Part shown: positions 1-64,000 of the stretch, one piece after another
Layout: each line of letters opens with the position of its first letter
How positions within the stretch are numbered: the first letter of the stretch is position 1
NCBI GenBank assembly: GCA_963676565.1
Contig: OY781089.1
Span: forward strand, 1,728,001-1,792,000
Reading direction: 5' to 3'
From: Halarcobacter sp.
Lineage (GTDB): Bacteria; Campylobacterota; Campylobacteria; Campylobacterales; Arcobacteraceae
Length of the DNA: 64,000 nucleotides
Translations under genes and position numbers: made by a program
The notes under the pieces: generated by a model
Told to the model about the DNA's origin: nothing
Seen by the model: only the letters and a program-made list of their open reading frames with translations
Database searches by the model: none

Positions 1-127
1 TTAAAGAGGTCTCTTTATCCTCATCTAATGAGAATATTTTTTTATGGCAATTTAAAACATCATCATATTGCCATTTGATATTAGCTTCATCTAAAGATAT
101 TGCTTTATCATATTCTATATTTATCAT
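1..127 (-). CDS. 5' part of a gene running off the window, possibly a ChrR-like cupin protein
   Basis: ATG at 127 after AAAGGA; open to the edge as MINIEYDKAISLDEANIKWQYDDVLNCHKKIFSLDEDKETSL, which resembles ChrR-type cupin N-termini; absent from the ORF track. Confidence 0.55.
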   Translation of the reverse strand, partial: MINIEYDKAISLDEANIKWQYDDVLNCHKKIFSLDEDKETSL

Positions 128-138
128 CTTTTTTCCTT

Positions 139-966
139 TTAAAACTTCATATCGATTAAATAATGACTTATTTTTGGGATATAGTCTTTTCTACAAACTA
201 AACATGTTGGTATATATGCAGTTTTTTTATCTAATTTTGTAATTTTAACATCATTTATAAAACCAAGTTTCTCTACTAGGTTTGTGGGAAGTAAAGTTTT
301 GCCCATACCAGATTTTACACAAGCAAGTATTGTTTCTAAGCTACCAAAAGAGAGTGATTTTTCTATTTGTTCACCTTTTTGAATGTAATAGTTTTTTAAA
401 AACTCATCATAGGCACAACCTTCTTTAAAGGATAAAATTACATTAGGAGTGTTTTCCTCTTTGGGTTCTAATATAGCAATCTCTTCTTCATATTTTTTTA
501 AAACAATAAGTTCTTCATTTTTTGGTTCACCACTTACAAAGGCAATATCAACTTTATAATTTAGAATCATTTCAATCATATCTCTTGTTGTTCCAGTTAA
601 AAGTTCCATTTGCATTGAAGGAAAATCTTTATGTAATTGCATTAAAAATGATGATATTCTAACTGCTGCATTACAATCTGTTGAACCTACTATTAATTTT
701 TTTTGTTCTTTTATATTTTGCATATCTAAAATGGCATCTTCTACTTTTTTGACTATTTCAACTGCATGTTTATATAGTTTTTCACCTTCAAGGGTTAAAA
801 CTACACCTTTTGGAACTCGATGAAAAAGTTTGCAATCAAGAGATTTTTCAAGTTGCTTTACTCTAGATGTGACATTTGATTGGGCAAAGCCAAGCTCATT
901 TGCTCCTAAAGAGATACTTTTATTATTTGCAACTGCAACAAAAACTTTTAATAAATTTGAATCCAT
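139..966 (-). CDS. LysR-family transcriptional regulator
   Basis: N-terminal HTH (SISLGANELGFAQSNVTSRVKQLE) and substrate-binding domain; start moved to MDSNLLK (ATG 966, AAGGA upstream). Confidence 0.95.
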   Translation of the reverse strand: MDSNLLKVFVAVANNKSISLGANELGFAQSNVTSRVKQLEKSLDCKLFHRVPKGVVLTLEGEKLYKHAVEIVKKVEDAILDMQNIKEQKKLIVGSTDCNAAVRISSFLMQLHKDFPSMQMELLTGTTRDMIEMILNYKVDIAFVSGEPKNEELIVLKKYEEEIAILEPKEENTPNVILSFKEGCAYDEFLKNYYIQKGEQIEKSLSFGSLETILACVKSGMGKTLLPTNLVEKLGFINDVKITKLDKKTAYIPTCLVCRKDYIPKISHYLIDMKF

Positions 967-981
967 ATCACTTTTCCTTAT

Positions 982-1029
982 ATCACATATCATGATTTTA
1001 TATTTGACACAATATCACATTTAGTGATA
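982..1029. promoter_or_regulatory. Two LysR-type boxes (ATCA-N7-TGAT) in the divergent promoter region
   Basis: ATCACATATCATGAT at 982-996 and TATCACATTTAGTGATA at 1013-1029, both T-N11-A dyads. Confidence 0.7.
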
Positions 1030-1076
1030 GTATACTCAAAAAATATTTAACAACAATCTATTATAAAGGAGTGTTT

Positions 1077-1283
1077 ATGCCAATAATTAATGTAAAAATG
1101 ACCCATGAAGATGGAGGGGCTACAAAAGAACAAAAAGAGTTACTTGCAAAAAAACTTACAGATGCCTTTGTGGAGGTTTTTAATAGAGGCGCAAAAACTT
1201 GTGTTGTAACAATTGAAGAGATTTCTACAGATAATTATGCAATTGGTGGTAAAACCATTACAAATGTAAGAAAAGGTGATTAA
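1077..1283 (+). CDS. 4-oxalocrotonate tautomerase family protein
   Basis: Begins MPIINV (catalytic Pro1 after Met removal) and has AIGG near the C-terminus; AAGGAG RBS before ATG 1077. Confidence 0.9.
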   Translation: MPIINVKMTHEDGGATKEQKELLAKKLTDAFVEVFNRGAKTCVVTIEEISTDNYAIGGKTITNVRKGD

Positions 1284-2473
1284 TGACTCTAAATCTTTTA
1301 GATAGAAACAATAATTTATCTATATTAGTAGCTGGAATCATTTCGGTTATTATAGGTCTAGGAGTTGCAAGGTTTGCATTTACTTCCCTTTTGCCTCCTA
1401 TGCTTGAAGGGTTTTTAACGGTGACTTTTGCTGGTCTTTTAGCTGCTGTTAATTTTGCAGGATATTTAAGTGGTTCAATCTTTTCTATGTTTATAAAAGA
1501 TATAAACCAAAAAGTATTACTTTTTAGAATGGGTATTGTTTTATGTATATTAACTACCTTTATTTTAGGGCTTACTGAAAATGAGACAATTTGGTTTATA
1601 AGTAGAATTATCGCTGGTTTTGGAGCAGCTATGGCTTTTGTAGTTGGTTCTGCTATTGTAATGACAAAATTAAATTTTGAAAATAAAACAAAAGCAATGG
1701 GGATACATTTTAGTGGAATTGGTTTTTCGATTTTAACGACTGATTTAGTTAGTCGTGCTGTTTTAAGTAGTGGTCATGATTGGAAAAGTTCGTGGTTGAT
1801 TTTAAGTATTTTTGCTATTTTAGCATCAATATATGCTATGTATATTTTATGCTTTGATAAAAAAGTAAAAACACAAGTTGTAAAACACAAATTTGATTTT
1901 TCTTTATTTACTCCTTTCGTAATTTTAATTATCATTGCTTATTTTACAGAAGGGGTAGGGTTTGTTGTTCAAGCAACTTTTTTACCTGATATAATCAATA
2001 CCCTTGAAGGTCTTGAAGGGTATGGTAATTTAACATGGACTTTAGTTGGATTAGCAGGGATTCCCTCATGTATTATTTGGATGAATCTCGCATCAAGAAA
2101 GGGAAGTGTAAATATTATAATTATTGCTTTATTTGTTCAAATGATAGGAATTTTGATACCAACTTTTACAACAAATGTTTATATGAATCTACTTAGTGGT
2201 GTTTTATATGGTGGTACATTTGTGGGACTTGTTGGATTATTTATGAATTTAGGTGGTAAATTAGCTGGAAGTAATCCTGTTATTTTAATGGGAGCTGTTA
2301 CAACTTCTTATGGTTTAGGACAAGTAATAGCACCATTATATTCTGTCTATTTTATTGAAAAATATGGAAGTTATGATTACTCTTTATATTTAACAGCATT
2401 TATAGTATTTTTAGGAATTGTTCTTCTATTTTTTGCTAAAACAATAATGACAGATGAACAAAAGAGATTATAG
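1283..2473 (+). CDS. YbfB/YjiJ-family MFS transporter
   Basis: About 12 hydrophobic segments; GLGVARFAFTSLLPPM N-terminal motif. Confidence 0.9.
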   Translation: MTLNLLDRNNNLSILVAGIISVIIGLGVARFAFTSLLPPMLEGFLTVTFAGLLAAVNFAGYLSGSIFSMFIKDINQKVLLFRMGIVLCILTTFILGLTENETIWFISRIIAGFGAAMAFVVGSAIVMTKLNFENKTKAMGIHFSGIGFSILTTDLVSRAVLSSGHDWKSSWLILSIFAILASIYAMYILCFDKKVKTQVVKHKFDFSLFTPFVILIIIAYFTEGVGFVVQATFLPDIINTLEGLEGYGNLTWTLVGLAGIPSCIIWMNLASRKGSVNIIIIALFVQMIGILIPTFTTNVYMNLLSGVLYGGTFVGLVGLFMNLGGKLAGSNPVILMGAVTTSYGLGQVIAPLYSVYFIEKYGSYDYSLYLTAFIVFLGIVLLFFAKTIMTDEQKRL

Positions 2474-2474
2474 T

Positions 2475-4415
2475 TTAGGCTAAAATCTCTTTTACAGTCT
2501 CACTTGCTAGATTGTTATCAAAGGGTTTTTGTAAAATTCCCTTTGATTTCTCTTTTATATTTTCATTAATTTGTTCACTATCTTTTGTTGCAATAAGATA
2601 GTTTATATCTAGGTTTAAAATCTTTTCTATATTTGATTCTTCTAGAGACTCATTATCAATAATAAGTAAATCAAAATTTTCCTCTTTTAATTTTTTGAAC
2701 ATATCAATGGTGTTGTTTATTTGTTGAGTTTGGAAGCTTTTATTAAATTCAATTATTAAACTCATATAACTAATTGGATCACTATTTAATACTAAGATTT
2801 TAGATTTAGTTTTATTTTGAACATCTTCTTTTTCTTCTTCCATATCAAATAAAAATTCATGGTCTAAATCTTCAAGTTTATTTGGTTTATCTGTTTTTTT
2901 AGCTACTTGTTCATTATTAGATACTCTATCCAGATTTTTTGGTATCTCTATTGTTATTGTAGTTCCTACATTAACTTTACTTTCTATATTTATTGAACCA
3001 TTAAATAAACTAATTAAGTCTTTACAAATTGCTAAACCTAAACCAGTCCCACCATATTTCCTTGTTGTACTTCCATCCGCTTGCTTAAACCTATCAAATA
3101 TATGTTCTAACTTATCTTCAGAAATTCCAATTCCATCATCACTTACTATAATTTCTATACTTTCTTCTTTTTCTTGTACAGTTAATCTAATCTCACCTTT
3201 ATGTACAAATTTAATAGAATTTCCAATTAAATTTTTAAGTACTTGATTTAATCTTGATTCATCTGTATAAATATTTTTTAAAGACTTATCAATTTTAGTT
3301 ATAAGCTTAATCCCTTTTTCTTTTGCTTGGGGATGAAACATATCATTGATTTTTTGAATAAAAGATTCTATATCTATTAACTCATAATTTAGTTTCATTT
3401 TCCCAGCTTCCAATTTTGAAAGGTCTAAAATATCATTTATTAAGAAAAGCAAATCATTTCCACAGTTGTTTATAATTTTTAAGTTTTTAATATCTTTTTC
3501 ATCAAATTTATCAGATTTATTTTTCATCATTATAGAACTAATAAGGTTGATAGAATTTAAAGGAGTCTTTAACTCATGACTCATATTTGCTAAGAAATCA
3601 TCTTTTGTTTTATTAGCCTCTTCTAAAGCTTTTTTCTGTTGGTTTTGAATCATAGTTAACTGTTTTAAGTTGATAATATCTTCACTGATTTTACTTGACA
3701 TTTTATTAAAAGATTTTGCTAATATTGTTAATTCTCTCATGTTTTTTAAATCTAATTTAATAGCAACTTTTTCATCATCATGGGATTCAAAACTTTTAAT
3801 TCCATCAATTAATTCTTTTAAAGGCATTGTAAGATACTTATGGGTTGCATAAACTGTTAATCCCCAAAATAGTAAAATACTTAAAATGATATTGAAAAGA
3901 ATTAAGAAAATTGTCTCTTTTGTATAATCAAAGACCATCTGTTTTGTAGTATAAAAAGTTAAAGTTCCTATCTCTTCACCATTATTATCAATAAAATTAT
4001 ATATCTTATGATTAAAACTAATTAAAGGGGATACTGAATATACAAAATTTTTATCACTCTCTTTCCAATTGTATTTCTCTTTTAATTTTTTGTCAACAAT
4101 CCCTCGCAAAATGATTATTTTATTTTTTGAAACTAAAGAGATTCCTTTTATATCATCTTGTTCTAGCATCATTTCATTTAGGATAGTATTTAAATTATCT
4201 TTATCATTAAACCACACTCCATAAGATAATTTTTTATTAAAATGTTTGAATACCTGATTAAAATCTTTTCCCATTCTATTGACTGAGGTGTTAAGTTCTG
4301 AGTATATTTGATATGAGGTTAATAATGAAGCAAAAATAATATATGAGATTAAAATCTTTTTAAATATCAAATATCCAATGGTATTATTAAAATTTCTAAA
4401 AATATGTTTATCCAA
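2475..4415 (-). CDS. Membrane hybrid sensor histidine kinase (HAMP-HisKA-HATPase-receiver-like)
   Basis: Two TM segments; H-box FLANMSHELKTPLN; N, G1 and G2 boxes (NSIKF, DDGIG, GGTGLGL); C-terminal REC-like tail. Confidence 0.92.
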   Translation of the reverse strand: MDKHIFRNFNNTIGYLIFKKILISYIIFASLLTSYQIYSELNTSVNRMGKDFNQVFKHFNKKLSYGVWFNDKDNLNTILNEMMLEQDDIKGISLVSKNKIIILRGIVDKKLKEKYNWKESDKNFVYSVSPLISFNHKIYNFIDNNGEEIGTLTFYTTKQMVFDYTKETIFLILFNIILSILLFWGLTVYATHKYLTMPLKELIDGIKSFESHDDEKVAIKLDLKNMRELTILAKSFNKMSSKISEDIINLKQLTMIQNQQKKALEEANKTKDDFLANMSHELKTPLNSINLISSIMMKNKSDKFDEKDIKNLKIINNCGNDLLFLINDILDLSKLEAGKMKLNYELIDIESFIQKINDMFHPQAKEKGIKLITKIDKSLKNIYTDESRLNQVLKNLIGNSIKFVHKGEIRLTVQEKEESIEIIVSDDGIGISEDKLEHIFDRFKQADGSTTRKYGGTGLGLAICKDLISLFNGSINIESKVNVGTTITIEIPKNLDRVSNNEQVAKKTDKPNKLEDLDHEFLFDMEEEKEDVQNKTKSKILVLNSDPISYMSLIIEFNKSFQTQQINNTIDMFKKLKEENFDLLIIDNESLEESNIEKILNLDINYLIATKDSEQINENIKEKSKGILQKPFDNNLASETVKEILA

Positions 4416-4546
4416 AATATACTCCTTAACCCTTTTGAAATAATTATAACTTTTAAAGGTATCATAATAGTATTAGAATAGAAATAATTTTATAAAATAA
4501 TGAAAATTTAAAAAGATTGTAAAAAATAAGTTTTTATATAAGAGTC

Positions 4547-4571
4547 AAGTAAGAGGTGTTTCCTCTTACTT
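4547..4571 (-). terminator. Hairpin downstream of ferritin
   Basis: AAGTAAGAGG-TGTTT-CCTCTTACTT, perfect 10-bp stem. Confidence 0.7.
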
Positions 4572-4575
4572 AAAT

Positions 4576-5088
4576 TTAGTTTGCAGAAGTTGGATCTATA
4601 AAAGTTCTACCAGCTAAATCTTTATCAATTGTAAATAATCCATAACCATTATCTCCAACAAGTTTTATATGGTCAATTATTTCACATAGAGTTGCTTCCT
4701 CTTCTACTTGTTCTGTAACATACCATTGTAATAAGTTATATGTTGCATGGTCTTTCTCTTTCATTGCCAAATCAGAAAGATTATTTAAATTTTTTGACAT
4801 ACCTTGTTCATGTAGGAGTGCTTTTATAAATACATCTAAAAGTGATTTATATTCTACTTTTGAACTTTTAATCTCTGGAAGTTCAATATCTGAATCTTGA
4901 TCTTCTAAATATTTAAAAAATTTCATTCCATGGGAAACTTCTTCTTGATATTGTACTAAAAACCAAGATGCAGCTCCATTGAAACCCTTCTTTGAACAAT
5001 ATGCACTCATACCTAAATATAGATATGCTGAATGAAATTCTTTATTAAGTTGTTTCACTAATGCTTTCTCTAAATTTTTGTTTATCAT
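4576..5088 (-). CDS. ftnA: Non-haem ferritin
   Basis: QLNKEFHSAYLY, EEVSH and LQWYVTEQVEEE ferroxidase motifs. Confidence 0.93.
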   Translation of the reverse strand: MINKNLEKALVKQLNKEFHSAYLYLGMSAYCSKKGFNGAASWFLVQYQEEVSHGMKFFKYLEDQDSDIELPEIKSSKVEYKSLLDVFIKALLHEQGMSKNLNNLSDLAMKEKDHATYNLLQWYVTEQVEEEATLCEIIDHIKLVGDNGYGLFTIDKDLAGRTFIDPTSAN

Positions 5089-5229
5089 AATTTCTCCTTT
5101 TTTGTTATTCTAACTTTTTCAATTGAAATAATTCTATTTAATCTATTGTACATTTAAGACTTAAAATAATCCTAAAAGAGATTTGGATAGAATCACGCAA
5201 AAATAAGAAAGACAATAAGGATATATTTT

Positions 5230-6150
5230 ATGGCAATTTATACATGTGGACATACAACTCCTGATTCAGATTCAATTTGTTCAGCAATCTCTTTAGGATA
5301 CCTTTTAAATAAAATTGGACGTGAAGCAATTCCAGCTAGACAGGGAGCTGTTTCTCCTGAAACTCAATTTATCCTAGACAGATTTGGTTTTGAAGCTCCT
5401 ATGCTTAAAACAGAGTTTGCTGGTGAAGAGATTTTTATTACTGATTATTCTGATAGAGGACAAGCTCCAAAAGATATTGATGAAGCAACTATAGTTGGTA
5501 TTGTTGACCACCATAAATTAGGAGATTTAACAACTTCAACTCCATTAGAGTGTTGGATTAGACCTGTAGGTTGTACAAATACAATTGTAAAAGAGATGTA
5601 TGATTATCATAAAGTTGAAATTCCTGCAAATATTGCTGGTGTTATGTTATGTGCTATTTTATCTGATACCGTAATTTTTAAATCACCAACATGTACACCA
5701 AAAGATATTGAAGTAGTTAGAGAATTAGCAGAGATTGCTGGTGTAGATGATTTTGGTGCACTTGGTATGGAGATGTTTAAAGTTAAATCAGCTGTTGAGG
5801 GAACTCCTGTTAGAGATTTAATTTTAAGAGATTATAAACCATTTGATATGCATGGAAACGATGTTGGTATTGGGCAATTAGAAGTTATTGATTTAGCAAT
5901 TTTTGATTCAATTAAAGATGAATTACAAGCTGATTTAGACAAATTAAGAGAAGAGAACAATCTTCACACTGCGTGTTTATTATTAACTGATATTATGAAA
6001 GAGGGATCTGAAGTATTAGTTTCATCTGAAGATGCTTCTATTTTTGAAAAAGCATTTGATGTAAAATTAGAAAATGGAAAAGTTTGGTTAGATGGTTGTC
6101 TATCTAGAAAAAAACAAGTTATTCCTTTCTTACAACCTGCATTTGCATAA
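5230..6150 (+). CDS. ppaC: Manganese-dependent inorganic pyrophosphatase (family II)
   Basis: GHTTPDSDS, VDHH, ILSDT and SRKKQ motifs. Confidence 0.96.
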   Translation: MAIYTCGHTTPDSDSICSAISLGYLLNKIGREAIPARQGAVSPETQFILDRFGFEAPMLKTEFAGEEIFITDYSDRGQAPKDIDEATIVGIVDHHKLGDLTTSTPLECWIRPVGCTNTIVKEMYDYHKVEIPANIAGVMLCAILSDTVIFKSPTCTPKDIEVVRELAEIAGVDDFGALGMEMFKVKSAVEGTPVRDLILRDYKPFDMHGNDVGIGQLEVIDLAIFDSIKDELQADLDKLREENNLHTACLLLTDIMKEGSEVLVSSEDASIFEKAFDVKLENGKVWLDGCLSRKKQVIPFLQPAFA

Positions 6151-6174
6151 TTCTTAAACACAAAACATATTCAA

Positions 6175-6206
6175 AAGAGTAGCTTTTTAGCTACTCTTAT
6201 TTTATT
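6175..6206 (+). terminator. Intrinsic terminator after ppaC
   Basis: AAGAGTAGCT-TTTT-AGCTACTCTT followed by a T-rich tract. Confidence 0.8.
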
Positions 6207-6222
6207 TTTATTAGGATTCCAT

Positions 6223-6990
6223 ATGGAACTTTTTGCTGATATTACTCCTTATTGGGTAATAGGTTTTGTTATTGCTGGTTTTTTAGCAGGGTACATAGAC
6301 TCAATAGCTGGTGGTGGTGGAATGGTTCAAGTTCCAGTATTGCTCCTAAGTGGTTTATCCCCTATTCATGTTTTAGCTTCAAATAAAATGGCTGGCTTAG
6401 TTGGTGTTTTAATGGCAACAATTAAATATGCACTTAGTAAAAAGATATCTTGGAAAGTTGTAAGTATTGCAATTATCCCTTGTCTTCTTGCTTCTTATAT
6501 TGGAAGTAGATTAATAATGTTTGTATCTGATGAGATAATTACTTGGGCTATCATTTTAGCTATTCCTGTTGCTATGGTTTTTTTATTTAAAAAAAGTAAA
6601 AAAATAGTAGAAGAAAAAACAAAACTAAATAATAAAAATATTATTCTCGCAACTGCTCCAATTGGATTTTATGATGGTTTATTAGGTCCTGGAACAGGAA
6701 CTTATATGACTATTTCTATGAAAAAGTTTTTACATCTTGATTATTTGATTTCAACAGCATCAACTAAGCCTTTAAATTTTGCTACAAATGTAGGTTCTGC
6801 TATTGCCTTTATTTTTGCGGGAAAAGTGTTATGGGGAGTTGCTATTGTTTTGGGATTAGCAAATATAGCTGGTTCATATGTTGGAAGTCATTATGCTATC
6901 AAAGGTGGAGAAGAGTTTATAAAAAAAGTACTTGTCTTTGTACTTGTTTTTATGTTAGTTGGAAATATTATAAAAATTGTTGTGAGTTAA
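6223..6990 (+). CDS. TSUP (TauE/SafE, YfcA-like) transporter
   Basis: IDSIAGGGG and GFYDGLLGPGTG motifs; hydrophobic throughout. Confidence 0.92.
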   Translation: MELFADITPYWVIGFVIAGFLAGYIDSIAGGGGMVQVPVLLLSGLSPIHVLASNKMAGLVGVLMATIKYALSKKISWKVVSIAIIPCLLASYIGSRLIMFVSDEIITWAIILAIPVAMVFLFKKSKKIVEEKTKLNNKNIILATAPIGFYDGLLGPGTGTYMTISMKKFLHLDYLISTASTKPLNFATNVGSAIAFIFAGKVLWGVAIVLGLANIAGSYVGSHYAIKGGEEFIKKVLVFVLVFMLVGNIIKIVVS

Positions 6991-7763
6991 TGAAAACAAA
7001 AGTTTTCAAAAATAAAAAATTAGATTTTTTGGAATTGAGATATATTGAAAATATTACTCAATGTGAAAAAATGCATTTGCATGAAGAACTTACAATTACA
7101 GCACTTAAAGAGGGCTCATTAAATATAAGTTTTAATGACTCTTCTAAAATATTAAACCCCAATGAAATAGCAATAATGAACTCAAATATAATCCATAATG
7201 CAACACTAAATAGTAAAAGTGTCAAAGATGGATATGTATTATATATAGATAAAAACTACTTAGAAAGTTTGAATTTAGGCATATCTTTAGATTATGTTTT
7301 TTTAAAAGATGGGAAAAATAGTTTTATAAATCTATGTGAAGTATTATTGGCTGAGGATGTCTCTTTATTGGAAAAAGAAGAGCTATTTATTGAGTTTTGT
7401 TTAAATACTTTTTCTTTAAAAGAAGAGATTGAAAAAGTAGAAAAAAATTCTTTATCTATAAAAATAAAAAACTATCTAGATGAAAACTTTTTGGAAGATA
7501 TTATTTTAGAAGATATCTCAAAAGAGTTTAATATAACTGTCGTACATCTAATAAGAGTTTTTAAAAAAGAGTTTGGCTTAGCTATTCATTCATATATAAT
7601 TAATAAAAAAGTTCATAGGGCAAAAGAACTTTTAAACTCAAAGTTACCAATTATAGAAGTTGCCTTACAAAGCGGTTTTTTTGACCAAAGCCATTTAAAT
7701 AGAAGTTTTAAACGAGTATTTCAACTAACCCCTAAAGAGTTTCAAAAAAATATACTTTCGTAA
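6990..7763 (+). CDS. AraC-family transcriptional regulator
   Basis: N-terminal cupin (HLHEE) and C-terminal double HTH (GFFDQSHLNRSFKR); true start is ATG 6990, overlapping the upstream stop (TAATG). Confidence 0.93.
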   Translation: MKTKVFKNKKLDFLELRYIENITQCEKMHLHEELTITALKEGSLNISFNDSSKILNPNEIAIMNSNIIHNATLNSKSVKDGYVLYIDKNYLESLNLGISLDYVFLKDGKNSFINLCEVLLAEDVSLLEKEELFIEFCLNTFSLKEEIEKVEKNSLSIKIKNYLDENFLEDIILEDISKEFNITVVHLIRVFKKEFGLAIHSYIINKKVHRAKELLNSKLPIIEVALQSGFFDQSHLNRSFKRVFQLTPKEFQKNILS

Positions 7764-7829
7764 ATGTTAATTTTGTACAAGATTTAAATTTTTTTATTTT
7801 ATATACTTATTTAAATAAAAGGAGAAACT

Positions 7830-7901
7830 ATGAATAGTATAAAACAATATAATCATATTCAAACAAATAATCTACTCTCAATCCTCTTACTCTCAAAATA
7901 A
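7830..7901 (+). CDS. Putative leucine leader peptide (MNSIKQYNHIQTNNLLSILLLSK)
   Basis: AAAAGGAGA RBS, ATG 7830, TAA 7899-7901; codons CTA CTC TCA ATC CTC TTA CTC; directly upstream of leuA. Confidence 0.8.
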   Translation: MNSIKQYNHIQTNNLLSILLLSK

Positions 7902-7970
7902 TTTTCAAACCAACCCTTATCAATTTTAGTCGCAAATATTTGCAAAATATATAAAATCATGGAGAATAAA

Positions 7971-9278
7971 ATGACATATAAAAAATATAGACAATATCCT
8001 ATTGTCAAAAATTTCGTACGAACTTGGCCAAATAATCAAATCACAAAAGCCCCTATTTATGGAAGTGTAGATTTAAGAGATGGAAACCAAGCTTTGGTAA
8101 ATCCTTTAAATATAGAACAAAAGTTGGAGTATTTTAATACTTTAGTAAAGATGGGATTTAAACAAATAGAAGTTTCTTATCCAAGTGCTAGTGATACGGA
8201 TTTTAACTTTACAAGAAAATTAATCGAAGAGAAGCTAATCCCTGATGATGTTGCTATTCAAGTATTAATTCCAGCAAAAAAAGAGTGGATAAAAAGAAGT
8301 GTTGAAGCTATGAGGGGAGTTAAAAATGGGATTTTCCATTTATACAATCCAACAAATGAGTTCCAAAGAAGAGTAGTATTTAAAAAAAGCGATGAAGAGA
8401 TAATCTCTATGGCAGTTGAGTCTATGAAATACTTAGTGGAACTTACAAAAGATTTTGAGGGCAATGTTATCTATGATTATTCCCCAGAGAGTTTTTCCCA
8501 AACCAATTTAGAATTTGCCGTAAAAATATGTAATAAAGTAATTGATGTAGTAAAACCAACTATACAAAATAAGATGATAATAAACTTACCAAATACTCTA
8601 GAAGCCTGTACTGCAAATATTTATGCAGATAGAATAGAGTGGATGTGCAATAATTTGAACAACAGAGAGTCACTTATAATAAGTGTTCATCCTCACAATG
8701 ACAGAGGAACATCAGTAGCCTCAGCAGAACTTGCAGTTTTAGCAGGAGCAAATAGAGTTGAAGGAACACTATTTGGAAATGGTGAAAGAGCAGGGAACTT
8801 AGATTTAGTAAATTTTGCTTTTAATTTACATTCACAAGGTATTGATTCTACACTTGATCTATCAATTGTGGATGAGGTAAAAAAGATGTATGAGAATTTA
8901 ACAAAGTTAAATATAAATCCAAGACATCCCTATGTGGGCGATATGATTTTCACAGCCTTTAGTGGTGGACATCAAGATGCCATAAAAAAAGGAATAGACT
9001 TTTACAGAAAAGAGAATTGCCAAGAATGGAATGTGCCTTATTTACCAATAGATCCAAAAGATATAAAAAGGGGATATGAAGATGTTATTAGAGTAAATTC
9101 ACAATCAGGAAAAGGGGGAGTTACTTTTATAATAAGTGATTTTTTTGGAGAAAATCTAACTAAAGAAGAGTCTATAAAATTTGGTATTTTAGTAAAAGAG
9201 CAAAGTGATAAACTACAAAGGGAATTGAGTAAAGAGGAGATTATAGAGTTATATAAATCTTTTAAAATAGAGTCCTAG
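7971..9278 (+). CDS. leuA: 2-isopropylmalate synthase (yeast/mycobacterial type) lacking the C-terminal regulatory domain
   Basis: VDLRDGNQAL, YSPESF, HPHNDRG, GNGERAGN, AFSGGHQDAI and RVNSQSGKGG motifs; 435 aa from ATG 7971 with GGAGA RBS. Confidence 0.88.
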   Translation: MTYKKYRQYPIVKNFVRTWPNNQITKAPIYGSVDLRDGNQALVNPLNIEQKLEYFNTLVKMGFKQIEVSYPSASDTDFNFTRKLIEEKLIPDDVAIQVLIPAKKEWIKRSVEAMRGVKNGIFHLYNPTNEFQRRVVFKKSDEEIISMAVESMKYLVELTKDFEGNVIYDYSPESFSQTNLEFAVKICNKVIDVVKPTIQNKMIINLPNTLEACTANIYADRIEWMCNNLNNRESLIISVHPHNDRGTSVASAELAVLAGANRVEGTLFGNGERAGNLDLVNFAFNLHSQGIDSTLDLSIVDEVKKMYENLTKLNINPRHPYVGDMIFTAFSGGHQDAIKKGIDFYRKENCQEWNVPYLPIDPKDIKRGYEDVIRVNSQSGKGGVTFIISDFFGENLTKEESIKFGILVKEQSDKLQRELSKEEIIELYKSFKIES

Positions 9279-9296
9279 TCATGTAATTGCTAGGAC
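9272..9296. terminator. Hairpin between convergent leuA and the MmcQ gene
   Basis: GTCCTAG...CTAGGAC inverted repeat. Confidence 0.55.
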
Positions 9297-9351
9297 AAAA
9301 AGATATATATGGATATCTAACTTTAAAGATGAATTTTAATCTTTGATAATA

Positions 9352-9708
9352 TTAAATTTTTTGAAGAAGTTGTTTTTCTTTTTTTGTCAGTTTTGAAACA
9401 ACAAGATCGTAAGACTCGTTAATCATGCTGACAAGAACATCATCATTCATACTTCCATCCATAGTAATGGTGTTCCAATGTTTTTTATTCATGTGGTAAC
9501 CCTCTTTGACACAATCATATAATTCTCGATATCCAATAGCATCTTCAGGAAGTGATTTAAGTGTTATTCTCATCGGTTTTTCCTGCCACCCTATTAAAGC
9601 AAACATTTTGTTCATCACTTTAAATACCATGGCGTCTTCTCCAAAAGGGAACTCTTTGACTGCGCCTGCTTTTGACAAAAGGAGATTTTCTAATTTTTTT
9701 AATTCCAT
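9352..9708 (-). CDS. MmcQ/YjbR-family DNA-binding protein
   Basis: FPFG..VFKV..KMFA, GYHMNKKHWNTI and SYDLV motifs. Confidence 0.93.
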   Translation of the reverse strand: MELKKLENLLLSKAGAVKEFPFGEDAMVFKVMNKMFALIGWQEKPMRITLKSLPEDAIGYRELYDCVKEGYHMNKKHWNTITMDGSMNDDVLVSMINESYDLVVSKLTKKEKQLLQKI

Positions 9709-9717
9709 ATCAACTGC

Positions 9718-10113
9718 TTATTTAAAGTATTGTTTGAACTCTTCAGAAGGTTCTTTGTTTGAATAGATATAAAGCATAATACCGTTGGGGTCTAAAATGG
9801 CAAAGCCTCTATCTCCCCATGGATGATCTCCAAGAGGCATCACGGCTACATTCCCAAGCTGAGTTAATCTCCCATATTCTGCATCCACATCATCTACTTC
9901 AAAGTTATATGTGAGACCATTACCATTAAATACAGCTTGTTCAGGTTTTTGTGGTGTCATAAATTGTAATGTCGCCTTGTCGTTTCCAAATTCCATGTTT
10001 AAGTACCATCCGCAGTCAAATGTGATTTTTGCGTCAAAATTTTTTGTATAGAAGGTTCTGCTCTCGTCCACTTTTTCTGTAACGATGCAAGCAGAAAGGT
10101 TATTTACTTTCAT
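9718..10113 (-). CDS. VOC/glyoxalase family protein
   Basis: FEVDDVDAEY and PWGDRGFAILDPNG motifs. Confidence 0.92.
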   Translation of the reverse strand: MKVNNLSACIVTEKVDESRTFYTKNFDAKITFDCGWYLNMEFGNDKATLQFMTPQKPEQAVFNGNGLTYNFEVDDVDAEYGRLTQLGNVAVMPLGDHPWGDRGFAILDPNGIMLYIYSNKEPSEEFKQYFK

Positions 10114-10334
10114 CTTTTTCCACTTGTAATAACTATTTATTAATAATACATTCTATATAAAATAGCCTTAAACAGGTGATGATTTATAACATAATTAATA
10201 ATTTTTTGCTTTGTTGTTTAATTGTTAGAAAAAAGTATTAAATGTATATTTGATATGTTTAGTTTTAAGAAATCACAATTATGGTATACTCTCAACCATA
10301 TTATATTTAGTTAGTATATGGAGTTATACTATAT

Positions 10335-11300
10335 ATGTTAAATTCATTAATTGATAAAGAATTTCAAAAAATTATTTTAAATAATACTGCTATGTGGTTA
10401 AATATGCTTGATAATGATGCCAATGTACTCATGTGGAATAAAGCAGCAGAAAGAATAAGTGGTTACACTAAAGAAGAAGTCCTTGGCAATAGCAATATAT
10501 GGGAACTACTTTATCCAGATGTAGAATATCGCACTTCAATTCACAATAAAGCACTTGAAATTATCAATAAGGGAGAAGAAATTATAGATTTTGAAACAAC
10601 TATAATTTCTAAAGATGGTACTAAAAAAATCTTATCTTGGAACACACATAATATGAAAAATGAAGATAATAATATTATTGGTTCTATTGCGATAGCAAGA
10701 GATGTTACAAAAATTAGAGCTAATGAAAAATCCCTTCAATTATTGACATTTGAATTAGAAGAATCAAATAAAAAACTACTTGAATTAAGTTATGTTGATC
10801 AATTAACAAATATACCAAATAGAAGAGCATATGACGAAAGACTTGCCTCGGAGTTACAAGCCACTAAAAGATCAGGGATAGAGTTTTCTTTCTTATTAAT
10901 TGATATTGATAATTTTAAAGAATACAATGATATATATGGACATGTAAATGGTGATGTTGTTTTATTTAGAGTCACTAATCAAATAAAAAATCTATTATCA
11001 AGAAAAACTGATTTTGTTGCACGCTATGGTGGTGAAGAGATTGTAGTAATACTACCTTATACACCTCTAGAAAAAGCACAAATTGTTGCAAAAAAAATTC
11101 TTCAATCTACACTTGATTTAAATATTGAACATTCATATTCAAAGTTTAATCAAGTATTAACTGTTAGTATAGGTATTACTTCTACAAAAATTAGTATTGA
11201 AAATTTAATGGACAATGCAGATAAAGCACTTTATAAAGCCAAGAATTATGGCCGTAATAGGTTTGAAGTTTACTCTAATAACTCTTCTTCATCAAAATAG
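10335..11300 (+). CDS. PAS-GGDEF diguanylate cyclase
   Basis: PAS (WNKAAERISGY); DIDNFKEYND; I-site RKTD; active-site variant RYGGEEI. Confidence 0.92.
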   Translation: MLNSLIDKEFQKIILNNTAMWLNMLDNDANVLMWNKAAERISGYTKEEVLGNSNIWELLYPDVEYRTSIHNKALEIINKGEEIIDFETTIISKDGTKKILSWNTHNMKNEDNNIIGSIAIARDVTKIRANEKSLQLLTFELEESNKKLLELSYVDQLTNIPNRRAYDERLASELQATKRSGIEFSFLLIDIDNFKEYNDIYGHVNGDVVLFRVTNQIKNLLSRKTDFVARYGGEEIVVILPYTPLEKAQIVAKKILQSTLDLNIEHSYSKFNQVLTVSIGITSTKISIENLMDNADKALYKAKNYGRNRFEVYSNNSSSSK

Positions 11301-11334
11301 AGATTATTCTACCCTTCTTCACCTATTATATTCT

Positions 11335-12396
11335 TTATTTATATGATATTTTATTTTGACTTGCAAGTAAAGCTGAACATAGTTGATATAAAACCCTTGC
11401 TCCAACATTCTCGTCCCAGTCATTTTCACTACTTCCTACTTCACATAAGTCAAATCCTATTATATTTTTACCACTTTTTACAACCATAAAAATTAGATAT
11501 TCTAATTCAGAATATCTCAAACCACCAGGAACTGGTGTTCCAGTATTTGGACAGTTTAGAGGTTCTAATCCATCAATATCAATAGAAAGATATACATTTT
11601 TAGGAAGTTTTTCTATATAAGTAGAAAAAATCTCTTCTAAGGCTTTTCCTGAAGCTATTTGTGCTTGCATATTACTGTCATATAAACATGCACCTTTTTG
11701 TCCATAGTTTTTCATTCGTAAAGACTCTTCACTACTATAATCTCTTATTCCAACTTGAACAAGTTTGCTAACCTTTTCACACTCTTTCATAGTATTATAA
11801 AAAATAGATGCATGGGAATAAGTAAACCCTTCATATGCTTCTCTTAAATCATGGTGAGCATCAACATGTAAAATCCCAAACTCTTCAGTTTGAGTATCAT
11901 TTAATGCTTTTAAAAGACCTAAAGGTGAAGAGTGATCACCTCCTACAACACCTACAAATTTACCTTTTTTTAATTGTTTTAGTGATTTTTTATAAACAGA
12001 GTCATTTAGTATATTTGATGCTTTATTTACAAAATCTAATGCCTTTTGATCTGTTGAGTTACTTTCTAATGCTTCAATAACTTTAATAGCTTTTTTTCTT
12101 GCTTTATTGCTTAACTTTAAAAGTTTTTTATCTGTTTTAAGCATCGCAATGCCAGCAGTATAAGGCTTTTCATAATGGAAAGTTTCTAAATCAAGTTGAT
12201 GACTTGATATTTTAATTTTATCAGGAGCATTTGCTGTTCCTTCTCCAAATGAAACAGTTGCTTCCCATGGAACTGGTATTAAAACTAAACTTGCTTCATT
12301 TGGATCTAATTTTCCTCCAATAAAACCATCGTCTTCTTGAGGGGGAAGACCAAGTTCAAGTATTCTTATCTCTTCTTCTAAAGTTCTATATGACAT
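11335..12396 (-). CDS. speB: Agmatinase/ureohydrolase family
   Basis: GGDHS, DAHHD and SIDIDGL..TGTPVPGG motifs. Confidence 0.88.
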   Translation of the reverse strand: MSYRTLEEEIRILELGLPPQEDDGFIGGKLDPNEASLVLIPVPWEATVSFGEGTANAPDKIKISSHQLDLETFHYEKPYTAGIAMLKTDKKLLKLSNKARKKAIKVIEALESNSTDQKALDFVNKASNILNDSVYKKSLKQLKKGKFVGVVGGDHSSPLGLLKALNDTQTEEFGILHVDAHHDLREAYEGFTYSHASIFYNTMKECEKVSKLVQVGIRDYSSEESLRMKNYGQKGACLYDSNMQAQIASGKALEEIFSTYIEKLPKNVYLSIDIDGLEPLNCPNTGTPVPGGLRYSELEYLIFMVVKSGKNIIGFDLCEVGSSENDWDENVGARVLYQLCSALLASQNKISYK

Positions 12397-12489
12397 CAAT
12401 TTTCCTGAATTTAATAAAATTTCTTGAATTATAGAATAAATATCTGAATTGTATAGTTAATTTTTAATTTAATTTATATAAAATCTCAT

Positions 12490-13575
12490 ATGGCAGAACA
12501 ATTAAAGAATATTTATACCCAAAAGTATATATCAAACTTAGCTAATAAAATAAAAATAAACTATGATAATTTTGACAAAGAGAGTTTTATAAACTCTATT
12601 TTTAATAAATCATGGGATGAGCTTGAATTAAAAGCACGTATGAGACATATCGTAATTTGTTTAAATCAATATTTACCAATATCTTATGAAAATCAATTAG
12701 AGATTTTGAAAGAAACTTCAAAGGATTTTTCATCTTATGAAGCTATGTTTTTTCAAGATTTTGTTGAGGTTTATGGTTTAGATGATTTTGAAAATTCAAT
12801 AAAAGCATTGGAAGTTTTTACCATTGATTCAAGTAGTGAGTTTGCAATTAGACAATTTATTTTAAAATATGAAGATAAAACAATGGCTCAAATGAAAGTT
12901 TGGGCAAAAAGTAAAAATGAACATATTAGAAGATTATCCTGTGAAGGTTGCAGACCTAGACTTCCTTGGGCAATTGCTCTTCCTGAGTTTAAACAAAATC
13001 CTTCAAAAGTTTTAGAAATAATTGAACTCCTTAAACATGATAAATCAAAATATGTTCAAAAAAGTGTTGCTAATAATTTAAATGATATCTCAAAGGATAA
13101 TCCACATTTAGTAATAGATTTTGTAAGAAAAAATTTAGGAATTTCAAAAGAACTTGATTGGATTTGTAAACATGGAAGTAGAACATTATTAAAAAAATCA
13201 AATGAAGAGATTTTAGAATTGTTTAATTTGGGAAAATCAAATCATGTTAATATTACTAATTTTGATTATGATAAAGAGGTAAAGTTAAATGATAGTTTAA
13301 GTTTCTCTTTTGAACTAGTTTCACAAGAGGTTTTAGGACAGTTAAGAATAGAATATGAAATAGATTATTTAAAATCAAATGGAAGTCATAATAAAAAAAG
13401 ATTTATGGTTTCACAAAATTATATTAATAGTAAAACTAAAACTTTTTTTAAAAAACAACAATTTAAAAACTTAACTACTAGAAAACATTATTTGGGTAAA
13501 CACTATTTAACAATAATTATAAATGGAAAAGAGTTTATAAAAAAGGAATTTATATTAAATGACACCAGCAATTAA
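12490..13575 (+). CDS. DNA alkylation repair protein (AlkC-like HEAT-repeat glycosylase family)
   Basis: SSEFAIR, RRLSCEGCRPRLPW and YVQKSVANNLNDISK motifs. Confidence 0.88.
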   Translation: MAEQLKNIYTQKYISNLANKIKINYDNFDKESFINSIFNKSWDELELKARMRHIVICLNQYLPISYENQLEILKETSKDFSSYEAMFFQDFVEVYGLDDFENSIKALEVFTIDSSSEFAIRQFILKYEDKTMAQMKVWAKSKNEHIRRLSCEGCRPRLPWAIALPEFKQNPSKVLEIIELLKHDKSKYVQKSVANNLNDISKDNPHLVIDFVRKNLGISKELDWICKHGSRTLLKKSNEEILELFNLGKSNHVNITNFDYDKEVKLNDSLSFSFELVSQEVLGQLRIEYEIDYLKSNGSHNKKRFMVSQNYINSKTKTFFKKQQFKNLTTRKHYLGKHYLTIIINGKEFIKKEFILNDTSN

Positions 13576-14026
13576 TTTACTTAAAAAAAATAAAATAAAA
13601 TTTGAAATCCATAAATATGATCATGATCCTTTATGTACTGATTTTGGAAATGAAGCAGTTGAAAAACTTGGACTTGATAAAAATCAAGTTTTTAAAACAC
13701 TATTGGTTGAGTTAAGTCCAAAAGAGCTTGCAGTAGGGGTTGTACCAGTTTCTTCTATGTTAAGTTTAAAAGAAATAGCAATTGCTCTAAAGGCAAAAAA
13801 AGCAGTGATGGCAGATAAACAAGAAGCACAAAAAGTAACAGGATATCTATTAGGAGGTATCTCTCCTTTAGGTCAAAAGAAAAAACTAAAAACAGTGATT
13901 GATGAAAGTGCATTTAATTTTAAAACAATATTTATAAGTGGAGGGAAAAGAGGTTTAGATATAGAACTTGACCCAACTGATATAAAGAAATTATTAAATG
14001 CTGTTACTTATAACATATCCACTTAG
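13559..14026 (+). CDS. ybaK: Cys-tRNA(Pro) deacylase
   Basis: MTPAI, VFKTL, TGYLLGGISPLG and ISGGKRG motifs. Confidence 0.95.
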   Translation: MTPAINLLKKNKIKFEIHKYDHDPLCTDFGNEAVEKLGLDKNQVFKTLLVELSPKELAVGVVPVSSMLSLKEIAIALKAKKAVMADKQEAQKVTGYLLGGISPLGQKKKLKTVIDESAFNFKTIFISGGKRGLDIELDPTDIKKLLNAVTYNIST

Positions 14027-14115
14027 ATATAATTTATACAATTAATTATTTTTTTAACATTTTCTTAATATTTTAAGAGTACCATATCATAAGACTAGTT
14101 TACAAAGGATATAAT

Positions 14116-17100
14116 ATGGCTAAAAACTCTTCAGACTTGAATGCTATTTGTTCTCAGTTATTAACTCCAAAAGATTTAAAAATATCAGAACAGTTATTTA
14201 ACGAGGTTAAAGAAGAAACTATTGTAACTCAAATTGTTGATAATGATAATGGTGATTCTAAAAGTATAAAAATATATTCAACCTATCAATTGTTTTTATC
14301 CTCAATAACTCCAATCTTACATGATATTGGTTTCATGATTATTGATGAGGTTACTTATAATATTAGAAATGGTAAAGATTTAATTTATGTTTCTAGATTT
14401 AATCTTAATATCTCTTCCCCAGGCGATTTAAATAGAATCGAAAATGCTAAAGAGAATCTAGAAAAGATAATAGTAAGCTGTATAAAAGACAAATCATTAA
14501 AACATACAAAGGCATTTTCTCTTGTTTTAAATCAAAATTTTGATTTAAAAAAGATTTTTTTAGTAAATGCTTTTATTGAATATATTGATCAGTCTGTATT
14601 AACAATTAATAGTGCAACTATTTTAAAGACACTAATAAATCATCATACTATTACAAATTTGTTTGTGGATTATTTTACAACAAAATTTGATCCAAAAATA
14701 AAAGCTAAAAAACAAAAACTTGATAAGATAGAAGAAAGTATTGAAAACCTAGTAAAGGTTATTCCTCAAATTATTGATGATAGGATATTAAAATTAACAC
14801 TATCATTTTTACATTCACTTTTAAGAACAAACTATTTTTTAAATAAAGAAACAATTTCATTTAAAATTGATGCTAAAAAATTTGGTGAAAACCTAAAAGG
14901 CTTACAACCAAATTTCGAAAACTTTATTTATCATCCAGATTTTTATGGAGTTCATTTAAGAATGAGTAAAATTAGTAGAGGTGGGCTTAGATGGTCTGAT
15001 AGACATGATGATTATAGACAAGAAGTAAAATCTCTTATGATTACTCAAGAGGGTAAAAACTCAATTATTATTCCCGATGGTTCAAAAGGTGGTTTTGTAA
15101 TAAATAAAAACAACTCTTCAATTACAAAAGAGTATTTTCAAGAAATTTACTCAATGTATATAAATGCAAATCTTGATTTAGTTGATAATATGGTAAATGG
15201 AGAAGTTGTAAAAGATGCAAATATTGTTGCTTACGATGATGATGATCCATATTTTGTTGTTGCAGCTGATAAAGGAACTGCAGCGATGAGTGATGTAGCT
15301 AATAACATTGCAATTGAGAGGGGTTATTGGTTAGGTGATGCCTTTGCAAGTGGTGGATCAAATGGATATGGTCATAAAGATTTAGGTATCACTGCACGTG
15401 GTGCTTTAATGTCAACAAAAAGATTTTTTATTGAAGAGGGAATTGATATTTATAAAGACAGTATTACTGTTATGGGTATTGGTTCTATGAGTGGAGATGT
15501 TTTTGGTAATGGTATGATTGAATCTGACAAGTTTAAACTTCTTGCTGCAATTGGACACAAAGAGATATTTATTGACCCAAATCCAGATCCTAAAAAGAGT
15601 TTTGATGAAAGAAAAAGACTTTTTGAAGATAAAAATTCTGGATGGGGCTTCTATGATGAAAAAGCAATTTCAAAAGGTGGAGGAGTATTTTTAAGAAGTG
15701 AAAAAGAGATAAGTTTAACTCCTGAAATTCAAAAGTTAGTGAAAACCACAAGAAAAGTTGTAAGTGGTGAAGAGTTATGTAAAATGTTGCTTTGTATGGA
15801 AGTTGATATGTTCTTTAACGGTGGAGTTGGAACATATGTAAAAGCTAGCGATGAAAACTCAATTGATATTGGGGATAAACAAAACGAAGCAGTAAGAATA
15901 GATGCTACTGAAATGAAAGCGAGAGTTGTTTGTGAAGGTGGAAATCTAGGATTTACACAAAAAGCTAGAATTGAATATGCTTTAAATGGTGGTAGAATAA
16001 ATATTGATGGTATTGATAATGCAGGTGGTGTTGATACTTCAGACCATGAGGTTAATTTAAAAATCTTATTAAATACAATTAAAACTAGTGGAAATATTTG
16101 TGATGATGAGAGTAGAACTATGCTTCACTCATTAACAGATCAGGTTGTAAATTTAGTTTTACAAAGTAATTATAACCAATCATTAGCAATCTCTTCAGAT
16201 GAAAGATTTTCAAGAAGATATAGAAATGATTTTTTAAAGACAATTCACATTTTAGAAAATTATGTAGAGGCTTTTAGTAGAACATCATTTTTTATTCCAA
16301 AAGATGAAAATATTCATGAGGTAATTGATATTAATGGTTCAATTGTAAGACCTGTATTGTGTTCATTACTTTCTTATTCAAAAATCTTTATCAAGAAAAT
16401 ATTATTAGAATCAACTTTAGTAGATGAGCAGTTTGCCCTTGATTATTTAAATAGATATTTCCCTAAATCATTTGTTGGAATGTATGAACATGAGTTATTA
16501 AATCATCCATTAAAAAGGGAAATTATCGCTACAAAAATGGCAGATATTTTAATCAATTCTCAAGGGTGTACTTTTGTTAGTGATTATGAAAAACTTGGCA
16601 ATGAAAGATTTTTATTAAAAATAAAATCTTACTTAGTAGCAAAAAAACTATTTGGTACAAAAGAGATTAGAGAAAAAATATATTCTCAAGACTATATAAT
16701 GGATATAGAAGAACAATATAGATTATTATCAAAACTTGAGTATACCTTGTATGTAAGTACAAGATGGATGGTTAAATATCTAAAGAAAAATCAATTAGAT
16801 GCTACACATATTTTAGATCACAGAGAAGAACTTTTTAATCACTTATCAGAAGTTCATGAGGGTGGGTTAAAAGAATACATAAAAGATGATGTAGAATTTA
16901 ATCAGTTCTTTAGTGTTATTGATTATTTAAGATTTGCAGTCCCTGCAATTGTAATTAAAACAAATACAAGTCATACATTTAAAGATGTATTAGTATTATT
17001 CTATTTATTAATTCATGAGTTTAATATTCTAGATATTTTAACGGCATTAAATAAAATAGAATTAAAATCAAGAAATGATATGGTACTAAGAGGTCAAGTT

Positions 17101-17322
17101 TTACAATTTATAGAACATATTGTTGTTCACTATACAAGGAAAATATTAGATTTTAAAAGAGTAGATGAACAGCCAGAAGATGCTTTTAAAAGCTATGTTA
17201 AAAATGAACATGATGTTTTTTATAAAGTAAGAGATAATCTTGATACATTTATGACAAAAGATAACAAGGATATAAAAGAGATAGCAGTAACAGTAAATCA
17301 AATAATGGTTTCTTCACTATAA
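14116..17322 (+). CDS. gdhB: Large-subunit-type NAD-specific glutamate dehydrogenase (shortened N-terminus)
   Basis: RGGLRWSDR, GSKGGF, YFVVAADKGTA, DAFASGGS, EGGNLG and SDHEVNLKI motifs. Confidence 0.9.
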   Translation: MAKNSSDLNAICSQLLTPKDLKISEQLFNEVKEETIVTQIVDNDNGDSKSIKIYSTYQLFLSSITPILHDIGFMIIDEVTYNIRNGKDLIYVSRFNLNISSPGDLNRIENAKENLEKIIVSCIKDKSLKHTKAFSLVLNQNFDLKKIFLVNAFIEYIDQSVLTINSATILKTLINHHTITNLFVDYFTTKFDPKIKAKKQKLDKIEESIENLVKVIPQIIDDRILKLTLSFLHSLLRTNYFLNKETISFKIDAKKFGENLKGLQPNFENFIYHPDFYGVHLRMSKISRGGLRWSDRHDDYRQEVKSLMITQEGKNSIIIPDGSKGGFVINKNNSSITKEYFQEIYSMYINANLDLVDNMVNGEVVKDANIVAYDDDDPYFVVAADKGTAAMSDVANNIAIERGYWLGDAFASGGSNGYGHKDLGITARGALMSTKRFFIEEGIDIYKDSITVMGIGSMSGDVFGNGMIESDKFKLLAAIGHKEIFIDPNPDPKKSFDERKRLFEDKNSGWGFYDEKAISKGGGVFLRSEKEISLTPEIQKLVKTTRKVVSGEELCKMLLCMEVDMFFNGGVGTYVKASDENSIDIGDKQNEAVRIDATEMKARVVCEGGNLGFTQKARIEYALNGGRINIDGIDNAGGVDTSDHEVNLKILLNTIKTSGNICDDESRTMLHSLTDQVVNLVLQSNYNQSLAISSDERFSRRYRNDFLKTIHILENYVEAFSRTSFFIPKDENIHEVIDINGSIVRPVLCSLLSYSKIFIKKILLESTLVDEQFALDYLNRYFPKSFVGMYEHELLNHPLKREIIATKMADILINSQGCTFVSDYEKLGNERFLLKIKSYLVAKKLFGTKEIREKIYSQDYIMDIEEQYRLLSKLEYTLYVSTRWMVKYLKKNQLDATHILDHREELFNHLSEVHEGGLKEYIKDDVEFNQFFSVIDYLRFAVPAIVIKTNTSHTFKDVLVLFYLLIHEFNILDILTALNKIELKSRNDMVLRGQVLQFIEHIVVHYTRKILDFKRVDEQPEDAFKSYVKNEHDVFYKVRDNLDTFMTKDNKDIKEIAVTVNQIMVSSL

Positions 17323-17436
17323 GAATTTTTTATTATTCTATAATAAATTAAACTAATATTAAAAAATAGTATAACTTGAACTTATGACATTTATTTTAAG
17401 TTCTAATGTGTTATTGTTCAAAAAAAGGAGTTAGTC

Positions 17437-17646
17437 ATGAAAAGTAATATGGACGATGAATTAAGCCTTGATAAAATTGATGATTATAACGGTAATGAGT
17501 CAAAAGAAAAAAGAAATACTGTAAGACTTGTAGTTATTGGTATTTTACTAGTTGGAGCAGTTTTTGCATATTTGAGATACAACAGTAGTTTTGACGATTA
17601 TGTGGGGACTGAAGAGGCTCCAGGAATTGTTACAAATAAAAAATAA
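17437..17646 (+). CDS. Small single-TM hypothetical protein
   Basis: AAGGAG RBS; one hydrophobic segment LVVIGILLVGAVFAYL. Confidence 0.8.
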   Translation: MKSNMDDELSLDKIDDYNGNESKEKRNTVRLVVIGILLVGAVFAYLRYNSSFDDYVGTEEAPGIVTNKK

Positions 17647-17657
17647 AAGGATTAAGA

Positions 17658-18941
17658 GTGTCAGAATTCTATGATTATTTTAAATATCATATGAATACTA
17701 AACACTCTTACTTCTCTATTAGAAACAATCCAAATAGACTTGATTGGAATAACCAACCAAGTGTATTTAAATCTTACCCTAATACTTACAAAAAAATCCC
17801 TTTAGATACAAAAAAAGACAATCATGAATTTATTTATTTAATTGCAGGAATAAACGCAAAAAAAACTTATCCTGGAGTTGAATACTATTTAAGAATAAAT
17901 CCAAGTGCAGGGGCTTTATATCCAAATGAAATTTATTTTCAAAGTAGAGGAAATAAAGAACTTGAAGATGGAATTTATCATTTTGATATTAAAAGTTCAA
18001 GCATTACCTTTCTGAAAAAAATCGATGATAGTGGACTTGAGCCATATTTTGATTTAGATACAAAACAAGAAGGTTTTATTTTTTTAATTTCTTCAGTTTA
18101 TTATAGAAGTTCTTGGAAATATAAAAATAGAGCTTTTAGATACTGTTTACTTGATGCCGGACATGTTCTAGGCTCAATTGAAGCTTCCGCTTATTTACAT
18201 AATAAAAACTTCAAAATTGTAAATGATTTTGATAAAAAGCAAATGAATGAACTTTTTAATTTTGATGAAAAAGAATTTTTTACGTCAGCAGTTTTTTTGA
18301 CAAAAAATACAAATGAAAATGTTAAAAAAGTGAATCTTGAGTTAGAAAATATTGATGGAACTTTAGTATTTGAAAAAAATGAGATGATTGAAACTGCTTA
18401 TTGTGATTCTTTAAAAATAGAAAATAAAAAACCACAATTGCAAGAGGCCAACTTTAGTTTTAAAAAAAGCTATTTTAAAGAAGTGATATTAAAAAGAAGA
18501 TCAATAAGAGAATTTAATCAAGAAAGTATCACAAAATTAGAATTTGACTCTATAATGGGAAATTTGAATAAAGTAGTTAGTTCAGATTGTGATGAAGATA
18601 TTGATATTTACTATGTCATTAATAGAGTTCAAAGTATGAAATTAGGACTTATGAAAAATGGTGAATATATAAAAGAGGGTGATTTTTTATCAAAAGCAGG
18701 CTATTTATGTTTAGAACAAAAATTAGGTAGTCAATCAGCAGTAACATTTTTCTTCTGCTCAAAATCAAAAAATTATCAAGCAATGTATCAAAAGGCTGGT
18801 TTATTAGGACATAGGCTTTATTTAGCTTCAAACTATTTAGGGATTGGATGTTCTGGTATTGGAGCTTATTATGATGATGAAGTTTGTGAATTTATTGGTG
18901 ATTATACGCAGGTTTTATATGCCTTTGCAATTGGCAAATAA
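17658..18941 (+). CDS. SagB/ThcOx-type nitroreductase-fold oxidoreductase (two domains)
   Basis: LRINPSAGALYP, WKYKNRAFRYCLLDAGH, RRSIR and GCSGIGAYYD motifs. Confidence 0.88.
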   Translation: MSEFYDYFKYHMNTKHSYFSIRNNPNRLDWNNQPSVFKSYPNTYKKIPLDTKKDNHEFIYLIAGINAKKTYPGVEYYLRINPSAGALYPNEIYFQSRGNKELEDGIYHFDIKSSSITFLKKIDDSGLEPYFDLDTKQEGFIFLISSVYYRSSWKYKNRAFRYCLLDAGHVLGSIEASAYLHNKNFKIVNDFDKKQMNELFNFDEKEFFTSAVFLTKNTNENVKKVNLELENIDGTLVFEKNEMIETAYCDSLKIENKKPQLQEANFSFKKSYFKEVILKRRSIREFNQESITKLEFDSIMGNLNKVVSSDCDEDIDIYYVINRVQSMKLGLMKNGEYIKEGDFLSKAGYLCLEQKLGSQSAVTFFFCSKSKNYQAMYQKAGLLGHRLYLASNYLGIGCSGIGAYYDDEVCEFIGDYTQVLYAFAIGK

Positions 18942-18960
18942 GAGGGGAATCCTCTTATTT
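18936..18960. terminator. Bidirectional terminator hairpin between convergent genes
   Basis: AAATAAGAGG-GGAAT-CCTCTTATTT. Confidence 0.75.
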
Positions 18961-20832
18961 TAAATAGTTTTCTTTTTTATCTGATGTATCTAATTCTTGA
19001 CCAATCTCTTGGTATCTTTTAAAATAATATTTAACAAATGATTTGATTTTTTCATTTGTTGGCATAAAATATTTATCTTTTTTTTCTGCAAAGTTATTTA
19101 AGAAGATTGTGGCATCTTTTTTATCTAAATAATGAATTGCTAAAGTAGTATAAGTATTTATATACCATTGTTTTAGTTTATCATACTTAGTTGAACTCAT
19201 ATCAATAATTAATTCTTCATCTTCAAAGTTTAGAATTTTAGTTTCAAAAAGAGCAGTTAGATGAATAAGTCCTTCACAATAATATGGTTGCACTTCATCA
19301 ACTTCCATCCATCCAATAAGACTAACGGCTCTTTTTATAGTATCCATTAAAACTTGTTTTTCTAAATCTTTTTCTTCATTACTTTCATCTAAAAAGAAAG
19401 AAACTAAACCACCAGTTGTTGCTTTAAACTCTTCAATATTTTTGAAGTTTCCAGTTTTATTCATAACTGTTTCAGTCTCTTCATCGCACCAAAGAATATG
19501 TCCGAACTCATGTCCAATTGTTGAGATGTCATAAACTTGATGCCAAGCTTCTGTTTCATTAAAAAGAAAAATTCTATCTTCACTTAAAAACTTTTGTCCA
19601 AAAATCTCTTGTGAAAGTTTTAAGAATGGTTTAGCTCGACTTGTTTGCAAAATCTCATCAGAAAATGCAAATATCTTTTTACCTTCTTCTTTTGAAACAA
19701 TTTCATCATTTGGTACAACTTGAGCAGAAAATAAACCATTGAATTCAGCTCCAAAGAATAGGGCAGGTCTTCCAACATACAGTTGAACTTTATCAAGTGA
19801 TTTTAGTGAGAAATCATATATCTTTTGATATTCACTTGTTTTTTCCGTTTTTTCATATATCTTTTTAAAAGCAGATTTAATTTTTTCTACTCTATTATCA
19901 TTTTGAGCAAATTGTGGATTTGTAAGTCGTATATCCCATTCTAAAGCAACGGATTTTCTGTAATGGTCTTCATAATACTCTAAAGGATGTCCAATTTGAA
20001 TTGGAGTTTTTATTTTCATCCAAGCTCTATCAACATCTGCCCATCTTTCAACTAAAAGGTGAGTTTTATTTTCAGCAAAGGCTTTAATTAATGATTGAAT
20101 ATAAAGGATGTAATCCCATTTTTGTTCATAAACTTCATCTTCTAACTCAATTAATACCTCTTCAAAGTCTTCTAATGCATCTATAACTTCAGTAGTTTGT
20201 TTCTTAAAGGCATCAATATATGCTTTTGAGTGGTATTGCTCTTTATCTTTTACAAGTGCAGAGTATGATCTATCAGCAAAGATATTATTATGTCCTAAAT
20301 CAAATAAATGATTTTTTTCTAAGTAGTCCATAACCTTTGCATCATCACCATCAAACATATTTGATAACTCTTTATTTATTCCATTTATTATATGTGCAGT
20401 CCAAGAACTTTGCCATGAAGACATTTTAAGTCCAACATTGTATACACCTTGGAAAATCTCTTGGTAAAATGGAGTTAAAAGATTATTGTGTTTAATATAT
20501 TCTATAAAATGTTTATGTTTTTCTTGCCAATAATCTCTTACAAAACAATATGCTTTTTCTTGTAATTCTATTATCTCTTCTTCATTTTTCTCAAGTTTTT
20601 TTAGAACTTGAACCAATGAATCATCTCTTAAATTAACTAATCTTGTTGTTAAGGCAACTCTTAAATTTTCGTTCATCTCTAAGTCTAAAAACTTTGCAAA
20701 CTCATCAATAAGTTCTAGTTTTTCAAACTCATTATTTTCTAAAAAAGATAAAAGCTTATTAGTTGAGCTTTTTTGAAAATCTAAGTATTCATAAATGTCA
20801 TTTAAATCTTCTATAAATTTTTCTTTAGTCAT
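18955..20832 (-). CDS. ciaB: Campylobacter invasion antigen B homologue
   Basis: QIGHPLEYYED..RKSVALEWD, GAEFNGLFSAQVVPNDE, TIGHEFGH and EEFKATTGGL motifs; 625 aa. Confidence 0.9.
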   Translation of the reverse strand: MTKEKFIEDLNDIYEYLDFQKSSTNKLLSFLENNEFEKLELIDEFAKFLDLEMNENLRVALTTRLVNLRDDSLVQVLKKLEKNEEEIIELQEKAYCFVRDYWQEKHKHFIEYIKHNNLLTPFYQEIFQGVYNVGLKMSSWQSSWTAHIINGINKELSNMFDGDDAKVMDYLEKNHLFDLGHNNIFADRSYSALVKDKEQYHSKAYIDAFKKQTTEVIDALEDFEEVLIELEDEVYEQKWDYILYIQSLIKAFAENKTHLLVERWADVDRAWMKIKTPIQIGHPLEYYEDHYRKSVALEWDIRLTNPQFAQNDNRVEKIKSAFKKIYEKTEKTSEYQKIYDFSLKSLDKVQLYVGRPALFFGAEFNGLFSAQVVPNDEIVSKEEGKKIFAFSDEILQTSRAKPFLKLSQEIFGQKFLSEDRIFLFNETEAWHQVYDISTIGHEFGHILWCDEETETVMNKTGNFKNIEEFKATTGGLVSFFLDESNEEKDLEKQVLMDTIKRAVSLIGWMEVDEVQPYYCEGLIHLTALFETKILNFEDEELIIDMSSTKYDKLKQWYINTYTTLAIHYLDKKDATIFLNNFAEKKDKYFMPTNEKIKSFVKYYFKRYQEIGQELDTSDKKENYLK

Positions 20833-20873
20833 GTTAGTCCTTTGTCTGATAATTTTACAATTTTTTGCTTAAA

Positions 20874-20900
20874 TTAGCACTTAAAACTAAAAAGTGCTAA
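20874..20900. promoter_or_regulatory. CIRCE (HrcA operator)
   Basis: TTAGCACTT-N9-AAGTGCTAA, a perfect dyad differing by one base per arm from TTAGCACTC-N9-GAGTGCTAA; upstream of htpG. Confidence 0.85.
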
Positions 20901-20982
20901 AAAATGCTAAAACTTTAGCTTCCTTTTATAAAGTTGTGTTAAAATTTCATTACAAAAATAAAAAATTATAGGAGAAATTAGA

Positions 20983-22896
20983 ATGGCAAAACATCAATTT
21001 CAAACAGAAGTAGGACAATTATTACATTTAATGACACACTCTTTATACTCAAATAAAGAGATTTTTATTAGAGAACTTGTATCAAATGCAAGTGATGCAA
21101 TTGATAAATTAAATTATTTAAAATTAACTGATGACAAAATTAAAGCTGCACTTCCAGAAGATTGGGCAGGACAAATTACAGTTAAAATTGATGAAGAAGA
21201 TAAATCAATTACAATTGTAGATAATGGTATTGGTATGAATGAAGAGGATTTAATCGCTTCAATTGGTACTATTGCTAAATCTGGAACTAAATCATTTGTT
21301 GAAAACTTAACAGGAGATGCAAAAAAAGATTCAAACCTAATTGGACAATTTGGTGTTGGTTTTTATTCAGTATTTATGGTTGCTGATAAAGTTGATGTAA
21401 TCTCTAAAAAAGCTGGTGAAGAGCAAGCTTATAAATGGTCATCAACAGGAACAGGTGAGTTTGATTTAAGTCCTTGTACAAAAGATTCTTCAGGTACTGT
21501 AATCTATATTAAACTTAAAGATGAAGAAGTTGAAGATTATACTTCAAAATATAGAGTTGAAACTGTAATTAAAAAATACTCTAATCACATAGCATATCCA
21601 ATTAACTTAGCATACACAGAAGAAGTAACTGAGCAGTTAAGTGAAGAGGATAAAAAAGCTGGAAAAGAAGCTAAAAAAACAAAAGAAAATAGAAATGAAA
21701 AAATTAATGAAGCAACTGCTTTATGGATGCAACCAAAATCAAAAATAAAACAAGAAGAGTATAACGATTTTTATAAATCTATTTCACATGATTCACAAGA
21801 TCCAATGCTTACAATTCATACAAAAGCAGAGGGTGTAAATGAGTATACTACACTATTTTATATCCCATCAATAGCTCCTATGGATATGTATAGAGCTGAC
21901 TACCAACCTGGTGTTAAACTTTATGTAAAAAGAGTATTTATTACTGATGATGAAAAAGAGTTATTACCAACATACTTAAGATTTGTTAGAGGTATTATTG
22001 ATTCTGAAGATTTACCATTAAATGTTTCAAGGGAAATTTTACAAGAAAACAGAGTAATGGCAAATATCAAACAAAGTTCTGTTAAAAAGATTCTTGGTGA
22101 AATCAAAAAACTTTCAAAAGATGAAGAGAAATATGCACCATTTATTGAACAATATAACAGACCATTAAAAGAGGGTGCTTACCAAGACTTTACAAACAAA
22201 GAAGCACTTTTAGAATTATTAAGATTTAAATCAACAAAAACAGAAAATGCTAAAATGACTTCATTATCAGCATATAAAGAAGCAGCTGATTCTGAACAAA
22301 AAGCTATTTATTATATTGTTGGTGAAAATGAAAAAGTATTAAGAAACTCTCCATTATTAGAAAGTTATAAGAAAAATGATATTGAAGTATTAATTTTAGA
22401 TGATAAAGAAATCGATGAAATTGTAACTCCAATGTATGGTGCTTATAAAGAGTGGGAATTTAAAGATATTACTTCTTGTGAAGCTCCAAAAGTTGAGCAA
22501 AGTGAAGAAGAGAAAAAAGAAGTTGAAGAAAAATATAAAGATATAACTGAAAAAATTAAAGAGGTTTTAGGGGAAGCAGTAAAAGAAGTTAGAGTAACTA
22601 ATAGACTATCTGAATCGCCATCTTGTGTTGTTAAAGATGCAGAGGATGCACAAATGGCTCAAATGATGCAAATGATGAGAGCAATGGGACAAGAGATGCC
22701 AGCATCTGCTCCTGTTCTTGAAATCAACCCTGACCATGAGATTGTTTCAAAATTAAAAGATCTAAAGGATGATGGTTTAGTAGCTGATGTATCATGGGTA
22801 CTTCTAGACCAAGCTAAGTTAAGTGAGGGAATGGAAATTACTGATACAGTGGCATTTGCACAAAGACTATCAAGAATCACAGCAAAAGCTCTTTAA
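20983..22896 (+). CDS. htpG: Hsp90 chaperone HtpG
   Basis: YSNKEIFIRELVSNASDA, IGQFGVGFYS and DLPLNVSREILQ motifs. Confidence 0.98.
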   Translation: MAKHQFQTEVGQLLHLMTHSLYSNKEIFIRELVSNASDAIDKLNYLKLTDDKIKAALPEDWAGQITVKIDEEDKSITIVDNGIGMNEEDLIASIGTIAKSGTKSFVENLTGDAKKDSNLIGQFGVGFYSVFMVADKVDVISKKAGEEQAYKWSSTGTGEFDLSPCTKDSSGTVIYIKLKDEEVEDYTSKYRVETVIKKYSNHIAYPINLAYTEEVTEQLSEEDKKAGKEAKKTKENRNEKINEATALWMQPKSKIKQEEYNDFYKSISHDSQDPMLTIHTKAEGVNEYTTLFYIPSIAPMDMYRADYQPGVKLYVKRVFITDDEKELLPTYLRFVRGIIDSEDLPLNVSREILQENRVMANIKQSSVKKILGEIKKLSKDEEKYAPFIEQYNRPLKEGAYQDFTNKEALLELLRFKSTKTENAKMTSLSAYKEAADSEQKAIYYIVGENEKVLRNSPLLESYKKNDIEVLILDDKEIDEIVTPMYGAYKEWEFKDITSCEAPKVEQSEEEKKEVEEKYKDITEKIKEVLGEAVKEVRVTNRLSESPSCVVKDAEDAQMAQMMQMMRAMGQEMPASAPVLEINPDHEIVSKLKDLKDDGLVADVSWVLLDQAKLSEGMEITDTVAFAQRLSRITAKAL

Positions 22897-23020
22897 AAGA
22901 GCTATTTGCATAAATCTTCTGCGTTGAAGTAGATTTTTGGCTCAATCACATACTTTAGTATGCTCAATCGCCAAAAATTCACTTCGTCTTGAATCTTCAT
23001 ACAACTAGCTCTTTTAAAGA
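22890..23020. repeat. 131-bp ERIC-like palindromic element (possible MITE)
   Basis: Perfect 15-bp terminal inverted repeat TCTTTAAAAGAGCTA/TAGCTCTTTTAAAGA; internal arms TTTTTGGC/GCCAAAAA and CATACT/AGTATG. Confidence 0.7.
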
Positions 23021-23110
23021 TAAAATCTAGTTTATTAAAAAATAATTTTATCTAACCAAACATATATCCTTTTTATAATAAAATAGAATACTTTAATTTT
23101 AGGGATATTT

Positions 23111-24448
23111 ATGAAAAACATCTTCAATTCTATTTTAATAACAATTTTTTTATCAACTTTACTATCAGCAAAAAATGATGAGACTATTCAGTCAGAATTA
23201 ATTCAATTAAAAACATCACAAGAATATGCAGAAAAATTAACAAATGAAAAAATCACTCTTATTATGGGTCAAATTATTCAAAAAGAAGATGAACTTAAAG
23301 AATTACGAAATAAGTTAGAAGAATCCAAGTTGGAAAAAGAGAAGATTAAAAAAGATTTTGAAAATTATAATGAAAAAATTGAATGGCAGAATAAAAGAAT
23401 TGAGGATTTAAATCTTTATTTAACATTATATGGTTTCTTAATTACTGCATTACTTTTTATTGCTTCATATCTTTCTTATAGATTCACTTCAAGTAATGCG
23501 AATAAAATTGTAAATAACTGGATTAAAGAAAATAAAGAACAGATACTTGCACCAATAAAAGAAGAGGCAAAAGAATTCCAACAAAATATTGAAAATGAAG
23601 CATTAAAGTTTTATCAGGAACAATTAAAAGAATTTAAAATTGATGACAAATTAGATACAAGTCTGCAATTAAGTCAAAGAGAAATTCTTCAAAAGGTAAA
23701 TGATATTTTAGATAAAAGGGAAAAAGAAGAATATACTTTTGATGACTGGTTTTCTAAATATCTAACATTTAGATTTAAAGATAATAAAAAAGCATTGATT
23801 TTTATAAATAAAGCAATTAAACATTCAACATCAGATAAAGAAAGAATTTCTGCAATGTTTTCTAAAGCAAAATTTTTAACAGACATAGATGATAAGAGTA
23901 AAATTCTTGAAGGAATAAAAGTTTATGATGAAATTTCTAAAAAATTTAAAAATAGTAATGATGATGGAATTGAGAATGACAGATTAATCTCAATGTATAA
24001 TAGAGGAATTGCATATTTAAAATTAGAGGATAGAGAAAAAGAAATTGAATCTTATGATAGTTTTTTAAATGATTGTGATGATTATGCTGGGAAAAATAAT
24101 CTAGCTAGTACGATACTTAATGCTTTGTTGAATAAAATTGAATCTAAAATAATTGTAGGGAAAGATATTCAGAATGATTTGTATTTAGTAAAAAAGTTTG
24201 ACTTAAATAATGAATCAAATCTAATTATAACAATACTTGAGTTAATAGAAAAGGCTAAAAATGAGTCTCAAGATACAGAAATAGAAAAAGTTCAATTAGA
24301 GTATAAAAATGTAAAAATTAGAAAAAATTGGTCTTTTAATGAATTAAAAACTTGGGCAAATAGTTTTGAAGATGAAAAAGTAAAAGAAAGACTTTTAAAA
24401 TATCTTAATATATTTGAAAACCACAATAAAAATATAAAAGAGGATTAA
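23111..24448 (+). CDS. Hypothetical protein: signal peptide, coiled coil, TM helix, TPR-like C-terminus
   Basis: Hydrophobic N-terminus, E/K-rich heptads, TM LYLTLYGFLITALLFIASYL, repeats such as YNRGIAYLKL. Confidence 0.75.
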   Translation: MKNIFNSILITIFLSTLLSAKNDETIQSELIQLKTSQEYAEKLTNEKITLIMGQIIQKEDELKELRNKLEESKLEKEKIKKDFENYNEKIEWQNKRIEDLNLYLTLYGFLITALLFIASYLSYRFTSSNANKIVNNWIKENKEQILAPIKEEAKEFQQNIENEALKFYQEQLKEFKIDDKLDTSLQLSQREILQKVNDILDKREKEEYTFDDWFSKYLTFRFKDNKKALIFINKAIKHSTSDKERISAMFSKAKFLTDIDDKSKILEGIKVYDEISKKFKNSNDDGIENDRLISMYNRGIAYLKLEDREKEIESYDSFLNDCDDYAGKNNLASTILNALLNKIESKIIVGKDIQNDLYLVKKFDLNNESNLIITILELIEKAKNESQDTEIEKVQLEYKNVKIRKNWSFNELKTWANSFEDEKVKERLLKYLNIFENHNKNIKED

Positions 24449-24789
24449 TCCACTTTTATATCATCTTCTGACAATTCAGAAATATTTTCCATATCCTCAA
24501 TATCAAGTTTTTTTGTTCTCTGTTCTGCTCTTGTTTCTATTTCTAGGTAAAATGTTTTACTGTTGGCTTCAACTGCTTCATTTACAAATCTTATAATATC
24601 CGAAAATGGTATCTCTTCTGGTGTTTCTTCATCTTTAGCAAATTTACAATCAAAAAACCAAAAGTCCTTACCTTCAGGAAGCGCTTTTCTTTGTTCTCTT
24701 TTTATATATTTTCTAATCTCATTTTTAATTGATTCTACAACTCTGTCTTGGTTTTTATTTTCTGCTTGAAGTTTAAAACTTTTTTTCAA
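24445..24789 (-). CDS. DUF6172-like protein
   Basis: IKNEIRKYIKREQRKALPEGKDFWFFDCKF motif; likely TTG start at 24789 after AAAGGA. Confidence 0.8.
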   Translation of the reverse strand: MKKSFKLQAENKNQDRVVESIKNEIRKYIKREQRKALPEGKDFWFFDCKFAKDEETPEEIPFSDIIRFVNEAVEANSKTFYLEIETRAEQRTKKLDIEDMENISELSEDDIKVD

Positions 24790-24944
24790 AAATTTCCTTT
24801 TTTGCAATTGTACCCAAGTCTTTACATTTTTGTTGTAGATTTAATGAAAAATCAAAATTTCTTTTTAGATTTGTAAAGAGATATTAATTGATAGTTAATT
24901 TTTCTTTGATATATTTCTAGAAATTAAATTTTATAGGATTTAAA

Positions 24945-25424
24945 ATGTCAATAACAATTAGAGATGCTGTTGCATCAGATGCTCAAACAATTTATAATTT
25001 TATTATGGAATTAGCAATTTATGAAAAAGAACCAGATGCAGTTGTTACAACAGTAGAAGAAACAAAAGAAAGAATTTTTAATGAAAACTCAAGTGTAAAA
25101 GCTCTGATTTGTGAAGAGAATGGCAAAGCAATAGGTCTTGCTGTATATTTTTACAACTATTCAACATGGCTTGGTAAATATGGTATTTATTTAGAAGATT
25201 TATATGTGACTCAATCAAAAAGAGGTTTAGGTGCGGGAAAACTTATGCTTAAACATTTAGCAAAGAAAGCTTTAGAAGAAGATTGTGGAAGATTTGAATG
25301 GTCTTGTTTAGATTGGAATAAACCTTCAAGGGATTTTTATGAATCAATTGGTGCCAAATCTCAAGAGGAATGGATAGGGTATAGATTAGAAGGAGAGTCT
25401 TTAACTAATTTTGCCAATAGTTAA
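24945..25424 (+). CDS. GNAT N-acetyltransferase (diamine acetyltransferase-like)
   Basis: ELAIYEK, YSTWLG..GIYLEDLYV, RGLGAG and LDWN motifs. Confidence 0.93.
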   Translation: MSITIRDAVASDAQTIYNFIMELAIYEKEPDAVVTTVEETKERIFNENSSVKALICEENGKAIGLAVYFYNYSTWLGKYGIYLEDLYVTQSKRGLGAGKLMLKHLAKKALEEDCGRFEWSCLDWNKPSRDFYESIGAKSQEEWIGYRLEGESLTNFANS

Positions 25425-25516
25425 TTTTCATTTATTTTAATATTAGTTCTGATATAATCTTTAGTAATGCCTTTTGGTATTACTAATAATTATATGTGAT
25501 ATTAAAGGTTTTAATA

Positions 25517-26260
25517 ATGGAAATGAATTTTATTCTACTTCTTGCCATAATTGTATTATGGGCTTCTGTTGTACATGGTGCAATAGGTTTTGGTTTTGGT
25601 ATGATATCAACACCGCTAGTTGCATTAATGGCAGATATACAAACAACAATCATATTTATGCTTTTACCAACAATGGCTGTAAATATTTTAAGTATAGTTA
25701 GTGAAGGTAATTTTTTTGAAGCCTTAAAAAAGTTTTGGTTTATAATCTTACTTATGGTTTTAGGTAGTGCCTTAGGTACAGTACTTCTTGTTTACTCTAA
25801 TTCAGAGTTTTTTAAACTCTTACTTGCTGGAATTATATTTTTATATCTATTACAAGGACTTGTAAAAATAGAGGCAACATTTGTTTCTAAATATCCTAAG
25901 TCTTCAACTTATGGATTAGGTTTATTTGGTGGGCTTATCTCTGGTCTTACGAATGTAGTTGCTCCACTTATGATAATGTATACCTTAGAGATGAAATACT
26001 CTAGAAAGGATACAATTCAATTATCAAATTTATGTTTTTTATTTACAAAAATAGGGCAGATTGCAGTATTTATTTTTTATGGGACCTTTACCTTTGAAAC
26101 TTTAGGTATTTCAATTTTTACAGTATTAGTAGTTTGTATTGGTATGTTTTTTGGAATAAAAATTAAAAAAAGAATTGATGTAAAATACTATACAAAGATA
26201 TTAAAAGGCTTATTGTTTGTAATAGCTTTATTCTTAGTAATCAATACAATATTTAATTAA
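25517..26260 (+). CDS. TauE/SafE-family membrane exporter
   Basis: GAIGFGFG motif and about 8 TM segments; start probably MEMNF at 25517. Confidence 0.88.
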   Translation: MEMNFILLLAIIVLWASVVHGAIGFGFGMISTPLVALMADIQTTIIFMLLPTMAVNILSIVSEGNFFEALKKFWFIILLMVLGSALGTVLLVYSNSEFFKLLLAGIIFLYLLQGLVKIEATFVSKYPKSSTYGLGLFGGLISGLTNVVAPLMIMYTLEMKYSRKDTIQLSNLCFLFTKIGQIAVFIFYGTFTFETLGISIFTVLVVCIGMFFGIKIKKRIDVKYYTKILKGLLFVIALFLVINTIFN

Positions 26261-26270
26261 AGAGTAGTAT

Positions 26271-27089
26271 ATGGATTCAAATTTATTAAAAGTATTTATT
26301 AGTGTATCAAATACAAAAAGTATTTCAAAGGCTGCTAAGGATTTAGGTTTTACCCAATCAAATGTAACCCTTAGGATAAAGCAGCTTGAAAAAACTATTG
26401 GATGTGAACTTTTTCATAGAACAAATAGAGGTGTTGTTTTAACAAATGAAGGGGAAAGTTTTTTACCCTTTGCTGTTGAAATAGTCAAAAAAGTTGAAGA
26501 ATCATATTTGAAAATGAGAAATATAAATCATCAAGAGTTACTTAAAATTGGCTCAACTCAAACAAATGCAACAATAAGATTAATTCCTATACTTGAGATG
26601 TTAAATAAAGATTTTAAAGATATGAAAATAGAGTTTACAATTGATAGTAGTAAAACTTTAGTTGATATGATACTTAACTATGAAGTGGATATAGCTTTTA
26701 TAAATGGTGACCCAAACAATAAAGATATAGAAGTTTTAAACACCTTTGAAGATGAAGTTTTTTTTATAGAACCCAAAGACAAAGTAGCACAAAACTGTGC
26801 CTTATCTTTTAAAGAAAATTGTGCTTATTGTTTATTTTTAGAAGAGTATGTTAAAAAAACAAAAAAAGAAAAATACAAAACGATAGCATTAAAAAATTAT
26901 GAATTGATATTAGGATGTGTAAAAGCTGGTTTAGGGGTATCTTTACTTTCAAAACAGATTATAGAAAAGTTTGGATATGGAAAAAGTTTAAAGTTAACTC
27001 CCGTTGATTCCAATCTAAATTCCCATCTTATTTGCAGAAAAGATTATCTTCCTATGATTGAAAAATATTTAAGGGATATAAAAATTTAA
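26271..27089 (+). CDS. LysR-family transcriptional regulator
   Basis: HTH SISKAAKDLGFTQSNVTLRIKQLE; paralogue of 139-966. Confidence 0.95.
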   Translation: MDSNLLKVFISVSNTKSISKAAKDLGFTQSNVTLRIKQLEKTIGCELFHRTNRGVVLTNEGESFLPFAVEIVKKVEESYLKMRNINHQELLKIGSTQTNATIRLIPILEMLNKDFKDMKIEFTIDSSKTLVDMILNYEVDIAFINGDPNNKDIEVLNTFEDEVFFIEPKDKVAQNCALSFKENCAYCLFLEEYVKKTKKEKYKTIALKNYELILGCVKAGLGVSLLSKQIIEKFGYGKSLKLTPVDSNLNSHLICRKDYLPMIEKYLRDIKI

Positions 27090-27173
27090 TATTTTTCATT
27101 AAATTACTCTTTAAAGTGCCTCATAGTAATAAAATATTACAATTCCATAAATAAGACATAAAGAAGGTGCATT

Positions 27174-28115
27174 TTGAATTTTGAGTTACTTTATGATGAA
27201 TTTAATGAAAAAATCGCAAAAAAAGAATTCGAGGACTCATTAAATTTAATTCCAAAACTTATTGAGTCTGCAACTAATGATTTAGATGTATTTTATGCTT
27301 TAATGGGGAAAGCTAGTGTACTTACAAATCTTAATGAAACAGATGAAGTTATTGAAACCTATGATGAAATAATTGATAAGTTTGAAGATTCTAAAGATTC
27401 AATTATCTTAAAATATTTAGCTTATGCTTATTATAACAAGGCATTGGTTTTTGCAAAGCTTAATAAGTATGAAGAGGAATTAAAAGTTTATAGTATTCTT
27501 TTAGAAAAGTTTATTGAAGATACATCTGAAGACTTGGAAATAGTATTAGCAAAAGCATACGTAAACAAAGCTATTTGTTTAGGTGAATTAAATAAATTAG
27601 AAGATTCTATCAAAGTTTATAAAGAGTTGATTTTAAACTTTAAAAATACAACTGACGCAACAGTTCTTAATACTTTAGTTAGCTCTTACTACAATATTGC
27701 ATTAACTTTTGCGAAATTAGATGATAGTGAAAAAGCAATTCAAACTTATGATGAATTAATTGAAAAATTCTCTAATTCTACAAATGAAAATATCTTAGAG
27801 TATGTAGCAAAATCTTTAGTAAATAAAGCTAGTAGACTAAAAGAGTTAAATAAAAATCTAAAAGCAATAGAAACCTATGATGAAGTTATAAAAAGATTTG
27901 ATTCTTATGATGGAAAAATTATCTCTCAAGTGGCAATTGCCTTACATAATAAAACAGTAATTCTTGGGGAACTTCAAAAAGAAGATGAACTTTTAAACAC
28001 TTGTGATTATATTATTGAAAAATTTTCAAATGTAAACAATGAATTGATTATGAATATTGTCTCAACTGCACAAGTGATAAAAGATAAAGATAGATTTAAT
28101 AACAATACTTACTAA
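27174..28115 (+). CDS. TPR-like repeat protein (about 43-aa repeats)
   Basis: Recurring YD(E)xIxKF....A.A..NKA units. Confidence 0.85.
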   Translation: MNFELLYDEFNEKIAKKEFEDSLNLIPKLIESATNDLDVFYALMGKASVLTNLNETDEVIETYDEIIDKFEDSKDSIILKYLAYAYYNKALVFAKLNKYEEELKVYSILLEKFIEDTSEDLEIVLAKAYVNKAICLGELNKLEDSIKVYKELILNFKNTTDATVLNTLVSSYYNIALTFAKLDDSEKAIQTYDELIEKFSNSTNENILEYVAKSLVNKASRLKELNKNLKAIETYDEVIKRFDSYDGKIISQVAIALHNKTVILGELQKEDELLNTCDYIIEKFSNVNNELIMNIVSTAQVIKDKDRFNNNTY

Positions 28116-28143
28116 TAAGTATTATTACTTTAAGGATTATCTT

Positions 28144-28536
28144 CTAAGCAAACTTAGAAGATAACTCTTTTAATATATTTTTAGTTTCAAATGAATCACC
28201 ATTATATTTAACTAATTTAATCCCTTGTGAAGTGAAAGATTTAGCTGTATTTTTACAAGCTTTTTTTACAACGACAAAATCACAATCTGTTAACACTCTA
28301 CCCATCTTATTGTGTTGTTCAATGTGTTCTGCATCATCATGGTCATGATGACACTCATGCTCCTCTTCAGGCTCATCATGGTCAATATCTGTTCTTGGAT
28401 TATTTTTAATTTCATTTAACTCAAATGATCTAAACATACCTGTACCATTCATAGTAAACACTGCAAACTTAGGAGTGTGTCCTGCATTTGGAAAAAACAT
28501 TAGATTTTCATCTTTAACTGGCACTGCAATTTTCAT
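28144..28536 (-). CDS. NifB/NifX-family (FeMo-co binding fold) protein with a His/acidic insert
   Basis: MKIAVP..GHTPKF N-terminus and L.DCD.V motif; insert HDEPEEEHECHHDHDDAEH. Confidence 0.8.
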   Translation of the reverse strand: MKIAVPVKDENLMFFPNAGHTPKFAVFTMNGTGMFRSFELNEIKNNPRTDIDHDEPEEEHECHHDHDDAEHIEQHNKMGRVLTDCDFVVVKKACKNTAKSFTSQGIKLVKYNGDSFETKNILKELSSKFA

Positions 28537-28684
28537 AATATATCCTTCAAATTTTTTTTTATATTACATCTTAATTATTAAACTATGCAATAACTAATCC
28601 ATAAATAAAATTTTTTAAGTAAATTGTAAAATTAGCTTTTAATAAAAACTTTTATGATAGAGTATCTAAAAATAGGAAAATAAT

Positions 28685-29248
28685 ATGGGGTTTTTTAAAA
28701 ATATTGTAAATTTAATTGCTAAAGCGTCAATTCCAACTTATAAATTTGAAGAAAATAGCTTGATTTTTAAATTAAATAACGATCAATTCTTTACATATGA
28801 TTTGGGTGAATATGAGATTAAAACCAGACACGATTCTTATGTTTTAGAAGCTTATACTTTAAAAAATGATGATATCTTTTTAGAATATATAAGAACCCAT
28901 AATAATGCTTCATGGAATGGACAACCATTATCTTTATTTGAAGGTTTTTTTAAAATTAAACTAAATATTAAATCATTTAAACTTTTAGAAGAAAAAGAGA
29001 TAAATAAATACACATTTAAAGTGTTTAAAGTTGATGATTCTTTTGTTTTACATATTATTTATATTTATACGGCGGTTTCTGATATTATCATTGTTGATAT
29101 GAAAGGTGAACTTTATAAAAATTTACTTACAAGGCTAGATGAATCTTATAAATATAAGTTTAATGATGAAGAGAAAGGCTTTGTTAATTTCAATATCTCA
29201 ATGATAAAAGAAAACTATATTCAAAACTTTATAGAAGGTGAAAAATGA
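28685..29248 (+). CDS. Hypothetical protein (paralogue of the next gene)
   Basis: AGGA RBS; shares IFLE..WNG.P..LNI..Y.FK..KV..IYIY..D..G.LY with 29245-29871. Confidence 0.8.
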   Translation: MGFFKNIVNLIAKASIPTYKFEENSLIFKLNNDQFFTYDLGEYEIKTRHDSYVLEAYTLKNDDIFLEYIRTHNNASWNGQPLSLFEGFFKIKLNIKSFKLLEEKEINKYTFKVFKVDDSFVLHIIYIYTAVSDIIIVDMKGELYKNLLTRLDESYKYKFNDEEKGFVNFNISMIKENYIQNFIEGEK

Positions 29249-29871
29249 AAATAAAAAACTATTTACTTATGGCTTTATTAACTTTTTTCTTGATTGGATG
29301 TGCATCCACTACAAGATATCAGTTTAATACAAATAAACTAGTTTTAGGAAAAGAGAATAGTTTAGTTAATTTAAACTTTACTAATCCAAAGTTTCAAAGG
29401 CAAGGTTCTTTTTGTACCACAGAATCATTCACATTAAGTGATGAAAATAAAGACTATGGATACATTTTTTTAGAATCAATAGAGCTTAGCAATAATTGTT
29501 ATTGGAATGGATTACCAAGTTCTTTTTTACAAAACAATATAAAAGAGCAATTAAACATAACTTCGCTAAAAACAGTTGAAGATTATGATATTGACGGATA
29601 TAATTTTAAGACTTTAAAAGTAAATGATGATTCTTATCTCAATTTGATTTATATTTATAGTGGAAATAAAAACAGATTTATCATTGATTCCAATGGAAAA
29701 TTATATGATAAATTACTAAAAAGTTTTAAACCAGACTATGAAAATAAATATCTGGGTAAGAAGAGATTTCTTGGAAAATATAACGATAGTTTAGTTAGAA
29801 AAAATATAATTAATCGATATTTTGAAGCTGAGAAGATTGAGCTAACTTCTCAACTTATTTTATCCCTTTAA
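29245..29871 (+). CDS. Hypothetical lipoprotein
   Basis: Lipobox FLIG-C; ATGA overlap with the upstream gene. Confidence 0.82.
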   Translation: MKIKNYLLMALLTFFLIGCASTTRYQFNTNKLVLGKENSLVNLNFTNPKFQRQGSFCTTESFTLSDENKDYGYIFLESIELSNNCYWNGLPSSFLQNNIKEQLNITSLKTVEDYDIDGYNFKTLKVNDDSYLNLIYIYSGNKNRFIIDSNGKLYDKLLKSFKPDYENKYLGKKRFLGKYNDSLVRKNIINRYFEAEKIELTSQLILSL

Positions 29872-30680
29872 TTTCCAAAAACTTTTTTAAGTAAAGAGGT
29901 AGTTTGCTCAACGGGATTAGTTCTAATAAGAGCTTCTTTTTGGGCAATCATCTCAAATAATCCATCAATAGCTTTATTTGTTACATAATCATCTAAGTTT
30001 TCATCACTTGCACTTGGGATATAAGAATCAACCCCAAACCCTTTTGCTAAATTCATAACAGAACTATTTTCAACAACACCCTTACCATATTGTTTATAAT
30101 ATGAATTAAAAGAATCATAGTATTTAGCTACACTATTTTGAGCCATTGTTTCTTGAACAATAGGTTTTATCATATCTCTCAATGATTTAGTTGTGTTATC
30201 CTTAAAATAGTTTGTTGCTGCATTTTTATCACCATTTAAAATCTTTTTTGCATCATCTAAGGTCATCTTATCAATTGCATTTACAAATATCTCTGCAGTT
30301 TTAGGAGCAGCTTTTGTTGCTGCACTATTCATCGATTTTATTAAATCATCTGCAACTTTATCTCCACCCACTTTTCTAATTAGTGTTTCTGCTTTTTGTA
30401 AGTTTTCAGGTAGTGGAATTTTTACAAGTGAATTATTTAAATATCCATTTTGTGCACCAAGTGTATTAACTGCATAATCAACACCAACTTTTAATGCTTC
30501 TTTTAAACCACTAGAAACAGTTGAGTTTGTTAAACTAGAATTTGTTGTTGCGCTTGTTGAACTGCTAGATTTTGTTACACTATCTGTAACTGCTTTAGTG
30601 ATACTTCCTAAGTCAAAGGCAAAACTTATAGTTGAACATAAAAGTAAAGATGCAACGATTGATGTTTTTTTATTTATCAT
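29868..30680 (-). CDS. DUF4197-family exported protein
   Basis: Signal peptide; SGLKEAL, VKIPLP, AATNYF and LLKKVFG motifs. Confidence 0.9.
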   Translation of the reverse strand: MINKKTSIVASLLLCSTISFAFDLGSITKAVTDSVTKSSSSTSATTNSSLTNSTVSSGLKEALKVGVDYAVNTLGAQNGYLNNSLVKIPLPENLQKAETLIRKVGGDKVADDLIKSMNSAATKAAPKTAEIFVNAIDKMTLDDAKKILNGDKNAATNYFKDNTTKSLRDMIKPIVQETMAQNSVAKYYDSFNSYYKQYGKGVVENSSVMNLAKGFGVDSYIPSASDENLDDYVTNKAIDGLFEMIAQKEALIRTNPVEQTTSLLKKVFGN

Positions 30681-30782
30681 GATATATCCTAATTGATTTT
30701 TTTATTATTATATGTTAATTTCCATAAAATATGATTATTTTATTTATTTACTATATAATAATTGTGTAAATAAGGAGTAATA

Positions 30783-31214
30783 GTGATTAATAAGATTTCA
30801 AAATTTTTACATAGTTTTAAAAACAAAACATTAGAAACACACGAAATAGTTGAGTTAAAAGAGAAAATATACAAGTTTGCCAATGATATAAAAGAACAAT
30901 CTTTTGATAAAGAGTATGAAGAGAATTTTTTAACTATATTAGGCTACAGCTATAGATTAAATGACTTATCTCAAAGAATTTTTTATACTTTTCAAGAGGC
31001 AGTTTATGCAATAGATTTAGATATATTGATGAAAAATGAGGATTCAAAAAAATTAAACTCTATTGTTTATATTTTAGTTTTAGAGCAATTAATTAAATAT
31101 TACGAATCAAATAATGAAGATGAAGAATTAAAACAAAAAGCTCTTGAAACGTATAAAATTATAGAAGATAGAAAAGCAAAAGAGAATAAAAAGTATCATA
31201 TGTATCAGTATTAA
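30783..31214 (+). CDS. Hypothetical protein
   Basis: AAGGAG RBS, GTG start, 143 aa open frame. Confidence 0.75.
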   Translation: MINKISKFLHSFKNKTLETHEIVELKEKIYKFANDIKEQSFDKEYEENFLTILGYSYRLNDLSQRIFYTFQEAVYAIDLDILMKNEDSKKLNSIVYILVLEQLIKYYESNNEDEELKQKALETYKIIEDRKAKENKKYHMYQY

Positions 31215-31270
31215 ATTGTGATGAGTTGTGAAATAATGTTAGAATATGTTAGCAATTAAAGAGGTTTAGT

Positions 31271-33550
31271 GTGGCAATTTTTAAAAAAAATGTATGGATG
31301 ATTTTTTATATTATTTTTCTAATCAGTTTAATCATCTTTTTATTTTTAATATATAAAGTTGATAAAAGTGAATATAATGAATTTACTGAAAAACAAGAAA
31401 ATCTAACCAAAATCACAGCAAACTCAATCAATTCTATTTTTTTACAATATGAAATGGTTTTAGATATTTTAGGATCTCAATTAATTAAAAATAAACTTTA
31501 TAAAGATTTTGAATCCTCAAGAAAACTTTTAGATAATTTATTAACTGTTAATACAGATCTTCTTGCTTTTGCTTTAGTTAAAGAAAATGGACAAATATAT
31601 GCAACTAGCACCAATCTTTCTAAAATAAAGAATCTTCCAAATCTGTTGGATCTTGAAGAGACTAGAGATACTTTTTTAAAGTCATTAAATTCAAAAGAGA
31701 TGGTAATTGGTAGAACTTATTATAGTAATGAATTAAAGGATATAGTTATACCCATTAGAAAAGCTATTAGAGATAAAAGCGGAAATGTTATAGCTGTTAT
31801 TATAACAGGAATTAAAGTAGATAAAAATTTTAAACTATTGAGCGATACTCAAAGTAAAACTGTTTTGATTAGAGGGGATGATAGGTATATACAACTTTTG
31901 GATTATAGTAAAAGCAATCATTTAAAAAAATTTTATAAAATTCAAGTTCCTTTAGTGCATCTTGAAGACAATATAAGAAAAATTGAAACAAAATATAATC
32001 AAAAAATTGAGAATATAAAAAATAATGAAAATATAGTTACCATTGAATATAAGGCATTAATGATAAATAAAAATGTTCTAGCTTCAGTTCAATATTTAAA
32101 AAGATATGATTTATGGGTAATATCTCAAATAGAGAAAATTATCATAGAAGAGCAAATAAATAAGAAAATATTGATTATAAGTATATTTTTTGTAATAGTC
32201 TTATTTATTTTTTATCTATTAATTAGAAGTATTGATAAATTTGAGATGAAGAAACAAAAAGCTCTTTATTATCAAGCAACCCATGATTATTTAACAAATT
32301 TAAATAATCGTTTATATTTATCAAAAAATTTTGAAGAGAAAGAAATATTTGATGAGTACACACTATTTTTTATTGATTTAGATAATTTCAAAAACATAAA
32401 TGATAACTATGGTCATGCTATTGGTGATTATATTCTTAAAGAAGTTGCTTCACGACTTAATTTTTTTAAAGAAGAAAGAGATATTCTAGCAAGAAACAGT
32501 GGCGATGAATTTTTATTGATAAAAGAATCTATATGTAAAGATTATATTAATCAGATTGCTCAAAAGATTATTGATAAAATATCAGAGCCTTATTATATAC
32601 AAAAATATAAGATTACTGTAGGTGTAAGTATTGGAATTGCACAATATCCAAGTGATGCTAAAAACTTTGATGAACTTAAAAGATATTCTGATATTGCAAT
32701 GTATAAAGCAAAAAAAGTAAGAAATACATATTGTTTTTTTGAAGATTCAATTAAACATAAATATCTAAGAGATTCTTTAATTGAACAGGAATTAAAAAAT
32801 GCAGTAACTAATAATGAGATATATTTAGTTTATCAACCACAAATAGATAAAAATGGTCTCCTTTTTGGTGTAGAGGCATTAGTTAGATGGGAAAATAAAA
32901 AACTAGGAGTAGTCTCTCCAGATGAGTTTATTAAGATTGCAGAATCAACAGGTCAAATGGTTAATCTTGGAGAGTATATATTAAAAACTTCAATTAAAGA
33001 GATAAAAGAGATTCAAAGTTCACTAAATATATCTTTTCAATTATCTATTAACGTTTCAGTAAAACAATTTATGGAAATAGATTTTTATGATAAGTTTTTT
33101 AAAATAATAAATAAATATAATATTGATTATAAATATATAACTCTAGAAGTAACTGAGAATGTTTTTATTGAAGATTTAAAGTATATACTAGATTTATTGA
33201 GTAAATTGAAAACAAAAGGAATTAGAATTTCTCTTGATGATTTTGGTACAGGATATTCATCTTTAAGTTTATTGGGTAAATTACCAATTGATGAGCTTAA
33301 AATTGATAGAAGCTTTGTAGAAGATGTTTTATCTGATGTAAATTCAAGAAACATGATAAATGGTATTATATCAATTGGTAAAAAATTAGATTTGGAAGTT
33401 TTAGCAGAAGGTATTGAAACAATTGAACAAAAAGAGTTTTTACTCAAATCAAAATGCGATTTATTTCAAGGGTATTATTTTTCTAAACCTTTAAAAAAAG
33501 ATCAGCTAAAAGAATATGTAAAAGAAAATTTTAAAGATAAGGTATTTTAA
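31271..33550 (+). CDS. Membrane Cache-GGDEF-EAL protein (probable c-di-GMP phosphodiesterase)
   Basis: Two TM segments around a dCache-like domain; SGDEF variant; intact EAL, DDFGTGYSS and EGIE motifs. Confidence 0.92.
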   Translation: MAIFKKNVWMIFYIIFLISLIIFLFLIYKVDKSEYNEFTEKQENLTKITANSINSIFLQYEMVLDILGSQLIKNKLYKDFESSRKLLDNLLTVNTDLLAFALVKENGQIYATSTNLSKIKNLPNLLDLEETRDTFLKSLNSKEMVIGRTYYSNELKDIVIPIRKAIRDKSGNVIAVIITGIKVDKNFKLLSDTQSKTVLIRGDDRYIQLLDYSKSNHLKKFYKIQVPLVHLEDNIRKIETKYNQKIENIKNNENIVTIEYKALMINKNVLASVQYLKRYDLWVISQIEKIIIEEQINKKILIISIFFVIVLFIFYLLIRSIDKFEMKKQKALYYQATHDYLTNLNNRLYLSKNFEEKEIFDEYTLFFIDLDNFKNINDNYGHAIGDYILKEVASRLNFFKEERDILARNSGDEFLLIKESICKDYINQIAQKIIDKISEPYYIQKYKITVGVSIGIAQYPSDAKNFDELKRYSDIAMYKAKKVRNTYCFFEDSIKHKYLRDSLIEQELKNAVTNNEIYLVYQPQIDKNGLLFGVEALVRWENKKLGVVSPDEFIKIAESTGQMVNLGEYILKTSIKEIKEIQSSLNISFQLSINVSVKQFMEIDFYDKFFKIINKYNIDYKYITLEVTENVFIEDLKYILDLLSKLKTKGIRISLDDFGTGYSSLSLLGKLPIDELKIDRSFVEDVLSDVNSRNMINGIISIGKKLDLEVLAEGIETIEQKEFLLKSKCDLFQGYYFSKPLKKDQLKEYVKENFKDKVF

Positions 33551-34281
33551 TGATTAGATTAAATTGTGATATGGGTGAAAGCTTTGGTATTTGGAAGATG
33601 GGAAGAGATGAAGAGATAATGCCTTATATCCATCTTGCAAACTTAGCTTGTGGTTTCCATGCTTCAGATGCTGTTACAATGAATCGGTCAGTTGAACTTG
33701 CAAAAAAATACAATGTAACAATTGGAGCACACCCTTCTTATAATGATTTAATTGGTTTTGGAAGAAGAAGTATTCCTTGTTCTTTAGAGGAGATTAAATC
33801 TATTGTTTTATATCAATTAGGCGCATTAAATGCCTTTTGTAAATCCCATAGTACTTATGTATCTTATGTAAAACCCCATGGAGCTTTATATAATGATATG
33901 ATGAGAGATGAAAATATTTTTAAAGCAGTTCTTAATGCTATTTCTTCTTATGACAGAAATATAAAGTTAATGATTCTTTCAAAACAAGATAATGAAGCTT
34001 ACGCTTATACTGCAAAAATATATGGAATAGAATTAATCTATGAAATCTTTGCAGATAGAAACTACAATGATGATGGAACGCTAGTTTCAAGAGTACATCC
34101 AAATAGTGTTATAGAAGATGAATTAGATGTTTTACAAAGGATGAAAAACCTAATTGATAATGGTTATATTAATAGTATAAATGGAAACAAACTTTTTTTA
34201 AAAGCAGATACTATTTGTGTTCATGGTGATGGAAATAATGCTTTAAATTTTATAAGTGCATTACAAAAAGTAATTAATTAA
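33550..34281 (+). CDS. pxpA: 5-oxoprolinase subunit A (LamB/YcsF)
   Basis: LNCDMGESFG, ACGFHA, VKPHGALYN and TICVHGD motifs. Confidence 0.95.
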   Translation: MIRLNCDMGESFGIWKMGRDEEIMPYIHLANLACGFHASDAVTMNRSVELAKKYNVTIGAHPSYNDLIGFGRRSIPCSLEEIKSIVLYQLGALNAFCKSHSTYVSYVKPHGALYNDMMRDENIFKAVLNAISSYDRNIKLMILSKQDNEAYAYTAKIYGIELIYEIFADRNYNDDGTLVSRVHPNSVIEDELDVLQRMKNLIDNGYINSINGNKLFLKADTICVHGDGNNALNFISALQKVIN

Positions 34282-34964
34282 TGATTATAAAAGTTGCATC
34301 TGTCGATTCTGTAATAATATATTTTGGTGAATTTATATCAAAAGATATATCAAATAAAGTAAAATCGGCTTATACATATTTAAAATCCTTAAAAAATGAT
34401 AGCTTTATAGAAATTATTCCCTCATATACATCTATTTTGATAAAGTATGATATCTTTAAGTATGATTTTTTTTCAATAACTAATTTTTTAAAAAATGAAT
34501 TAAAAGATGTAGAAAATAAAGATTTTACTTCAAATAAACTGATTGTTATAGATACTTTTTATTCAACAGAAGTTGGCTTTGATTTACAAGCAGTTGCCTC
34601 AAATGCAAATATTTCCATTGAAGAAGTTATTAAAATCCATAGCTCTAAAATTTATGATGTGTATACAATTGGTTTTTTACCAGGCTTTGCTTATTTAGCT
34701 TCTATCGATGAAAAAATTATCACCCCAAGATTAAAAACTCCAAGAAAGAAAATACCAAAAGGAAGTGTAGCTATTGCTGATTCTCAAACAGCCGTTTATC
34801 CATGTGATTCACCTGGAGGATGGAATATATTAGGTCGAACAACTTTTGAGTTTTTTGATAAAAATTTGGATGATTTAAGTCCAATTTGTATTAATTCAAA
34901 AATAAAGTTTAATCCAATATCAAAAGAAGAGTATCTTGCACAAGGTGGAAAAATTGAGTTTTAA
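34281..34964 (+). CDS. pxpB: 5-oxoprolinase subunit B
   Basis: IGFLPGFAYL, GSVAIA and SPGGWNILGRT motifs. Confidence 0.95.
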   Translation: MIIKVASVDSVIIYFGEFISKDISNKVKSAYTYLKSLKNDSFIEIIPSYTSILIKYDIFKYDFFSITNFLKNELKDVENKDFTSNKLIVIDTFYSTEVGFDLQAVASNANISIEEVIKIHSSKIYDVYTIGFLPGFAYLASIDEKIITPRLKTPRKKIPKGSVAIADSQTAVYPCDSPGGWNILGRTTFEFFDKNLDDLSPICINSKIKFNPISKEEYLAQGGKIEF

Positions 34965-35856
34965 AGTTTTAAATTCAGCTCTTTTAAGTTTGATTCAAGA
35001 TACTGGAAGGTTTTCATATTCACATTTAGGGGTCACAAATTCAGGATTTATGGATGAGTATGCTGCCTTTGCTTGTAATAAACTCCTTGATAATGATATA
35101 AAAGGGAATCTATTAGAAATCTCTTTCCCTAATTTACATTTAGAAGCTACAAAGGATACAACCCTTGCTATTACGGGTGCTTATTGTGAATTTTTTATTA
35201 ATGAAAAAGAAAAAAACACTTGGGCTAGCCATAAAATAAAAAAAGGTGATACTATAAGAATAGGAAAATTTAGAAGTGGACAAAGGGTTTATTTAGGAGT
35301 AAAAAATGGCTTTGTTTTAAAAAAAGAGTTTGGTAGTTTTTCAACAACATTAAAAGAGGGGTTTGGGAAAAAACTTGAAAAGAATTCTGTTTTGGATTTT
35401 GAAGAGTTTAAAGGGCTAGAATCTAAAAGATGGCATGAAAACTATTTACCAAAATATGATAAAGAATTAACACTTAGAGTTATCCTTTCTTATCAAGAAG
35501 ATTCTTTTTCAAAAGAAGCAAAAGAAGTTTTTTTTAATAATAAGTACAAAATTACATCTGACTTTAATAGAATGGCTTGCAAATTAGATGGAAAAGAGAT
35601 AAAGTCAAATATAAATGGAGTTATCTCTGAAGCGATAAGTTATGGTTCCATACAAATACCAACTGATGGGAAACCTATAGTTTTATTAAAAGAAGCACAA
35701 ACAATTGGAGGTTATCCAAAAATTGGGAGTGTCTTAAGTATTGATTGTTTCAAACTTGCTCAAATGAAAATTGGTGGGACTATTAACTTTAAAGAGATAT
35801 CAATTAATCATGCCCAAGAAAAATTAAAAAATTTTTATTCTATTTTTCTTTCTTAG
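34954..35856 (+). CDS. pxpC: 5-oxoprolinase subunit C
   Basis: IQDTGR, GQRVYL and QTIGGYPKI motifs; likely TTG start at 34954. Confidence 0.93.
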   Translation: MSFKVLNSALLSLIQDTGRFSYSHLGVTNSGFMDEYAAFACNKLLDNDIKGNLLEISFPNLHLEATKDTTLAITGAYCEFFINEKEKNTWASHKIKKGDTIRIGKFRSGQRVYLGVKNGFVLKKEFGSFSTTLKEGFGKKLEKNSVLDFEEFKGLESKRWHENYLPKYDKELTLRVILSYQEDSFSKEAKEVFFNNKYKITSDFNRMACKLDGKEIKSNINGVISEAISYGSIQIPTDGKPIVLLKEAQTIGGYPKIGSVLSIDCFKLAQMKIGGTINFKEISINHAQEKLKNFYSIFLS

Positions 35857-36649
35857 CCTCAATATTTCTAACTAGGTTTGTTAAAATTTCATGAAAATTT
35901 TCATCTTTTTTCACCTTTGCCATTGAAAATTCAAAAGTAGGTTTTATTATAATCCCTGAGTTACTTTTTAAAGTTGTCCCAAAAAGTATATTTGAAATAT
36001 TATCAATCAAAGAAACAATTGAGGATATATCATCTTCATTAAAAGAGATTATAAATTTATTAGAAAGATACCTTGTAATTTCAAAATCTAAACCTTCCTC
36101 TTTTAGTTTTTCTTTTAAATAATTAGAAATATAAATCAATAAGTTGTTAGAGATTAGTGTATTGTAGGTACTTGCAATATACTCATAATCAGATACATCA
36201 ATTAATGCTATAAGTGCATCATTTTTAAATTTAGCATCTTTTGTTAAGTATTTATGATATAACCATTTTTTGTTGTTAGCTTTTGTTAAATAATCTTTAT
36301 ATATATTGTCAGTGATTAATTCTAATTCTTTTTTTAAATCGCCTATTTGATTATATAGATTCTTTAAAAGTAGGGTATTGTTCTCTTTAATTGCCTTTTG
36401 AGCATCGAGGGTTAATCCACTTGCTACATCAATAGTAGTAATTGCTTCATTTACATAGCTATTTATTGCATTAAATTCATCTATAATTAAATCACTTAAT
36501 TCTTTTTCAAAACTATTTTCATGAACATCAACTTCTGAAGTTTTTGCATGTTTGTCAAAGCATTGAAAATAAATAGATGGTAATATGATTTCATTTTTAA
36601 GAAGTTCATTAATTGTTGAATCGGTAATTTCTTTTAATTTAGTCTTCAT
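35840..36649 (-). CDS. Coiled-coil plus degenerate GGDEF-fold protein
   Basis: D.LT...N preceded by a coiled coil, LID..Y, and RYLSNKF in place of RYGGDEF. Confidence 0.7.
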   Translation of the reverse strand: MKTKLKEITDSTINELLKNEIILPSIYFQCFDKHAKTSEVDVHENSFEKELSDLIIDEFNAINSYVNEAITTIDVASGLTLDAQKAIKENNTLLLKNLYNQIGDLKKELELITDNIYKDYLTKANNKKWLYHKYLTKDAKFKNDALIALIDVSDYEYIASTYNTLISNNLLIYISNYLKEKLKEEGLDFEITRYLSNKFIISFNEDDISSIVSLIDNISNILFGTTLKSNSGIIIKPTFEFSMAKVKKDENFHEILTNLVRNIEAKKEK

Positions 36650-37872
36650 TGTTTTTCTCTCTTTAGAATCTCATTTATCTCAACAGGTTTACCAATATAA
36701 TACCCCTGTGAATAGTGAATATTCAATGATTTTACATATCTTAATGTTTTTAAATCACTTACAAACTCCGCGACCACTTTAATATTTTGTTCCTTACAAA
36801 ATAGAGTTATACTTTTTACAAGGTTGTAGTAAATATCTTCATCAATTTTTTTTACTAAACTTCCATCTAGTTTGATATAGTCAGTATTAATATTTAAAAT
36901 ATGTTCATAATTTGAAAAACCTGAACCAAAATCATCTATGGCAATTTTTACATCAAATGCTTTTAAGTCATTAATAAAATCATTAACCAAATAAAAATTA
37001 TTGATTTTACTACTTTCTAATATCTCAATTGTTAAATAACTTCCCACATCATTATCTTTAATATTATTTATAATGAGGTTTTTCATTGAAGGGTTTAGTA
37101 TGTCGTTGTAATCTAAGTTTATATTTACATGGATTTTGTATTCTTTAATATAATTAATAACTTTTATAATAAGAATCTCCATTAATTTATTAAATAGTCT
37201 ATATTTTCTTGCTTTACTTAAAAATACTTGGGGTAATAATACATTTCCTCTTTGATCGTAAAGCCTCATTAAAGCTTCATATTTGACAATTTTTGAGGTT
37301 TTATTATCCATTATTGGTTGGAAAAAAGGTTCAACTTTCTTTTCTTTTATATTGTTTTGTAAGGTTGTAAGTAGTTCAGCATTTTCAAAATGATTTCTAT
37401 AAAGTCTTGAGTCATAATATAAAAAATGAATATAATTCATTTTGGCATTATGAAGTGCCTTTTCCGCATAAATTAATAAATCTTTATCTAAACCTTTTGA
37501 ACAACCAATTGTAACATCAAGATCGATTTCAATATCTGAGTTTAGAAGTTTATATTGTGCAGTTATAATATTATGAAATATAATATTTTTAACCTCTAAT
37601 ATATCCATCTCATCAAGTTCTTTATAAATAGTTAAGGTAAAAACATCCACATGGGTATTTTTGATTTCAACACAAACTTTTGAAGCTAGATATTTTAATA
37701 GGTCTTTTTTTATTTTATTTTTTAATAAAGATAATAGTTGTGAAAGAATATAGTCTCCATTTTTGAATCCATATAGTGCATTAATATCTTTCATGTATAA
37801 TATGTCAATAATGTAAATAGTCTTTGTATAATTTTTGTGGAAATGTTTACAAAGCCTTTGAAACAAGGACAT
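36646..37872 (-). CDS. EAL phosphodiesterase with degenerate GGDEF domain
   Basis: INALYG..GD; HVDVF at the GGDEF position; intact YEAL, IDDFGSGFSN and AEFV motifs. Confidence 0.88.
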   Translation of the reverse strand: MSLFQRLCKHFHKNYTKTIYIIDILYMKDINALYGFKNGDYILSQLLSLLKNKIKKDLLKYLASKVCVEIKNTHVDVFTLTIYKELDEMDILEVKNIIFHNIITAQYKLLNSDIEIDLDVTIGCSKGLDKDLLIYAEKALHNAKMNYIHFLYYDSRLYRNHFENAELLTTLQNNIKEKKVEPFFQPIMDNKTSKIVKYEALMRLYDQRGNVLLPQVFLSKARKYRLFNKLMEILIIKVINYIKEYKIHVNINLDYNDILNPSMKNLIINNIKDNDVGSYLTIEILESSKINNFYLVNDFINDLKAFDVKIAIDDFGSGFSNYEHILNINTDYIKLDGSLVKKIDEDIYYNLVKSITLFCKEQNIKVVAEFVSDLKTLRYVKSLNIHYSQGYYIGKPVEINEILKREKQ

Positions 37873-38067
37873 TTTTTACCTTTATTATATAATTATTAAA
37901 TTAGTATATATAATTTAATCTTAAGAAATGTGCATAAAAAGTACAAAAACTATCAAATTCAAAAAAAAAGTTAAAATTGATCTTAGTAGATTATACAGTT
38001 TGTATAAAAGAGTTAGTTTTAATGATTTTTGGATAGAATTCATGAAAATTTAATTAAGGTATTTTAT

Positions 38068-38598
38068 TTGGAAGAAATTATCAAAGACTGGGGCTATTTG
38101 GCCTTGTTTTTATATTCATTTGGTGGAGGATTTGTAGGGCTTGTTGTAGCAGGTGTTTTATCTTTTGCTGGGGATTTAAATCTATTTATTTGTATGCTTG
38201 TCGCAGGTACATCAAATTTTATTGGGGATCAGTTTTTATTTTACATGGCAAGAAGTAATAAAGCCTATGCAAAAGATACAATGAAAAAGTTTGGAAGAAA
38301 AGTTGCTCTTGCGCATTTATGGATGAGAAAGTATGGTTCAACAGTAGTATTTTTTCAAAAATATATTTATGGAATTAAGACATTGATTCCTTTAGCAATG
38401 GGATTAACTAAGTACTCTTTTCAGAAGTTTACAATTTATAATATCTTTGCCTCAACCATTTGGGCAATTGTTATTGGTTATGCTAGTTTTATGATGGGTG
38501 AAGTTATTCTAACGTATGCAGAAGAGTATAAATATTACGGAGTTGGGGTAATATTACTTTTAGTTTTTGGTATCTCATATTATGTTAAAAGAATATAA
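38068..38598 (+). CDS. DedA-family membrane protein
   Basis: GDQFLFYMAR and KYIYGIKT motifs; likely TTG start at 38068. Confidence 0.9.
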   Translation: MEEIIKDWGYLALFLYSFGGGFVGLVVAGVLSFAGDLNLFICMLVAGTSNFIGDQFLFYMARSNKAYAKDTMKKFGRKVALAHLWMRKYGSTVVFFQKYIYGIKTLIPLAMGLTKYSFQKFTIYNIFASTIWAIVIGYASFMMGEVILTYAEEYKYYGVGVILLLVFGISYYVKRI

Positions 38599-39946
38599 CT
38601 TTTCTAAGGAGTTTTTAGAAAATATTAACTCTTTAGGATATACGCAACTAACAAAGATTCAATCTTTATCTTTACCCTTATCTTTAAAGAATGAAGATTT
38701 AATTGCCCAAGCAAAAACAGGTTCTGGAAAAACAGTCGCTTTTTCAATCCCCCTTGTACAAAAGCTTGATGTAAAAAAATATGAAATTCAGTCTTTAGTT
38801 TTGGCTCCTACTAGAGAATTGTCAAATCAAATAGCTAGTGAGATTAGAAAGTTAAGTCGACACATTCATAATGTAAAAGTTCTTTCTTTATGTGGAGGAA
38901 CACCTTTTAAACCTCAAGTTGCATCAATAGAGCATGGTGCTCACATTATAGTTGGGACTCCTGGTCGTATTTTACAACATATTCATGAAACAAAGATTGA
39001 TTTTTCTAATGTTGATACTTTAGTTTTGGATGAAGCAGATAAAATGCTTGATATGGGATTTCATGATGATATTATAAAAATTATAGACTCTTTACCTAAA
39101 CAAAGGCAAACTCTATTGTTTTCTGCAACATATGAAGAGAATATTGAAAATCTTTCAAAGGAGATTTTAAATAATCCAAAGTTTGTTAAAACTGATGATG
39201 TTCATGAAAAAGATATTATAAATCAAACTTTTTATGAAGTTGAATCAAGATTTAAAACCTCATTGATCCCTAATCTAATTTTACAAAATAATGCAAAATC
39301 TGTTTTAATTTTTTGTAATACAAAAATAAAATGTGAAGAGTTAGCAGATGAACTTCATTCTTATGGAATTGATGTTTTAACTTTACATTCAAATTTAGAA
39401 CAAAGGGATAGAGATGAGACTTTAATCTTATTTTCAAATAATTCCTATCCTGTTTTAATTGCAACAGATGTAGCTTCTAGAGGACTTCATATTGATGATA
39501 TTAACTTAGTTATAAATTATGATATTCCAAGGGATGAAAGTGTTTATACCCATAGAATAGGAAGAACAGCAAGAGCAGGGAAAAATGGTTTGGCTGTAAC
39601 ACTATTTGAAAAAGATGAATTTTTTAAAGTTGAACCTATAAAAGAAAAATTTGAAGAGATTAAATTTGAAGATTTTAAAGGTATTAAAACCTTTGAAGAT
39701 TATAAGATTGATTCAGAATTTAGGTCTTTAATTATCATTGGTGGAAAAAAACAAAAACTTCGAGCAGGTGACATTTTGGGTGCGTTAACAGCTGGAGTTG
39801 GTTTAAATAAAGATGATATTGGAAAGATTAATATTTTAGATTTTGTTTCATATGTAGCTATTAAAAAAGAGGTTTTGAAAAAAGCTTTAAATGGTTTAAC
39901 AAAAAGAAAAATCAAAAACAAAAGCTTTAAAGTTTTTGAAAAGTAA
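38582..39946 (+). CDS. dbpA: DEAD-box RNA helicase DbpA
   Basis: AKTGSGKT, DEAD, SAT and HRIGRTAR motifs; C-terminal GGKKQKLRAGDILGAL RNA-binding domain. Confidence 0.95.
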   Translation: MLKEYNFSKEFLENINSLGYTQLTKIQSLSLPLSLKNEDLIAQAKTGSGKTVAFSIPLVQKLDVKKYEIQSLVLAPTRELSNQIASEIRKLSRHIHNVKVLSLCGGTPFKPQVASIEHGAHIIVGTPGRILQHIHETKIDFSNVDTLVLDEADKMLDMGFHDDIIKIIDSLPKQRQTLLFSATYEENIENLSKEILNNPKFVKTDDVHEKDIINQTFYEVESRFKTSLIPNLILQNNAKSVLIFCNTKIKCEELADELHSYGIDVLTLHSNLEQRDRDETLILFSNNSYPVLIATDVASRGLHIDDINLVINYDIPRDESVYTHRIGRTARAGKNGLAVTLFEKDEFFKVEPIKEKFEEIKFEDFKGIKTFEDYKIDSEFRSLIIIGGKKQKLRAGDILGALTAGVGLNKDDIGKINILDFVSYVAIKKEVLKKALNGLTKRKIKNKSFKVFEK

Positions 39947-39992
39947 ATATGATAAGATTTCATCTTTAACATTAAAAAAGGATATATTTAAT

Positions 39993-40274
39993 ATGGCAAC
40001 AGCAACAGCAAGACACTTATTAGTTGAATCAGAAGAGTTATGTAACGAACTTAAACAAAGAATTGAAAATGGTGAAGATTTTGGTGCATTAGCACAAGAG
40101 TTTTCTCAATGTCCATCGGGAGCTAATGGTGGAGATTTAGGAAGATTTTCTCAAGGGCAAATGGTTCCTGAGTTTGATACAGTTGTATTTAATGACGCGG
40201 TAAATGTAGTTCATGGACCAGTGAAAACTGATTTTGGATACCATTTATTAGAGACTACTTCTAGAGAAGACTAA
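39993..40274 (+). CDS. ppiC: Parvulin peptidyl-prolyl isomerase
   Basis: ARHLLV, SQCPSG..GGDLG, MVPEFD and FGYH motifs; ATG 39993 after AAGGA. Confidence 0.95.
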   Translation: MATATARHLLVESEELCNELKQRIENGEDFGALAQEFSQCPSGANGGDLGRFSQGQMVPEFDTVVFNDAVNVVHGPVKTDFGYHLLETTSRED

Positions 40275-40287
40275 TTAAAAAAAGAGG

Positions 40288-40653
40288 TTAGCAAGCTTTA
40301 TCTTCTACCTCTTCTTCCCAAAGAATTGAAATTCCATACTCTTCATGAGGTATTGCATATTTAAAATATTCACTTCCACCTTTTTTACCATGTAATCTTA
40401 CTATTACTTGTTGTTCTTGTAAAAGTTTTTTCATCTCAAATTCAGAAAAACTTCTTTTGTTGTATCTTAAAAATGCATTTGAATATACTCTAAATCTACA
40501 GGTTGAATCAGCTGTGAAAACATATTGTTCACTATCATCATACTCTTTTCTTGCATTTTCACAAGAATAAAGTTTTATATTTTTACCCTTTACATTTATT
40601 TTTTTTGAGATTACTTTCCCTTCACAAAATGGACAATTTCCTAAAATTGACAT
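40288..40653 (-). CDS. Stand-alone protein resembling the topoisomerase III C-terminal zinc-ribbon repeat
   Basis: LGNCPFC.G.V..YSC.N..C.F.V..KR..MKKLL pattern. Confidence 0.6.
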   Translation of the reverse strand: MSILGNCPFCEGKVISKKINVKGKNIKLYSCENARKEYDDSEQYVFTADSTCRFRVYSNAFLRYNKRSFSEFEMKKLLQEQQVIVRLHGKKGGSEYFKYAIPHEEYGISILWEEEVEDKAC

Positions 40654-40749
40654 TTTTAGCCTTTTTATTTTAATTTTACAAAATTTTTTTTACTTTTATT
40701 TAAAATATTGCAATTTGAAATATTTTACTTAAGTTAAAATATAGTATAC

Positions 40750-40764
40750 TGATAATTATTATTA
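40750..40764. promoter_or_regulatory. Fur box
   Basis: TGATAATTATTATTA, one mismatch to the 7-1-7 consensus TGATAATnATTATCA, between a TATACT -10 and the RBS of 40777. Confidence 0.75.
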
Positions 40765-40776
40765 AAAAGGAATTTT

Positions 40777-40896
40777 ATGGAAGATATTATTATATATGGT
40801 TTAGTTATTGTTTCTGTTGCTTATATTTTAATAAAAACTTTTAAAAAGAATGGAAGTTGTGGTTGTGGTGGAGATGGTAATTGTTCTAAAAAATAG
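40777..40896 (+). CDS. FeoB-associated Cys-rich membrane microprotein (MEDIIIYGLVIVSVAYILIKTFKKNGSCGCGGDGNCSKK)
   Basis: AAGGA RBS; 39 aa with a TM helix and a CGC..C tail; absent from the ORF track. Confidence 0.85.
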   Translation: MEDIIIYGLVIVSVAYILIKTFKKNGSCGCGGDGNCSKK

Positions 40897-40913
40897 AATA
40901 AATTCTATTTTTT
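40888..40913. terminator. Bidirectional AT-rich hairpin
   Basis: AAAAAATAGAAT-AA-ATTCTATTTTTT between convergent genes. Confidence 0.55.
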
Positions 40914-42288
40914 AGTTTCTTTTCTTTTCGAAAATTCTTTCTGTAAATTCAGCAAATTTACCCCTAACTGCTTTTTCAAGTTCTATTGCAAACATTGAAA
41001 TTTCAGGATGTTTTTCCCTTGTTTGCTTGAGCAAGGTAGTTAAACCATTGTTATACTTATTTAGATACAAGTTATCAATTTGTCTATTTGAACCAATAAC
41101 AATAGCCATACAAGATTCATCTAGTCTACTTAAAATTAATTGTGTTGTTTTTTCAGAAGAGTTTTGCCACTCATCCATAATAACAATTGCTTCAGAAAGA
41201 GTTCTACCTCTAGCTTCCCCTGGCCATAAAGTTTCAATACAATACCTTGAAGTAAGTTCAGCAATTTTTGAATCAATAGATTCTTTATTTTCTCTATTTT
41301 CACTTTTTTTTAGTTGTTTTTTAGCAACAAATTCTAAAGTGTCATAAAGTGCCATATTATAGATTCTAAATTTCTCTTCATTTCCAGCTAAATATCCAAC
41401 ATCAGCACCTTTATCAAGGGATTCAATGGAGTTTCTTACATAAACTATCTTGTCATAATGTCCTAAGTCAATCAATCTCATTGCACTTACCATTGACATA
41501 AGAGTTTTACCTGAGCCAGCTTTTGCATCGATTACCATTAATTCAAACATATCACTTAAAATTGCTTTCATAAAAAGTTTTTGTTTTAAATTTACAGGTT
41601 TAACTTGTAAGGCTTTAAAATCAGATTCATTTAGAAGTTGGATTCTCTCATTTACAATAATTGCATAAGTAGAGTTTCCATCTTCACTTTCAAAGGAGTA
41701 ACAAAAGTTTTCATTTGAGTACTCTTCATCAAACTTTCTAATATCTGCTCCATCAAGGGAGTTAAATACACTTGAGTCTAAACTTATTTTTTTCAAGAAT
41801 TCAAATTTAGGTACTGTAGATTTATCATCATGCAGAGTTTCTGCTTTAATACCTTTAAAAAGTGCAAAGGTTCTTGCATAGACATCAAGGGATAAAAACA
41901 GGGTTTGAGCACCTTTATAATAATCTTGTGCAATAGCTGCAACTTCAATAATACGTTTATCATTACTTTCACTAATATGAATTTGCTCAATTTCTGATTC
42001 ATATTGATCTTTAGAGATAATATGTAACATCATCTCATTATTATAAAGTTTTACAACTTTAAAGCCTAATTTGTAGTCAACCTCTTTGATTTTCATATTA
42101 GCAAGTAAACGAGCGAACTCTCTAGAATAATAACCTAACTCATTTGTCAGTTTCTTTTTGTCCTCTAATTCTAATAAAACTGTTTCTGGTATTACAATGG
42201 TGTTTGTGTTATTGTCAGATAATCTGTTCAAGTTTTGAACGTTTTGCAGGATAATATTAGTATCAATTACATATACTTTATCTTTCAT
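40912..42288 (-). CDS. PIN-PhoH (PhoH2-type) protein
   Basis: PIN (YVIDTNI, LLELE, NDKRI) fused to a PhoH ATPase (AGSGKT, RGRTL, DEWQN, QID). Confidence 0.92.
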   Translation of the reverse strand: MKDKVYVIDTNIILQNVQNLNRLSDNNTNTIVIPETVLLELEDKKKLTNELGYYSREFARLLANMKIKEVDYKLGFKVVKLYNNEMMLHIISKDQYESEIEQIHISESNDKRIIEVAAIAQDYYKGAQTLFLSLDVYARTFALFKGIKAETLHDDKSTVPKFEFLKKISLDSSVFNSLDGADIRKFDEEYSNENFCYSFESEDGNSTYAIIVNERIQLLNESDFKALQVKPVNLKQKLFMKAILSDMFELMVIDAKAGSGKTLMSMVSAMRLIDLGHYDKIVYVRNSIESLDKGADVGYLAGNEEKFRIYNMALYDTLEFVAKKQLKKSENRENKESIDSKIAELTSRYCIETLWPGEARGRTLSEAIVIMDEWQNSSEKTTQLILSRLDESCMAIVIGSNRQIDNLYLNKYNNGLTTLLKQTREKHPEISMFAIELEKAVRGKFAEFTERIFEKKRN

Positions 42289-42344
42289 AGAAAAATTATA
42301 ACATTAAAAAGCTACAAGTTAACGACAAAATTGTATAATTAGTG

Positions 42345-43271
42345 ATGCTAAAATTTAATAATCAAACAATGCTAGAAATTTTAAATATTCTAAAAAAAGA
42401 ATTAACTACCAAAAATTCAATCACCTTTGAAGTTTTGAACCCTGATAATTTTAATAATAAAGCTATTGGAGAAAATATTGAAATTTCAAATGCTGTTTAT
42501 ATATTTAGAGATTATAAATCGTGGATAGATTTAGCAGAAAAGCTTTTTTCTAAAATGTTAACACCAATTAAAGTTGATGAAAATATTGTTCAATTAACAT
42601 TTCAAAAACTAAATTTAAACGATAGTTTTCATAATGATGAACAAGATAAAGAAAAATATGGTAGCCAATCTTTATTTTCTAAAATCAATAAAAATGAAGA
42701 GCCTGAAATTTTATATTCATACTTACAAGCACTTAAAAATGTAAAAATTGAAAAAAGAGTTAGAGTTTTAAACCTTGGGGTAAATACAGGGGAAGAGTTT
42801 GAACTTATAAAAGAGTATTGTGATAATTTTAAAGATTTAGAATTAGTTGGAATAGATTATTCAGATACAGCCATACAAGCAGCAAAAGAAAAATTTAGAG
42901 ATGATAAAAACACTAAGTTTTTTGTTCACGATATTAATAGTTTAGATGAGCTTTCTTTAGGAACTTTTGATTTAATCATTACAATTGGGACTTTACAAAG
43001 TTGCAACTCAAATTTTAAAGAATTATTTATGAACATCATACAAAACTATTTAAAAAAAGATGGCTCTATGATACTTGGTTTCCCCAACTGTAGATGGCTT
43101 GAGGGTAAACCTATTTTCGGAGCAAAGGCTCCAAACTATAGCTTTTCAGAGATGAGTATTTTATTTAATGATGTTGTTTTTTGTAAAAAATACTTGCAAC
43201 AAAAAAAATTTAGAGTAACAATAACTGGTAAGTACTATATTTTTTTAACGGCAACTAGTATTAGAAAATAA
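42345..43271 (+). CDS. Class I SAM-dependent methyltransferase
   Basis: VLNLGVNTG, VGIDYS, FDLII and LKKDG motifs. Confidence 0.85.
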   Translation: MLKFNNQTMLEILNILKKELTTKNSITFEVLNPDNFNNKAIGENIEISNAVYIFRDYKSWIDLAEKLFSKMLTPIKVDENIVQLTFQKLNLNDSFHNDEQDKEKYGSQSLFSKINKNEEPEILYSYLQALKNVKIEKRVRVLNLGVNTGEEFELIKEYCDNFKDLELVGIDYSDTAIQAAKEKFRDDKNTKFFVHDINSLDELSLGTFDLIITIGTLQSCNSNFKELFMNIIQNYLKKDGSMILGFPNCRWLEGKPIFGAKAPNYSFSEMSILFNDVVFCKKYLQQKKFRVTITGKYYIFLTATSIRK

Positions 43272-43323
43272 TTAGTTTAAATTATTTATTTTTAATTCTA
43301 GTTTTTTTTGATAAGGTTTCCCT

Positions 43324-44337
43324 ATGAAAAAAAACATATTAATAACATTACTTTTTATTTTACTCTTAAAATTAAACCTTTTCTCAAACGAAACGAATTA
43401 TTTATATAATAAAGATGCATCAAAACTAATAAAAGATTTAGTTAATAATCATGGTTTTAGTAAATCCTATTTGGATGAATTGTTTTCTAATGTTAAAGTT
43501 CAAAAATCTGCATTGAAATATTATACAAAAAAGAAAAAAAAAGATTTTGAGATTAAAAAAAAGTATCATGGAAGCTGGGATAGGTATGAAAAGAAACTTT
43601 TAGACCAAGAAAGAATTGAAGTAGGTGCAAAATTTATGAAAAAGAATAAAAAAGCACTAAATAAAGCCTATAAAAAATATGGAGTTCAACCTGAATATAT
43701 AGCTGCAATAATTGGAATAGAAAGTTATTATGGAAAATACAGTGGCGATTATCCTGTCTTTGATGCCTTAGCCACATTAAGTTTTGAAGAAAATAGAAGA
43801 AATGAATTTTTTAGAAATGAATTAAAAGAGTTTTTAATTTTAACAAAGAAAAACAAACAAAATCCAAAAAGTATTTATGGTTCTTTTGCTGGTGCCATAG
43901 GCTTGGCACAATTTATGCCAAGTAACTTTAAAAAACTTGCAATAGATTTTAACAATGATGGCATTGTTGATTTAGACAATGAAGAAGATGCCATAGGTAG
44001 TATCGCTAAATATTTTAATAAATCAGGTTGGAATAGAATGATCCCTGTTGCAACTAGAGTAAGTTATGAAGGTAAAAGATTTAATAGATTTAAAACTGGA
44101 TTTAAATATAAATATAAGCGTTCAAAACTAAAAGGGATACAACCTAAAGACAATAATTTCTATTATCCTAAGAAAGTTCATTTAATAAAACTTAATCGAT
44201 ATAAGTTTGATGAACTTTGGTATGGGACCAAAAATTTTTATGTGATTACAAGGTATAACCGCAGTAGTTATTATGCAATGGCAGTTTATAAATTAGCAAA
44301 GAAATTAAGAAAGGCTTATAGAAAAAAAAGTGTATAA
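43324..44337 (+). CDS. mltB: Lytic murein transglycosylase B family
   Basis: IIGIESYYG, GSFAGAIGLAQFMPS, DFNNDG and ITRYNRS motifs. Confidence 0.93.
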   Translation: MKKNILITLLFILLLKLNLFSNETNYLYNKDASKLIKDLVNNHGFSKSYLDELFSNVKVQKSALKYYTKKKKKDFEIKKKYHGSWDRYEKKLLDQERIEVGAKFMKKNKKALNKAYKKYGVQPEYIAAIIGIESYYGKYSGDYPVFDALATLSFEENRRNEFFRNELKEFLILTKKNKQNPKSIYGSFAGAIGLAQFMPSNFKKLAIDFNNDGIVDLDNEEDAIGSIAKYFNKSGWNRMIPVATRVSYEGKRFNRFKTGFKYKYKRSKLKGIQPKDNNFYYPKKVHLIKLNRYKFDELWYGTKNFYVITRYNRSSYYAMAVYKLAKKLRKAYRKKSV

Positions 44338-44371
44338 TACAAACTTTAAAATAAAAATATGAAGGAATAAA

Positions 44372-44926
44372 ATGAAAAATTTATTATTTAGTTTTAGTTT
44401 AGTTTTTGTAGCCTTATTTTTTGCTGCTTGTGAATCAGATGAAGCAAAAACAATAGTTGAAGATAATCGAAGTTTTGATGAGTTGAAAGAGAAAAGTAAT
44501 AAAACTTATACCCTTAATACAACAAGTGGTGAAAAAATTGTATTTAGAATTGAAGAAAATAAAATAACTTCTGAACAGTTAAATGGGAAAACTTTATTAA
44601 TAAACTTTTGGGCAACTTGGTGTAAACCTTGTGAAAAAGAGATTCCTGCATTTAATGAATTATATGAGAAGTATGGTGAGAATTTTGAAATTATTGGTGT
44701 GCTTTTTGAAAAAGATAAAGATCCAAAAGAGTTAGCAGATTTTATGGCTAGATTTAACATGAAGTTTCCTGTTACAGTAGGTGAAGAGAATTTTAGACTA
44801 GCAAAAACATTTGATGATGTAAAAATGGTTCCTGAATCATATCTATATGACAAAAATGGGAACTTTGTTAAAAATTACATTGGAGAAGTTGACCAAAAAG
44901 ACTTAGAAGAGTACTTAAAACAGTAA
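44372..44926 (+). CDS. TlpA/ResA-family thiol-disulfide lipoprotein
   Basis: Lipobox FAA-C; NFWATWCKPC motif. Confidence 0.92.
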   Translation: MKNLLFSFSLVFVALFFAACESDEAKTIVEDNRSFDELKEKSNKTYTLNTTSGEKIVFRIEENKITSEQLNGKTLLINFWATWCKPCEKEIPAFNELYEKYGENFEIIGVLFEKDKDPKELADFMARFNMKFPVTVGEENFRLAKTFDDVKMVPESYLYDKNGNFVKNYIGEVDQKDLEEYLKQ

Positions 44927-44979
44927 TATCAGTAAAATTTTTGTATACTAGTAATTAAAAATAACTAAAAAGGTAACAT

Positions 44980-46194
44980 ATGTCAATATCAGAGTTTTTG
45001 TCAACAATAAAAGAATCACAGTTTAATATAGCTCAAATATATGATAAAGCACCAAATGAAACAATGATACTATTAGCAGTTATAGTTGTTGCAATTATTA
45101 TTGTATATTTTATTATTTCAAACTCAATAAAAGCTTCAAATACTGTAAAATTAGTAGAAAATATTTTAGATTCAAAAACTTATGATGAGATTGATAATAA
45201 GTTATCTATTTTAAGTAAAGAGCTTCCAAAAAGAGGGGTTAAAGTTACTGATGCTTTAAATGTTGTAAAGGAACATCTATTATTTAGAACCTCAAAATTA
45301 TTGGCAAATATGACAATTGCCCAAAAAATTGAAAAATACCAAGAGCTTTCAAAAAGATATTCTCAAATTGCCCAAGCCTCAAAGAAACAAAAAAATGAAG
45401 ATTTAGTTGTTTTTTATGAACAAAAATCAAAAGAATTAGTAGAAGTTAATTTAGCTGAAGAGATTGCTTATTATCTTGAAAATGTACATTTCAATGAAGA
45501 TGAAGTTGAAAATGTAAATGCTATAGTTAAATACGCAAACAGTATATCAAATCCTAAATCTATAATTGATCCAATGATTGAAACAATGAATAAGTTTAGT
45601 TATGGTTATAACATTGATTTATTTAGATTTATAGAGAAACTTACAAAAGAGGACTCTAAACAAGTTTTTGAAAATGCAAATGAAAAAATGGAAGAGTTAT
45701 TTAATAATGGTGATAAGGAAATCTCAATAATCATTTTGGATTATCTTCTTGAAAAAAATGAAAATCAAAAAGTTTATGATTATATTTCTACATTAAATAG
45801 AAAAAACTATTTGCAACAACTTCATGATTTATATTTCAATAAAAAAGATGATTTATATTTAGATTTAGCATTTATTGCAAATCCATTAAAAATAGATTCA
45901 GATTATAAAAGTTATTTAGATGAATCATTAACATCAAACTGGAGAGATTCTTCTCATATAGAATTTTTATCAAAATCTAAAGGTGTGCTTGAAGTTTTAG
46001 GTCACATGGAGTTTAGAACTTTAATTGAAAGAATTGATAATATAAAAGTTGAAACAGAAAATAGAAAAATGGTTGAAGAGGCATTATCTATTGCAAAAAG
46101 AGCTGAATCAATTGCCCTAGAAGCTAAGTCTTTAAACAAAAGACCTGTTATTATGACTCAAGCAACACAAGTAAAAAAAACTAGTGAGAATTGA
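44980..46194 (+). CDS. Hypothetical membrane-anchored helical protein
   Basis: One N-terminal TM segment; 404 aa; AAGG RBS. Confidence 0.75.
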   Translation: MSISEFLSTIKESQFNIAQIYDKAPNETMILLAVIVVAIIIVYFIISNSIKASNTVKLVENILDSKTYDEIDNKLSILSKELPKRGVKVTDALNVVKEHLLFRTSKLLANMTIAQKIEKYQELSKRYSQIAQASKKQKNEDLVVFYEQKSKELVEVNLAEEIAYYLENVHFNEDEVENVNAIVKYANSISNPKSIIDPMIETMNKFSYGYNIDLFRFIEKLTKEDSKQVFENANEKMEELFNNGDKEISIIILDYLLEKNENQKVYDYISTLNRKNYLQQLHDLYFNKKDDLYLDLAFIANPLKIDSDYKSYLDESLTSNWRDSSHIEFLSKSKGVLEVLGHMEFRTLIERIDNIKVETENRKMVEEALSIAKRAESIALEAKSLNKRPVIMTQATQVKKTSEN

Positions 46195-46200
46195 TTTTAA

Positions 46201-46497
46201 ATGAGTGATTTTAATCCAGTATTTATAGTGTTTTTTTTAATTTTAGTTGCACTTGTTTTTTTAATATTTAAAAGAACGAACTCTAATTATAAACCTAGTT
46301 ATTTAAAAAAGCAAGAATTAGTAAAACAGTATGAATATGAGATGTTAAAATTAATATCAAAATATGAAAAAGAACCAGATATTTTAAAAGTTAAAAAAAT
46401 TGAGTTTTTAAAACAAGCAAGTAGTGAATTACACAATAATATATTTTTTGAAGATAAAGAAGCTAAAGCCTTAGTTCAGAAATTAGCATCTTTATAA
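46201..46497 (+). CDS. Small membrane-anchored hypothetical protein
   Basis: N-terminal TM segment; follows the previous gene by 6 bp. Confidence 0.7.
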   Translation: MSDFNPVFIVFFLILVALVFLIFKRTNSNYKPSYLKKQELVKQYEYEMLKLISKYEKEPDILKVKKIEFLKQASSELHNNIFFEDKEAKALVQKLASL

Positions 46498-46503
46498 AAT
46501 AAA

Positions 46504-46535
46504 TAATTTAAGGTTGAAAATTCAACCTTAAATTA
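46504..46535. terminator. Bidirectional terminator
   Basis: TAATTTAAGGTTGAA-AA-TTCAACCTTAAATTA, perfect 15-bp inverted repeat between convergent genes. Confidence 0.8.
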
Positions 46536-47000
46536 AAATTCTGCACTAGCTACCCAGTCTGCAGGCTCTTCAAGAAATATTACAATCTCCTCAAGAATTT
46601 TTTTATGTTTATCTTCTTCTTTTGCAATTTGTAAAAAGATTCTTTTTTCTCTTTCATCACTTAATTCTTCAGCTTTTTGGGCATAGAAATCATGAGACTC
46701 TACTTCTCTTGTTATTGCATCTTTATAAAATTGGATTTGTTCTTTATCAAAACTCACATTGTCTTTTTCTTCAATTAACGTTGTGAAAATTGTTTGTGTA
46801 TCAGTAACTAAATCTAATTTATCATAATCAATATTCTCTTTTTTAAGCATATTTTTAAATACATTATAGTGCTTAACCTCTTCATCAGCCAACATTGTAA
46901 AAATTCTCTTAAGACCAGGATTCGAGGCAGATGCTGCCATTTCTCTATAGTATGCTTCACCTTCTTTTTCTACTTTCATAGCGTACTCATATACATTCAT
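46533..47000 (-). CDS. Rubrerythrin-like ferritin-fold protein
   Basis: E..G..YY, EEVKH, E.ES..FY and EEDKH di-iron motifs; no rubredoxin tail. Confidence 0.9.
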   Translation of the reverse strand: MNVYEYAMKVEKEGEAYYREMAASASNPGLKRIFTMLADEEVKHYNVFKNMLKKENIDYDKLDLVTDTQTIFTTLIEEKDNVSFDKEQIQFYKDAITREVESHDFYAQKAEELSDEREKRIFLQIAKEEDKHKKILEEIVIFLEEPADWVASAEF

Positions 47001-47077
47001 ACTTTTCCTTTTTGAATAAGATTTATTAATATAATATCATAAGTAAATAAAATTTACAAAATATTTTTTTACTTAAT

Positions 47078-47827
47078 TTATTCGTATGGACAAGGAACCG
47101 GTGGAATCTGTTTAAATGAGTTTTTTATTGCTTGATTTATAGAGTTTTTATATCTAGAAGTTTTTGGTGCAATCGCCGCAAACTGGATAAAGTCTTCACT
47201 CCATTGTAAAGTTTTTTCTTTTTTATAAACAAAAGCAATTTTTTTACCCATTTGTTTACATCTTAAATAAATAGTTTGTGCATAGTTGTTTATGAAAACA
47301 AATTCTTTAGCATTTATTTTTTCTCCCCATGCAAAAAATACAAACTTTCCACTTGGAACAAATTCTTGTGCATCAAAATACATAATATCTCTATCAAATT
47401 CAGTATTTTGATTTGAATTATATTTTTCTAAATCTGCATCAAATTTCATTAAAAGTGATGAAGCATCTATATTTTCTTCAACCAAATTAAATAAATTTTT
47501 TATTTCAACAAGTTTACCTTTATAATTTTCAGATAAAGCTTGTTTAAATACTGTAATGTAACCCTCTTGTTTTAGTTCAACATATTCATCAAATTTATCA
47601 AAATCTTGATCTAATAAATATTTATTTGAATCGTATCCTTCTGGAGTAACTAAAGGATTATATAAAAAAATTGTGCCAGCAATGTTTTTCTTTCTATCTT
47701 TATTTGTTTTTATCATTTGTTTTAATTCTTTTGCTGTAATCATCTCTTCATCATCATTAAAATAAAGATAACTAGAAGTTAAAAAAACCTCTTCGTATTT
47801 AGTTTCTAATATTCCAAAATATTGCAT
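47078..47827 (-). CDS. Hypothetical protein, possibly DUF1643-like
   Basis: ATG 47827 after AAGGAAAGAG; motifs IFLYNP, IKNLF and FFAWG. Confidence 0.6.
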   Translation of the reverse strand: MQYFGILETKYEEVFLTSSYLYFNDDEEMITAKELKQMIKTNKDRKKNIAGTIFLYNPLVTPEGYDSNKYLLDQDFDKFDEYVELKQEGYITVFKQALSENYKGKLVEIKNLFNLVEENIDASSLLMKFDADLEKYNSNQNTEFDRDIMYFDAQEFVPSGKFVFFAWGEKINAKEFVFINNYAQTIYLRCKQMGKKIAFVYKKEKTLQWSEDFIQFAAIAPKTSRYKNSINQAIKNSFKQIPPVPCPYE

Positions 47828-48138
47828 CTCTTTCCTTATAAGTATATTTGTAATAGTATCCAAATTTTTTTTAAAAGTGTTCCACTGGATAAAAATTATC
47901 TCTAACCTTAAATAAGACTAAAATTATCCTATTTGTTTTTAAGGCATAAAACTCTTTAAGTCTATATTGATAAACTTTCAGTACATTAAAACAATTTGAT
48001 GTAAAACTACACAGCCAAAACCGCAATGTAAGTTGACAAAGTACTTATTTCTTCTCCTTCGCTTTTGTTAACTTCATTGCATATTTTCAAATCCCACTTA
48101 GTAAATTTAGATATAATATTTCTTTTTTAGGAAATAAT

Positions 48139-49257
48139 ATGAGATATGACAAAATGAGCTCTTTTATCGTAATGGATATTGTACGAGATGCTCAAAAATA
48201 CGATGATACAATACATTTTGAGATTGGACAACCTGATTTAAACCCAAGTTTAAAAGTGAAAAATAGTTTAAAAAAAGCCTTAGACGAGGACAAGTTTTCC
48301 TATACTGAATCTTTAGGATTATTTGAACTTAGGGAAAAAATTGTTCAACATTATAAAAAATCTTATGGTGTAAGTATTGACCCTTCACAGATATTATTAA
48401 CCCCAGGCACTTCCGGTGCTTTTTTAATTGCATATACTTTAACACTAAAAAAAGATGGGAAGTTAGGTCTTAGTGATCCATCATACCCTTGTTATAAAAA
48501 CTTTGCATATATGTTTGATATAGATCCAGTTTTTATGAATATAGATAAAACCACAAATTATGAATTAACAGTTGAACATTTAAAAAAAGAAAATATTGAT
48601 GCTCTTCAAATATCAAGTCCTAGTAATCCAACTGGTAATATTTACTCTAAAGAGAATTTAAAAGAGTTAATTGAATACTGTGATGAAAATGATATATTTT
48701 TTATATCAGATGAACTTTATCATGGGTTAGTTTATGAAAAAGAGGCAAATTGTGCTTTGGAATTTAGTGATAAGTCAATTGTAATCAATGGTTTTTCCAA
48801 ATATTTTTGTATGCCAGGAATGAGGTTAGGGTGGATTATTGTTCCTAAAAATTTAGTTAGAGAAGCAGAGATTATTGCTCAAAATATTTTTATTTCAGCT
48901 CCAACATTATCACAATATGCAGCTTTAGAAGCTTTTGATTATGAGTATTTAGAAAATATAAAAAATACTTTTAAAGAAAGAAGAGACTTTTTGTATAAAG
49001 AGCTAAATGATATATTTAAAATTGATGCAAAACCAGATGGGGCATTTTATCTTTGGGCAGATGTATCAAAATATTCAGATGATAGTTTTGCTTTTGCAAA
49101 AGAGTTACTAGAAAATATTCATATTGCTTCAACACCTGGAATTGATTTTGGAAGTAATAAAACAAATAAGTATTTAAGATTTGCATATACACGAGATATA
49201 AAGCATATGAAAGAGGGAATTGAAAGGTTAAAAAAATATTTACAAAGTAGAAAGTAG
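48139..49257 (+). CDS. PLP-dependent aminotransferase class I/II
   Basis: IGQPD, SPSNPTG, SDELY and GFSKYFCMPGMRLGW motifs. Confidence 0.95.
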   Translation: MRYDKMSSFIVMDIVRDAQKYDDTIHFEIGQPDLNPSLKVKNSLKKALDEDKFSYTESLGLFELREKIVQHYKKSYGVSIDPSQILLTPGTSGAFLIAYTLTLKKDGKLGLSDPSYPCYKNFAYMFDIDPVFMNIDKTTNYELTVEHLKKENIDALQISSPSNPTGNIYSKENLKELIEYCDENDIFFISDELYHGLVYEKEANCALEFSDKSIVINGFSKYFCMPGMRLGWIIVPKNLVREAEIIAQNIFISAPTLSQYAALEAFDYEYLENIKNTFKERRDFLYKELNDIFKIDAKPDGAFYLWADVSKYSDDSFAFAKELLENIHIASTPGIDFGSNKTNKYLRFAYTRDIKHMKEGIERLKKYLQSRK

Positions 49258-49875
49258 TGAGTGTAACTCTTCTAATGATTTAATATAGTGTTGAGCCTTT
49301 GAAAAATCTTGAGTTTTAGTAAACTCATTGTGAACTATTATACAATCAATATTTGCACTAAAAGCAGAGATTAGTCCACGTTCTGAATCCTCAACAACTA
49401 CAACTTCATCTTTCTTTGCATTAAATAGTTCAAGACCTTTTAGATAAGGTTCAGGGTGGGGTTTTGCTTTTTTATAGTCTTCTACACATAATACAAACTC
49501 CATAAAATCAGTGATACCTCTATTTTTATGAATAATCTCAAAATCTTCTCGTCTTGAAGTTGTTACGATGCCCATTTTATAATGTTTGCTAAGTTTTTCT
49601 AATATTTTATGAATATTATCAATTGCAAGATTTTCTGTTTTTAGATACTCTTGATAATATACATCCCTTTGGTCTCTGGCAATATCAATTTGTTTTTTTG
49701 TAGCATTTGGTGCAGCTACCCAAACACCTTTACCATCAGTCATAAGTTTCATATATTGTTCAAAGCTTACATCCACATCAAAAAACTCTTTTAAAGCACG
49801 TTTGCTAGCCTTGTAGTATAGAGGTTCAGTTTCAACAAGGACCCCATCATTATCAAAAAGGATATATTTTTTCAA
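49240..49875 (-). CDS. HAD-family phosphatase
   Basis: FDNDGVLVET, KPHPEPY and VEDS..G motifs. Confidence 0.93.
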   Translation of the reverse strand: MKKYILFDNDGVLVETEPLYYKASKRALKEFFDVDVSFEQYMKLMTDGKGVWVAAPNATKKQIDIARDQRDVYYQEYLKTENLAIDNIHKILEKLSKHYKMGIVTTSRREDFEIIHKNRGITDFMEFVLCVEDYKKAKPHPEPYLKGLELFNAKKDEVVVVEDSERGLISAFSANIDCIIVHNEFTKTQDFSKAQHYIKSLEELHSLLSTL

Positions 49876-49878
49876 ATC

Positions 49879-50286
49879 TTAGTTATCATCATACTTTTCA
49901 AACTCTTCATCATAAAAGCATCCAAGTTGACAATGGGTTACTTTAATATCAGAATTATTAATTGTTGAACCTACTTTTCTTAAGGTTGCACCTTTATCTC
50001 TTGCTGCATACCATGCAACTTCACATTCAACTTTTTTTGCTTTGTTGAAGTTTTCAGAAAGTTTGTTATAAATTTTATCGTCAAGGTCAGAAAACTGTAT
50101 CTTACCAAATACACCTAGTTCACAGTTTGTAATTTTAATATTCATTGATTTTGTGATAAAGTCCATATCTTTTGGCTTTACACCAATTAATCTTGCTACT
50201 TTAAAAGCTTTTAAGCAAGATAGTTTTCCTTCTTCATCCAAGTTAGTTAATAATAAGTCTTTTTGCGTCTCGTCTAATTGTTTCAT
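49879..50286 (-). CDS. Hypothetical protein with two C...C(E/Q)LGxF repeats
   Basis: LSC..AF....IKITNCELGVF and VEC..AW....IKVTHCQLGCF. Confidence 0.8.
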   Translation of the reverse strand: MKQLDETQKDLLLTNLDEEGKLSCLKAFKVARLIGVKPKDMDFITKSMNIKITNCELGVFGKIQFSDLDDKIYNKLSENFNKAKKVECEVAWYAARDKGATLRKVGSTINNSDIKVTHCQLGCFYDEEFEKYDDN

Positions 50287-50545
50287 TTTTTTATATTATT
50301 GCCTTTTATAATACCTTAAAATTTTTTCGGATTATACTATTTAAAAGTTACATAAAAATAGCGAATGAGCGATTATACAATTTAATGGTGAAATTAAAGT
50401 GATTAATATGAATATTTTATGTAATTTTTATAAAAAAATAATATGGCGTGTAGAATCGTACTATTTTACAAAAGAATTATTAGTTTTCTTAATGAATATT
50501 TTTTGCTTTTAGTCTGAATTTATGAAATATAAAGTTGATAGTCTT

Positions 50546-51127
50546 TTAGCATTTTTTTAATGCTTCTAGTTCCCATTTGCTTTTTGGTGCAATATAGTTT
50601 TTAAAAGAATTATAAATTTTTTTTATATCATCACTTACAATTATTGCATCTAAATGCTCTTGACTAATAAAACCATTATGAACACAATTTTGTAAAAAAT
50701 CTAAGAATTTATCATAATATCCATTTACATTATAGAAAGCACAAGGCTTTTTATGTAATCCAATTTGAATATATGTAAAAATCTCACTAATCTCTTCTAA
50801 TGTTCCAAAACCACCAGGAAAGGCAATAAAAGCATCAGATAATTGTTCCATCTTCTCTTTTCTTTGCCTAATAGTATCAACCTTATATAGTTTTGTTATT
50901 GAAGTGTTTTCAATCTCTTTATATGCTAAATCATGGGTTATTACTCCAATGACTTGCATATTTAGTTCAATAGCAGTTTGAGATATTGTTCCCATTAAAC
51001 CAGCTTTACTACCACCATAAACAATTGCAGTATCAGTAGTTGAAAGAAACTCTATAGACTCCTTTGCTTTTATATTATAAATTTTATTATTCCCAAAAGA
51101 TGAACCACAATAAATAGCTATTTTCAT
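50546..51127 (-). CDS. LOG-family nucleotide phosphoribohydrolase (TIGR00730)
   Basis: YCGS, VYGG..GLMG and PGGFGTLEE motifs. Confidence 0.93.
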   Translation of the reverse strand: MKIAIYCGSSFGNNKIYNIKAKESIEFLSTTDTAIVYGGSKAGLMGTISQTAIELNMQVIGVITHDLAYKEIENTSITKLYKVDTIRQRKEKMEQLSDAFIAFPGGFGTLEEISEIFTYIQIGLHKKPCAFYNVNGYYDKFLDFLQNCVHNGFISQEHLDAIIVSDDIKKIYNSFKNYIAPKSKWELEALKKC

Positions 51128-51321
51128 TAATACTCATTTCCTTCAATTAAATTATAAGAAAAATATTCAATTTCAGAATCTTCCACTTTATATCTTATCT
51201 CTATAGGTCTACAACAAACTTCACAATCATCAATTATAAATGATGAGCCTTGCGTTCCTAAGTCTAAAAGTACACTTATTCTTTGTCTGCAATATGGACA
51301 CTCAATAAATTTCTCAAACAT
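51127..51321 (-). CDS. CPXCG-motif cysteine-rich protein
   Basis: CPYC and DCEVCCRP motifs. Confidence 0.88.
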   Translation of the reverse strand: MFEKFIECPYCRQRISVLLDLGTQGSSFIIDDCEVCCRPIEIRYKVEDSEIEYFSYNLIEGNEY

Positions 51322-53809
51322 TTAAACTCTTATTTGTTTTATAAGGTTTAAACATAATTAATAATCTTGGTAATAAGAAAAGTGCTGATAAAAGAATTGT
51401 TGCCATTACAATTACTGTTAACAATCCAAAATATATAGTTGGAATAAGATTTGATAAAACTAAAATTGAAAAACCAACAATTACAACAAGTGAAGTATAA
51501 ACCATTGCGTATCCAATAGATTCATGGGCTCTTTTCATTGAATTTACATAATTGTGGTCTTTTTTAAACTCTTCATGGAATCTATGAATATAGTGAATTG
51601 TGTCATCCACTCCTATTCCAATAGAAATAGCAGCAATTGTAATAGTCATAATATCTAAAGGGATTGAAAGCCAACCCATTATTCCAAAGATTATAGATAT
51701 CGGTACAATGTTTGCTAAAATAGCAATAGATGCAATTACTAATGATCTAAATAAAATAAAGAACATAATAAATAAAATAATAACTACAAAACCAATTGTT
51801 TTAATTTGAGAATCAAAAAGTGATTGAAGCATGTTGTTATATAAAATCATAAGATTTGACAATCTAAACTCAACTGTGCTGTTATCAATAATATTAGGTA
51901 GATCTTTATTTATCTTTTTGATTAATTCATCACGTCTTAAATTAGGATTTGAATCAATTATTCTTGTACTAATTCTTGCTTCATTATTTTCAATATTAAT
52001 ATATGGATTTAAAATAATATCCTTATATTCTTCTGGTAATTCTTTATATAATAAAGCTAGGGTAAAACCATCTAAATCTTTACCTTCATTTAGAACTTTC
52101 CCTGTTTTTAAAAGTGTTGCTAGAGATGAAACTTTTCCAATTTGAGGATTCTTATCTAGATAATCATGAACTTTTGTAATAACATCCATTTTATCTTGAG
52201 TAAACCAGTATTTTTCATCATTTGCTGATTGGGCAAATTCTGCTTCAAAATCACCAAACCCATCATCAGCATTGGTAGTTTCTTTTTGTTGTTTTTCTTT
52301 CTTATTTGCATCAAATTTGATAATTACATCTAAAGGTGTAGTTCCACCTAATTTATTATCAATAACTTCCATACCTTTGTATATTTCTGTAGTTTTCTTA
52401 AAATAATTAATAAAACTATTTTCAACTTTTAGTTTCATAGCACCACTAATAGAAAATGCTAAAACTAAAATTGAAGCAATAATAATACTCCCACCTTGTT
52501 TCTCAACTGTATTTGAAATAAAACTCATATAAGTTGATTTATTACTACCTTTATCTTCTATTTTTATTTTCTTCATTAATATTAATAAAGCTGGGAATAC
52601 AAGAAATGATATTAATAGTGAGATAGCAATACCTGTACTCATCATCCAACCTAGATTTTTAACAGGTTGAATACCAGATAATACAAGAGAGCCAAAACCT
52701 GCTATTGTAGTAATAATTGCAAAAAATGATGGGTTGAATTTTGATAAAATAGTATTTATAACTAATTTATATTGGCTAGAGTTTTTATATTTAAAACTAA
52801 GTTCTCTATATCTTACAATTAGGTGTAAAACTATTGAGATTGTAATAATCAATTGTAAGGCAATAAAATTTGACGATATTACTGTAACTTCCCAGCCAAA
52901 TAAACCTAAAGTTCCTGTTGTTGAAATTACAGATAATGTACATATGATTAAAGGTAATAAAACCCATATAAATTGTCTAAAGATTATCCAAAGAATAATT
53001 GTTAATAAAACTACTAAGGTTGAGCCATAAATATATAAATCATTTTTAACAAAGCCGATGATGTCATCAGCTATCATACCTACACCACCTAGAAATAGTT
53101 TATCTTCATTGTTGTATTTTTTTAAAATAGTTCTGATTTCTTCAATATATAAGTGGTTTTGTTCCCTTTGAAAATCTCTATATTTTTTAAATTCAATACT
53201 AACTTTTTCTAATTGATTTAAGTCCTCTTTAGATGCTATATTTTCTCTTTTTTTTGTTAGAAGGGCATTTCTTTTTTCTAATAGTTCAAAATATTTAGTA
53301 TCGCTTTTAAGATTTAGAACAACAGCAGTTGTAGTAAAATCAGAACTTACAAGTGAATCTTTATAAAGCTCAGATTCTAAAAACTCTTTTTTTACCAAAT
53401 TTTTATCAAAATCACTATTTTCAATTGTTCTTACGCCATCTACAAGCTTTCTTAATTCTTGAACAGGAGATTGTAATAATGGAACATTTAAAATCGATGT
53501 GATGTTATCTACATTTTGAATCTGTTTTAAGTCTTTAGTTAGACTTTTTAAAGTTTCAATACTTTCATTTGATAATAAATCATTTTTAGGTTTATATGTT
53601 ACAACTAGGTAATCAGGGGTATAGTATCTTTTTGTAACTTCTCTAGAAAATTTTAAATCTTTATCATCATCAAGAAGAAGTGTTTCTGATGAAGCATCTA
53701 TTTGAAGTTTTGTTGAGTAAAAGCCTAAGAAACAAACACCAATTAAAACTAAAATTAAAATTTTTAATGGGTGTTTGATAATGTAAGTATCATAAAACTT
53801 TTTTATCAT
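51314..53809 (-). CDS. MMPL/RND-family transporter
   Basis: Two (TM, periplasmic loop, 5 TM) halves; TTIAGFGSL and GIGVDDTIH motifs. Confidence 0.92.
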   Translation of the reverse strand: MIKKFYDTYIIKHPLKILILVLIGVCFLGFYSTKLQIDASSETLLLDDDKDLKFSREVTKRYYTPDYLVVTYKPKNDLLSNESIETLKSLTKDLKQIQNVDNITSILNVPLLQSPVQELRKLVDGVRTIENSDFDKNLVKKEFLESELYKDSLVSSDFTTTAVVLNLKSDTKYFELLEKRNALLTKKRENIASKEDLNQLEKVSIEFKKYRDFQREQNHLYIEEIRTILKKYNNEDKLFLGGVGMIADDIIGFVKNDLYIYGSTLVVLLTIILWIIFRQFIWVLLPLIICTLSVISTTGTLGLFGWEVTVISSNFIALQLIITISIVLHLIVRYRELSFKYKNSSQYKLVINTILSKFNPSFFAIITTIAGFGSLVLSGIQPVKNLGWMMSTGIAISLLISFLVFPALLILMKKIKIEDKGSNKSTYMSFISNTVEKQGGSIIIASILVLAFSISGAMKLKVENSFINYFKKTTEIYKGMEVIDNKLGGTTPLDVIIKFDANKKEKQQKETTNADDGFGDFEAEFAQSANDEKYWFTQDKMDVITKVHDYLDKNPQIGKVSSLATLLKTGKVLNEGKDLDGFTLALLYKELPEEYKDIILNPYINIENNEARISTRIIDSNPNLRRDELIKKINKDLPNIIDNSTVEFRLSNLMILYNNMLQSLFDSQIKTIGFVVIILFIMFFILFRSLVIASIAILANIVPISIIFGIMGWLSIPLDIMTITIAAISIGIGVDDTIHYIHRFHEEFKKDHNYVNSMKRAHESIGYAMVYTSLVVIVGFSILVLSNLIPTIYFGLLTVIVMATILLSALFLLPRLLIMFKPYKTNKSLNV

Positions 53810-54390
53810 TTATTTGAATTGTTTTTATCTTTTAAAAAACTTAGTAATTCTTCAAAGGTTTTATCCTTTAAGAAGCCAGAAAATTGCTTTCTATATGTTT
53901 GAATTATACTAACTCCTAATAAATCAACATCATAAATAAGCCAACTATCTTTACTTTTTTCATAAAATTTGTAATTTATTTGATATTTTTCTTCTTTACC
54001 AACTAATTGAGTTCTTAAAATAATTCTATTTGCTTTAGGTTGTTCTTTACCTAAAATTTCTACTAATTCATCTGTGTATAAATCAAGTTTTTCAACATAT
54101 GAGTTTTTTAATTTTTCAGTAAATGTTTTAACAAAATCCTCTTTTTTCTCTTTTGAAAGAAGATTCCATTCTTTACCTAATGATAATCTTGACATTAATT
54201 CATAATCAAATATCGGATCCATTAAATTTATAATCTCTTCAGATTTTTTTTCTTTTGGCATATTTGAGTCTTTTAATATCATTAAAACTTTATCAATAGT
54301 ATTTCCCATTTGAGCATCAATATTATCTTTTTTAAAGTTTGCATATGTAAAGTTTAAAACTAAAAGTAATGAAAATAAAATTTTATACAT
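53806..54390 (-). CDS. mlaC: MlaC/Ttg2D-family periplasmic lipid-binding protein
   Basis: Signal peptide; FDYELMSRLSLGKEW and W.IYDV..GVS..TYRKQF motifs. Confidence 0.88.
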   Translation of the reverse strand: MYKILFSLLLVLNFTYANFKKDNIDAQMGNTIDKVLMILKDSNMPKEKKSEEIINLMDPIFDYELMSRLSLGKEWNLLSKEKKEDFVKTFTEKLKNSYVEKLDLYTDELVEILGKEQPKANRIILRTQLVGKEEKYQINYKFYEKSKDSWLIYDVDLLGVSIIQTYRKQFSGFLKDKTFEELLSFLKDKNNSNK

Positions 54391-54393
54391 CTA

Positions 54394-55236
54394 TTATTCC
54401 TTAATTTGCTTTTCTCTATTTTGATTGTAAACATCTCTTAAAAATGGGTATAAATCTATTGCATCTTTTTTTAGGTTTTCATATTGTCCTAACATTAATG
54501 ATGTACTATTTATAACATCTACACTTTTAATTGCAAAAGTTTGACCCATATTTTCTGGAATTTTGTATTTTAAATCTCCTGAACTGTTAAGTGGACTAAC
54601 ATATCCATCTGCAACTAATCCAAAAATGTCTCTAACATTTGATGGACCATAAATTGGAAGAACTATATGAGTTCCACCTCCAAAACCATAATATGCTAAG
54701 GTTTGACCGAAGTCCTCATCCCTCTTGTTTAAATTGTAATCTTTTGCAACATCCATAAAACCTAATACACCAACAGTAGAATTTATTAAAAATCTTCCTG
54801 TCTCTTCTGCTGCATAATCAAATTTGAATTGTAAAATATTATTTATTAATCGTATAGGAAATGTGATATTTTCAAAAAAGTTTGAAATTCCAACTCTTGC
54901 AGTTTCAGGAACTACATTTGCATAAGCTCTTGCCGTTGGGTCCAATAGATTAGTATATAATTTATCGTTAAAAGTTGTCATTAATCTGTTGTAAGATTCA
55001 AAAGGATCAGAAATCTCTTTTTCTTCTTTAAATTCAGAAAGGAAATCTTCTTTGTCATTTGAAGTATTTTGTTCTTGAACTTTTACAAATTTATCTTTAC
55101 TAAAATAAACGTAAGTAACCCTTTGGTCCTCAGGTACTGCTTCAAACTTCAAGTCAGAAGTAACTCTATAATGGTTTGTTACACTACATGCGTTAAATGT
55201 AACAATTATAAATAAGAAAATAATAAAACTCTTCAT
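54394..55236 (-). CDS. mlaA: VacJ/MlaA outer-membrane lipoprotein
   Basis: Lipobox FNA-C; DPFESYNR, RFLINSTVG, EDFGQTL and LPIYGPSNVRD motifs. Confidence 0.93.
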   Translation of the reverse strand: MKSFIIFLFIIVTFNACSVTNHYRVTSDLKFEAVPEDQRVTYVYFSKDKFVKVQEQNTSNDKEDFLSEFKEEKEISDPFESYNRLMTTFNDKLYTNLLDPTARAYANVVPETARVGISNFFENITFPIRLINNILQFKFDYAAEETGRFLINSTVGVLGFMDVAKDYNLNKRDEDFGQTLAYYGFGGGTHIVLPIYGPSNVRDIFGLVADGYVSPLNSSGDLKYKIPENMGQTFAIKSVDVINSTSLMLGQYENLKKDAIDLYPFLRDVYNQNREKQIKE

Positions 55237-55411
55237 TTGTTTATGGCCTTGCGTGTGTATTATTGTGTGCGAATTAAGATAATAACTAAAAAAAATAAAA
55301 AAATAGCTTAAAATTTTTATGTGAATTTTAATAATAATTTATTGATTTATTCTACTTTTAATTACAATCTTGTTATAATCCCGAAATTTTAGAAATTATT
55401 GGAGATTTTTA

Positions 55412-56122
55412 ATGGGTAGAGCCTTTGAATATAGAAAAGCAGCTAAGATGAAAAGATGGGGAGCAATGTCGAGAGTATTCCCTAAACTTGCAAAAGCAAT
55501 TGAAATTGCAGCAAAAGCAGGTGGTGGTGATCCAGAGATGAACTCAGCACTTAGAACTGCTATATTAAATGCAAAAGCTGAAAATATGCCAAAAACAAAT
55601 ATTGATGCAGCTATTAAAAGAGCTACAGGAAAAGATGCAGCAAACTATACTGATGTGAATTTTGAAGGTAAAGGTCCTCATGGTGTTTTAGTTTTCGTTG
55701 AGACTGCAACTGATAATAATACTAGAACTGTGGCAAATGTAAAAATGCATTTTAATAAAAATGGTGGTCAAGTAGTACCAACTGGTTCTTTAGAGTTTTT
55801 CTTTGATAGAAAAGCAATTTTTGAATTTAATAAACCAGAAAATATGGATTTAGAAGAGTTAGAGTTAGAATTAATTGATGCAGGTCTTGAAGAGATTGAA
55901 GAGGAAGATGGAGTTGTTTTAGTTACAGCTGAATATACTGATTTTGGAGCATTAAACAAAGCATTTGAAGATATGGGTATTGAGCTTACAAAAGCTGAGT
56001 TAAAAAGAATTCCAAATAATCCACAAGAATTTACAGAAGAACAACAAGAAGAGATTGGGAAACTTTTAGAAAAGCTTGAAGATGACGATGACGTTCAAGC
56101 TGTTTATACTAACATAGCATAA
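55412..56122 (+). CDS. yebC: YebC/PmpR-family protein
   Basis: GGGDP..N..LR, TDNNTRT and [13 protein letters not shown] motifs. Confidence 0.95.
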
Positions 56123-56148
56123 AAAAGATAGAGTTTTCTCTATCTTTT
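56123..56148. terminator. Bidirectional terminator
   Basis: AAAAGATAGAG-TTTT-CTCTATCTTTT. Confidence 0.8.
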
Positions 56149-56962
56149 AATTTATTTTTTCCCCTAAAATATTTTTATTTAAATTTATATCTTTTCTTTC
56201 TATTGGTTTTTTATTCATTTCAATTTTAGCAATGGCATTTTTTATATTATTTATTCTTGTTTTTGAACTTGGGTGTGTTGATAAAAACTCTATATTCTCT
56301 TTTTTACCTTTACTCATATTTTGCCAAAAATTTAAAGCTTCATGAACATTATATCCTGCTTCATGCATAAGATATATTCCTATTTCATCTGCTTCATTCT
56401 CTTGCATCCTTCCATACGGTAATAAAACCCCATATTGAGCACCTAAGCCATATGCAATATTAAAAGATTGTGATAGATGAGGAGCTTTAGAACCAATTAT
56501 TATATTTCCTACTAATTGTACTCCTTGTGCAACCATTCCTGTACTCATCCTCTCTGCTCCATGTCTTGCTAAAGCATGAGCAATCTCATGGGACATAACA
56601 GTTGCTAATTGATCGTCATTTTTAGCAACTTCTAATATTCCAGTATAAACAACAACTTTTCCTCCAGGTAAACAAAATGCATTTTTTGCATCATTTTTAA
56701 CTAAGTTAAATTCCCAATTATAATCACTTCTATCAATTATATTAGCAATTCTTTGTCCAATTCTTTTAACTCTTCTTGAATCTATTGTATTAGTAATTAC
56801 TTCTGATTTTTTTAATGTTTCTTTATAAGATTGTTCACCTAAAGCTAATTCTTGAGATTGTGACAATAAAATCATTTGATTTCTTTTTGTATAAGGTGTT
56901 TTACTAGTACACCCTGAAATAAGAATTAATATAGTAATTAGTATAAATAAACTTCTTTTCAT
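56147..56962 (-). CDS. M48-family zinc metalloprotease lipoprotein
   Basis: Lipobox ISG-C; NAFCLPGG, HEIAH, E.EAD and STHP motifs. Confidence 0.93.
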   Translation of the reverse strand: MKRSLFILITILILISGCTSKTPYTKRNQMILLSQSQELALGEQSYKETLKKSEVITNTIDSRRVKRIGQRIANIIDRSDYNWEFNLVKNDAKNAFCLPGGKVVVYTGILEVAKNDDQLATVMSHEIAHALARHGAERMSTGMVAQGVQLVGNIIIGSKAPHLSQSFNIAYGLGAQYGVLLPYGRMQENEADEIGIYLMHEAGYNVHEALNFWQNMSKGKKENIEFLSTHPSSKTRINNIKNAIAKIEMNKKPIERKDINLNKNILGEKIN

Positions 56963-56964
56963 TA

Positions 56965-57753
56965 TTATCCTTTAGTTATTTTAAAATCTGTCATCTCTCC
57001 AACAATATCACCAAATAAGACTACATCTTTTAATATAGCCATACTACAAAAACCTTCATTGTTTAGTGATAAAAATAGTTCACCTTTTTCACTTCCAAAG
57101 ATTTTTTGATTTATGTAAACAATAAGTTTTTTCTCTTTTTCTTTTTTCATTGTTTTATTTATTTGATTAGTTTTATTTTTTGAAGGGATTAATAAATCAA
57201 TTTTTCCATCTTTTTTATTAGCCCCTATGGCACTAAAGGTATAATTTTTTTCATATTTGAATTCTATTAGTTCATTTAAATTGAAAAATAGTGACAATAA
57301 ATCATTTTTTGTAAAGAATTTTAGTTCTTCTGTATATTCATTGTAAAAAGGTTCTTCTTGAAATTTTAGTTCATTATTAACACTTTTTTTGATACCTTCA
57401 TTTATAGTTTTAACTACAATTTTTTTATTCTCATAATCAAATGTATACTCTTTTATTCTTGATTTATAATTGCTTTTTTTAATTTTAATAAACTTTTTAG
57501 GGATAAATCTATTATTAATAAATCTACCTGTACTTTTATATATTTCAGTTCTATTATTAGTCAAAATTTTTGCCATACCTATAGTTTGAGCTTCAATTTT
57601 AATCTCATACTCATCTTTATTGTAAGTTAATTTTGCATTTGCAATACCCAAATCTAAAAATGAACCATAAGTTATTGAGTAGTTTGCTTCAATTGTTTTG
57701 GCAAAAAGTATGCTATTGGTAAATATTAATAATAAAGTAATAAATCTTTTCAT
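56965..57753 (-). CDS. DUF3108-like exported protein
   Basis: Signal peptide; beta-rich Y.I..G..LG.A, Y.I...A...G and D.LS.F pattern. Confidence 0.7.
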   Translation of the reverse strand: MKRFITLLLIFTNSILFAKTIEANYSITYGSFLDLGIANAKLTYNKDEYEIKIEAQTIGMAKILTNNRTEIYKSTGRFINNRFIPKKFIKIKKSNYKSRIKEYTFDYENKKIVVKTINEGIKKSVNNELKFQEEPFYNEYTEELKFFTKNDLLSLFFNLNELIEFKYEKNYTFSAIGANKKDGKIDLLIPSKNKTNQINKTMKKEKEKKLIVYINQKIFGSEKGELFLSLNNEGFCSMAILKDVVLFGDIVGEMTDFKITKG

Positions 57754-57791
57754 AACAAATTATATCACAGGCTTTGTAGAAAAAATGTGAA

Positions 57792-58235
57792 TTATCTTTT
57801 TTTTATCACATAAACTCCCTCAAAATCTAAACAAAGTTTTCCATCTTCTATAATTTCTCCTTTAATTCTCAAAGATGAACTATTCTTTTCTTTCATTTTC
57901 TTTTCAAAAAGTTTTATTTGCTCTTTTGAAGGTAAGTATGTTTTACATTCAAAATCTTTTGTAATGGGTGCTTTATATGATATATTACTTTTTATTATTG
58001 CAATCATGCTATTTTCCAAATCTAATTTAGAAGCTTCTAAATAACATACACACCAAGCAGAAATAGTGACAATTGTATTTAAACTTCCAGCAAAACCTGT
58101 ACCTTTGTCATTAATATTTGGTTCTAAAGGAGCTTTTGTAATTAAGCTATCATCATTTAATTCTTCAAGTGTTAATTGCATATATTTTGTCATAGGTATT
58201 TCATTGTGAAGTTTTTCTTCAAGTTTTTTTAACAT
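57792..58235 (-). CDS. YiiD C-terminal-like hotdog thioesterase
   Basis: IPMTKYMQL, APLEPNIND..TGFAGSL and F.G.YV motifs. Confidence 0.88.
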   Translation of the reverse strand: MLKKLEEKLHNEIPMTKYMQLTLEELNDDSLITKAPLEPNINDKGTGFAGSLNTIVTISAWCVCYLEASKLDLENSMIAIIKSNISYKAPITKDFECKTYLPSKEQIKLFEKKMKEKNSSSLRIKGEIIEDGKLCLDFEGVYVIKKR

Positions 58236-58259
58236 TTTAATCTCCTGATTATTTTATTA

Positions 58260-58496
58260 TACAAAAATATATATAGTAAGATATGTACAATCTAAATTTT
58301 CATTGTACTAAAATTGTACAATCAAATTTAAAAAATCATCATAAAAGATTTAAACTTAAAAACAAAGATTAGATTTTGTTTTTAATTAATAGCAATTGTA
58401 TGTACTTATAGTAATAATGAGTAGAAATTGTATTACTTTTAGTAACTTTTATTTTAATTGTAAAAAATTGTATCCGCATTTACAAAAATTGTACAT
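58260..58496. promoter_or_regulatory. Array of ATTGTA(C)/TACAA sites upstream of acnB
   Basis: ATTGTA at 58302, 58313, 58395, 58427, 58457, 58467 and 58488, plus inverted copies. Confidence 0.5.
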
Positions 58497-58553
58497 TCAA
58501 GCAAATAAACATTATGCTATACTAGTGCTACAAAATTACTAGGAGAAATCTAT

Positions 58554-61130
58554 ATGAGTTTATTAGCTACTTATAAAGCACATACACAAGAGAGATTAAA
58601 TGAGGGTGGATTACCACCACTAGCTTTAACTGCAGAAGAAACGGCAGAGCTAGTTGAATTATTAAAAGCAGATACTGTTGAGGAAGCAGATTACTGTTTA
58701 GAATTATTCAAAAATAAAATTAATCCAGGTGTTGATGATGCAGCATATGTAAAAGCTGCATTTTTAAATGATATTGTACAAGGAAATGTAACATGTTCAG
58801 TAATTTCAAAAGCTGAAGCAGTTGAGATTCTTGGAACTATGATGGGTGGATTTAATGTTACTCCATTAATCGAAGCTCTAAAAGTTGAAGAGGTTGCAGA
58901 AATTGCAGCTACACAATTAAAAAACACTATCTTAGTATACGATGCATTCAATGATGTAAAAGATTTAATGGATGCTGGAAATGAAAAAGCAAAAGAAGTA
59001 ATTGAATCATGGGCAAACGCTGAGTGGTTCACAAATAAACCAGCTTTAGAAGAAGAAATCAAATTAACTGTTTACAAAATTCCTGGTGAAACAAATACAG
59101 ATGATTTATCTCCTGCAACTGTTGCCTTTACAAGACCAGATATTCCATTACATGCAACTGCAATGTTACAATCTAGAATGGAAAATCCACTAGAAACTAT
59201 GGAAGAATTAAGAGCTAAAGGTAACCCATTAGCATACGTTGGGGACGTTGTTGGTACAGGTTCTTCTAGAAAATCAGGTATTAACTCAGTTCAATGGCAC
59301 ATGGGTAGAGATATTCCAGGTGTTCCAAATAAAAGAACTGGTGGTGTTGTAATTGGTTCTATTATTGCTCCAATTTTCTTCAATACTGCAGAAGATTCAG
59401 GATGTTTACCAATTGAAGCTCCAGTTGATGAATTAGAAACTGGTGATGAAATTATTGTAAAACCATATGCTGGACAAATCCTTAAAAATGGTGAAGTAGT
59501 ATCTGAGTTTAAATTAGCTCCAAATACAATGACTGATGAGATGAGAGCAGGGGGAAGAATCCCTTTAATTATTGGTAAAGGTTTAACTGCAAAAGCTAGA
59601 GAGACTTTAGGTTTAGGTGCATCTGATATGTTCATTACACCTGAGCAACCAGCAGATTCAGGTAAAGGATTCTCTCAAGCACAAAAAATGGTTGGACGTG
59701 CTTGTGGTATGGAAGGTGTTAGACCAGGTATGTATGTTGAGCCAATCGCAACAACTGTTGGATCACAAGATACAACTGGACCTATGACAAGAGATGAGAT
59801 TAAAGAGCTTGCAGCACTTAGCTTTGGTGCTGATATGGTTATGCAATCATTTTGTCACACAGCTGCTTACCCAAAACCAGCAGATATTAAATTAAGACAC
59901 ACTTTACCAGATTTCATCAACTCAAGAGGTGGTGTTACACTTAAGCCAGGTGATGGTGTTATTCACTCATGGTTAAATAGATTATGTTTACCAGATACAG
60001 TTGGAACTGGTGGAGATTCTCACACAAGATTCCCAATTGGTATCTCTTTTCCAGCTGGTTCTGGTCTTATTGCATTCGCAGGTGTTACTGGTATGATGCC
60101 ATTAACTATGCCAGAATCTGTATTAGTTAAATTTAAAGGTGAAATGCAACCAGGAATTACTTTAAGAGATTTAGTTAACGCTATTCCATATCAAGCAATT
60201 CAAGATGGTTTATTAACTGTTCCTAAGAAAAATAAAAAGAATGTTTTTGCTGGTACAATTATTGAAATCCAAGGTTTACCAGATTTAAAAGTTGAGCAAG
60301 CATTTGAGTTATCTGATGCAGCAGCAGAAAGATCAGCAGCAGCTTGTTCTGTTCAATTAAACAAAGAACCAATTATTGAATACTTATCTTCAAATATCGC
60401 TTTAATTGAAAAAATGATTGAAGAGGGTTATGAAGATGCTAGAACTCTTCAAAGAAGAGCTGACAAAATGAAAGAATGGTTAGCAAATCCAGAATTAATT
60501 GAGCCAGATGCAGATGCTGAATATAAAGCAGTAATAGAAATTGACTTAAATACAATTACTGAACCAATCTTAGCTTGTCCAAACGATCCAGATGATGTTG
60601 CTACAATTTCTGAAATTTTAGCTGATGATTCTAGACCTAAGAAAATAGAAGAGGTATTTGTTGGTTCTTGTATGACTAACATTGGTCTTTTCAGAGCTTT
60701 AGGTGAAGTTCTTAAAGGTGAGGGTGAAGTTCCTGCTAAATTATGGGTTGCTCCTCCAACAAAAATGGATGAAGCACAATTAACTGAAGAGGGTTATTAT
60801 GCAATTTTTGCAGCAGCTGGTGCAAGATTAGAAATCCCTGGATGTTCTTTATGTATGGGTAACCAAGCACAAGTGAGTGAAGGATCAGTTGTATTCTCTA
60901 CTTCTACAAGAAACTTTGATAATAGACTTGGTAAAAACTCTAAAGTATATTTAGGTTCTGCTGAAATGGCTGCAGTATCTGCATTACTAGGAAGACTTCC
61001 AACTGTTGAAGAATATATGGAAATTGTACCTAAGAAAATTACAGCTGAAAACAAAGATGGTGTTTACAAATACTTAAACTTCCATCAAGTTTCAACTGAT
61101 CACTTAACTACATTAGTTACTTCAAGATAA
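58554..61130 (+). CDS. acnB: Aconitate hydratase B
   Basis: [40 protein letters not shown] and [10 protein letters not shown] motifs. Confidence 0.98.
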
Positions 61131-61133
61131 TGA

Positions 61134-61158
61134 AAACTCAAGCTTTAAGCTTGAGTTT
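61134..61158 (+). terminator. Hairpin after acnB
   Basis: AAACTCAAGCT-TTA-AGCTTGAGTTT. Confidence 0.75.
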
Positions 61159-61160
61159 CC

Positions 61161-61172
61161 ATGAATATTCAT
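61161..61172. promoter_or_regulatory. Candidate TetR operator
   Basis: Perfect palindrome ATGAATATTCAT about 22 bp upstream of TATAAT (61195-61200), before the TetR-hydrogenase genes. Confidence 0.45.
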
Positions 61173-61235
61173 TTACTATTTATCTTTTTAATAATATAAT
61201 TTGAAAGTTTAGTAAGTTCCTCAAAAGGATTAATT

Positions 61236-61826
61236 GTGTCTGCAAAAGAAGAAAAAAAGAATAATATTATAGAAAACTCTTTGAAGCTTTTTTCAAAAAA
61301 TGGTTTTTATAATACAACAATCCCAGATATTGCAAAAGCTATGAAAATGAGTGTTGGTAATATGTATAACTACTTCAAGTCAAAAGAAGAGTTAGCTAAA
61401 TATGCCATAAAATACTCAACTAATGTATTAGCAATAGAGTTAAGAGAGATAAATCAAATGGATATCTCTTCAAAAGATAAAATCTTTGAGTTTACAAAGA
61501 AATATCTTGAAAATGTAAAAGAATCTCCAGAAGTGATTGAATATTTCTTAAGGGTTTATCTATCAAATAGAGAAGTTTTTGGTGATGGATGTGAAGGTTT
61601 TCTTTGTGTTAGTGATTTTGTTACTGAAGTTATGATTTTACTTGATGAAGGTGCTGCTAAGAAGGAGTTTAGACAACAAAATTTCTTCCCTGCATTTGGT
61701 ATGATCATGGGAGCATTAGGTGGATTTGCTTTTCTTACAGGTGAAAAGGTTTTAGATAAAGATGTAATGGATTACGCAGATGAAGTTGCAGAAAATATCT
61801 ATAGAGCTTTAAAGTATGAAGACTAA
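61236..61826 (+). CDS. TetR-family regulator of the hydrogenase genes
   Basis: LFSKNGFYNTTIPDIAKAM.MSVGNMYNYFKSKEEL HTH; overlaps the small-subunit gene. Confidence 0.93.
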   Translation: MSAKEEKKNNIIENSLKLFSKNGFYNTTIPDIAKAMKMSVGNMYNYFKSKEELAKYAIKYSTNVLAIELREINQMDISSKDKIFEFTKKYLENVKESPEVIEYFLRVYLSNREVFGDGCEGFLCVSDFVTEVMILLDEGAAKKEFRQQNFFPAFGMIMGALGGFAFLTGEKVLDKDVMDYADEVAENIYRALKYED

Positions 61827-62709
61827 TAACAAACCTAAAGTTTTATGGTTTCAAGCAGTAACTTGCAATGGAAATACCCATTCACTTTTAAGTGCTAACG
61901 AAAATAGGTTAGCACTTTTTTTTAAATCTTTTGATTTGATTTTTCATCCCTCTTTAAGTGTAGATGTATCATTAAAAGAAATTGTAAATTCAAATGAGCA
62001 GATTGACTTTTTATTAGTTGAGGGTGCAATAAGTAAAGATGAAAAATTTTTTACTATTTCAGATTCTACTACTTATGATTTATTCAATAAGCTTATCAAA
62101 AAAAGCAAGTATGTTGTTGCTGTTGGCTCATGTGCTTCTTATGGTGGTTTACATCAAAAATTTGAGCATAATGATTCAATAAAAGGTCTTCAAGATTCCC
62201 TTGAAACTGAAAATCTATATATTTTAAAACATCCAATTGTAAACATTACAGGATGTCCAGTTCATCCTGAATGGATATTTCAAACACTATTTGCATTAAA
62301 ACATAATGGGAAAATTGCCTTAGATGAATTAGGTCGTCCAAAAGAGTTATATTATGGTTTGGCCCATCATGGATGCACTAGGAATGAATATTTTGAATGG
62401 AAAGTTGAGGGTTCATTTGGGGCGAAAGAGGGATGTTTATTTTACGAGCAAGGGTGTCGAGGACCTATGACACACTCAAATTGTAATAAAGTATTGTGGA
62501 ATGATGTTAGCACTAAAACAAGAGCAGGAATGCCTTGTATTGGCTGTACAGAATTTGATTTCCCTCGGGATAATATGTTTGAGACTAAAAAAAATATTGG
62601 TATCCCAGATGAAGTACCACTTGGAATAAATAAAAGAGCTTATCTATCAATAACTGGTATTGCAAAAACTTTCAAGATAGAAAGACTTCATAAAAAGTTA
62701 ATTGACTAA
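61816..62709 (+). CDS. Cytoplasmic group-2 (likely 2d) [NiFe]-hydrogenase small subunit
   Basis: No Tat signal; TCNGN, GSCASYGG, GCPVHP, HGCTR, GCRGP and PCIGC Fe-S motifs. Confidence 0.92.
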   Translation: MKTNNKPKVLWFQAVTCNGNTHSLLSANENRLALFFKSFDLIFHPSLSVDVSLKEIVNSNEQIDFLLVEGAISKDEKFFTISDSTTYDLFNKLIKKSKYVVAVGSCASYGGLHQKFEHNDSIKGLQDSLETENLYILKHPIVNITGCPVHPEWIFQTLFALKHNGKIALDELGRPKELYYGLAHHGCTRNEYFEWKVEGSFGAKEGCLFYEQGCRGPMTHSNCNKVLWNDVSTKTRAGMPCIGCTEFDFPRDNMFETKKNIGIPDEVPLGINKRAYLSITGIAKTFKIERLHKKLID

Positions 62710-63348
62710 TTTAATCTTTTTATTTTTTGAACTTAAATAAATTTTAGTCCATTTGTAGTTACTCAAATTTTTTATATCAGATAAAATATCTATCTCTTTA
62801 TTATTTAAATCAATTGTTTCTAAAGTATGTAAAACTAAAATATCATCTCTTTTGGTTAAGGGTAAAATCTCTTTATTTATACTATCTAAAATAAATAGAT
62901 CAGAGTATGAATTTTCTTGATAACCTAAAACCAAATGGTATTCATTGTTATGAAGATTGTGTATCACTGAAAGTTTTGATTCCTCAACACCTAATTCAAT
63001 CAAAGTAAAATATTTGGCAATAACAAAATCTTCACAATCTCCTGCACCTTTAATTATAAACTCTTTTCTAGTAGCCCAATAATCTTTTTTGTTGTAAATG
63101 GTTTCATCACTTACATATGGATAAGTATTATAAAAATCATTAACCTCATTTAATTTTATAAAGTCATCATCTACGTCTTTTAATGATTTTTTTAATAGCA
63201 TCAAATCATTTATTCTATCAAAGATGATATTTTTTTGTGATGAGTGAGATATTTTAATAAAATCTTCATCTGTAATTTTTAAATCTTCTAATGTTGAAGA
63301 AAAGAGTAAAGTTGTAGTCAATAATGTAATTAGGAATAAGTTTTTCAT
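62698..63348 (-). CDS. Transglutaminase-like cysteine protease (LapG/BTLCP family)
   Basis: Signal peptide; DYWAT, GDCEDFVIAKY, HLVL and ILDS (Cys-His-Asp triad). Confidence 0.9.
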   Translation of the reverse strand: MKNLFLITLLTTTLLFSSTLEDLKITDEDFIKISHSSQKNIIFDRINDLMLLKKSLKDVDDDFIKLNEVNDFYNTYPYVSDETIYNKKDYWATRKEFIIKGAGDCEDFVIAKYFTLIELGVEESKLSVIHNLHNNEYHLVLGYQENSYSDLFILDSINKEILPLTKRDDILVLHTLETIDLNNKEIDILSDIKNLSNYKWTKIYLSSKNKKIKLVN

Positions 63349-63399
63349 TGGTGAATTATAATCAATTTATGATAAAATCACAACTTGTGAAAGGGAAAT

Positions 63400-64000
63400 A
63401 TGAAAACAGTTGACTTAGTAGAAAGAATTGAAGGGGAAGCAAAACTTGTTTGCTCTTGGGATGATGGAATTATTACAGATACAAAAATTAAGTTTTTGAA
63501 TTTTAGAGGTTTTGAATTTATCTTAGAAGGAAAACCTGTACTTGATGCACTAGTTTATACACCTAGAATTTGTGGAATTTGTGGTCAAGCACACCTAAAA
63601 GCAACTGTTGACGCCCTTGAAAATGCCTATGAAAACATAGGTGAAGAATTAACTGTAACAAATAAAGCAAAACTGTTAAGAGAAATTGGTCTAAATATTG
63701 AGATGATTGATTCACATATTAAATGGTTTTATCTATTTATTATGCCTGATATGACAAAACTTTCTAAAAAAGAATATTCAGGGTATGAGCCATTCTCAGG
63801 TAAGAAGTGGTTAAAAGGAACTTCAATAGCTAGTGAGATTATAAAATCCCTTGCAATTATTGGTGGTCAGTGGCCACATACTTCTTATATGATACCAGGA
63901 GGGGTTATGAGTGACCCTACACTTTTAGATTTAGTTACTATGGAAAATTATCTTGATAATGCTATTAGGTTTTTTGAAGAGGATTTTGCAGGAGTTTCAC
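63400..64000 (+). CDS. [NiFe]-hydrogenase large subunit, 5' part (runs off the window)
   Basis: MKTVDLVERIEGEA, FRGFE, L1 motif PRICGICGQAH and GGQWPH..PGG; absent from the ORF track. Confidence 0.93.
   Translation, partial: MKTVDLVERIEGEAKLVCSWDDGIITDTKIKFLNFRGFEFILEGKPVLDALVYTPRICGICGQAHLKATVDALENAYENIGEELTVTNKAKLLREIGLNIEMIDSHIKWFYLFIMPDMTKLSKKEYSGYEPFSGKKWLKGTSIASEIIKSLAIIGGQWPHTSYMIPGGVMSDPTLLDLVTMENYLDNAIRFFEEDFAGVS

Follow-up and report, generated by a model that had tools for sequence, protein, structure and literature searches.

In the tnaC-tnaA operon of Escherichia coli, the ribosome that stalls in the leader sits over or beside the site where Rho loads, and termination by Rho within the spacer is thereby prevented. 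The tna operon is catabolic, and free tryptophan is sensed through nascent-peptide arrest at the stop codon. The leu operon of enterobacteria has an attenuator of its own (Leu_leader in Rfam). The AT-rich genomes of the group to which the present locus belongs have few classical terminators. In 2013, the leucine leader peptide LeuL was described in Campylobacter jejuni and predicted in most Epsilonproteobacteria, three Arcobacter genomes being among those compared (Porcelli et al. 2013, PMC3847290); the predicted orthologues are tabulated in Table S12 and Figure S7 of that paper. The translation of LeuL was later demonstrated by TIS Ribo-seq (PMC11955535). It was proposed that transcription terminates when the ribosome does not stall and reads through when it does, and the text of the proposing paper gives no mechanism for the termination and nowhere mentions Rho (PMC3847290). 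Leader-peptide attenuation has been predicted in Campylobacterota since 2013, and the remark in the first-pass annotation of the present DNA that its author knew of no described amino-acid attenuator of this kind in the phylum is wrong or imprecise on this point. Elsewhere, the analogy with tna, for which Konan and Yanofsky 2000 is cited, led to the suggestion that Rho acts at Cys leaders that have no terminator (Seliverstov et al. 2005, PMC1262725). Ribosomes on the leader ORF orf34 of Salmonella speF block Rho, and pausing at consecutive Arg codons alters the outcome (Ben-Zvi et al. 2019, PMC6386406). A genome-wide survey of Mycobacterium tuberculosis described conditional termination shaped by Rho and upstream ORFs (uORFs) (bioRxiv 10.1101/2022.06.01.494293). 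Literature searches for leader-peptide attenuation in Arcobacter gave no match, those for bicyclomycin and termination in C. jejuni gave nothing on Campylobacter termination, and those for Arcobacter start sites by dRNA-seq gave only PMC3847290.

The window, that is, the whole 64,000-nt stretch analyzed here, is from Halarcobacter sp. (GCA_963676565.1, contig OY781089.1, positions 1,728,001 to 1,792,000 of the forward strand), and all features given below lie on its plus strand. A gene for an AraC-family transcription regulator was found at 6990-7763, 6990 being the probable start (Pfam HTH_18 and HTH_AraC; NCBIfam AraC-type). A gene of this type also precedes the locus in relatives, whose upstream flanks contain the conserved C-terminal coding sequence. 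Right behind the AraC stop codon lies an 18-nt box (7764-7781), which is near-constant in the Arcobacteraceae loci, including those without a leader, and is probably a regulator site or an upstream promoter element. The -10-like hexamer TATACT (7802-7807), identical in 11 of 11 group-a sequences, is probably the promoter of a joint transcript of the leader and the gene. The Shine-Dalgarno (SD) sequence of the leader (7820-7825, with a GGAG core at 7821-7824) lies 5 nt ahead of the ATG at 7830, which opens a LeuL-like ORF of 23 codons (7830-7901). Five of seven codons at 7872-7892 are Leu codons (CTA CTC, two others, CTC TTA CTC), and they are embedded in a G-free tract of 91 nt (7838-7928). 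A 12-nt palindrome (7932-7943), 31 nt after the leader stop, can form a hairpin of 4-5 bp; the sequence behind it is rich in A, not in U. The second SD (7961-7965, invariant in group a) serves the gene for a protein of 435 aa that starts with the ATG at 7971 and ends at 9278. Leader and gene are separated by a spacer of 69 nt at this locus and of 47-57 nt in the Aliarcobacter group, and a second start site at -10-like hexamers of this AT-rich spacer is possible. The hexamer, the leader SD, the ORF with its Leu cluster, the palindrome and the second SD are all where the first-pass annotation had placed them, and a recount of the G-free tract gave exactly the length and the 21 C residues reported there.

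The downstream gene had been taken for the leuA of the leucine pathway. Its profile matches point elsewhere: the predicted protein is a second, truncated paralog of the type-2 (yeast/Mycobacterium-like) 2-isopropylmalate synthase, and it lacks the leucine-binding regulatory domain. It scores 650.7 bits against NF002991 (cut-off 455; profile positions 2-431 of 550) and 572.9 against the equivalog model TIGR00970, below the cut-off of 697.4. Its only Pfam domains are HMGL-like and IPMS_D2, and its alignment with M. tuberculosis LeuA (1SR9; 644 residues) spans residues 59-466 of the latter. In this genome, the LeuA_dimer regulatory domain is found only in the other, housekeeping leuA, which lies elsewhere behind its own Leu leader of the same design. 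The paralog gene is monocistronic and is not adjacent to leuBCD. A literature search on bacterial isopropylmalate synthase paralogs of the type without a regulatory domain found nothing. A second synthase without the leucine-binding domain and under leucine-codon control would be a plausible escape from feedback inhibition in starvation.

Is the small ORF a leucine leader? It has the LeuL features that can be read from sequence, namely 23 codons with an SD, rare Leu codons near the C-terminus, and a position upstream of an isopropylmalate synthase gene. Five Leu in eight codons are found in only five of the 102 SD-preceded small intergenic ORFs of this genome, and two of these five precede its two isopropylmalate synthase genes. 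Two other Leu-rich small ORFs of the genome were dismissed as leaders: the one at G000:C1:2940812 lies in a G-rich stretch, and beside it only a frame on the opposite strand is open, and the one at 2069918 uses the common TTA and TTG codons. Over 2,127 long genomic ORFs, CTC accounts for 614 of the 84,630 Leu codons (0.7%), in agreement with the earlier remark that it is uncommon in the genes, and CTA, present once in the Leu cluster of the leader, accounts for 11%.

Relatives were compared in two sets, 25 orthologous loci from 61 related genomes and 30 Arcobacteraceae loci from named records. An SD-preceded uORF with a Leu tail lies before the orthologous gene in 19 loci of the first set and in 25 of the second, where the start codon is ATG in 22 cases, GTG in two, and degenerate in one. 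The 35 unique leaders represent about 14 peptide families with the Leu tail as the sole common trait, and every one of the 35 has an SD of this type ahead of it. Conservation of the peptide sequence as such is poor; the Leu triplet at 7884-7892 does not vary within group a. The comparison across Arcobacteraceae that the first-pass annotation had proposed shows a conserved uORF, a Leu cluster and, across unrelated leader versions, a C>G skew with a G-free, unstructured character that is centred on the Leu codons. The reading as a leucine leader is supported in that many relatives retain an SD, an ATG and a tail rich in Leu, the remaining peptide being divergent. The uORF at 7830-7901 is very probably a leucine-sensing leader. 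It is presumably translated, with ribosomes stalling on its Leu codons, and the leader probably turns the synthase gene on when leucine is short.

In seven relatives (L022, L025, L043, L056, L058, L059, and L060), the gene and its promoter box are present as here and the leader is missing; in these, the 18-nt box and the -10 are about 25-30 nt upstream of the SD of the synthase gene. Thus, the gene can do without the leader, as would be expected if the uORF had no regulatory role, having arisen by chance in AT-rich DNA or encoding a small protein with an independent function, and the AraC-type regulator were the sole control. Such a reading is hardly credible, however, given that about 14 families of divergent peptides have all kept SD, start and Leu tail with an extreme rare-codon bias, that the canonical leuA has the same leader design upstream, and that the peptide sequence is so poorly conserved.

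In 32 Arcobacteraceae leaders, CTC makes up 70 of the 143 Leu codons, compared with 0.7% genome-wide, and the CTC:CTT ratio is 70:27, compared with 614:19,315 in genes. By the standard wobble rules, a tRNA with a GAG anticodon should read both CTC and CTT. The only Leu tRNA anticodons found in the genome are TAA, TAG, GAG, and CAA. Since one tRNA (GAG) should serve both codons, the preference for CTC over CTT suggests selection on the letters of the RNA, not on decoding. Third-position C amounts to 38% in the last 10 codons of the leaders, compared with 8% in their preceding codons and 6.4% in the genome as a whole, and Phe is encoded by TTC in 25 of 42 cases in the last 10 codons, compared with one of 13 earlier.

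The composition of the tract (39 A, 31 T, 21 C and no G; 23% C) makes it a candidate Rho utilisation (rut) region, for which some 70-80 nt of RNA rich in C, poor in G and free of structure would be expected. It is the longest G-free run of the window, the runner-up being 71 nt. Among 908 non-coding 140-nt upstream regions, in which the longest G-free run has a median of 26 nt and a 99th percentile of 76 nt, it ranks second, and its excess of C over G (+18) is reached by three. With both strands counted, the genome of 3.34 Mb contains 20 G-free runs of at least 91 nt, this tract included; those of at least 70 nt number 197 and are not rare in this AT-rich genome. A G-free run of at least 60 nt is present in 26 of the 35 unique leaders, compared with 2.3% of the background regions, and nine leaders have no long run. 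In 14 representatives of the leader families, C climbs to 34-38% within 20 nt before the stop, on the Leu codons, and G is 0% from 0 to +20 past the stop, in non-coding RNA. In every leader family, the C>G bubble reaches its maximum over the control codons. In position, at least, the presumed stall site at 7872-7892, the C-richest core of the tract, overlaps the candidate rut in the 14 representatives, and a stalled ribosome may mask it. Part of the C>G skew stems from the Leu codons themselves, which is an objection to reading it as a Rho signal.

The leader RNA appears to be unstructured. Its predicted fold has -7.4 kcal/mol (z = +1.24), and 182 of 200 shuffled sequences fold at least as well; the ensemble energy is -12.5 kcal/mol over 177 nt. 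No competing helices or antiterminator pairing were found in the MFE and centroid folds of the leader. No terminator-like site was found in 7500-8300 by scan, and a relaxed scan of the spacer between leader and gene found none either, so that the absence of a terminator/antiterminator pair noted earlier is upheld. Searching 7600-8100 against Rfam at a permissive threshold gave only four chance-level matches (E from 0.09 to 8.6), far under the gathering scores.

These results bear on classical attenuation, in which the palindrome at 7932-7943 would be an intrinsic terminator and an alternative pairing its antiterminator. In some relatives (L009, L021, and L051), a hairpin with a U-tract is found at a matching place, 37 nt after the stop compared with 31 nt here, and in other leuA leaders of Campylobacterota (L127 and L140, both Sulfurovum-like) inspection by eye suggests long hairpins and then a U-run; leader RNAs of C. 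jejuni also end shortly past the stop codon (PMC3847290). At the present locus, however, the stem is of 4-5 bp only and runs into an A-rich stretch, no terminator was detected by normal or relaxed scan, the fold has no competing antiterminator, and the Aliarcobacter-type leaders have no hairpin whatever. In L051 and the L009 group, no convincing classical antiterminator was seen by eye and folding. Classical attenuation is therefore a very unlikely explanation here. The palindrome, whose arms are invariant and whose centre differs in L016 in the group-a comparison, may be a pause site or a vestigial terminator. The elemental-pause consensus has G at -10 and a pyrimidine-G at the pause. The palindrome fits it at 7932 and 7941-7942, yet about 0.4 matches are expected by chance per 40 nt, and because of this the elemental-pause reading was given no weight.

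The relatives split into two designs, one G-free and hairpin-less and the other with a hairpin and a U-tract. Of the 10 representatives that have a long G-free run, none was found to carry a terminator-like hairpin with a U-tract, and of the eight that lack such a run, five were; to some extent this split is inherent, since a stem of G-C pairs requires G. Before one and the same gene, the locus and its relatives thus provide a natural series of G-free hairpin-less leaders, a small palindrome, a hairpin with a U-tract, and no leader. This series makes the question of whether Rho, a hairpin or decay is at work directly testable.

Could the Leu codons act by pairing instead? If attenuation were translational, as with the LEU element, the Leu codons, being rich in pyrimidines, would pair with the SD of the synthase gene and hide it, and the stalled ribosome would free it. 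The CTC/CTT runs are complementary to GGAG, and pairing of Leu codons with the SD has been proposed for genes of the actinobacterial type (PMC1262725), to which this one belongs. When the Leu zone was blocked in the folding of 32 leaders, the predicted probability that the gene SD is unpaired rose from a mean of 0.40 to 0.56, with a large effect in a few leaders (L016, L045, L046, and L061) but a small one in the leader of the window itself (0.38 to 0.45). The duplex of Leu zone and gene SD has a mean of -5.6 kcal/mol in 15 representatives, compared with -6.0 for shuffled Leu zones, and here -5.0 compared with -5.9. The whole leader is less stable than its shuffles, and the modelled Leu zone pairs mostly with the SD of the leader itself (mean share 0.65). 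With such weak support from the blocked-zone folding and from the duplex energies against shuffles, SD sequestration was rejected as the main mechanism, and I regard this type of control as quite improbable.

Termination by Rho is the explanation favoured here. The rho gene is present (TIGR00767, 666 bits; cut-off 509). Transcription would begin a few bases past the -10 at 7802-7807, at a promoter probably also served by the adjoining AraC-type regulator, and the first reading frame of the mRNA would be the strongly initiated 23-codon ORF with five Leu codons in its terminal region. When leucyl-tRNA is plentiful, the ribosome would complete the leader ORF and depart, leaving about 90 nt of unstructured, G-free, C-rich RNA bare. 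Rho would then load on the bare tract and halt transcription within the spacer or the first part of the synthase gene. Under a shortage of leucyl-tRNA, translation of the leader would stall on the Leu codons, in the C-richest core, and the stalled ribosome would mask the Rho loading site; the polymerase would continue, and the synthase without the regulatory domain would be made. Both the loading of Rho and this direction of control are suggested by the arrangement of the sequence.

Several points stand against Rho, in addition to the number of G-free runs in the genome, the partly inherent split of designs and the possible second start site in the spacer. Given the short spacers and the fairly open SD of the gene (predicted to be unpaired with a probability of 0.38 by partition-function folding), ribosomes initiating on the gene could outrun Rho. 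The strong SD of the leader would keep the leader covered by ribosomes in plenty too, unless initiation is shut off. Moreover, as nine of the 35 leaders have no long G-free run and five of the eight such representatives have a hairpin and a U-tract, the G-free tract is dispensable in the family. The chance that Rho is the effector of the leader control is, in my estimate, somewhat short of even.

The same leucine leader might have another output, mRNA stability, with the stalled ribosome blocking the 5′-to-3′ decay by RNase J that enters at the unstructured 5′ region. In Bacillus, ermC-type stalled ribosomes stabilise the downstream message. The present genome encodes RNase J (645.5 bits), and no RNase E/G was found in it; thus, a stalled ribosome could act by shielding the mRNA. 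The unstructured leader and the failure of the scan to find a terminator are consistent with this output, and spacers of 47-69 nt suit a decay block better than they suit the kinetics of Rho. At speF orf34, pausing at Arg codons alters RNase sensitivity (PMC6386406). However, the exclusion of G, the enrichment of C and the use of CTC and TTC over the synonymous T-ending codons are left unexplained, and a leader of A and U only would suit decay equally. I consider this explanation unlikely.

When the observations are taken together, a hairpin-free leucine attenuator of Arcobacteraceae can tentatively be put forward, although I would sooner doubt than accept it in full. In this combined reading, the control codons would themselves be the Rho loading site, so that the same codons would serve as sensor and effector. 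Selection for C (CTC over CTT, TTC over TTT, and about 90 nt without G) would build the rut at the point of stalling, and sister lineages would have exchanged this design for, or obtained it from, a hairpin and U-tract terminator at the same position. The target would be a feedback-insensitive isopropylmalate synthase reserved for leucine starvation.

How does this compare with the known systems? The tnaC-tnaA operon has no terminator hairpin, as here, although the dependence on Rho is only proposed for the present locus. Its spacer is about 220 nt in length, compared with 69 nt here, and it senses free tryptophan, whereas here the sensor would be the hungry Leu codons before a gene of the biosynthetic type. 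The leu attenuator of enterobacteria depends on two elements that are missing here, an antiterminator and a G+C-rich terminator with its U-tract. The speF leader resembles the present proposal in that translation of a short uORF interferes with Rho-dependent termination, but it has a long structured RNA with RNase G and SD sequestration, layers that are not evident in the unstructured leader here (PMC6386406). The M. tuberculosis survey, in a different phylum, likewise ties premature termination to translated uORFs and Rho (bioRxiv 10.1101/2022.06.01.494293). In the actinobacterial LEU element and the Cys leaders, an ORF with a run of Leu (or Cys) codons precedes a type-2 leuA (or cys) gene without an obvious terminator, as at this locus; the LEU element is, however, a pseudoknot in which Leu codons and leuA SD together form the base stem (PMC1262725), a pairing that is unsupported here beyond base composition. 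The present leader resembles LeuL of C. jejuni, in the same phylum, which is an ORF of 20-35 amino acids with an SD and several C-terminal Leu residues before an isopropylmalate synthase gene and which also uses rare Leu codons (CUA, CUC, and CUG) (PMC3847290). LeuL precedes the housekeeping leuABCD genes, whereas the present leader precedes a monocistronic type-2 paralog without a regulatory domain beside an AraC-type regulator gene. If Rho is not involved, the locus is an ordinary additional leader of the LeuL type. The kind of leader is already known from LeuL, and it is the hairpin-less and G-free form found here that hints at Rho.

A 23-codon ORF (7830-7901, forward strand) lies upstream of a type-2 isopropylmalate synthase gene (7971-9278), and it is very likely a leucine-sensing leader. 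A direct sequence check found every feature listed in the first-pass annotation where it had been placed: a -10-like TATACT (7802-7807), a strong Shine-Dalgarno (SD) sequence with a GGAG core (7821-7824) 5 nt before the ATG at 7830, five Leu control codons within seven (CTA, CTC, CTC, TTA, CTC; 7872-7892), a 91-nt run without G (7838-7928; 39 A, 31 T, and 21 C), a 12-nt palindrome (7932-7943), and a second SD sequence (7961-7965) ahead of the synthase ATG at 7971. The spacer between the leader and the gene is 69 nt. A consensus scan gave no terminator-like site in 7500-8300, and no Rfam family matches the leader region. CTC was rightly called uncommon: in the 2,127 genomic ORFs that are 200 aa or longer, no other Leu codon is used so seldom (614 of 84,630), and TTA and CTT account for 58% and 23%, respectively. 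No G-free run in the window is longer than the 91-nt tract, which is one of 20 that reach this length when both strands of the 3.34-Mb genome are counted. When 908 upstream regions (140 nt, entirely non-coding) were compared, the leader region ranked second by its longest G-free run (median 26, 99th percentile 76), and its excess of C over G (26 vs 8) is reached in three of the 908. The transcript from 7814 to 7990 folds weakly (-7.4 kcal/mol, z +1.24), 182 of 200 shuffles folding equally well or better. The longest C-free run of the window, 82 nt, lies elsewhere (4464-4545).

Is the leader conserved? The type-2 gene was found by protein search in 25 of 61 related genomes, its own genome counted, and in 14 of 24 genomes of the same genus. 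At 19 of these 25 loci, an automated screen picked up a leader, defined as an ATG ORF of 10-45 codons that follows an SD sequence and whose tail is rich in Leu. There was no candidate at L022, L025, and L029, and L028, L030, and L031 were excluded from the count because their only ORFs lack an SD sequence. A second set of named records (Halarcobacter, Arcobacter, Aliarcobacter, Marinarcus, and others; 30 Arcobacteraceae-type loci, L032-L061), which shares species with the first, has an ATG leader at 22 loci. Two more (L040 and L042) have a GTG start with the SD sequence and the Phe/Leu tail kept, L048 has a degenerate leader that lost its first ATG and is shortened by a premature stop codon, and five (L043, L056, L058, L059, and L060) have no leader. 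Pooling the two sets, with L040, L042, L043, L048, L058, L060, and all non-Campylobacterota loci excluded, gave 35 unique leader-plus-spacer sequences in about 14 peptide families, which have little in common beyond the SD sequence, the length, and the Leu tail. Thus, the comparison of upstream regions proposed in the first-pass annotation bears out its leucine leader peptide, and the predicted skew of C over G was seen in the 14 family representatives. Among the 11 sequences of the family to which the window's leader belongs, the final three Leu codons, the two SD sequences, and the palindrome arms are fixed, and the other codons vary freely.

Only five of the 102 SD-preceded small ORFs in non-coding DNA of the genome have five Leu in eight codons, and two of these five stand before the two isopropylmalate synthase genes. 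An identical 41-codon SD-preceded ORF occurs four times in non-coding DNA (genome coordinates G000:C1:461165, 467362, 2970265, and 3322705); the four copies probably belong to a repeated unit, for instance an rRNA operon. Full-length (about 550-aa) type-2 leuA genes from a Patescibacteria MAG and from Thalassobaculum- and Magnetospirillum-like alphaproteobacteria (L062-L087) likewise have short ORFs with Leu runs ahead of them. Thus, Leu leaders go with type-2 leuA genes widely.

An AraC-family regulator gene ends at 7763, directly before an 18-nt box (7764-7781) that is near-invariant in all Arcobacteraceae loci, with or without a leader. The box is likely the regulator's site or a promoter part, and the regulator may provide a second input to the synthase gene, whatever its signal. 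L022, L025/L056, L043, L058, L059, and L060 lack the leader but retain AraC-type gene, box, -10, and synthase gene; there, the conserved box and -10 are followed by the gene's SD sequence at a distance of about 25-30 nt. This arrangement speaks for the promoter ahead of the leader serving the synthase gene, with leader and gene on one transcript. In L025, the synthase match is broken in two (residues 1-340 and 340-432), pointing to a frameshift or to faulty assembly.

The downstream gene had been called leuA, but it is distinct from the housekeeping leuA. Its 435-aa product matches NF002991, a 2-isopropylmalate synthase subfamily (650.7 bits), over profile positions 2-431 of 550 only. A Pfam search found HMGL-like and IPMS_D2 domains and no LeuA_dimer domain; the sole LeuA_dimer domain of the genome is in the 517-aa canonical leuA product (G000:C1:1298136). 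The nearest solved structure, M. tuberculosis LeuA (1SR9), aligns over residues 59-466 of 644, short of the C-terminal leucine-binding regulatory domain. Thus, the gene encodes a second synthase without that domain. It is monocistronic, the genes after it being on the opposite strand. A synthase lacking the feedback domain behind Leu control codons may offer a starvation-induced, feedback-insensitive entry to the leucine branch.

How might the leader act? The reading ranked first, plausible but still tentative, is Rho-dependent termination: a ribosome stalled on the Leu codons would cover the Rho site and prevent termination. The rho gene is present (666 bits against a cut-off of 509). G-free runs of at least 60 nt occur in 26 of the 35 unique leaders (2.3% of background regions), and runs of at least 70 nt in 23 (1.2%). 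G avoidance itself is conserved, beyond inherited sequence, and the runs also occur in families whose spacers cannot be aligned to that of the window. In Aliarcobacter leaders, the run is as long as 98-100 nt, starting at codon 2-3 and ending at the SD sequence of the gene. Across the 14 family representatives, the C content, 8% at first, climbs to 34-38% over the last 20 nt ahead of the stop codon, so the C-rich core coincides with the presumed stall site; G does not exceed 4% between -40 and +30 and is 0% over the 20 non-coding nucleotides that directly follow the stop codon. The enrichment goes beyond Leu codons. With L024, L026, and L027 (other families) excluded, C occupies 121 of 320 third positions (38%) within the final ten codons, compared with 34 of 401 (8%) in the preceding part of the leaders and 6.4% across the genome, and Phe is TTC in 25 of 42 cases within these ten codons and in 1 of 13 before them. 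The CTC:CTT ratio is 70:27 in leaders and 614:19,315 in genes. The Leu tRNA anticodons of the genome are TAA, TAG, GAG, and CAA, and by standard wobble rules one tRNA should read both CTC and CTT. Therefore, the preference for C acts on the RNA, as expected for Rho, which favours pyrimidine-C steps, or for pairing with GGAG. Of 18 family representatives, 11 have an AATCA pentamer, often preceded by a T-run, in the 40 nt that follow the leader stop (2.8 expected from shuffles; none of 1000 shuffles reaches 11), and the leader of the window has a related variant only at the equivalent place (7902-7941). The pentamer could supply pyrimidine-C steps for Rho; it could also be a pause site. Three points weigh against Rho: short spacers (69 nt for this leader and 47-57 nt in Aliarcobacter-type loci), the lack of a long G-free run in nine of the 35 leaders, and a gene SD sequence that looks open in folding models.

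The relatives show two designs, G-free or hairpin plus U-tract. Ten representatives have 60 nt or more without G, and a relaxed scan found a hairpin with a U-tract in none of them, but in five of the eight other representatives; that of L051 (8 bp, 3 GC, U-rich tail) was confirmed by the consensus terminator scan. The hairpins begin 37 nt after the stop codon, and the window's palindrome 31 nt after it. Part of this contrast between designs is inevitable, as a stem with G-C pairs requires G. Among the alternatives to Rho, a weak intrinsic terminator is the least probable. Sequestration of the gene's SD sequence by the Leu zone is improbable too, if marginally less so. In models of 32 leaders (three with a non-ATG aligned start were dropped), blocking the Leu zone raised the predicted openness of this SD sequence only from 0.40 to 0.56 on average and from 0.38 to 0.45 for the window's leader, and the duplexes of 15 representatives (-5.6 kcal/mol) are no better than those of shuffled zones (-6.0 kcal/mol). 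The leader's own SD sequence is predicted to be 0.14 open, its chief partner being the Leu zone (mean share 0.65); 7817-7826 pairs with 7880-7890 in the window, as in most relatives, and in L023, L024, and L027 the helix extends with different sequences on both sides. If real, this pairing would stop re-initiation after the first ribosome, a stalled ribosome reopening the SD sequence, which would help the Rho model; it may also be a mere consequence of base composition. A more serious rival, though unlikely, is that the stalled ribosome blocks 5′-to-3′ decay and stabilizes the mRNA, because RNase J is present in the genome and RNase E/G was not found in it. Rho-dependent termination stays ahead, and with its conserved design, free of G and of hairpins and with a C peak, the leader lends itself to tests of the termination mechanism.

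The canonical leuA is preceded by a 25-codon leader of its own (G000:C1:1297963-1298040; in locus L001, about 1313-1486 spans 1297963-1298136), with CTG, CTG, CTT, and CTT consecutively and a final CTC. It is kept across Arcobacteraceae and has a sigma-70-like promoter upstream. A T-run/A-run palindrome follows, and directly after it an extended -10-like box, which sits about 27 nt ahead of the leuA start codon, is also kept across Arcobacteraceae (L090-L119), and may be a second promoter or an operator. Hydrogenimonas/Nitratiruptor-like canonical leuA loci (L108-L111, L121, and L129) have a different conserved leader family with a short terminal Leu run, spacers of just 40-79 nt, and no hairpin visible by eye, and for two Sulfurovum-like loci (L127 and L140) inspection by eye suggests a long hairpin and then a U-run. 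In C. jejuni, a 28-aa LeuL ORF with five rare Leu codons was described upstream of leuABCD, with short RNAs ending just behind its stop codon (Porcelli et al. 2013, PMC3847290), and Ribo-seq gave an initiation peak on it (PMC11955535). The former study proposed termination without stalling and read-through upon stalling, with no mention of Rho anywhere in the paper, and reported orthologues in most Epsilonproteobacteria with leucine genes, three Arcobacter genomes being in the comparison set. Thus, that 2013 account of LeuL corrects the novelty suggested in the first-pass annotation, which knew of no described amino-acid attenuator of this type in Campylobacterota, and the Leu leader is of a kind already known in the phylum.
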